Assembly (NCBI RefSeq): GCF_003231495.1
Contig: NZ_PQWO01000001.1
Span: 90,001 to 122,000 of the forward strand
Origin: Acaryochloris thomasi RCC1774
GTDB taxonomy: Bacteria; Cyanobacteriota; Cyanobacteriia; Thermosynechococcales; Thermosynechococcaceae
Length of the DNA stretch: 32,000 bases
Direction of reading: 5' to 3'
The notes beneath the pieces were generated by a model. The model was not told the DNA's origin. It ran no database searches and saw nothing but the letters and a program-made list of their open reading frames with translations. Made by a program: the position numbers and the translations under genes. Shown here one piece after another: positions 1-32,000 of this stretch (position 1 is its first letter; each line of letters starts with the position of its first letter).

Positions 1-831
1 CCTTGAAGCAGGCTCTAGACCCCTGAAAGGAGGCCAAAAACAATGGCCCCCAGCATTGATACATACCAATGGTGAGAGCCAATCGTGTTGGGTCGAGGCA
101 AGATTCTCAGTCAGAATCCTGAACTCTATATCAAGACTAGTTTTGTGGTGTCGCTCCACCAGCACAATAACGGAGCTAAAGCGAAGAGTCCACCAGGGAA
201 GTACCAGCGAATGCCTCAGTCATCCGATCAGCCCCATGCCGATCAACCAGTAACGACTCATCATGCGCATTATTTATTGATGAGGATGATTATGCCGAGC
301 ACAGTCTCGACTCCAGCACCGATCGAGGAACTGAATACGATGCTGCCGCCAGAATTGACTGGGGTGTAGCTGAAGCTGAACATCAGGGTGAAAGAGTGGC
401 TGGTTAAGGTACTGCCACATAGGAAATCGGTTCGAGTTAGTCTGGCTTAGCATGATGATCTTGAAACGTGATGGAGTTAGTAAGGTCTAAATCTGTCTCT
501 AAGATCAGAGTACCCAAGTCTCCTTTTCTTCTTTAAAGGGGCAAGGATGCAATTTGTATTATTTTTTACCGTTTGTCATTTTCTGCCATCGCCTAATCCC
601 AGAATCGATCGACATTTGTCAAAATCAGAGCTGATCCCAGACCCGCCATCTTTTATAGATTCCTGCACGAAAAGGTCAAGATGCTCGCTAGAATCAAAGT
701 TAATAATCTGTTAACGATTCATCCCCCATTGCTCTAATGCATCTGTAACTGGACAATAGGGTGGCTGGATTCATAGACGCTCATCTGTCTTTGTCACCCT
801 TGGCCTTGCTATAGAGGAATTCACAAGTCCC

Positions 832-1752
832 ATGTCCTTATTTGACTGGTTTGCAAATCGTCAAAAATCAAGTCCTGCACCACAGGCGCAACCCGAGCGA
901 GATATCGCTGACGGGCTATGGACGAAGTGTGAGTCCTGCAGCGCATTGACCTACACAAAAGACTTACAGACGAACCTCATGGTCTGTGTAGAATGCAATC
1001 ACCACATGCGTGTCTTCAGCGATGAGCGTATTCATCAGCTGATTGATGACGGAACTTGGTCAGCAATGGATGAAGATTTAATCGCCTGCGATCCGCTCAA
1101 GTTCAAAGACCGCAAGGCTTACTGCGAGAGGCTGCAGGACTATCAAGAGAAAACCGGACTGCGGGATGCAGTGCAGACCGGCTTGGGACTGATGGAAGGC
1201 CTACCCGTAGCATTGGGGGTCATGGACTTCCGGTTCATGGGAGGGAGTATGGGATCGGTTGTGGGTGAAAAGTTAACGCGACTCATTGAACAAGCCACTC
1301 AGGACCGTCGCCCGATCATCATTGTTTGCGCCTCAGGGGGAGCAAGAATGCAGGAGGGAATGTTGAGTTTGATGCAGATGGCAAAAACCTCAGCCGCACT
1401 AGAGCGACATCGAGCCCATCACTTTCTTTATATCCCCGTTTTGACCCATCCTACGACGGGTGGAGTGACGGCTAGCTTTGCCATGCTGGGGGATATGATT
1501 CTAGCTGAGCCTAAGGCGACGATTGGTTTTGCCGGACGCAGAGTGGTGGAGCAAACGCTGCGAGAGAAGCTACCCGATGACTTCCAGACCGCTGAATATT
1601 TGCTGGATCACGGCTTTGTTGATGCCATTGTACAGCGCCCACAACTGAAGGCCACGCTAGCGCGATTGATTCGAATTCACCAGCCTTTACCCAAGGTTTC
1701 AGATATGCCTAAGGGGCAGATGAATCCTGCTGCAGAGCATATTGGACGCTAA
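832..1752 (+). CDS. accD: acetyl-CoA carboxylase carboxyltransferase beta subunit
   Basis: 306-aa ORF. N-terminal Cys4 zinc finger (CESC...CVECNHH) followed by carboxyltransferase motifs [13 protein letters not shown] and [10 protein letters not shown], as is typical of AccD. Confidence 0.95.
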
Positions 1753-2047
1753 TTTTGAATATTGCCAATATCACCATTCCAAACTATATCAAGCGCAGAT
1801 TTGGGAAAGGGACCTCTCAATGGCATGATATTAGCAGAATCAATCAAGCTCATAATCATGGGGTTTGCAGACCTATCGATTACATAAATAGCGACAGATT
1901 ACCCTTGCTCTGAAGAGGAGGTTGTGAGTCTGTGATCGCTTAATGTTGAGGATTTGTTTGCGTCCATGGGAGCTGCTCACTTGAGATGTATTGATTGATC
2001 TGTGTTGATGAGAGCCTGATTAAAGAAGCAAAATTGAAAGGAGAACT

Positions 2048-2539
2048 ATGCTGAAAAGATACATGTTGCTGGCGGTGGCTACAGTCTTCTTGGCGTTCCA
2101 ATTGTTGACGGGTAGTGCAAATGCTGTAGAAATTACCGAAGCCGTTCGGACAGTCTCTGCAGATGCCAGCGGGGCTACAGTGACCGCGAGCCTAGATGAC
2201 CTGGCTAACGGTGAGCGCAAATTCAACTTTGCCTGCTCAATCTGCCATACCGGTGGCGACACAAAAACAAATCCAACCCTCAATCTGTCAACAGGGTCAT
2301 TAGAAGGTGCAAACCCTTCTCGCAATAATGTGGCTGCGTTAGTCGACTACATGAATAATCCAACCACGTATGACGGTTTAGAAGAGATTGCTGAACTGCA
2401 TCCCAGCACTCAGAGTGCAGATGTATTCCCTGCAATGCGAAATCTAAATGACGAAGATTTAGTCGATGTAGCTCAGTACATCTTGGTACAGCCCAATATT
2501 AAAGGCGAATCATGGGGCGGCGGTAAATCCACTCGCTAA
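2048..2539 (+). CDS. psbV: photosystem II cytochrome c-550 (PsbV)
   Basis: 163-aa ORF with aaaggag upstream of the ATG. Signal peptide ends in SANA, there is a single haem c motif CSICH, and the tail ...HPS..SADVFP.MRNL...ILVQP...WGGGK is characteristic of PsbV. Confidence 0.93.
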   Translation: MLKRYMLLAVATVFLAFQLLTGSANAVEITEAVRTVSADASGATVTASLDDLANGERKFNFACSICHTGGDTKTNPTLNLSTGSLEGANPSRNNVAALVDYMNNPTTYDGLEEIAELHPSTQSADVFPAMRNLNDEDLVDVAQYILVQPNIKGESWGGGKSTR

Positions 2540-2552
2540 TCCTTTAGACCTG

Positions 2553-2803
2553 ATGATGTTGAACATTGAATCCACTACTCATCACCTGGCTCGTTTGCTG
2601 CTGGTCCTTTGGGTCTATTCCCAATAGGCCAGCCAGCTCAAGCCGCCACCATCAATCTCTAAATTCGCCGTTATCTTAAGGCGACTGAAGCGGTTCCTGT
2701 AAAGGTGAATGCAGAGGGCCATACTCAATTGTTCAACCCTCAGCAGTGCAGCGATCTTAAGTTTTGGGTGCCGAGAGATGCCAGGAAGTTGGCTATCGGA
2801 TAA
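2553..2803 (+). pseudogene. decayed psbV-paralog (psbV2-like) remnant
   Basis: ATG at 2553 encodes a hydrophobic leader (MMLNIESTTHHLARLLLVLWVYSQ) that ends at TAG 2625. After a frame change the sequence reads QPAQAATINL*IRRYLKATEAVPVKVNAEGHTQLFNPQQ (TAA at 2660). This aligns with the mature N-terminus of the adjacent PsbV (VEITEAVRTVSADASGATVTASLDDL). No CxxCH is recoverable downstream. The position between psbV and petJ is where psbV2 lies in some cyanobacteria. Confidence 0.4.
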
Positions 2804-3054
2804 AATAAGCTATCTGCCTTGGTCCTCAGGGCGTCGGAGACGACGCCGGGTTGGGGCGCTCAAGATTTTTGAATCTATTAGGTCTAAACATCTTTTGCGT
2901 GTAAGGGGCGTCGCGCATCCTAAAATACTGACGTGGGTATATGCTGGCTCACGATCTGAGCTGAGGCTTTGCCAAGGCTGGTCTTTACAATAAAATTTCT
3001 GTGAAACATCAGAGTTTTCACAGTCTGACATTATCTCAAGAGAGGAGAATCATT

Positions 3055-3393
3055 TTGAAAAAGCTACTATCTATTGCCCTAATGGCAATGGCACTTGTAA
3101 CTGTTACTTTTGCAAGTCCTGCAATGGCGGCTGATGCTGGTGCCGGTGCTGGCGTCTTCAACGCAAATTGTGCTGTTTGCCATATGGGTGGCAACAATAC
3201 GATTAACCCTGCGAAAACCTTAAAGCAGGATGACCTTTCTGCTAATGGCAAAGATACAGCAGATGCGATCGCAACTCAGGTCACCAACGGTAATGGCGCA
3301 ATGCCTGCTTTTGGTAGCACTTTATCTGCTTCAGATATTGAGAACGTTGCAGCCTATGTTTTGGACCAAGCTGCAGCAGGTTGGGCTGGCTAA
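3055..3393 (+). CDS. petJ: cytochrome c6
   Basis: Signal peptide ...ASPAMA|ADAGAG, haem motif CAVCH, then ...NGNGAMPAF...[12 protein letters not shown], typical of cytochrome c6. I prefer the TTG at 3055 as start because it is preceded by agaggag at 3041-3047. The ORF track begins at GTG 3001, and ATG 3082 is another option. Confidence 0.9.
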
Positions 3394-3436
3394 GCTGAAA
3401 TAAATCGAAGATTCAGCACTCGCTGAAGGTTATAGG

Positions 3437-3466
3437 CCGGCTTCTCAAGTAGAGGAGCCGGTTTTG
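3437..3466 (+). terminator. rho-independent terminator candidate downstream of petJ
   Basis: 10-bp stem ccggcttctc / gaggagccgg (one G-U pair), 5-nt loop aagta, followed by tttt at 3462-3465. Confidence 0.6.
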
Positions 3467-3487
3467 TTATCAGAGAGGCGATGATTA

Positions 3488-3946
3488 ATGATCATTGATC
3501 CGCATCAAGTAACCGTAGAAACAGGCTCTAGTTATCCTGAGATATTTGAGTCTGCTGTAGCTGGGCGAATCAAGCAGCGGTTGGGTAATGCTGCAGGTTT
3601 GAAAAATTTTGGTGTTAACCTAACGCGGTTGGCGCCGGGTAGCCGTTCAGCGCTACGCCATTGGCATAGTCATCAAGATGAGTTCATCTACGTGCTTCAG
3701 GGAGCGATAACCTTGGTCACTGGCGAAGGCGAACAAGTCTTAAGAGCAGGGATGGCGGCGGGGTTCCCAGCGGGCACTGAAGATGGTCACCATCTAATCA
3801 ACCGCTCTGATACTGACGTTGCATATCTCGAGGTGGGAGATCGCACGGCACAAGATCGCGTAAGCTACCCTGATAACGATCTGGTTGCCGTTCAAACAGA
3901 GTTGGGCTGGAAGTTTAGCCATCGAGATGGGGCGCCTTATCTTTAG
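3488..3946 (+). CDS. cupin domain protein
   Basis: 152-aa ORF with a cupin barrel signature: HWHSHQDEFIYVLQG...G...L.AG..AGFPAG...GHHLIN. Confidence 0.8.
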   Translation: MIIDPHQVTVETGSSYPEIFESAVAGRIKQRLGNAAGLKNFGVNLTRLAPGSRSALRHWHSHQDEFIYVLQGAITLVTGEGEQVLRAGMAAGFPAGTEDGHHLINRSDTDVAYLEVGDRTAQDRVSYPDNDLVAVQTELGWKFSHRDGAPYL

Positions 3947-4242
3947 AGCATCTGTTCCTCTAGACGAGGAACAGCGCTGGAAGACGCGCTACTGGGACAA
4001 ATACACGATTTAAGCAAGAGCGTATAGGAAAGTTTGCAAAATCTCCGTAATTTCTCGGTTAACCACGGTTTAGTTATCTTTTACGATGTATTTATTGGGC
4101 TGTCATACCCCCCGCATATAGCCCAGCTGAGTCCCCGAAATGGCAACTTGTTCCGAAAGGACAAGGCGCAAACTGGCAGACCTAAAAACCATCTTAGGGG
4201 TATGGATGCTGTTGGTTCCGAAGGGACTTTACATAATCAAAG

Positions 4243-4277
4243 CCCAAGCCCCTGCCCTTCTGGGTGGGGGTTTTGGG
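4243..4277. terminator. possible bidirectional hairpin between the convergent cupin and hydrolase genes
   Basis: cccaagcccc ... gggggttttggg can pair (about 10 bp with one bulge), with an inner ccc/ggg pairing. It lies 16 nt downstream of the minus-strand stop at 4293. The U-tract is weak. Confidence 0.3.
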
Positions 4278-4292
4278 TTGGAATCGGTCAGT

Positions 4293-5381
4293 TTAAGATA
4301 TTTTGGCAGCTCTAACATCTATCACTTGTGAATCCAAGACAGGGAATTTTTGCCACCATTCAAGGATGCGGTTCCAGGCCCACCACTGGTCGCGGTCTCC
4401 GCTGTCGCGCTGTCCTGCTTCGCTATTCCAATAGCCGACATGTCCTCCATGATCAGTTAATACCAGCTCTAAGGCTGGGTTTTCGGTACTAAGGTGCTGC
4501 AATTCGGAAACGAGCGTCGGGTCAAACATAGGGTCATCCGCCGCATAGACGATCAGCGTTGGCTTCTTTAATTTCGGCAGTAGATAGAGCGGGCTGGTTG
4601 CAGCATAGTAATCTTCAACGGAATCGAAGCCTAGACGGCCAATGACGATCTCATTATCAAACCCCCAAATGCTGTTGGCGCGCTCAATTGCAGCGGGATC
4701 GATCGCCTCGGGATGGGTGGCATGAATTTGCCATAGCAGTTGCTTTAACGATTTTGCGATCGCACCTTCTAAATATTTACCTAGCGGTGCATTCACCAGA
4801 TAGGATAATGAGCGATTTGATTCCAAGCTGGGGCAAATCACTGCGCCACCCGCCATTTCAGATTCCTGGATATTTAGTTCTGGCCCCCAGTCAGCCACGG
4901 TCTCGGCGGCGTTCACGGCCCACAGCGCCAACTGCCCGCCGAGTGAGTACCCTGTGAACCAGAAGGGCGCGGGACAGCCCATCGCTTTTGCCTGCGCCGC
5001 AATATGGACAAAGTCTTTGCCTTCAAAAATCCCGTCAGAGGTTAAGGCGGGCGAGAGTTCAGCCGTTTTGCCGTGGGCACGCCAGTCAAAGAGAACCACG
5101 GCATAACCGTCGGCATAGGCTTTGCGGCCCAGCAACCTCAAGTACCACTGATTGTCGAGCGTGCCGGTGATGCCGTAGGTGCCCACGATCGTTCCCTTGG
5201 CGTTTTCGGGAATGGCCATAATGCCAAAGATGGGGGTATCTTCAGCGCCAGTAAACACATGCTCTTGATAGGGTGGCTCAGGGGCAGCGATGGTGGCCTT
5301 CCAATTGCGATTTGCCCACAGCGCAATATACAGGGTCATGGTTAGACCATTTCTGAGCAGCAGAGGCGGAGTATACATCAT
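4293..5381 (-). CDS. alpha/beta hydrolase (YheT/COG0429-like)
   Basis: 362-aa ORF with nucleophile elbow GYSLGG and C-terminal DHGGHVGY. The start ATG overlaps the queG stop by 1 nt (TAATG). Confidence 0.8.
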   Translation of the reverse strand: MMYTPPLLLRNGLTMTLYIALWANRNWKATIAAPEPPYQEHVFTGAEDTPIFGIMAIPENAKGTIVGTYGITGTLDNQWYLRLLGRKAYADGYAVVLFDWRAHGKTAELSPALTSDGIFEGKDFVHIAAQAKAMGCPAPFWFTGYSLGGQLALWAVNAAETVADWGPELNIQESEMAGGAVICPSLESNRSLSYLVNAPLGKYLEGAIAKSLKQLLWQIHATHPEAIDPAAIERANSIWGFDNEIVIGRLGFDSVEDYYAATSPLYLLPKLKKPTLIVYAADDPMFDPTLVSELQHLSTENPALELVLTDHGGHVGYWNSEAGQRDSGDRDQWWAWNRILEWWQKFPVLDSQVIDVRAAKIS

Positions 5382-6310
5382 TATTTTTGTACAGGGTTGT
5401 CTAAACTGGCCTGGGCATTGCGCTGTAGCATTTTGCGCGTGATGCGACGGAGGGCTGAAGCAGGGAACTTGCGATCGCGTTCTTCCTCCGACACCGTTGC
5501 TAGCTCGGCCAGAGTTGGCCCCACATTCCAGGGATAGGGTTGAAAGTCAGGGATATCTGTTTCTTTGGCAAACCGCTGATTCCAGGGACAAACATCTTGG
5601 CAAATATCACACCCTGCCACCCAGCCCTGCAGATTGTCAGCCACCTCTTGGGGGAGCGTCTCCGAACGATTTTCAATTGTGTGGTAGGCAATACAGCGAT
5701 TGGCATCCACCACAAAGGGTTCCGTAATGGCTTGGGTAGGGCAGGCCTCTAGGCAGCGGGTGCAGGTACCGCAATGCTGAGTATGGGGCGTATCGGGTTC
5801 TAGCTCAAGGTTCGTGAGAATTTCCCCCAGAAAAATCCAGGAGCCATAGTCGCGGCTAATCAAGTTACTATGCTTGCCAATCCAGCCCAGACCTGCGCGT
5901 TCAGCCCAAACCTTATCTTGCACCGGGCCAGTATCGACGTAGTAACGCGTGCGGATGCCTTCACCTTGCGATTCTAACCATGCAGAAAAAGCCTTAAGGC
6001 GCTTCGTTAAGACTCGATGGTAGTCTCGCCCCCAGCCATACCGAGAGATCTTGGCGTATTGCTTTCCTTGTGGACGCTCTTGAGACGCGTAGTAATTCAA
6101 GGCAACGGAAATCACCGAACGCACACCCGGCATCACCTGCTCAATATCCTGCCGTCTCGGATCCTGCATCCAGGCCATTTCTGCTTGGTAGCCCTGCGCT
6201 AACCAGGACTGGAGAGTAGCCGTGTCGCGGGGCTGAACGGCAGAAATCCCGACCTTATGAAAGCCAATATCTAAGGCCTGTTGCTTTACCAGATCAGGGC
6301 AAAAATCCAT
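5381..6310 (-). CDS. queG: epoxyqueuosine reductase
   Basis: 309-aa ORF with two ferredoxin-type clusters ([23 protein letters not shown]) and the CIAYHTIE motif typical of QueG. Confidence 0.93.
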
Positions 6311-6314
6311 TTCG

Positions 6315-7205
6315 TTAAAGCTGGGAGAGCCAATCGATGATTAACGGGTTCACCACTTCGGGGCGTTCATCGTGGGGGCAGTGGCCGGTGTTTGGAATCG
6401 TTTTGAACGTAACCTGAGTCTCCGCCTCTTCGCTGAGCAGGCGATAGATATCGGCGGTCGGCAGTGCCGCCCAAGGGTCGTTCTCACCCCAAAGCACCAG
6501 CAGCGGTTTCTCGATGCTGGGCAACAGCTCAGAAGGTCTTGGACCTGCCGGAGCCGTCATGATTGAGGCAAAGGCTTCCTGGGCACCCGGTGTGGCAGCA
6601 GCGGCATGGATCATATCCACCAGCTCATCGGTGATCGCTTCAGGGTTGCGGTAAACCTGAGAGAGAGAACCGCGAATGCGTTGCTTGGTTCGTACGCGAT
6701 TGAAAAGGGATGGCCCCAGACGCTTCGAGGCAATCAGGGTATTGATGCCCCCCATTAAAATGCGCCGGACAACGTTCTGCTCGTCATCGCGCATATTCAT
6801 ATTCAAGCCCCCGGCAGAATTGAGGAGAACGCCGCCAGCGCTAATGTCAGGGTGATGTGCCAGCATCATCAAAGTAATCAGCCCCCCCATTGAGTTACCA
6901 ATGAAGATGGCTGGCTCTTGAATAAACGCTGACCAGAAGTCCTGCAGCAGCTCTTGCCATATCTCTAGTCTGTAGTCGAGCTTTGGCTTATCCGAGGCTC
7001 CGAAACCGAGTAAGTCGAGGGCAAAGACACGGTAGCCCGCCGCTGCCAATACCGGAATATTTTTGCGCCAGTGACCAATGCAGGCACCGAAGCCGTGAAC
7101 CAACACGAGGGGCTGACCAGTTCCCTGAACTGCGTAGTGGATCTGGTGGCCCTGCCAGGTCCAGGTTTGGGTTGAGATCGCAGGTGCGGCAAGTTGAGCA
7201 GTCAT
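6315..7205 (-). CDS. alpha/beta fold hydrolase
   Basis: HGFGA oxyanion motif, GNSMGG nucleophile elbow and C-terminal GHCPHDE. I prefer ATG 7205 (MTAQLAAP...) over the longer track start at 7262. The stop lies 4 nt upstream of the queG start. Confidence 0.85.
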
Positions 7206-7353
7206 GGAATTTTTAGAATGGATATTCTTAATCTTCCTTAATGATATAGGGGTTGTCCCCATCTCGCAGGATGAGGTGACCGCCTATCCTCGAGCCATAC
7301 CAAAGCTGAAGGCAATCGCGATTACACTTAGAGAAGGCAGTCGTGAGGAACAA

Positions 7354-7686
7354 ATGACCAACGAGGAATTTGAGAAGCAGATTGAGCAAATGCTGGCAAT
7401 TCAACGCCAATTGCAAGAGTCAGACTTGCGTAGAGCTGAGCGTTTAGACCGCGTGGACGAACAACTGACCCGCATTACAGAGCAGCAACTGCAGGCAGAT
7501 CGAAAGTTTGATCTCCTAACGGAACAACAAATGCAAACAGAACAAAAATTTGATCGCTTAATAGATGTGGTCAACCTACAGACTCAGCGACTCTCTGGAG
7601 TTATTGAAGTCTTGGGTCTGCAAAATGAGCAGGTGCAGGAGCTGTTTGGTCGAGTTGAGATGTTAGAACGTCGCAAAGAGTCTTAA
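7354..7686 (+). CDS. hypothetical coiled-coil protein
   Basis: ATG 7354 is preceded by gaggaa. The protein is Gln/Glu/Leu/Arg-rich with a heptad-like pattern and an internal duplication (TEQQLQADRKFDLL / TEQQMQTEQKFDRL). The upstream 50 codons of the track ORF overlap the hydrolase start and look non-coding. Confidence 0.5.
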   Translation: MTNEEFEKQIEQMLAIQRQLQESDLRRAERLDRVDEQLTRITEQQLQADRKFDLLTEQQMQTEQKFDRLIDVVNLQTQRLSGVIEVLGLQNEQVQELFGRVEMLERRKES

Positions 7687-7694
7687 TCAGAGCC

Positions 7695-8402
7695 TCAGTT
7701 TTTTACCTGGGTCGATCGATAGGGCAGCGGATCTTGGAGGCCCAACTTCGCAAAGGCGGCTAGCCGCAACTGACAAGAATCACACTCCCCACAGGCAATG
7801 GGAGGGGACTGTCCACCCCCATCGCTATAGCAGGACCAGGTTTTTTGCCACGGTACGCCGAGCTGATTTCCTAGCTCAATGATTTCAACTTTAGTTAGGT
7901 TTATGAGCGGCGACACGATTTCAATGGGCTGCCCTTCACGCCCTTGTTTCGTCCCCAGCCGGAAGACTTCACCCATTGCCTGAATATAGTCAGGGCGGCA
8001 GTCAGGATAACCAGAGTAATCGAGCTGATTAACACCAATGTGGACCTGCTGAGCTGAGATCGCTTCTGCATAGGCGAGGGCAAAGCTGAGAAAAATAGTA
8101 TTGCGAGCCGGAACGTAGGTAACAGGGATCTGCTCGGACATTTCATCTAAGGAACGATGGGCTGGCAAATCAATATTTTGATCCGTTAGGGCAGAACCGC
8201 CCCAAAGCCGCAGATCGAAGTTGATGATTTGGTGTTCGGTGGCGTTGGCTGCTTTTGCAGTTGCGATCGCACTTTCTAATTCCTGCCGATGTCGTTGCTG
8301 GTAGTCGAAGGAGAGCGTATAGCAATCCAGCCCCTCCGCTTTAGCACGGTAGAGAACAGTAGAGGAGTCGAGGCCCCCCGAGAGTAAGATAACTGCTTTC
8401 AT
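7695..8402 (-). CDS. queC: 7-cyano-7-deazaguanine synthase
   Basis: PP-loop SGGLDSST near the N-terminus and a C-terminal zinc motif CGECDSCQLR. I prefer ATG 8402 (MKAVILLSGG); the track start at 8411 is TTG. Confidence 0.93.
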   Translation of the reverse strand: MKAVILLSGGLDSSTVLYRAKAEGLDCYTLSFDYQQRHRQELESAIATAKAANATEHQIINFDLRLWGGSALTDQNIDLPAHRSLDEMSEQIPVTYVPARNTIFLSFALAYAEAISAQQVHIGVNQLDYSGYPDCRPDYIQAMGEVFRLGTKQGREGQPIEIVSPLINLTKVEIIELGNQLGVPWQKTWSCYSDGGGQSPPIACGECDSCQLRLAAFAKLGLQDPLPYRSTQVKN

Positions 8403-8442
8403 GGATATCAATCTTTCAGTAATTGCTGCACTAAAGAACTCG

Positions 8443-8475
8443 CCCCCCTTTCCAAAGGGGATTAAGGGGGGATCA
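8443..8475 (+). repeat. G6/C6 hairpin repeat, copy 1 (flanks the DUF559 stop)
   Basis: CCCCCCTTTCCAAAGGGGATTAAGGGGGGATCA. The terminal 14 nt, TTAAGGGGGGATCA (8462-8475), are the exact reverse complement of 8836-8849. Confidence 0.85.
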
Positions 8476-8836
8476 GCCCTTCAATTACCTCACAGACCTG
8501 TTCAAAGCCTTGCAAAATTTGCTGATTAGTAAATCTCAATAGTCTCAAGCCATAACCCTCCAAGACCTGAGTTCTGGCTTGGTCATACTCTTTCACTTTT
8601 TCAACAGAGTGATGTCCCCCGTCAATTTCGATGACTAACTTGAGGCTGGGACAGTAAAAATCAACGATGAAGTGATCGATGGGACGTTGTCTTAGAACTC
8701 TGAATTTGAAGTTTTTTAGATAGCCGTACCAGAGTTTTTTTTCCGCTGGGGTCATGTTTTTGCGGAGTTGTTTGGCTCTGGCGATTAGTTTGGGGTTGTA
8801 GGCGAGGTGGAAGTTGCTTTGATTGAGATTGGGCAT
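8462..8836 (-). CDS. DUF559 (Vsr-like) endonuclease domain protein
   Basis: 124-aa ORF with the DUF559 pattern ...LRQRPI..FIVDFYCP..KLVIEIDGGHH...D..R...L...G..LLRF.N. Both the start and the stop codon lie inside the flanking inverted repeat. Confidence 0.85.
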   Translation of the reverse strand: MPNLNQSNFHLAYNPKLIARAKQLRKNMTPAEKKLWYGYLKNFKFRVLRQRPIDHFIVDFYCPSLKLVIEIDGGHHSVEKVKEYDQARTQVLEGYGLRLLRFTNQQILQGFEQVCEVIEGLIPP

Positions 8837-8869
8837 GATCCCCCCTTAATCCCCCCTTAAGAAGGGGGG
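8836..8869 (-). repeat. G6/C6 hairpin repeat, copy 2 (flanks the DUF559 start, inverted)
   Basis: TGATCCCCCCTTAATCCCCCCTTAAGAAGGGGGG. It contains a perfect 8-bp stem, 3-nt loop hairpin (cccccctt aag aagggggg). Its reverse complement aligns with copies 1 and 3 over about 33 nt. Confidence 0.85.
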
Positions 8870-9096
8870 TGGCTGTTGATGCTTTACATTAGGTGTTTGG
8901 GGACTGTTTACTGTGATGCTTGGGGCCAGTTGTAGGTTGAATATAGCAATACGCGGCTGAGTTAGGGCAGACCTTCTTTAGCAGACATGGTGTTCAAACA
9001 TTTTGATGTCCTAATCAATACGTATACCGCTATATTTGATGGTTCATAGCTGGTATCTAGCTTTTGTTCTAACAATAAAATATCAGCAAGAATTCT

Positions 9097-9129
9097 CCCC
9101 CCTTTTTCAAGGGGGGCTGGGGGGGATCA
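9097..9129 (+). repeat. G6/C6 hairpin repeat, copy 3 (solo)
   Basis: CCCCCCTTTTTCAAGGGGGGCTGGGGGGGATCA, in the same orientation as copy 1. It is separated from copy 2 by about 227 bp of AT-rich sequence without an ORF. Confidence 0.8.
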
Positions 9130-9166
9130 TCGCCAGCATCATACGAGAAACACTGCAGGCTATTGG

Positions 9167-10168
9167 CTAACCATCAAGGGGCGCAGGTAAACCTGCAATC
9201 AAAGGGACCGCTGTATCGGCTCCATTCACGTACCTTGATGATCTATTTTGATGTCGCGGGGCTTGGAGCAATACAGACAGAGTTGCAATCGCATCCTCTG
9301 CATTGCTCACCGGATGGGACCACTGAATAGCCCGCTGCTTCTGATCATCATACCGACGATCACAGGGAAGCGATATTAGCGGAATACCCAACGCAACAGC
9401 CTCAAAAATCGTGTTGTAGCCCGCTCCCCCCACAATCACATCTGCCTGCTGCAAAACCGTCATCCCCGGCCAGTGCTGTACCCAACACTCTTCGGGGCAG
9501 TTGTGCGGCTGCTGAAACGCTAAACAGCGCACCGTCACCTGCGGAAACGCAGCCTGAATCTTCGCCGTCAGTTCTCCCCAAAAATTTAGTTCGTCTGGAT
9601 TACCTGCCGCAGAGATAATCACCAAGGGTTGAGGTGTATTGATTGGATCTAATTCTGGATGGCTCAACATCACCCACGGTTCAGTAATGACCGCTTGGGG
9701 CAAATCCGCAAAACAGGTGTCCTCTTTCTCCCCTGGGACTAAAACCAAATCGTATTGCTGGGCAACCCAGGGGACGAGATCTTTCGCAACCACATAGTCG
9801 GGATTCAAGACACGGTGAATCAGTACCTTAGGGATCTCGAGCATCGGTAGGCAGGTTACCAGTTCACCCCCCAGCCCCCTCGGGAAAGTATCAACAATCA
9901 AACAGTCAAATTCAGCATTCAAGATCTGCTCCTGAACCTGATGACTAGTCTCAGCCGGTTCTACCTGAGCCGATAGCACCTGCAGTTCTAAATGCGACGC
10001 TGGGACCGGCAGCACATTTGCCTGTAGCTGCTCTTGAACCCAGCTTGCGTAGGGAGAGTTGGTTAGAATGCGGACTCGATGCTGCTGTGCCGCTCTGCAA
10101 CCCAGCGCGATCGCACGATTCAAGTGTCCCCAACCACCGCCAAGAGCATAAATGAGCCAGGTGGTCAT
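9167..10168 (-). CDS. MurG-like / GT28-family glycosyltransferase
   Basis: 333-aa ORF. N-terminal GGGWGHLNRAIAL glycine loop and C-terminal IVGGAGYNTIFEAVALGIPLISLP...DQ..RA, as in Glyco_tran_28_C/MurG-type enzymes. The start lies 3 nt after the FHA gene stop. Confidence 0.6.
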   Translation of the reverse strand: MTTWLIYALGGGWGHLNRAIALGCRAAQQHRVRILTNSPYASWVQEQLQANVLPVPASHLELQVLSAQVEPAETSHQVQEQILNAEFDCLIVDTFPRGLGGELVTCLPMLEIPKVLIHRVLNPDYVVAKDLVPWVAQQYDLVLVPGEKEDTCFADLPQAVITEPWVMLSHPELDPINTPQPLVIISAAGNPDELNFWGELTAKIQAAFPQVTVRCLAFQQPHNCPEECWVQHWPGMTVLQQADVIVGGAGYNTIFEAVALGIPLISLPCDRRYDDQKQRAIQWSHPVSNAEDAIATLSVLLQAPRHQNRSSRYVNGADTAVPLIAGLPAPLDG

Positions 10169-10171
10169 ACT

Positions 10172-10981
10172 CTAGCTATCACCAAAGCTGGTTTCATAGT
10201 CGGTATCCGTTTCATCTTCAAAGCTGGCAGCATCGGCTTCAGTAAAGTCTACATTCCGTGAATCGCTGTTGTAGGCGTAGCGATCGCGATCACGATAATA
10301 GCTGTAGCCCCAATAGCCCCGACCATAGCGTCCATAGTTGGGGTAAAGATCATAGTCGTAAAAGTAGGGATCGTTGTTAGCCTGACCATTGCGACAGTAG
10401 GGGCAGCCCTGAGGTGTCGTGCGCTCACAGGGACGCTTGAACAGGAAGCCCACTTTGCGATCGCATCTCCAGTTCCCAGCAACACTCTCCCCTGCAGCCG
10501 AGGATAGCCCCGAGGCCAATTCATCAAACCCACTCGCCCCACTCATTGACACTGGATTAGGGATTCCAGCCGCCGACGGAGGCTGCAGGTCTTCGCCAGC
10601 AGCCGAGGGGGGACTCTGCGGCACAGCCTCAACGGGAGCAACCGGCGGCAGGGTATCTTCAGCCGGGAGCTTGAACTCCAGCTCAAAGGGGCCGATCTGG
10701 ATCAGATCGCCCTCCTGTAACGGTGCAGAACTAAAAGCAATGCCGTTCACGCTCAGAGACGCATTGGCTTGCCCCTCAATCGCAACAGACCCATCCTGCT
10801 CTTTAAGCAGTGCATGATAAATCTCCACCTGATCATCGGCCAGCACAACCCGGCTAACCGCCTGTCCATCGAGAGACCCCGGCATCAAGCCAAAGCTACG
10901 TCCGAGGGCAATGGGCAAAGCAAACACGGGCTGATAGACTTGCCCGCTGCCCGGATCAGTCCAAATTAGTTGAATACGCAT
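10172..10981 (-). CDS. FHA domain protein with Pro-rich linker, Cys4 motif and Tyr/Gly/Arg/Asp-rich tail
   Basis: The N-terminal 100 aa show an FHA pattern (LGRS...VSR...H...V.G..N.S.SVNG......L.EGD.IQIG.FE.EF). The linker carries a duplicated PPSAAG. A C-x11-C-x7-C-x2-C motif follows (Cys173/185/193/196), then a tail with 12 Tyr in residues 205-237. Confidence 0.65.
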   Translation of the reverse strand: MRIQLIWTDPGSGQVYQPVFALPIALGRSFGLMPGSLDGQAVSRVVLADDQVEIYHALLKEQDGSVAIEGQANASLSVNGIAFSSAPLQEGDLIQIGPFELEFKLPAEDTLPPVAPVEAVPQSPPSAAGEDLQPPSAAGIPNPVSMSGASGFDELASGLSSAAGESVAGNWRCDRKVGFLFKRPCERTTPQGCPYCRNGQANNDPYFYDYDLYPNYGRYGRGYWGYSYYRDRDRYAYNSDSRNVDFTEADAASFEDETDTDYETSFGDS

Positions 10982-11673
10982 CAGGGAGTTGACTGAGAAA
11001 CGGCATAGGCGAGGGCGGCCTGCTGTTCTGGCGTCAGCACCTCAAACCCGAAGCAGGCCATTGCAATCGGGGATGTTTTGTCCTTGGAATAGAGAACGGT
11101 TTGATCTTCAGCATTGCGGAGCGAAATCTTACCTTCCTTCTCCTTTACTTTGTAGAGGGACTGCTTGTCAGGAGATTCGATTTCATATCCATACTCTCTT
11201 TTCTTAATTCGGTAAATTGGCTGATCGCTACCGGTTTCTAGCTTGTAGTCGCCATCATCCTGTTGGCGAAGAATATAAAGCTCCTCTGACTGTTCGGCAT
11301 TTTCTAGCTTCCAGGCTCCAGTGGTCGGCACCACGTAACCCAGCACCTGATCCTGAGGATCCTTAATTTTGACCTTCTGGGCTGCGTCTATATTCAGTCT
11401 GGCAATCTCAGCCCCCGCAGCATCCTCTAGCTTGGCTCCGTCGGGCTTGTATTTGAGGGTGAAGCGCTCTTGCCCCCCATCCTGCTTAAACTTTACCGAT
11501 GCTTTCACAGTTGTGGGTTCACCGGTACTCAGCTGATCTGGCTGGGCAGCAGCCTCAGTTGAAGGCGGAGCCTCTTGCTCTGTTGCACCACAGCTATTGA
11601 GCAGCAAGAGTGGAGCAAGCAAAAGGCTGATCAGCAAGCCTTGTAGAATTGGTGTTTGATTGGAGGTAGGCAT
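10981..11673 (-). CDS. hypothetical lipoprotein
   Basis: Signal peptide with lipobox LLLNSC. The rest is a Lys/Glu/Asp-rich, beta-like repetitive body. The stop overlaps the FHA start by 1 nt (TGATG). I recognised no family. Confidence 0.6.
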   Translation of the reverse strand: MPTSNQTPILQGLLISLLLAPLLLLNSCGATEQEAPPSTEAAAQPDQLSTGEPTTVKASVKFKQDGGQERFTLKYKPDGAKLEDAAGAEIARLNIDAAQKVKIKDPQDQVLGYVVPTTGAWKLENAEQSEELYILRQQDDGDYKLETGSDQPIYRIKKREYGYEIESPDKQSLYKVKEKEGKISLRNAEDQTVLYSKDKTSPIAMACFGFEVLTPEQQAALAYAVSQSTP

Positions 11674-11706
11674 ATAGATATAAGTGAAAAGACTAAACTA
11701 AAAGCG

Positions 11707-12585
11707 TTATGAAGTCGTTCTCGAAAGCTGCTTCGCTAAATTGAGACCGTGGTAAAGACTGAGAAACATTTGAGTCACCAGATGATCCACTTCCTGAGTA
11801 TCCGCATTTCTGGCATAGCTCGCAGGCGGGATCTTAGCGGCCAACAGTAGGCGGTTATCGCTCACTTTCAGGCGCTTGATTCGAGCATTGTTTGGCAGCT
11901 TGATCGCTTCAGATAAAGATGCTTGGAGCATCGAGATCGCCCCATATCGATTTCTAGAAAACTGCAGCATGAGCGCCACTTCTAACCCTTTAGGCTTCGC
12001 TTTACGCTTGAACTTACTTTTCCCGCTGCGGCTGCGCTTCCAGCCATATTTTTCAATGGTGAATTCTGTAATCGAAATTTGAAAGCGAGTATGGTCAAGA
12101 AACTGTCCTTCTAGCCGAAGCCACGGGTCGGTGTAGCGATCAATCTTCCACTTCGACCGTCTAGGATCAGGAATCGTATCAACTTTTTTGCGTTTGGCCT
12201 TCGGATCGCTAAAGTCAACGGCAAGATGAACAGAGGCTTCCGGCTGCATATCGCGCAGGAACTTAGGAATCAGCAGCTTAGGGATTTCGTAGCGCTCGTT
12301 GATGATGTTGCGACTTTTCTGCCTGTTCCACAGCACGGTCAAGATCACCAGAGGAAGCGCCAGGATCGCCACGAGAATAAATAATGGGGGAAAGAAAAAG
12401 CCTAAAAACAAAAACAAGAAAAATCCAATCACAACGAAGGTCAGAATACCTCCTAATTTTTTTTGCTTTTCCTCTGCAATAGCGTCACTGTCTTCGATCA
12501 AAATCAGGTCAGCAATCAGCTTTTTTGCTGTGCTCCTTTGATCGTAAACTAAGGTCTGTCTAAATGATTCAAGGTTGAGGGTCAC
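11707..12585 (-). CDS. hypothetical membrane protein
   Basis: 292-aa ORF with a long hydrophobic hairpin (GGILTFVVIGFFLFLFLGFFFPPLFILVAILALPLVILTVLW) followed by a basic soluble domain. It is the first gene of the minus-strand cluster ending at 9167. Confidence 0.55.
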   Translation of the reverse strand: MTLNLESFRQTLVYDQRSTAKKLIADLILIEDSDAIAEEKQKKLGGILTFVVIGFFLFLFLGFFFPPLFILVAILALPLVILTVLWNRQKSRNIINERYEIPKLLIPKFLRDMQPEASVHLAVDFSDPKAKRKKVDTIPDPRRSKWKIDRYTDPWLRLEGQFLDHTRFQISITEFTIEKYGWKRSRSGKSKFKRKAKPKGLEVALMLQFSRNRYGAISMLQASLSEAIKLPNNARIKRLKVSDNRLLLAAKIPPASYARNADTQEVDHLVTQMFLSLYHGLNLAKQLSRTTS

Positions 12586-12674
12586 TTAAATCTCCTGCGG
12601 CTTTTATCCTTTTGAGAGAGAGATTTCTCTACTCAAAATCTAGCTGATTTCGATCAGGTCTATCATCTCAGGTT

Positions 12675-13886
12675 ATGCCCGATTTTCCCCTCGCCTACAT
12701 TAGTTTTGATATTGTTCCAGCCCCGAAGGGTGCCGCCGTTCATATTGAAGCGTTTACAGGTGCGATCGCAAATCAATTTGGCCCCCTCCATTTAGTCAGC
12801 GTCTCCCCAACACCAGAAGAGATCCTCTCCCACCAACGCTGGCCAGGGGTCTATCACACAGCGCTCCCGGCCCTGGGCAAAACTCTACTCGATCGCGTTC
12901 TCAGCTTTCGTCGGCAGCTTGATCAATGGCTTAGAAATAAAAGATTTCAGGCGATCCATGTGCGCTCTATTTACGAAGGTTTTCCCATCGCTCAACGTAA
13001 GCAGGAACTTTGCGATCGCCTGATCTTAGAAATTAACGGACTGCCGTCCATTGAGCTGAAGTACCGCTATCCCCGTGTCGCAGAGGATTCCGAGCTAATG
13101 CACAAGCTATTAGCTCAAGAAGCACTGTGCCTATCCCAGGCCGATCAGGTGATCACGCCCAGTGGCGTCACCAAAGCTTTTTTAGTACAGCAGGGAGTGC
13201 CCGCAGACAAAATTGCGGTGATTCCCAACGGCGTAGATTTAAGTGTCTTTACCTATCGAGCACCGCGCCTCAGCCCTGATCTTCAGCCGCTAAAGATGCT
13301 GTATTTTGGGACGCTGAGCGCTTGGCAAGGCGTTGACTTAGCCATCGAAGCACTGGATCTATATTGTCGAGATTTTCCAGCAGTGCTAACGATTTTGGGA
13401 CCCGCGAGGCCACAGCAGTTGCGATCTCTGCTCAAATTAATCCGCCGCCTAGGCCAGCAGGACCGCGTTCAGATTTTAGCCCCCGTGAACCAGGCTCAGC
13501 TTGTACAGCAGATGCACAACGCTGACGTGATCGTTGCCCCACTCAAAGCCAACGATCGCAACTGCATACAAGGATGCTGTCCGCTCAAGATTCTAGAGGG
13601 CATGGCCTCCGGAACTCCAGTCGTGACAAGCGATCTAGACGTTGTTCATGCATTGGGAAGGCAAAATATACATCTACTGATGGGGCGTCCAGGCTCAGCT
13701 AAGGCGATTAAAGATAATTTGCTGCTGCTACGGGCTAATCCTGATCTGCGCCTACAGCTATCGCAAGGGGCGCGTTCTTATATCGAGAGATTTTATACGT
13801 GGGAAAAGTCCAACCAGGATCTCATTCGAGTTTACAAACGTCTAGGCATTCACAAAGTGACTAAGAACATCAGCCCCACACTTTGA
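12675..13886 (+). CDS. glycosyltransferase family 4 (GT-B, group 1)
   Basis: 403-aa ORF with a C-terminal GT1/GT4 pattern ...YFGTLS.WQG.....A......P..........ILEGMASGTPVVTSD. It is divergent from the 12585 cluster. Confidence 0.75.
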   Translation: MPDFPLAYISFDIVPAPKGAAVHIEAFTGAIANQFGPLHLVSVSPTPEEILSHQRWPGVYHTALPALGKTLLDRVLSFRRQLDQWLRNKRFQAIHVRSIYEGFPIAQRKQELCDRLILEINGLPSIELKYRYPRVAEDSELMHKLLAQEALCLSQADQVITPSGVTKAFLVQQGVPADKIAVIPNGVDLSVFTYRAPRLSPDLQPLKMLYFGTLSAWQGVDLAIEALDLYCRDFPAVLTILGPARPQQLRSLLKLIRRLGQQDRVQILAPVNQAQLVQQMHNADVIVAPLKANDRNCIQGCCPLKILEGMASGTPVVTSDLDVVHALGRQNIHLLMGRPGSAKAIKDNLLLLRANPDLRLQLSQGARSYIERFYTWEKSNQDLIRVYKRLGIHKVTKNISPTL

Positions 13887-14296
13887 AGCACAACAAAGCA
13901 GGAGATCGTAGACTCCAAGCCGGTTCAACCATAAAGCTAAATTAAGCCAGGGAAGACATAAAAACGCAAAACATCACGATTTTCAGTTCAATTTTGAAGC
14001 TTGTGAATACTATCTTTTCAAACCAAAATATTTTAGATGTGCAAAGTGATATAGATCACAGCTATCTATCTTTTGTGAGTAGATATACCAGACAGTTTTT
14101 TCTCAACGTTCAATAGTGAGGATTGTTATATAAGACATAAAACTGGGCATTCTATATATAAGTTATACATATAAAGAACAATTGACTCGAGCGCCAGACT
14201 CATTATTGATAACGCACAGATTAGTCTTTACCTTTGATCCTTATTTGATAGACAGGAAGCAGCTTTTTATTCCTTAGATATAGAGTAAATACAGTA

Positions 14297-15556
14297 GTGA
14301 AGCAAGAAATAGACGTAGAGATCAAAGGTCAACTGACGAGCAACACACCGCCAAAGGCTATTCTGAGCCAGCTTGTCGCATCATCAAGCAGCGGCATTTT
14401 AGAAGTTGTAAGCTGTGATGCGGTCTGGCGAATTTACGTTGAAGGGGGGCAGCTCGTATTTGCGAGCCATTCAATCAATCCTTCGGATGTATTAGACCGG
14501 CATCTAAAGGACTTTAGCCGTATCGTACCTGCCATTAATCAGAAAATTAAGCAAGACGTTCGGGCGCTATCTAATCGCTACGATGCTCGGCAAGATCTAC
14601 CGTTTAGCTATCAAGCGATTCGCTGGCTCCAGGATCAGAATTACTTGAATACGGAGCAGGTCATGCTCCTGATTAAGCGACTGTCACAGGAAGCTCTCGA
14701 ATCATATTTACTGCTTGTGGCAGGAGACTATCGATTTATTAGTCGTTCGTCCTCTTTAGATCCGATGAGTCGCTTAGACCTGTTGCTTCTGGTTCAAGAG
14801 TGTCAATATCGCATCAAAGCCTGGAGAGATCTAGGTCCTGAAATTTGGTCTCCCTATCAGGGACTCTATTACTTCAGCCAAAGTGAGCTTCAGCGCCAGT
14901 CTGGTTCTGAGAAGCTCGAAAAATACGGTGGCGTTCTCAGGGGCTTCAGCTTTCGAAAGTTGGCGGTGATTCTAGGACAGGACGAGCTGTCCTTGGCCCA
15001 GGATTTATATTCTGAAATCACGGAGAAAACGATTATCCTGAGGGAGCCGATTGCACCTTATCACTTGTTCCCTAGATTCTCGGATAGATTCCCTAGCTCA
15101 GATCCAAACTTAAGCGGTGATGTCTCTTATAATCCTCAGGAATTTGCAGATCAATTCTTGATTGAGAACAAAACTGGCTCCATGAGTCAATACACCGTTA
15201 TCTGTATTGACGATAGCCCTGCCATTCTGAAGATGGTACAGAGATATTTGATCCAAGAGAAGCTCTGTCCAATCTTAATTGACGACCCCATTAAGGCGTT
15301 GGTCAAGGTCATCAAATCGAATCCTAGCTTGATCTTGCTGGATGTTGAAATGCCTCGAATGGATGGCTACGATCTCTGTCGAATGTTGCGTAAACATCCT
15401 CAGCTCAAAGACACGCCGATTATTATGGTGACGGGCAGGAGCGGTTTCATCAATCGCGCGAAAGCGAAGGTTGTCGGTGCCACGGACTATTTGACCAAGC
15501 CTTTTGATTCCTCTGAACTGTCCAATAAGGTCTTTAGATATCTAGAGTCTGCCTAG
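14297..15556 (+). CDS. PatA-type response regulator (N-terminal PATAN/DUF4388 domain, C-terminal receiver)
   Basis: GTG start. The N-terminus has SGILEVVSCDAVWRIYVEGGQLVFA, typical of PATAN/DUF4388. The C-terminal CheY-like receiver shows ICIDDSP..., LILLDVEMPRMDGYDL and YLTKPF. Confidence 0.8.
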   Translation: MKQEIDVEIKGQLTSNTPPKAILSQLVASSSSGILEVVSCDAVWRIYVEGGQLVFASHSINPSDVLDRHLKDFSRIVPAINQKIKQDVRALSNRYDARQDLPFSYQAIRWLQDQNYLNTEQVMLLIKRLSQEALESYLLLVAGDYRFISRSSSLDPMSRLDLLLLVQECQYRIKAWRDLGPEIWSPYQGLYYFSQSELQRQSGSEKLEKYGGVLRGFSFRKLAVILGQDELSLAQDLYSEITEKTIILREPIAPYHLFPRFSDRFPSSDPNLSGDVSYNPQEFADQFLIENKTGSMSQYTVICIDDSPAILKMVQRYLIQEKLCPILIDDPIKALVKVIKSNPSLILLDVEMPRMDGYDLCRMLRKHPQLKDTPIIMVTGRSGFINRAKAKVVGATDYLTKPFDSSELSNKVFRYLESA

Positions 15557-16715
15557 AGCCGGCAGTTAGAATAGTTTTCAGCATCATGGCTTCAGTGTTT
15601 AGTCCATGTTTTGCTTGGACGTGTTGGCGGGCCTGCTGTCCAATTTTTTGCCGCTGCTCGTGGGGTAGGGCAAGGCATTCGATGATGGCGTGGCCGAGTT
15701 GATGGAGTTGCGATCTCATCAGCAAAAAGCCCGTTTCTCCATGGGTAATCACCTCAGGAATTCCCCCTGCATCGCTGGCAATACAGCAGCGCTCACAGGC
15801 CATCGCCTCCAGCAAAGCATTGGGCATCCCTTCCCATAGCGACGGCTGTAGATAGACATCGCAAAGATTGAGATGCTGTACCACCTCTTCCGGCGTCGGC
15901 AAGTGTCCCGTTATAATCACCCGCTCCGCCGCCTCTGGATGATCTAAGGCAAAGGTCTGGAGTAAAGACTGCGCCGCCGTTCGCAATTCTCCCATCACTA
16001 ACAGGCAGGCAGGTCGCGTTTCCAGGACCTGCGTCAAAGCCTGAAGCAGAAAACGCTGGCCCTTCTTCTCGCGTAGCTCTCCTGAGAAGCCCAGCACAGT
16101 CTCATGATCTGCAATACCAAGCTGTTGCCGGAGCACTTTGTTAGAGTCTGGCTTGGCAACACAGAACAAATCTGCATCAACAGTATTGGGGAGAGTTATT
16201 ACATCGTTGCGCTCACAAACCATTTGCACTTTCTTTGCCATATCTTGACTCACGGCAGTGAGCTGAGTAGCGTGGGCAAGGGTCCACTGCAGCCGCGCAA
16301 AATCTCCGGGCGGAAAGACGGCACGATCCACATCGTTCCCCCGAGCGCTGACAATCGTGGGGCAGTGATTGAGCTGACCAAACCAAACCGCGAGAAAACC
16401 TGCAGGGAAGAGGTAGTGTCCCCACACAACATCGATTGGATGATCATGATTAAGCCAATCGAGAAGATTGAGGGTGTGGGGCATAGTGCCATCCCAATGA
16501 CGGTAGAGGCCCATGCGATGAATCGAGAGCAGGCCACCTGCTGTCTCTACTCTTTCTGGAGGAGCAACGTCTCCTGGCGGCAGATATCGACTCCAGGTCA
16601 CAACTTCTACCGAGTGACCCAGCGTAGTAAGAGATGAGACAATGCGACCCGCACTCCGAGCAACCCCCCCCAGATCGGGAGGGAAACGTTCAGAAAGAAA
16701 AACAATATGACTCAC
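15534..16715 (-). CDS. glycosyltransferase family 4
   Basis: 393-aa ORF. N-terminal FPPDLGGVA glycine loop and an E-x7-E region EGMPNALLEAMACERCCIASDAGGIPEV. Its 3' end overlaps the response regulator 3' end by 23 nt. Confidence 0.8.
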   Translation of the reverse strand: MSHIVFLSERFPPDLGGVARSAGRIVSSLTTLGHSVEVVTWSRYLPPGDVAPPERVETAGGLLSIHRMGLYRHWDGTMPHTLNLLDWLNHDHPIDVVWGHYLFPAGFLAVWFGQLNHCPTIVSARGNDVDRAVFPPGDFARLQWTLAHATQLTAVSQDMAKKVQMVCERNDVITLPNTVDADLFCVAKPDSNKVLRQQLGIADHETVLGFSGELREKKGQRFLLQALTQVLETRPACLLVMGELRTAAQSLLQTFALDHPEAAERVIITGHLPTPEEVVQHLNLCDVYLQPSLWEGMPNALLEAMACERCCIASDAGGIPEVITHGETGFLLMRSQLHQLGHAIIECLALPHEQRQKIGQQARQHVQAKHGLNTEAMMLKTILTAGSRQTLDI

Positions 16716-16730
16716 AAAAGTTGGAGACGC

Positions 16731-17762
16731 CTAACCGTGATTTTGAACGGTCGGTGGAATCACATTCCCTCTCGCTTGCATACTGAGTGCCTCGGGGTGT
16801 GCTCGATAATGCAGGCGAACGGAGTTTGCCAACCGTTTCTTAGTCGGCTCATCCACCGGGCTAGGCTCTTCTGTGGGTAAAGCATCTAGGATGCTAACTA
16901 ACAATTGATCCTGTGGGGACTGGAGCGATTGTTTCCACGAGGTTAGAAGAGACCGGCTCACTTTTTCGGGTAAAGACCCCAAGATACCCACGTCATTCTG
17001 ATCGTGAACCAGCAGCCCTGATGTGGTTCCCCGATCCAGCATCAAGACCTGAAATAGATAGAGACTATGATACGCGAGCTGTTGCTCATAATCGTTAGGG
17101 TTGGCCTGCTCCTGAACAGCTTCTTGGAGAATGCTGGCATAACAATCAATCACAGATTCACCGAAGGTCCGAGCCAAGGCAGAATCTGCAGCCGGATCAT
17201 CCGTGGAATAATCTTCAAGATAAAAATGCGTCACGCCGCGATGACGCTCTAAAGCTGGGATATAAAAATAGCGATCGCCCTGGGCAGACGCTTCTTCATA
17301 CTGTTCGGGCGCTGCTTCTTTTAGGCAGGCGGCAAAACGGTCTTTGAAGTCCTGATTAGGAATTGAGGGATTGAGATCGGCCATAATTCGCCAATAGCCC
17401 TTCCCGCTTTTCATTTCAGTCCAGCTAATGTGCATGTGGACCGATGGTGCATGGGGGTTTCTGGGATGGACGATGGTTGAGATCGCAGAAGCCGAGCCTA
17501 ACTTCTTAGCAGGGTTGCGATCGTAATTAACCTGAGAAATATTAATTGAGGCACGGTTGAAAGTTTGTTCATCCGTGGCTAGATATCGAACCCCACCGCC
17601 GTATTCTCCCTGGTCTCGAAACCATTCGCGTGGCTCGAAGGGCTGCTCTTGCCCCATAGAGCGACTAACGCTTTCTAATTTTTGGACAAATCGCTTCTGC
17701 AGAGTTTCAACAAGAGCATAGGCTTTGATTGCCTCGGGAGACTTTGCTTTCGTTCTTTCCAT
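16731..17762 (-). CDS. divergent coproporphyrinogen III oxidase (HemF)-like protein
   Basis: Collinear with HemF: W.R..G.GGG, SIN.SQV, VHPRNPHAPSVH, DLNP, DRGTTSGL, SLP. Canonical blocks are altered, however: GGGxDL becomes IMADL, RGIGGxFFDD becomes RGVTHFYLED, and RGRYVEFNL becomes HSLYLFQVL. I prefer ATG 17762 (MERTKAK); the track start is 17816. Confidence 0.6.
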   Translation of the reverse strand: MERTKAKSPEAIKAYALVETLQKRFVQKLESVSRSMGQEQPFEPREWFRDQGEYGGGVRYLATDEQTFNRASINISQVNYDRNPAKKLGSASAISTIVHPRNPHAPSVHMHISWTEMKSGKGYWRIMADLNPSIPNQDFKDRFAACLKEAAPEQYEEASAQGDRYFYIPALERHRGVTHFYLEDYSTDDPAADSALARTFGESVIDCYASILQEAVQEQANPNDYEQQLAYHSLYLFQVLMLDRGTTSGLLVHDQNDVGILGSLPEKVSRSLLTSWKQSLQSPQDQLLVSILDALPTEEPSPVDEPTKKRLANSVRLHYRAHPEALSMQARGNVIPPTVQNHG

Positions 17763-17969
17763 AACGCCAAATGAATGTTGTGGGATTGACCAAAGCCATA
17801 ATTCGTGGCCTCTCAAGTCCTTATTCTATAGTCTCATAACGCCATCAACTGTAAGACAAACAGCTTTGTTGGCCCCACTGCTCTGTCCTACCGAGACCCT
17901 GATAATTTCACATCGCAGAGCCTTACGAGGATGTTTGGCATTATTAACGAGGAGCATTATGGTTAATGT

Positions 17970-18161
17970 GTGATCGCTTCATTTAATTGTAAGAAAACAC
18001 AGAAGCTCTTTCAGGGTAAGTTTTCGAGAAAGCTGCTCCAGTCAATTCAGCGGATTGCTGCTCGAAGGTTAGAACAACTTCATGCCGCTACTTTTCTATA
18101 GACGTTACGTATACCGCCTGGAAACAAGCTCGAAGCCTTGAAGCATGATCGCACAGGTCAG
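17970..18161 (+). pseudogene. HigB-like (plasmid maintenance killer, RelE superfamily) toxin remnant
   Basis: From GTG 17970 the sequence reads VIASFNCKKTQKLFQGKFSRKLLQSIQRIAARRLEQLHAATFL*TLRIPPGNKLEALKHDRTGQ. It matches the HigB killer pattern (..SF..K.T.K.F....SRKL...IQR.A.RKL..L.....L..L..PPGN+LE.L.GDR.GQ) but has an in-frame TAG at 18099. The C-terminal third and the partner antitoxin are missing. Confidence 0.6.
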
Positions 18162-18194
18162 ACATCCAAATATAGTACTCATACTCACCAAGCG

Positions 18195-18884
18195 CTAAGC
18201 CTTCAATTTTGCAACCATTTCTGCACGGGCAGAAACGTTGAGCTTTCGAAACATCCGCTTGAGCACCTGTTTGACGGCGTCGCGACTGATGTTTAGCTTC
18301 AAAGCAATTTCCCGATTGCTACAGCCTTGAGCCACTAACTCAGAGATATCGAGTTCTCGCGGCGTCAAGCCGTTGACTAGAGAGGGAGCAACAGCAAGGC
18401 GGAACATCGCCAGTCGCACGGATAGATGTAGACACAGAGCACTCAATTGAATCAGATCTCCGTCATAGAAGGCAGGCCAGTCTTTCCCGCGTAAAAAATA
18501 AACACCGCCAATCAAATAACCGTTGCCGACTAGAGGTGCAGCTAACCCATGTTCAACACCATAGACGCGGAATATAGATTGGTAGAGTGTGCTCTGGTGC
18601 CAGTCTTGTTGAGAGTAGACCGATAGATTGTGAACTGGAACTTGATGCTTAATCATCTGTTGGCTGATTTGATCTGCATCGCGTCCAATATCCTGATAGC
18701 GATCATGAAATGTATCGGGCACCCCCCAAAGATCTGACTCAATCACTTGAGCACGCCGGTCCAGTAAATCCAAGCCCCAGGCCGTTGCTCCGACCAGCTC
18801 ACCGGCATAATCCATAAAGCAAGATCGCAACTGCGCTTCATTCGCTACAGTTGTAAGCTTTTCAATCAAAGGAGCAAATTTCAT
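18195..18884 (-). CDS. LuxR-family transcriptional regulator
   Basis: C-terminal LuxR/FixJ-type HTH (LTPRELDISELVAQGCSNREIALKLNISRDAVKQVLKRMFRKLNV) with a GAF-like N-terminal region. I prefer ATG 18884. The track start at 18956 is TTG and lies only 8 nt from the divergent MAPEG start. Confidence 0.8.
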   Translation of the reverse strand: MKFAPLIEKLTTVANEAQLRSCFMDYAGELVGATAWGLDLLDRRAQVIESDLWGVPDTFHDRYQDIGRDADQISQQMIKHQVPVHNLSVYSQQDWHQSTLYQSIFRVYGVEHGLAAPLVGNGYLIGGVYFLRGKDWPAFYDGDLIQLSALCLHLSVRLAMFRLAVAPSLVNGLTPRELDISELVAQGCSNREIALKLNISRDAVKQVLKRMFRKLNVSARAEMVAKLKA

Positions 18885-18964
18885 CAATTTGTACCCAGTT
18901 GGGGACTTGGCTAGCGAGTTTTCAATTTCTATTCTGTAGATCTGGTCTACAGCCAATATTGCCC

Positions 18965-19465
18965 ATGTCTGTTCCTATCTCAGCACTTTTTGTCGGCCTC
19001 AATGGTCTGATCGCATTTGTCCTTTCCTGCATCGTTGTGGCAGAGCGCACTAAAACTCGAATTTGGCATGGAGAAATTGAGGAAGATATTAAGACTCAGA
19101 AAAATTATCTCGCAACCCCAAATCGATGGGCAGCGTTTATCGAAAGATGTACTCGGCAATTTGTGGGCACCAAATTGGCTGACGATGGACTTCTGCAACG
19201 CAAAGTCCGTGCCTATGGCAACTTTACAGAATATATCCCTCTGGGGTTGCTATTGATCATCATTCTAGAGCTGATGTCTACCCCATCCTGGCCCCTCTGG
19301 CTCATGGGAGGTGCATTGACCATCGGACGCATTGCCCACGCATGGGGCTTAATCAAAACCTACGGTCCTTCCCCCGGTCGCGCAATTGGTTTTGGTCTCA
19401 CTTGGCTTGTCTATATTGTTGGTGTTAGTGCCTGTATTTACTGTGGGATGGCTGAACTTCTCTAA
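18965..19465 (+). CDS. MAPEG-family membrane protein (YecN-like)
   Basis: I prefer ATG 18965 (MSVPISALFVGLNG...). It has the pattern R..GNFTEYIPLGLLL...E and GR.AH.WG of bacterial MAPEG proteins, with an inserted loop of about 45 aa. Confidence 0.6.
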   Translation: MSVPISALFVGLNGLIAFVLSCIVVAERTKTRIWHGEIEEDIKTQKNYLATPNRWAAFIERCTRQFVGTKLADDGLLQRKVRAYGNFTEYIPLGLLLIIILELMSTPSWPLWLMGGALTIGRIAHAWGLIKTYGPSPGRAIGFGLTWLVYIVGVSACIYCGMAELL

Positions 19466-19548
19466 CATTGAGCTATAGAAGAGAGACTTGAAACAGATTG
19501 GGCAAAACTCGGCAGCTCTAGGATCCAAATCAACTCAGGAGAAAACTT

Positions 19549-20073
19549 ATGCGAGACCTCGATTACCTGAATCCAAACTCTACCCAGACTCTCCGTGAGG
19601 GGGTTCGAGAACTTCGCGCCCATGAGGGAGCCACTAGTGATGCCGCAGAGAATGTTGTACCTGACCTGAGCGATGACATTGATATGCATGATGCAATTCA
19701 TGTGCTATTCGGTTGTCCCACTAACTTGTTAGGAGAAATCATTGCCCATGTATGGACGGCCTTTGGCACAACAGTAAAGATGCAAGATATGCACCGAGTG
19801 AACATGCACGATGATCATCAACAAGTCCTGTCAAAAATAGGATACGGACGTTTGATCAAGACTTGGCTTTCTAGTCTTCCGAGAATTATTGCTACGCTCA
19901 TTAGCGCGATGGCAATGAAACACCGTTGGCCTGCTGAAGATTACACGTTTTATCTAGATCAACGATTATGTGACCTTCGAGAAAACTTTGGCATTCGCCT
20001 TCCTGAGTTGCCACTTAACGATCAAGCTAGTTCAGGTGCAGCGCTCCGAACGATTCAATTGCGCAACCCATGA
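19549..20073 (+). CDS. Coq4-family-like protein
   Basis: 174-aa ORF containing H47-D-A-I-H51-x11-E63 (HDAIHVLFGCPTNLLGE). This matches the Coq4 putative metal-ligand motif HDxxH-x10-13-E. Confidence 0.5.
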   Translation: MRDLDYLNPNSTQTLREGVRELRAHEGATSDAAENVVPDLSDDIDMHDAIHVLFGCPTNLLGEIIAHVWTAFGTTVKMQDMHRVNMHDDHQQVLSKIGYGRLIKTWLSSLPRIIATLISAMAMKHRWPAEDYTFYLDQRLCDLRENFGIRLPELPLNDQASSGAALRTIQLRNP

Positions 20074-20093
20074 AGTCTCAATCAAAGCGGGCA

Positions 20094-21566
20094 CTAGAAT
20101 AGCATTGCCCCATCTAACTCTGCAGGAATGTTGTGGGTGTGGGCACCTTCTCCGCAAGTGCGTGGCGTCGGGAAGACCTTGCCTGGATTAGCTAGTTCCT
20201 TTGGATTAAACACATGCCGGACCCACTGCATTGTCTCTAAATCCGCCTTCGAGAACATTTCAGGCATATAGCAGCGCTTATCCGCCCCGATTCCATGCTC
20301 ACCAGAGATACTGCCGCCCTTCTGAACGCAGAGCTTTAGAATCTCGCCGCCCAGCGCCTCTACCTGCTGTAGCGCTCCTGGCTCTGACTCATCGTAAAGA
20401 ATCAACGGGTGTAGATTACCGTCCCCAGCATGGAAAACATTCGCCACCCGATGTCCATACTTTTTGCTCAGCGCCTCAATCTGCTTCAGCGTATCCGCAA
20501 GCTGCGTTCTCGGAATCACCCCATCCTGTACAAAGTAATTCGGGCTCATATTCCCCGCCGCCGCAAAAGCCGCCTTTCGGCCTTTCCACATTTTGTCGCG
20601 GGTGGCCGCATCACCTGCCGCCGAGACGTTCCGCGCTCCATTTTGGCGGCAGATATCTGCAACGCGCTGGCTGCTGGCCTCTACCTCCACTGCCATGCCG
20701 TCTAGCTCTACCAGCAAAATCGCTCCGGCATCACGGGGATAGCAGTCCGTCTTCACCACATCCTCAACAGCGTTGATGCTGAGATTATCCATAATCTCCA
20801 TACCCGCTGGAATCACGCCTGCCGCAATAATATCGGCAACGGTGGCCCCTGCGGCTTCAACGTTGGTAAAGTCCGCCAGTAAAACCTTGACGGTCTCCGC
20901 TTTTTTGAGAATCTGCAGCGTAATTTCAGTGGCAATGCCCAGCGTTCCTTCGGAGCCGACAAAGATACCTGTAAGGTCGTACCCTGGCATCTCTGGAACT
21001 TTACTGCCTAGATCAACAATCGAGCCGTCGGTCAGCACCATCTTCATTCCGAGAACGTGGTTGGTGGTGACGCCATACTTAAGACAGTGGACGCCACCTG
21101 AATTCTCAGCGATGTTGCCGCCAATAGAGCAAATGATTTGGCTAGATGGATCTGGTGCGTAGTAAAAGCCTGCCTGGCTGACCGCTTGCGTTACCCAGGC
21201 ATTAATCACCCCTGGCTGAACGACAACCCGGCGATTCTCTAGATCCACTTCTAGAATTTGATTCATGCGAGTGGTGACAATTAGAACACAGCCCTCTGTG
21301 GGCAGCGCTCCTCCCGACAAGCCCGTACCCGATCCGCGAGCGACGAAGGGGATATCATTCTGGTCGCAGATTCGAACGATCGCAGCAACTTCTTCAGTGG
21401 TGCGAGGCAGAACCACTAAACTGGGACGTTCTCGGTAGCTAAGGAGACCATCACATTCGTAAACGGAGCGTTCTTCTGGTGTCACGATAACGCCCTGCTT
21501 GCCAGCAATCTTTTCAAACTGCTTGATAAGGGGCTTCCAGTTTTGAGTCTTTTCTTGCGTCAACAT
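20094..21566 (-). CDS. glcD: glycolate oxidase/dehydrogenase subunit GlcD (FAD-linked oxidase)
   Basis: 490-aa ORF with an FAD-binding PCMH domain (PFVARGSGTGLSGGA) and a C-terminal SGEHGIG motif. Length and pattern fit cyanobacterial GlcD. Confidence 0.88.
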   Translation of the reverse strand: MLTQEKTQNWKPLIKQFEKIAGKQGVIVTPEERSVYECDGLLSYRERPSLVVLPRTTEEVAAIVRICDQNDIPFVARGSGTGLSGGALPTEGCVLIVTTRMNQILEVDLENRRVVVQPGVINAWVTQAVSQAGFYYAPDPSSQIICSIGGNIAENSGGVHCLKYGVTTNHVLGMKMVLTDGSIVDLGSKVPEMPGYDLTGIFVGSEGTLGIATEITLQILKKAETVKVLLADFTNVEAAGATVADIIAAGVIPAGMEIMDNLSINAVEDVVKTDCYPRDAGAILLVELDGMAVEVEASSQRVADICRQNGARNVSAAGDAATRDKMWKGRKAAFAAAGNMSPNYFVQDGVIPRTQLADTLKQIEALSKKYGHRVANVFHAGDGNLHPLILYDESEPGALQQVEALGGEILKLCVQKGGSISGEHGIGADKRCYMPEMFSKADLETMQWVRHVFNPKELANPGKVFPTPRTCGEGAHTHNIPAELDGAMLF

Positions 21567-21706
21567 AGTTGATAAACGAGCGTTAAGCCTATGAATAGCT
21601 TACTGTGTATAGACCGACACCTTACATATTCACGGGGATATCTTGCTCAGAGCTGGACAATAACTTCCAATGAATCCAACAAGAAGCGGAGAAGCTAAGG
21701 GTAGCG

Positions 21707-21811
21707 ATGGCTTTGACGAAAGATTTCAAAGAGACTATCAGGACTAGAGAACGGCAAGAGCTAGAGTTTGCGATCGCAATCCCAAACAAAGTGGTAACGC
21801 TAGTTCTATGA
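21707..21811 (+). pseudogene. N-terminal fragment of an addiction-module antidote (HigA-like) gene
   Basis: MALTKDFKETIRTRERQELEF... resembles the conserved N-terminus MALT+DFKETV.AR....PEF of a widespread HTH antidote family, but it stops after 34 codons. Just upstream, ...ILLRAGQ / IQQEAEKL fragments in two frames resemble the C-terminus of the partner Gp49/RelE-like killer. Confidence 0.3.
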
Positions 21812-21884
21812 AGAACCAGAGACAGCAAGACTTATTCATCATTTTCTGAGCGCGGTCAATATTTTCGAGCAGATACAGTGAACT

Positions 21885-21901
21885 GTCTACAACGTCTACA
21901 A
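21885..21901 (+). promoter_or_regulatory. tandem octamer GTCTACAA-c-GTCTACAA, operator/promoter candidate of parDE-1
   Basis: The direct repeat overlaps a TACAAT -10-like hexamer and lies 42 nt upstream of the parD-1 ATG. The architecture is similar at 28165-28183. Confidence 0.45.
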
Positions 21902-21942
21902 TGTAAATAAATCAACCTTGGTCACATCATTATCGATCGTCC

Positions 21943-22188
21943 ATGACCAAAGAAATCACCGTTTCTACCCGAGTCACCGAAGAACTTGCCACCCAAATCG
22001 ACCAGCTCTCTGAATCGCTAGGCCGCACTCGCGCCTGGATTCTCCATCAGGCTCTAGAAGCTTACGTCAGTAACGAATACGAGTTTTTACAGTCCGTTCA
22101 GCAAGGGTTTGATGACCTTGCCCAAGGCGAAATCGTAGATCATGCTGAAGTCGTTACCGACTACTCTCGTAGACGAACTGCTCCATAG
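21943..22188 (+). CDS. parD: ribbon-helix-helix antitoxin (ParD/CopG-like)
   Basis: 81-aa ORF. It has an N-terminal RHH pattern (ITVSTRVTEELATQIDQLSESLGRTRAWILHQALEAYV), and its stop overlaps the toxin GTG by 1 nt. Confidence 0.75.
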   Translation: MTKEITVSTRVTEELATQIDQLSESLGRTRAWILHQALEAYVSNEYEFLQSVQQGFDDLAQGEIVDHAEVVTDYSRRRTAP

Positions 22189-22469
22189 TGTCCATCGTTT
22201 GGACTAAAAGCGCCCGACAGGATGTAAACGATATTTGGGATTACCTAGCGCTTCGCAACCCAGATGCAGCCGAGCTAACCGAAAGCCAGATTCTCAAAGC
22301 CATCGAAGGGCTATCGGAGTTCCCTAAACGAGGTAGGCCCGGTCGTGCTGCCGGAACCCGAGAACTGGTGATTAAGGGATCGCCCTACGTGGCGGTTTAC
22401 TGGGTGGAAGAAACTCGCGTCGTGATTCTACGAGTCCTACACGGTGCACAGGATTGGCCGAATCTATGA
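22188..22469 (+). CDS. parE: ParE/RelE-family toxin
   Basis: 93-aa ORF: W...A..D...I..Y......A.........I..L..FP..GRPGR..GTRELV...SPY...Y......V.ILRVLHG.Q. Confidence 0.85.
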   Translation: MSIVWTKSARQDVNDIWDYLALRNPDAAELTESQILKAIEGLSEFPKRGRPGRAAGTRELVIKGSPYVAVYWVEETRVVILRVLHGAQDWPNL

Positions 22470-22504
22470 AGGTCAAATTAATTGCGGATGATGTTGCACA
22501 ACCA

Positions 22505-23074
22505 TCAACAGTCATCGTTCCTGACGGTGCCATCGGGCAAAATAGTGTTGCAGAGGATTCCTGGAGTGAACAATGCCTCAATGTTGTCCCAAGTCTCGGC
22601 TCCGCTGAAGTCAGCGAAGGATAAGTCAGCATTGAAGAGAACTTCCTTGAGGAAAGCGTCTCGTAAATTCGCGTAGGAGAGATTAGCGCCACTGATATTG
22701 GTCTGTCCCATCGCGGCTTGATGCAAGTTCGCATGAATGAGGCACGCACCAATCAAGGAAGCTTGGAAGAGTTTAGCCCCGATCAAAATAGCGTTTTGTA
22801 AATTAGCGTTGCCTAGCGTGGCACAGGAAAGGCTGGCCTGGGTCAAGTCCGCGCCACGCAAGTTGATATTGGCTAGTTCGGAATCACCCAAAATTGTTTT
22901 CTTCAAGGTAGCTCCTTCGAGATTAGATCCAATGAGAGATATCCCTGTCAAATTAGCTTCGCTGAGATTGATCCCTCGCAAGTCAACCCTGTTCAGACGA
23001 GCATCTTCGAGTTCAATGCCAGCAAAATCGCGTTTTCCAGCAGCGTACTGCTCCAGCAATTCCTCGGGACTCAT
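22505..23074 (-). CDS. pentapeptide repeat protein
   Basis: 189-aa ORF made almost entirely of tandem A(D/N)LxX pentapeptides (e.g. ANLTGISLIGSNLEGATL, ADLTQASLSCATLGNANLQNA). Confidence 0.9.
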   Translation of the reverse strand: MSPEELLEQYAAGKRDFAGIELEDARLNRVDLRGINLSEANLTGISLIGSNLEGATLKKTILGDSELANINLRGADLTQASLSCATLGNANLQNAILIGAKLFQASLIGACLIHANLHQAAMGQTNISGANLSYANLRDAFLKEVLFNADLSFADFSGAETWDNIEALFTPGILCNTILPDGTVRNDDC

Positions 23075-23542
23075 ATAACCCGCCTACCGTTCAATGAACC
23101 TAATGTTTCTTCAGTCGTTGATAGCTTACCTGCTAGTCAACTTGCCGAGATTGCTCTAACTGATTTTGATCCCGATGGATTGCTCGCAGACTGAACGCTC
23201 TTTATTGATGCAGCTGCAGCGTACCGTCCGACATCATTTTTGGCTTCTGCTCTCCTAGTATTTGCTACTTGCTATCGACTCACTGCCGCATTAGAAAAGC
23301 ATGAGTCTCCTCCCGCCACAGAAAATAGCATTGTTATGTTGGCGTTGCTACAGTTTACGGTTGAAATTGGTGCCACTTTAGTAAGGCTATGGCTTGCCTA
23401 CCAAGCTTTTGGCTGAAGTCGCTACAATAGTAATACGGTCATTACTCCCCCGGACGCATGGGAATGGCTCACTGCTCGCTACAGGTAAATCTCTCCTTTT
23501 GGCAGATTTACTCTTAAGACGTTGATTATAGGTATCTCAAGA

Positions 23543-26500
23543 ATGTCTCATCACCAGGCTCACCAAACCGCTGCAGGATTTCAAGGACAGCCTTGGCTGG
23601 TCGAGGAACGCGATGCCTGTGGTGTGGGCTTTATTGCTAGTCAACACGGTGAAGAAACCCATCGCCTGATTGAACATGCCCTGACAGGGCTAACCTGCAT
23701 GGAGCACCGGGGAGCCTGCAGCGCCGATCGCGATTCCGGTGACGGCGCAGGTCTGATGACCGCAATCCCTTGGGGTTTGTTTCAACCTTGGTTAGAGGCG
23801 CAGAATGCCTCGGTGAAAGACGCTACGGGCGTGGGCATGGTGTTTTTGCCTGATGATGAAGAGAGGAGTGCGATCGCACGTCAAAAACTAGAACACCTCG
23901 CCACAGAAGTAGGGTTAAACATCATTGGATGGCGTCCCGTCCCCGTTCATCCAGAAGTATTGGGAGAGCAGGCCAAAGCTAATCAGCCGCGAATCGAACA
24001 ACTTTTTGTCACCTCTGAAACGCTGAAGGGCGATGACTTAGAGCGACAGCTTTATCTGGTCCGCAAGCGAATAGAACAGGCCGCAATGGGGAGCGACTGG
24101 GGCACCGATTTCTATGTCTGTTCTTTCTCAAGCCGCACGATTGTCTATAAGGGGATGGTGCGCTCTGAAGTCCTCGGGATGTTTTATGCCGATTTGCAGA
24201 ACCCGCTCTACACAAGTGCCTTCGCGATTTATCACCGTCGCTTCAGCACTAACACGATGCCCAAGTGGCCGCTGGCGCAGCCGATGCGATTCCTAGGTCA
24301 CAATGGCGAAATTAATACGCTGCTCGGCAACATCAACTGGATGAAGGCGCGCAAGCCTCAGCTCAGCCATCCCCACTGGGACCAGTACGCTGAGTCGCTC
24401 GATCCGATTGTGAATGCGAACAATAGCGACTCGTCCAATTTAGATAACGCGATGGAGCTGTTGGTGCAGTCTGGTCGCAGCCCTCAAGAGGCGCTGATGA
24501 TTTTGGTGCCGGAAGCCTATCGCAATCAGCCTGCACTTACCGATCATCCTGAGATTGTGGACTTCTACGAGTACTACAGCGGCCTGCAAGAAGCCTGGGA
24601 TGGTCCGGCCCTAGTCGTATTCAGTGATGGCAAGATGGTGGGGGCGACGCTCGATCGCAACGGCCTCCGTCCGGCGCGGTACTGCATTACTAAAAATGAC
24701 TATGTGATCGTCGGGTCAGAAGCTGGCGTGGTGCCAATCCCAGAGGCTGACATCGTATCTAAGGGGCGGCTAGGGCCAGGGCAGATGATTGCGGTGGATC
24801 TGGAGAAAGAGGAAGTTCTCACCAACTGGCAGATTAAGCAGCGAATTTCTCAGGCACATCCCTATGGGGACTGGATTAAGGAGCAGCGGCAGACATTGGC
24901 CGAAGGTGAATTCCTTGCCAAAGCCCAGATGGATTCGGCGACCTGCTTGAATCAACAGACTGCCTATGGCTATTCCCTAGAAGATGTAGAGATGGTTGTG
25001 CAGGCAATGGCGAAGGATGGCAAGGAGCCGACCTTCTGCATGGGGGATGATATTCCGCTATCGATTTTGTCGTCGCGATCGCATGTCCTCTACGACTATT
25101 TCAAGCAACGGTTTGCACAGGTCACGAACCCCGCCATTGACCCGCTGCGCGAAAAGCTGGTGATGTCTCTGAGTACACAGCTCGGCGAACGCGGGAATTT
25201 ATTAGCCCACGATCCGAAGTCAGCGCAGCTCTTGAAATTATCATCGCCAGTTCTCAATGAAGCTGAACTGGATACGGTGCAGGCATCTAAGCTCGGAACC
25301 GAGACGCTATCGACGCTGTTTGCCGTCGCCGATGGACCGGATGGTTTGAAGCAGGCGGTTCAGAAACTCTGTGAGCAAGCGACCGCAGCGGTGCAGGCCG
25401 GCAAAGGAATTCTGGTACTGAGCGATCGCATCTCCTCAACCCAAGCATCAACCCACCTAGATGCGGACCATACCTATATTCCGCCGCTTTTGGCAGTGGG
25501 AGCCGTTCACCATCACCTGATTCGTCAAAGATTGCGGCTCAAGGCATCTATCGTGGTGGATACCGCTCAATGCTGGAGTACCCATCATTTCGCTTGTCTG
25601 ATTGGCTATGGTGCAGCCGCTATTTGCCCTTACCTGGCACTTGAAACGACTCGCCAATGGTGGGCCAGCGACAAGACCCAGAAAATGATGGAGCGGGGCA
25701 AGATTGAATCTACGACGATTGCGGGTGCCCAAAGCAACTATCGCAAGGCGGTTGAAGCTGGATTGTTGAAGATTCTCTCGAAGATGGGCATTTCCCTGCT
25801 GGCAAGCTATCAAGGCGCACAGATTTTTGAAGCGATTGGCATTGGTTCTGAGCTGCTAGAGCTGGGCTTTGTCGGTACAACTTCTCGCGTGGGCGGTCTT
25901 TCCACTGCGGAGCTGGCGCAGGAAGTAATGGAATTTCATCGCAACGCCTTCCCAGAACTGGATGCCAAGAAGCTGGAGAACTTTGGCTTCATTCAATATC
26001 GACCGGGCGGCGAGTATCACATGAATACGCCCAATATTGCTAAGGTGCTGCACCAGGCCGTAGAGGAGAAACAGTACGATCACTACGAAGTCTATAAGCA
26101 ACAGCTTCAGAACCGACCGATTACCGCGTTCCGTGATTTGCTGGACTTCAGGTTGGGGGATAACGCAATCCCTCTAGAAGATGTAGAACCCGTGGAAGAT
26201 ATTGTGCAGCGTTTTTGCACGGGTGGGATGTCTTTAGGAGCGCTTTCGCGGGAAGCCCATGAGGTACTTGCGATCGCAATGAATCGCCTCGGCGGTCGCT
26301 CCAATTCAGGCGAAGGCGGCGAAGACTCAATCCGCTTCAAGGTTCTAGACGACGTAGATGCTGAGGGCAAATCACAACAGCTCCCCCACCTCAACGGCTT
26401 ACGAAACGGTGACACTGCCAGCTCTGCTATCAAGCAGGTGGCATCAGGACGCTTCGGAGTCACGCCTGAATATCTGATGAACGCCAAGCAGATCGAGATC

Positions 26501-28156
26501 AAGCTGGCTCAGGGTGCAAAACCCGGTGAAGGCGGACAGCTTCCAGGCAAAAAGGTAAGTGCATACATTGCCAAACTACGGAAGTCGAAGCCAGGAGTGA
26601 CGCTGATTTCACCGCCGCCTCACCATGATATTTATTCTATTGAGGACTTGGCTCAGCTCATTTTTGATCTGCACCAGATCAATCCCAAGGCTCGGGTTTC
26701 AGTGAAGCTCGTATCTGAAATTGGCATCGGCACGATCGCCGCCGGAGTCGCAAAAGCCAACGCCGACATCATTCAGATTTCAGGACATGACGGCGGCACG
26801 GGAGCTTCCCCTCTTAGCTCCATCAAGCATGCCGGAAGCCCTTGGGAGTTGGGCCTTACTGAGGTGCATCGCACGCTAATGGAAAACCAGCTTCGCGATC
26901 GCGTCACCCTCAGAGTCGATGGCGGTCTCAAAACCGGCTGGGATATTATTATGGCCGCGATGATGGGCGCTGAGGAATATGGTTTCGGCTCCATCGCCAT
27001 GATTGCAGAGGGCTGCATTATGGCCCGCATTTGTCACACCAACAATTGTCCGGTGGGCGTTGCCACTCAGCAGGAGAAGCTGCGGCAGCGGTTTACGGGG
27101 ATTCCTGAGCATGTGGTTAACTTCTTTGGCTTTATTGCAGAGGAAGTGCGATCGCTTCTCGCTCAGTTAGGCGTTCGCTCTTTAGATGAGATCATTGGCC
27201 GCTCCGACCTGCTGCAAATGCTCGAGGGCGCTGGCCTCACAAAAACGGCGGCGGTGAACTTGGATTGTTTAACGATGCTGCCAGATTCTCGAACGGAACG
27301 CGGTTGGCTTCAGCATGAAGAAGTCCACAGCAATGGGCCTGTGTTTGATGATCAGCTTTTGGCAGATCCTGATATTCAGGCGGCGATTACTCAACATGCT
27401 CAAGTAGAGAAAAGCTTTGAGGTGGTGAATACGGATCGGGCTGTGGGGGCGCGGGTTTCGGGTGCGATCGCAACTCAATACGGCAACACGGGCTTCCAGG
27501 GTCAAATCACCCTCAACCTCAAGGGCAGCGCCGGTCAAAGCTTCGGAGCCTTCAACCTTCCGGGCATGATTCTCAAGCTCACGGGCGAGGCCAATGACTA
27601 TGTGGGCAAAGGTATGCACGGTGGTGAAATCGTGGTTCAACCGCCTACAGAATCACCCTTTGAAGCAGCAGACAACGTAATCATCGGCAACACCTGTCTG
27701 TATGGAGCCACCGGAGGCACCCTATTCGCTAACGGCAAAGCCGGAGAGCGATTTGCGGTGCGAAATTCTAAGGCCCAGGCCGTCATTGAAGGGGCAGGCG
27801 ATCACTGCTGCGAGTATATGACGGGCGGCGTGATTGTGGTTCTGGGTGAGACGGGTCGCAATGTGGGTGCGGGCATGACGGGTGGATTGACCTACGTTTT
27901 GGATGAGGATGGGAGTTTCCCCACTAAGGTGAATCCTGAGATTGTTCAGTTGCAGCGGGTTGTGACTGAGGCGGGTGAGCAGCAGCTTCGCACCCTCATT
28001 CAAGCCCATGTAGAGCATACGGGGAGTGCCAAAGGAGCGGCTGTTTTGAGACAGTGGCCTGACTGCTTGCCTCAGTTTTGGCAAGTGGTGCCACCATCTG
28101 AAGCAGAGCGCCCAGAGGTTACAGCAGCGGAGAAGGTGTTGACGCCAACGGCGTAA
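23543..28156 (+). CDS. glsF: ferredoxin-dependent glutamate synthase
   Basis: About 1537 aa from ATG 23543. The N-terminal amidotransferase Cys lies in [11 protein letters not shown]. The FMN/3Fe-4S domains carry [30 protein letters not shown] and [21 protein letters not shown]-terminal GXGXG beta-helix domain is present. The single large subunit is the size of the Fd-GOGAT class. Confidence 0.95.
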
Positions 28157-28164
28157 GGCAGCTT

Positions 28165-28183
28165 TTGTACACAATGTGTACAA
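28165..28183. promoter_or_regulatory. 19-bp perfect palindrome TTGTACACA-A-TGTGTACAA, operator candidate of parDE-2
   Basis: 9-bp arms with a 1-nt centre. It starts 9 nt after the glsF stop and ends 28 nt before the parD-2 ATG. It contains a TACAAT -10-like hexamer (28179-28184) and can also be read as the tandem octamers GTACACAA-t-GTGTACAA. Confidence 0.55.
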
Positions 28184-28211
28184 TTGAAGTGGAACATTGC
28201 TAGTATTCCAC

Positions 28212-28484
28212 ATGACTGAAACTGCGACGATTACGGTTCGTCTGAATGCCTCCCTTAAGCAACAACTAGAGGCACTTGCTCAAAGCACCCAACGTAGTAA
28301 GTCATGGTTAGCGGCTAAAGCGATTGCTGCGTACCTTGAGCAGGAAGCTTGGCAGATCCAGCAAATTGAGGTGGCTGTTGAACAAGCGAATCAGCCTGAT
28401 ACTGAGTGGGTTGATCATAGCGATGTATCTGCTTGGCTAGAAACTTGGGGCACCGATGAAGAGAAATCTGCTCCATGCCCATAG
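28212..28484 (+). CDS. parD: ribbon-helix-helix antitoxin (ParD/CopG-like)
   Basis: I prefer ATG 28212 (MTETATITVRLNASLKQQLEALAQSTQRSKSWLAAKAIAAYL), which gives an RHH fold pattern. It overlaps the toxin start by 10 nt. Confidence 0.8.
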   Translation: MTETATITVRLNASLKQQLEALAQSTQRSKSWLAAKAIAAYLEQEAWQIQQIEVAVEQANQPDTEWVDHSDVSAWLETWGTDEEKSAPCP

Positions 28485-28765
28485 TTTGGTTGCCTGCCGC
28501 AGTTCAAGACATTATTCACATTCGCACCTACATCTCTGATAACGATCCGGTATCGGCTCGCAATGTTGCACAGAGAATTGATCAATCGGTTAGCAATCTA
28601 GCTAAGATGCCCAATATGGGACGACCGGGACGTTTATTGGGAACTCGTGAACTCGTGGTTAGTGGCACACCCTATTTAGCCGTATATCGGGTTCAAAATA
28701 GTCGTGTTGAGATTCTGCGGGTTTTACATGGACGTCAGCCTTTTCCTGATAACGACACAATTTGA
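28475..28765 (+). CDS. parE: ParE/RelE-family toxin
   Basis: 96-aa ORF paralogous to 22188-22469. Shared blocks are IVW, GRPGR..GTRELV..G.PY.AVY.V......ILRVLHG.Q. Confidence 0.85.
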   Translation: MPIVWLPAAVQDIIHIRTYISDNDPVSARNVAQRIDQSVSNLAKMPNMGRPGRLLGTRELVVSGTPYLAVYRVQNSRVEILRVLHGRQPFPDNDTI

Positions 28766-28771
28766 AGCTCC

Positions 28772-30979
28772 ATGAATCTGATTGATCTTGAGACTGCAGT
28801 TAGCCATATCCATCAATCGTGTGCGGATGAGGAGATTAAGCCATTCTTCTTTGTTGTAGGTGCTGGAATTTCTTTGCCATCAATTCCTTTGGCAAGTCAA
28901 ATTGTAGATGCTTGCAAGAATGTAGCTGCGAAGTGGAAGAGAGATGATGAGCCAGAATTACAGAATGCTAGCGATTCTTATTCACACTGGTTTCAGTTGG
29001 CTTACCCACAGCGGGTGCAGCGCCAGAAGTACCTACGTAATTTGATAGAGGACAAAGCGATTTCTGCTGCTAACCTGCGATTGGCACACTTGTTGCTAGA
29101 TAAGCAGATTACCAATTTGGTCGTCACACCCAATTTTGATGATCTACTGGCTCGGTCGTTAAACCTCTTCGGCGCATCCTATGTCATTTGCGATCACCCA
29201 CAAACGGCTGAGCGAATCGATCCAGAGCGCAATGATTTACAAATCGTTCATGTACATGGAACGTATCAATTTTATGATTGCTGCAACTTGGCTGGTGAAA
29301 TTCAAGAGCGTTCGAAGAATCCTAGTGCAGACAGTTATACGATGCGAGCTTTACTCGACAATATCTTGCTGCGCCGTTCGCCACTTGTGATTGGCTACAG
29401 CGGCTGGGAAGGGGATGTGATTATGGCCGCATTGAAGCGTCGCTTGTCAAGAGGAGCATTGCCAAATAATCTCTACTGGTTCTGCTATCGACGAGAGCAT
29501 ATTGCTGCATTTCCTAATTGGTTAACTGATCATCCCAATGTCTGTTTTGTAGGGCCTGTAGAAAAGTCTCATGAGCATGTTCAGACTGAGGAGACTAATG
29601 AGCCACGGCCTACAGCCTTGACTTCGAGAACACCTAAAAAAGCGATAGAAGAATCCAATAAAAACCTTGTCTCAGGTACCTCAGTTGAGATTACACTATC
29701 GGCACAAGAAATACTTGACAGCTTGGTACGTTCGTTTGGGCTAGAAGCCCCCCTTTTAACGAGAGACCCCCTAAAATTTTTTGCTCAATACCTACGTAAA
29801 TCACTACCCCAAGTTAGGGATCAAGATGATTTATATGCTATTGGCAGTGTCATAGATCGTGTTGGACGTGCAGCGGAACATGAACGTGAAATCATTGAAG
29901 GACAAGCGCAAATTGAGACTTTATTAGAGCCTTTTCGAGATGCACTACGCAGATCAAAGTACCGTGAGGCAGTCCAAATAATTTATAAGCTTGATACGAA
30001 AGTTCTTAATGACCGACAGCGCTGCGATTTAATTTCTAGTCTATGGGATGCAGCTTTAGCTCTAAATGATAGTCCTGATGATGTAATAGATGCTTGTGAA
30101 CAGATTTTGCTGCTGGGGGAGATTTTGACACAGCCGATACCAAAATCAAGTGTCCATACAATTGCAAATGCTCTTTTCAAGAAAGCATATATTCTCCAGA
30201 AAATGGAGCGTTGGGAAGAGGCGATTATTGCTTGGGATCAGTTAATTATAAAATACTCTGAGTTTCCCGCAATTACCTTACAAGAAAAAGTAGCAACTGC
30301 GCTTCTAAAAAAGGGATGGATTTTCCATGAGTTAAAGCATCATGAAGAAGCGATCAAGATGTATAAACAGATTGTTGAGAAATACTCCGACTCTCCTGAA
30401 ACAGTCTTACATGTACGGGTTGCAAATGCACTGTTATTTGAAGCACAAAGTCTCTATGAGTTGGAACGCTATGATGAAATATTGCCTGCTCTTGAACAGT
30501 CTATTGGGAAATACTCTGACTCGCCTGAAACAGATATACAAGAACAAGTCGCGCTGGCTATGCGCTGTAAGGGTTATCTCCTTATCGAGTTGGAGCGTCA
30601 GGCAGAGGCGATCACTGCCTTCGACGAAGCTATTAAGAAGTTCATTGAGTTTTCTGCAACTGAATTAAAAGAACAAGTTGCGGGAGCACTTGTCGAGAAA
30701 GGAAGTACGCTCTTCGAGTTGGAGTTTTTCGAGGAAGGAATAGCTGCCTATGATCAGGTTATTGAGAAATACTCTGATTCTGCTGAAAGTGCCTTACAAG
30801 AACAAGTTGCAAAGGCACTTATCTTCAAGGGTGCTTCCCTTGAAGCACTGGAGGAGCAAGAAGAAGCAACAGCAATTTACAATCAGGTTATCGAGAGGTT
30901 TTCGAATTCACCTGAACCAGCCTTAAAAGAACAGGTACGTCAGGCTCGCCTCAATACAGAGAAAATCTCAGAGTTATAA
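28772..30979 (+). CDS. SIR2-like (SIR2_2-type) NADase domain protein with C-terminal TPR/Sel1-like repeat array
   Basis: 735 aa. The N-terminal ~260 aa carry FFVVGAGISLPSIPL (GAGxS Rossmann loop, G30), VVTPNFDDLLARS (TTNYDxLxE-like, N121), IVHVHGTY (H162) and PLVIGYSGWEGDVI (FxGYSxxD-like). Residues ~450-735 are 43-residue helical repeats. The ATG lies 6 nt after the parE-2 stop. Confidence 0.75.
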   Translation: MNLIDLETAVSHIHQSCADEEIKPFFFVVGAGISLPSIPLASQIVDACKNVAAKWKRDDEPELQNASDSYSHWFQLAYPQRVQRQKYLRNLIEDKAISAANLRLAHLLLDKQITNLVVTPNFDDLLARSLNLFGASYVICDHPQTAERIDPERNDLQIVHVHGTYQFYDCCNLAGEIQERSKNPSADSYTMRALLDNILLRRSPLVIGYSGWEGDVIMAALKRRLSRGALPNNLYWFCYRREHIAAFPNWLTDHPNVCFVGPVEKSHEHVQTEETNEPRPTALTSRTPKKAIEESNKNLVSGTSVEITLSAQEILDSLVRSFGLEAPLLTRDPLKFFAQYLRKSLPQVRDQDDLYAIGSVIDRVGRAAEHEREIIEGQAQIETLLEPFRDALRRSKYREAVQIIYKLDTKVLNDRQRCDLISSLWDAALALNDSPDDVIDACEQILLLGEILTQPIPKSSVHTIANALFKKAYILQKMERWEEAIIAWDQLIIKYSEFPAITLQEKVATALLKKGWIFHELKHHEEAIKMYKQIVEKYSDSPETVLHVRVANALLFEAQSLYELERYDEILPALEQSIGKYSDSPETDIQEQVALAMRCKGYLLIELERQAEAITAFDEAIKKFIEFSATELKEQVAGALVEKGSTLFELEFFEEGIAAYDQVIEKYSDSAESALQEQVAKALIFKGASLEALEEQEEATAIYNQVIERFSNSPEPALKEQVRQARLNTEKISEL
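30122..30976 (+). repeat. in-frame 129-bp (43-aa) tandem repeat array inside the SIR2-TPR gene
   Basis: Units start near 30122, 30251, 30380, 30509, 30638, 30767 and 30896 (the last is partial). The consensus is KYSDSPE..LQEQVA.AL..KG..L.ELER.EEAI.AYDQVIE. Confidence 0.8.
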
Positions 30980-31108
30980 AGTCTGTTTGACTGATGAAAC
31001 CTACAACGCTTGAAATGTCGAGTGTGTGGCAAGTTCAAGAACAGGGGGAGTAAATTTATATGATCGCCCTGCGCCACTATGCGTTAGGGAATTTCTTATT
31101 GTGATCTG

Positions 31109-31330
31109 TTAGGACCCAAAATGAGCATCGAGTTTGTTCAGTACACTCAGCCCCTTCTCAACTGACCCACATGCAGCCATCGCCCGGAACCGGGTTTCAG
31201 CATCAAATTCCGCCAATGCCTGAGTCGACAACTCCTCAATAAGCTTGTTGACGCTAATCTTACGATGGCTGGCAAGGGCTTTGAGACGTGAGTGCTTATC
31301 GTCAGGGATGCGTATCGTTAGCGTTGCCAT
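31109..31330 (-). CDS. ribbon-helix-helix (Arc/CopG, so-called HicB-type) antitoxin
   Basis: 73-aa ORF, MATLTIRIPDDKHSRLKALASHRKISVNKLIEEL..., with an RHH pattern. The ATG lies 1 nt after the stop of the PIN remnant. Confidence 0.7.
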   Translation of the reverse strand: MATLTIRIPDDKHSRLKALASHRKISVNKLIEELSTQALAEFDAETRFRAMAACGSVEKGLSVLNKLDAHFGS

Positions 31331-31331
31331 A

Positions 31332-31487
31332 TTAGCTACCTCTCAATATTTGGTCCGGCGTTAAGATTGCAAGCTGTGGGAATGTCAGTTGTGCGTTGCG
31401 GAAGTCACGAACATTGTTGGTAATAATCACTTCGGCATTTCCTGCGATCGCAAATTCAAGAACAAGGTTGTCGGAATACAGGAAAAT
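31332..31487 (-). pseudogene. 5'-truncated PIN-domain toxin remnant
   Basis: 51 codons, IFLYSDNLVLEFAIAGNAEVIITNNVRDFRNAQLTFPQLAILTPDQILRGS*, match the C-terminal end of PIN_3-type toxins (D..+LE.A.AG.A+.I+T.N.+DF......+.I.TP...L). There is no start codon, and TAG at 31488-31490 and TGA at 31509-31511 lie just upstream in frame. Confidence 0.55.
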
Positions 31488-31517
31488 CTATGGGTGCGAT
31501 CGCACCTCTCATCCCTC

Positions 31518-31946
31518 CTACAGAAACACACCTGGATCAACCTTAAACTTCTCACCCAAAGCTCGGGCCATCGCCTTAGAAATCCCTCGCTTACCATTGA
31601 AAACCTCAGAAACAACCCCTCGACTGCCGATAACTCCTACAAAGTCAGCCTGTCTCAAGCTGTTGGTCTGGGCCAACTCCAGCAAAAAATCTAGAGGCTG
31701 AGCCTTCATCTCATCAGAAAAAGCATAGTGCTCCTCCTCAAAGCGCTCAATCAGTTGAGTCAGCAATTCCACCAAATCTTCCTCAGCCTGAGTCAAATCA
31801 TCCCGATGAGCCAGTTCTGCAACAGTAGCCAAAGCATCCTCATTATCTTGCTCAGAGCGAATCGGAGTAGGACGATAATGCCCTAGCAAACACTCATAGG
31901 AGTTTCGGTCAATAGTAGGGGTCACGCTTCCAGTCATCCTTGTCAT
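31518..31946 (-). CDS. higA: HigA-family antitoxin (C-terminal XRE-type HTH)
   Basis: 142-aa ORF. It has a central ...LVELLTQLIERFEEEHY and a C-terminal HTH, LRQADFVGVIGSRGVVSEVFNGKRGISKAMARALGEKFKV, as in E. coli-type HigA. The start is uncertain (31946, 31937 or GTG 31925). Confidence 0.75.
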   Translation of the reverse strand: MTRMTGSVTPTIDRNSYECLLGHYRPTPIRSEQDNEDALATVAELAHRDDLTQAEEDLVELLTQLIERFEEEHYAFSDEMKAQPLDFLLELAQTNSLRQADFVGVIGSRGVVSEVFNGKRGISKAMARALGEKFKVDPGVFL

Positions 31947-32000
31947 ACTCCTTATGCGTGAGAACGTACTTGATAAAGATGCGTTGTCTCATGTAATCGA
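31909..32000 (-). CDS. higB: HigB-family toxin, C-terminal part (runs off the window)
   Basis: The minus-strand frame reads ...DYMRQRIFIKYVLTHKEYDKDDWKRDPYY*, with the stop at 31909-31911. This matches the HigB_toxin C-terminal block +IF+K.+.TH.EYDK. It overlaps the higA 5' end. Confidence 0.6.
   Translation of the reverse strand, partial: DYMRQRIFIKYVLTHKEYDKDDWKRDPYY

Follow-up and report, generated by a model that had tools for sequence, protein, structure and literature searches.

A parDE toxin-antitoxin cassette and an adjacent SIR2-TPR gene, encoding a putative DSR-like NADase, in Acaryochloris thomasi

Described systems and the layout of the locus

Tripartite toxin-antitoxin (TA) systems, such as TAC (HigB-HigA-SecB-like chaperone) and PaaR2-PaaA2-ParE2, combine a TA pair with a third gene that recurs with the pair across genomes. 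Among SIR2 effectors, several depend on partners, which include ThsB, pAgo, HerA and KomAB. In ParDE type II pairs, ParE poisons gyrase and ParD neutralises it. DSR2 of Bacillus subtilis (PDB 8wyb, 8k9a) acts without a partner gene and carries an N-terminal SIR2 NADase domain, a helical middle region and a C-terminal alpha-solenoid in one chain. DSR1 and DSR2 are activated by a phage structural protein and bring about abortive infection. In Avs5 and the eukaryotic SIRim-NLR proteins the order is SIR2, STAND NTPase and TPR (PMC12931631; bioRxiv 10.1101/2024.09.18.613514), and SIR2_2/SIRim proteins, which lack the Zn module, form the immune clade of sirtuins (PMC12700824; bioRxiv 10.1101/2024.09.18.613514).

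Here we analyzed a 32-kb stretch of A. thomasi RCC1774 DNA (the window) in which parD, parE and a gene for a SIR2-TPR protein follow the stop codon of glsF at position 28156. A preliminary description of this DNA had proposed that the three genes form a defence module in a horizontally acquired islet. Its account of the layout was fully reproduced: the 19-bp palindrome at 28165-28183 is present with fully complementary 9-nt arms, both the ORFs and the Pfam matches agree with a parD starting at 28212 and a parE overlapping it by 10 nt, and the 735-aa SIR2-TPR ORF (28772-30979, plus strand) starts exactly 6 nt past the parE stop. The reported lack of a visible promoter or terminator between the genes also held, as zero sigma-70-like promoters or intrinsic terminators were predicted on the plus strand from parD to the end of the SIR2-TPR gene. 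Other TA genes surround the locus, as had been noted. These comprise a paralogous RHH+ParE pair (21943-22469) that stands alone ~6 kb upstream of parDE and two minus-strand ORFs, one RHH/HicB-like antitoxin (31109-31330) and one HigA-like (31518-31946).

The low G+C content described for the repeat half of the SIR2-TPR gene relative to glsF was reproduced to the nucleotide (20/60 at 30241-30300 vs 31/60 at 26461-26520), and GC3 concurred, with values of 0.41, 0.37 and 0.37 for parD, parE and the SIR2-TPR gene, whereas glsF has 0.585 and most other genes in the window lie at 0.47-0.62. All three genes are foreign by composition. The SIR2-TPR gene is horizontally acquired; its best homologue is merely 46% identical over the full length, and its closest relatives for which the locus was fetched sit in low-G+C DNA, one of them in a Methanococcoides genome.

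The parDE cassette and its operator-like palindrome

The parD-like gene (28212..28484, plus strand) encodes a 90-aa ribbon-helix-helix (RHH) antitoxin that matches Pfam RHH_1 above the gathering cut-off (E 4.8e-5, 23.6 bits vs 20.5), with a C-terminal part that is RelB-like at a score under the cut-off (E 3.7e-10). The 96-aa product of parE (28475..28765, plus strand), whose reading frame overlaps parD by exactly 10 nt, matches ParE_toxin (PF05016) over residues 3-88 (E 9.4e-20, 71.4 bits vs a cut-off of 23). Upstream of both lies the operator-like element, a perfect 19-bp palindrome of the form TTGTACACA-A-TGTGTACAA (28165..28183; 9+1+9, arms 100% complementary). The exact motif TGTACA-N5-TGTACA has a single occurrence in the 32 kb.

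An operator-like element, TGTACA-N5-TGTACAAT, is conserved in close cyanobacterial parDE cassettes. In five cassettes, TGTACAyAtTGTGTACAAT was found ~27 nt 5′ of the antitoxin ATG while the sequence farther upstream was unrelated, so that the operator is kept among cassettes and its flanks are not. Because it is kept in homologous cassettes of other genomes, the palindrome is more than a chance occurrence. The hexamer TACAAT (28179..28184, plus strand), inside the palindrome's right arm, is invariant across all five aligned cassettes and is probably the -10 element of the parDE promoter; a scan for consensus promoters did not detect a complete -35/-10 pair at parDE. If it behaves like other RHH antitoxins, ParD would bind the palindrome, either by itself or together with ParE, and repress this promoter.

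The closest ParE homologues are 70-80% identical, and the named ones are all cyanobacterial. Those at 72-78% identity were always preceded by a 90-aa RHH_1/RelB3_C gene with a 10-nt overlap, and the cassette found elsewhere in cyanobacteria consists of a 90-aa RHH protein and a 94-aa ParE. The pair described here shares with these chromosomal ParDE type II cassettes the 90-aa RHH_1/RelB3_C antitoxin, the ParE_toxin domain, the 10-nt overlap and the upstream palindrome. It differs from them in the length of ParE (96 vs ~94 aa) and in having another gene 6 nt past the parE stop. The homology of parE ends just before its stop codon, the last ~4 codons diverging from the family consensus (PDNDTI and stop here). 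Downstream of close ParE homologues we found cpeS, Uma2 or unrelated genes, in six contexts of which five are independent. This parDE lineage is common in cyanobacteria. A ParE_toxin fold, an overlapping upstream RHH antitoxin and a palindromic putative operator place the pair among ParDE type II systems, and very likely it constitutes an autonomous type II TA cassette with its own operator.

Juxtaposition of parDE and the SIR2-TPR gene

According to the preliminary description, the SIR2-TPR protein is hard-wired to the ParDE pair, and a survey of homologue neighbourhoods was suggested to see whether the two co-occur across genomes. We fetched 160 SIR2-TPR homologue loci (80 from genomes and 80 from metagenomes), of which ~116 extended 600 nt or more upstream of the gene. 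No parDE preceded the SIR2-TPR gene in any of the ~116, and none was directly upstream in the 160. A ParE HMM gave one match per 80-locus set (2/160 loci), in both cases distant and on the opposite strand, and the closest SIR2-TPR relatives likewise had no parDE. Co-occurrence was not seen in independent genomes and the proposed hard-wiring was not upheld; moreover, homologues were largely without TA or defence genes beside them, an outcome that the preliminary description itself had named as counting against its proposal.

These data bear on whether the three genes could nevertheless form one functional defence module, in which the TA pair would either gate transcription of the NADase gene in response to stress or infection or serve as a back-up toxin. 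The 6-nt gap on a single strand with no promoter or terminator predicted within it, the low GC3 of all three genes (0.37-0.41), compatible with acquisition as a single block, and the remodelled 3′ end of parE at the junction are in keeping with such a module. However, besides the absence of parDE from other SIR2-TPR loci, the six contexts (five independent) of the closest ParE relatives continue into unrelated genes, and one of these relatives is followed after 36 nt by cpeS, also on its strand, which shows that genes can come to lie this close in the same orientation by chance. The two parts also differ in their histories, with ParE 70-80% identical to its closest relatives (cyanobacterial where named) and no SIR2-TPR homologue above 46% over the full length. 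Like a tripartite TA system, the locus has a TA pair and a third gene on the same strand, but here the third gene does not recur with the pair across genomes. We therefore find a single module improbable.

Since parDE does not recur at SIR2-TPR loci and parDE cassettes are autonomous elsewhere, the locus appears to hold two separate units. It is likely, though we hold this slightly less firmly than the autonomy of parDE, that they are chance neighbours and not a conserved module. The 6-nt gap leaves no room for a promoter outside parE, and the SIR2-TPR gene is thus probably read through from the parDE promoter. This suggests that the two units are probably co-transcribed by an accident of spacing.

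Domains, relatives and putative function of the SIR2-TPR protein

The SIR2-TPR protein can be divided into four parts. A SIR2_2 ("SIRim") domain with a Rossmann fold (residues 1-262; 28772..29557, plus strand) is followed by a low-confidence, probably disordered linker (residues 266-305; 29567..29686, plus strand; pLDDT <50) whose length varies among homologues. Next come a conserved helical middle region (residues 306-457; 29687..30142, plus strand), with helices at 311-451 and conserved columns at L309, P327, L341 and Y397, and a TPR-like array of ~six 43-44-residue two-helix repeats (residues 458-735 and the stop codon; 30143..30979, plus strand). The expected SIR2_2 (PF13289) match was obtained over residues 116-243 (E 4.4e-10, 40.3 bits vs 24.5), and TPR families (TPR_6, TPR_12, YbgF-like) matched residues ~460-735. 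The motif positions given previously, GAGxS at G30-S34, N121 and H162, were correct. They lie in GAGIS (30-34), TPNFDD (119-124) and HVHG (160-163), and an alignment of 25 homologues shows no variation at G30, G32, S34, N121, D123, D124 or H162. The cysteines of residues 1-262 (C17, C48, C140, C170, C171 and C238) form zero CxxC pairs, and the four-Cys Zn-binding module of canonical sirtuins is absent from the SIR2 domain in the sequence, with no extra module in the structural model. With a profile match above threshold, a GxGxS loop, an Asn/His pair and no Zn module, the domain belongs to SIR2_2/SIRim.

No NTPase family matched the protein in Pfam, and a Walker A motif is absent from residues 260-457. 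Pfam, PADLOC and the model agree with the earlier view of an effector joined directly to helical repeats, with no NTPase, SLOG, HerA or Argonaute partner. Avs5 and other STAND-SIR2 proteins, which likewise have an N-terminal SIR2/SIRim effector and C-terminal TPR-type repeats, were rejected as an assignment, as no NACHT, NB-ARC or AAA domain was found and residues 266-457 consist of the linker and helices without a P-loop.

The AF2 model had a pLDDT of 82.7, exceeding 90 in the TPR array. In Foldseek searches of the PDB the top 29 matches were DSR2 chains (E 1e-8 to 1e-6), and a SIR2-only DSR2 fragment gave a target-normalised TM of 0.64. The DSR-like layout proposed before is therefore seen at the level of the fold. 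The best full-length match (E 1e-8) was to DSR2, with which the protein shares the order of SIR2 domain, helical middle and alpha-solenoid in one chain, a catalytic His in the SIR2 domain (the DSR2 PDB entries use H171A) and the lack of a conserved neighbour, an architecture typical of DSR1/DSR2. It differs in being ~25% shorter (735 aa vs DSR2 chains of 920-1000 residues) and in having regular 43-residue TPR-like repeats where those of DSR2 are HEAT-like, and over their whole length the two structures superpose poorly (TM 0.2-0.3, rmsd ~28 A). At E <= 0.1 the PADLOC DSR1 and DSR2 models gave no match, which does not place the protein among DSR proteins by sequence. The ThsA model did not match either; together, the missing DSR1, DSR2 and ThsA matches weigh against a DSR-like defence role.

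The closest SIR2 domain by sequence is that of SPARSA SIR2-APAZ (PADLOC Aga_SIR2-PNTD, E 5e-24, residues 64-244) and not, as had been suggested, that of ThsA. The Aga_SIR2 matches cover model positions ~70-250 only, that is, the SIR2 part. Sir2/Ago of Geobacter sulfurreducens (PDB 8jkz, 8in8) matched with E 2.9e-6, N121 and H162 aligning with its NFDD and HG motifs, and the KomC NADase was also among the PDB sequence relatives. SPARSA itself was rejected, given that the protein has no APAZ/PNTD and that no Piwi/Argonaute ORF was found in 26-32 kb; the TPR array stands in place of the Ago-binding part. Thoeris ThsA was rejected as well, with no SLOG, Macro, TIR or ThsA match in the protein and no TIR ThsB among the neighbours.

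Full-length relatives fall into ~440 clusters at 50% identity and occur in Acidobacteriota, Myxococcota, Planctomycetota, Bacillota and archaea. Their N-terminal 440 residues are 45-54% identical across phyla, a conservation unusual for a fast-evolving immune gene, which speaks against an immune role. Nearly all have repeats with a period of 43 aa (2-12 copies; a 44-aa register here). In many homologues the tandem repeats are near-identical (75-85% identity), which would be unexpected for a surface fitted to one specific protein and likewise speaks against immunity.

We observed no recurrent neighbour family, as 347 neighbour ORFs formed 315 clusters, none present in more than 3 loci. The 239 nearest neighbours were mostly housekeeping genes (UbiD/UbiA, tRNA synthetase, gyrase A, Pol A, LpxB and others), and PADLOC models matched just a scattered handful of them. 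One family member is carried on a Priestia plasmid, and a distant SIR2+TPR protein adjoins integrase and dcm genes in a Haloferax provirus. SIR2-TPR is a widespread single-gene family without a conserved partner gene. Of the horizontally acquired defence islet, the foreign composition was substantiated while a defence context was not. The gene context of the homologues does not point to defence, and because the neighbours are mostly housekeeping genes, a defence role is deduced from the domains and not from context. Several SIR2 effectors need partners (ThsB, pAgo, HerA, KomAB), and KomBC entries were among the Foldseek matches of the model. SIR2-TPR might thus be half of a system, unable to act alone and dependent on a sensor or signal generator encoded elsewhere. 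However, no partner gene recurs in the 160 loci, and single-protein systems such as DSR2 usually sense through a large repeat domain of the kind that this protein itself carries. We consider this explanation very improbable.

Alternatively, the protein may serve the cell as a regulator, acting as an ADP-ribosyltransferase or deacylase that depends on NAD+ and recruiting an endogenous protein substrate or scaffold through its TPR array. The overwhelmingly housekeeping neighbours with no defence-island signal are consistent with this, as are the strong conservation of the N-terminal 440 residues across phyla, the GAGxS, TxNxD and HG motifs common to all sirtuins including protein-modifying ones, and repeats homogenised as in scaffold TPR proteins, with OGT and LGN scaffolds among the PDB TPR matches. 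On the other hand, the domain is of the SIR2_2/SIRim type, without the Zn module required for deacetylation (PMC12700824), and it is most closely related to the pAgo-associated SIR2, DSR2 and KomC NADases. Patchy distribution, no synteny beyond close relatives, foreign composition and a plasmid copy are traits of an accessory gene. A regulator thus seems unlikely, though less so than a dependence on a distant partner.

We favor, with moderate confidence, an NAD+-consuming defence or conflict effector, and the family may represent a DSR-like variant. Judging by domain homology, the repeats and the helical middle region would restrain the SIR2 domain until a protein ligand from an invader binds to them. 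The released SIR2 domain, whose oligomeric state would probably have changed first, would then hydrolyse NAD+ through N121/H162, and the loss of NAD+ would abort the infection. For the locus as a whole, our reading, also held with moderate confidence, is of two independent units side by side after the glsF stop, the SIR2-TPR gene probably encoding a DSR-like NADase.

A more far-reaching but improbable combination is that the parDE promoter has been co-opted as an infection-responsive switch and, separately, that the SIR2-TPR family is a new single-gene anti-phage system. In the former, labile ParD would be lost through phage-induced shut-off or proteolysis, the operon would be de-repressed, and the level of the SIR2-TPR NADase would rise while ParE is freed; if true, a TA system and a DSR-like effector would here have merged de novo into a hybrid. 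In the latter, viral structures of a periodic or polymeric kind might be sensed by the near-identical 43-residue repeats.

The three genes are best viewed as chance neighbours and not as the new defence system that was claimed. Where cyanobacterial genomes are rich in TA genes, a short gap to a TA pair on the same strand only weakly indicates that a gene is functionally linked to it. The parDE lineage with its conserved operator-like element is well defined and can be used for annotation. The SIR2-TPR family is clearly delimited, spans bacteria and archaea, includes a plasmid copy and escapes the HMM sets now used to find defence systems; with it, the DSR-type principle of a sensor and NADase in one chain would gain a new sensor scaffold.

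Gene order at the parDE/SIR2-TPR locus and its recurrence

The preliminary description proposed that parD, parE and the large gene behind them form a single three-gene defence module, and the features on which this proposal was built are all present. In this window from Acaryochloris thomasi RCC1774, beyond the end of glsF at 28156, lies a perfect 9+1+9 palindrome (TTGTACACA-A-TGTGTACAA, 28165-28183), followed by an RHH antitoxin ORF (28212-28484, Pfam RHH_1), a ParE ORF that overlaps it by 10 nt (28475-28765, Pfam ParE_toxin, 71.4 bits vs a cut-off of 23) and, starting 6 nt past the parE stop, a 735-aa ORF (28772-30979). The ParE is identical to a protein annotated 'Toxin RelE2', and the 735-aa protein, hereafter SIR2-TPR, is identical to the hypothetical protein C1752_00136. 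Its GAGIS (residues 30-34), TPNFDD (119-124, including N121) and HVHG (160-163, including H162) motifs are where they had been placed, and the spot G+C counts, 20/60 in its repeat half and 31/60 in glsF, are exact. The claim that neither terminator nor promoter separates the genes was likewise borne out, as no sigma-70-like promoter or intrinsic terminator was predicted on the plus strand from parD to the end of the large gene.

The module itself did not recur. We fetched 80 loci encoding SIR2-TPR homologues from species-representative genomes and 80 from metagenomes, and all ORFs of these 160 loci were searched by phmmer with the window ParD and ParE and with an HMM made from 120 ParE homologues. 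Both methods yielded one ParE-like ORF per set of 80, located head-to-head with the SIR2-TPR gene in one locus (L006) and 2.6 kb from it in the other (L135). In the approximately 116 loci whose upstream sequence reaches 600 nt or more, parDE was never in front of the SIR2-TPR gene. P0002, P0003 and P0025, which are among the closest relatives, likewise lack a TA gene directly upstream. Because both ParE matches are on the opposite strand and no others were found in the 160 loci, recurrence of the module was rejected, and we consider a true tripartite parD-parE-SIR2-TPR module, as read from the layout in the window, to be very improbable.

When three neighbors per side were clustered, 347 ORFs fell into 315 clusters, the biggest of which covers three loci; at least some of the three-locus clusters reflect local synteny among Pyrinomonadaceae. 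No recurrent partner gene emerged from this clustering or from comparison of the first and second neighbors with Pfam and PADLOC. According to Pfam, the 123 first and 116 second neighbors serve ordinary metabolism and information processing (for example UbiD/UbiA, methyltransferases, aldehyde dehydrogenase, Glu/Gln-tRNA synthetase, NAD synthase, gyrase A, Pol A and LpxB), and among the families listed (at most 25 per scan) none of the TA type was seen more than once, so that single TA occurrences in the neighbors may have been missed. PADLOC matches in the neighbors were sparse, comprising MADS components, a type IV restriction enzyme, a type I S subunit and a few candidate families, and the gene context carries no strong defence-island signature. 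Given the lack of a recurrent neighbor and of upstream parDE, the SIR2-TPR family stands as a single-gene unit and has no fixed partner. That the protein is an effector relying on a partner gene at another site in the genome seems to us extremely improbable.

The parDE cassette, its palindrome and the junction with SIR2-TPR

Many ParE homologues share 70-80% identity with the window protein; most are on metagenome contigs, and the close homologues that carry a name come from cyanobacteria (Aphanocapsa, Altericista). We inspected six close ParE contexts, five of them independent. In all six, a 90-aa RHH_1/RelB3_C antitoxin precedes ParE with the same 10-nt overlap as in the window, and the genes after ParE are unrelated to SIR2. 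In one context, on another cyanobacterial contig (L084 / L085, 4001-4903), cpeS and phycobilin (phycoerythrobilin) genes follow in the same orientation after 36 nt, which makes it, beside the window, a second case of the cassette landing directly before an unrelated gene. Elsewhere the cassette is followed by an oppositely oriented Uma2 gene, or by hypothetical genes on the other strand past a gap of 350-690 nt.

Alignment of the upstream regions revealed TGTACAyAtTGTGTACAAT approximately 27 nt ahead of the antitoxin ATG in 5/5 cassettes, with TACAAT (window 28179-28184) invariant. As this element is conserved while the sequence further upstream is unrelated, the alignment argues that the palindrome is a genuine cis-element of the cassette. 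Its simplest interpretation is a putative operator that overlaps the -10 box and to which we infer binding. Two other assignments were rejected. The palindrome does not resemble a glsF terminator, being A+T-rich with a 1-nt loop and no U-run, and it was not called by the terminator scan; in addition, its conservation follows the parDE cassette, not glsF. An NtcA site (GTA-N8-TAC) seems unlikely, as the spacing here is N9. A paralogous RHH+ParE pair at 21943-22469 (+), with a ParE 47% and an antitoxin 29% identical to those of the 28212-28765 pair, stands alone. The direct repeat GTCTACAA-C-GTCTACAAT upstream of it (21880-21905) ends in TACAAT like the 28165 palindrome and could represent a divergent version of that operator.

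Several further elements were noted in the window. An RHH/HicB-like antitoxin gene at 31109-31330 (-) is apparently an orphan, with no adjoining toxin ORF. The genes within 31518-32000 (-) could be a HigB/HigA-type pair; a 142-aa ORF there, which has no Pfam match, overlaps at its start with the end of a gene running off the window. A HIP1-like GCGATCGC palindrome is located at 31495-31504. A c-di-GMP-I riboswitch aptamer at 4132-4222 (+) (Rfam RF01051, 40.7 bits vs a gathering score of 35, E 7.9e-5) falls inside a 93-aa ORF call (4034-4315). Rfam and tRNA scans found nothing relevant to the parDE/SIR2-TPR locus, and the fold of the 3′ intergenic region was not significant (z-score -1.36).

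In the downstream alignment, cassette homology ends at the end of parE. The last approximately four codons of the window parE are off the family consensus (PDNDTI* vs roughly PDAL*), and the segment 28745-28771, consisting of these codons and the 6-nt spacer, departs from an otherwise well-conserved cassette 3′ end. This divergence suggests a rearrangement at the parE/SIR2-TPR junction, and the segment may be the scar of a rearrangement or deletion that put the SIR2-TPR start codon beside parE. Since just 6 nt separate the two genes, read-through from the ParDE-controlled promoter probably drives SIR2-TPR expression in this strain, an arrangement that we regard as a consequence of a local rearrangement and not as a system.

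The GC3 values of the three genes (0.41, 0.37 and 0.37) are the lowest in this part of the window, compared with 0.585 for glsF and 0.47-0.62 for most window genes, and this composition points to recent or foreign genes. It is compatible with a joint arrival of parDE and SIR2-TPR but does not prove it, because homologues of both parts also sit in low-G+C sequence: homologous parDE cassettes elsewhere have a rather low GC3 of 0.41-0.50, and of the SIR2-TPR relatives whose loci were fetched, the closest are in low-G+C DNA, such as a Methanococcoides genome at 0.39.

Domain structure and relatives of the SIR2-TPR protein

Pfam identified SIR2_2 (PF13289) at aa 116-243 (40.3 bits vs 24.5) and several TPR families over aa ~460-735. 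An AlphaFold model computed from 25 homologues (mean pLDDT 82.7) begins with a Rossmann-type SIR2 domain (aa 1-262), which a disordered linker (aa 266-305) joins to a helical middle region (about aa 306-457); an array of helix pairs modelled with very high confidence (aa 458-735) completes the chain. Neither Pfam nor the model indicated NTPase, SLOG, Macro, APAZ or HerA elements. The Asn-His spacing of the SIR2 domain had been likened to that of ThsA-type NADases, but the nearest SIR2 is a different one: the best PADLOC matches were Argonaute-associated SIR2 models (E 5e-24, aa 64-244), and the DSR1, DSR2 and ThsA models gave no match, which rules out membership of those groups at the sequence level. 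PADLOC models match the SIR2 domain alone and do not assign the protein to any described system. Among solved structures, the sole clear sequence match was SIR2-APAZ of the Geobacter Sir2/Ago system (8jkz/8in8, E 2.9e-6), with N121 and H162 aligned to its NFDD and HG motifs; the KomC NADase followed as a weak match.

At the level of fold, the 29 top Foldseek matches in the PDB were DSR2 chains (E 1e-8 to 1e-6). Whole-model TM-scores against DSR2 were low (0.2-0.3) because the domain arrangement differs, and the target-normalised values reached 0.64 for a SIR2-only DSR2 fragment and 0.61 for KomC. The array matched TPR proteins such as LGN, OGT, Rap and designed CTPR; against viral structures, generic TPR proteins were the only matches and were uninformative. 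Given these DSR2 and TPR matches, the description of the protein as a DSR-like SIR2 effector plus repeat sensor holds at the fold level. The preliminary description stands in its observations and in the DSR-like layout, and falls on the recurring module.

A word-indexed search with the 735-aa protein returned 429 proteins at E <= 0.001. The best 120 of these are mostly near full length (32-49% identity, 640-1200 aa), nearly all have SIR2_2 and TPR domains, and the named members include Acidobacteriota, Blastocatellia, Betaproteobacteria, Syntrophorhabdaceae and others. When the N-terminal 440 aa served as query for an exhaustive HMMER search, 440 clusters (50% identity) were obtained at E <= 1e-30, with N-terminal regions 45-54% identical to the query. 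G30, G32, S34, N121, D123, D124 and H162 are invariant in 25 aligned members. Over its full length the protein has no relative above 46% identity, vs 70-80% for ParE, so the two parts of the locus differ sharply in the closeness of their nearest relatives. Some of the closest relatives of this cyanobacterial protein appear to be archaeal, which would imply that the family has crossed from one domain of life to another; a Methanococcoides sp. MAG (L001) and a contig with archaeal flagellin and MreB-like genes (L083) are among those at 42-46% identity. The 77-kb Priestia megaterium plasmid pELP1.24a_3 carries a full-length member (39.6% identity). In the accessory region of the pleolipovirus provirus Halfgib1 (L091, Haloferax virus Halfgib1, MW344766.1, 2062-3729), a 555-aa 'tetratricopeptide repeat protein' has a distant N-terminal SIR2 domain (24% identity over 61% of the query, E 1e-13). 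It could be a virus-borne SIR2-TPR, as its gene is flanked by a wHTH regulator/integrase and a dcm methylase. Plasmid and provirus carriage fits an accessory or conflict role without proving it.

The C-terminal repeats have a period of 43 residues and are present in 2-12 copies in nearly all of the 120 homologues, 24 of which have an extra C-terminal 'GGE..EL.D..IH' domain that the window protein lacks. Repeats within one homologue are often 75-85% identical and up to 98% across the many members in the 75-98% range; near-identical repeats were noted in, e.g., P0002, P0003, P0018 and P0044. Such similarity, together with variable copy number, suggests that the array was recently expanded or homogenised in many members. 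The repeats of the window copy, with roughly 22% mean and 48% maximum pairwise identity, are old and diverged.

Predicted mechanism and significance

The domain make-up was established directly, as were the invariance of the NAD-loop and Asn/His residues and the lack of both a Zn module and a partner gene. The proposed mechanism is modelled on the ligand-triggered NAD+ hydrolysis of DSR2, pAgo-SIR2 and KomC. The TPR-like array and middle region would keep the protein inactive until a ligand binds, whereupon the SIR2 domain would hydrolyse NAD+. One may speculate, from the near-identical repeats of many homologues, that the ligand is periodic or polymeric. The SIR2_2/SIRim domains constitute an immune clade of sirtuins (PMC12700824; bioRxiv 10.1101/2024.09.18.613514), which as a whole shows a 12-fold defence enrichment (bioRxiv 10.1101/2024.09.18.613514). 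Alternatively, SIR2-TPR may be a non-immune regulator that modifies proteins, a reading that gains from the housekeeping gene neighborhoods and from how strongly the N-terminal 440 aa are conserved; we judge this unlikely and moderately favor the sensor-NADase reading. A literature search for SIR2-TPR or TPR-SIR2 proteins found no dedicated paper, and TPR-fused SIR2_2 proteins appear merely as labels in a tree (PMC12700824). SIR2-TPR is an uncharacterised DSR-like variant of the known sensor-NADase single-protein class, with a predicted NADase activity, and its family is a reasonable candidate for experimental testing.
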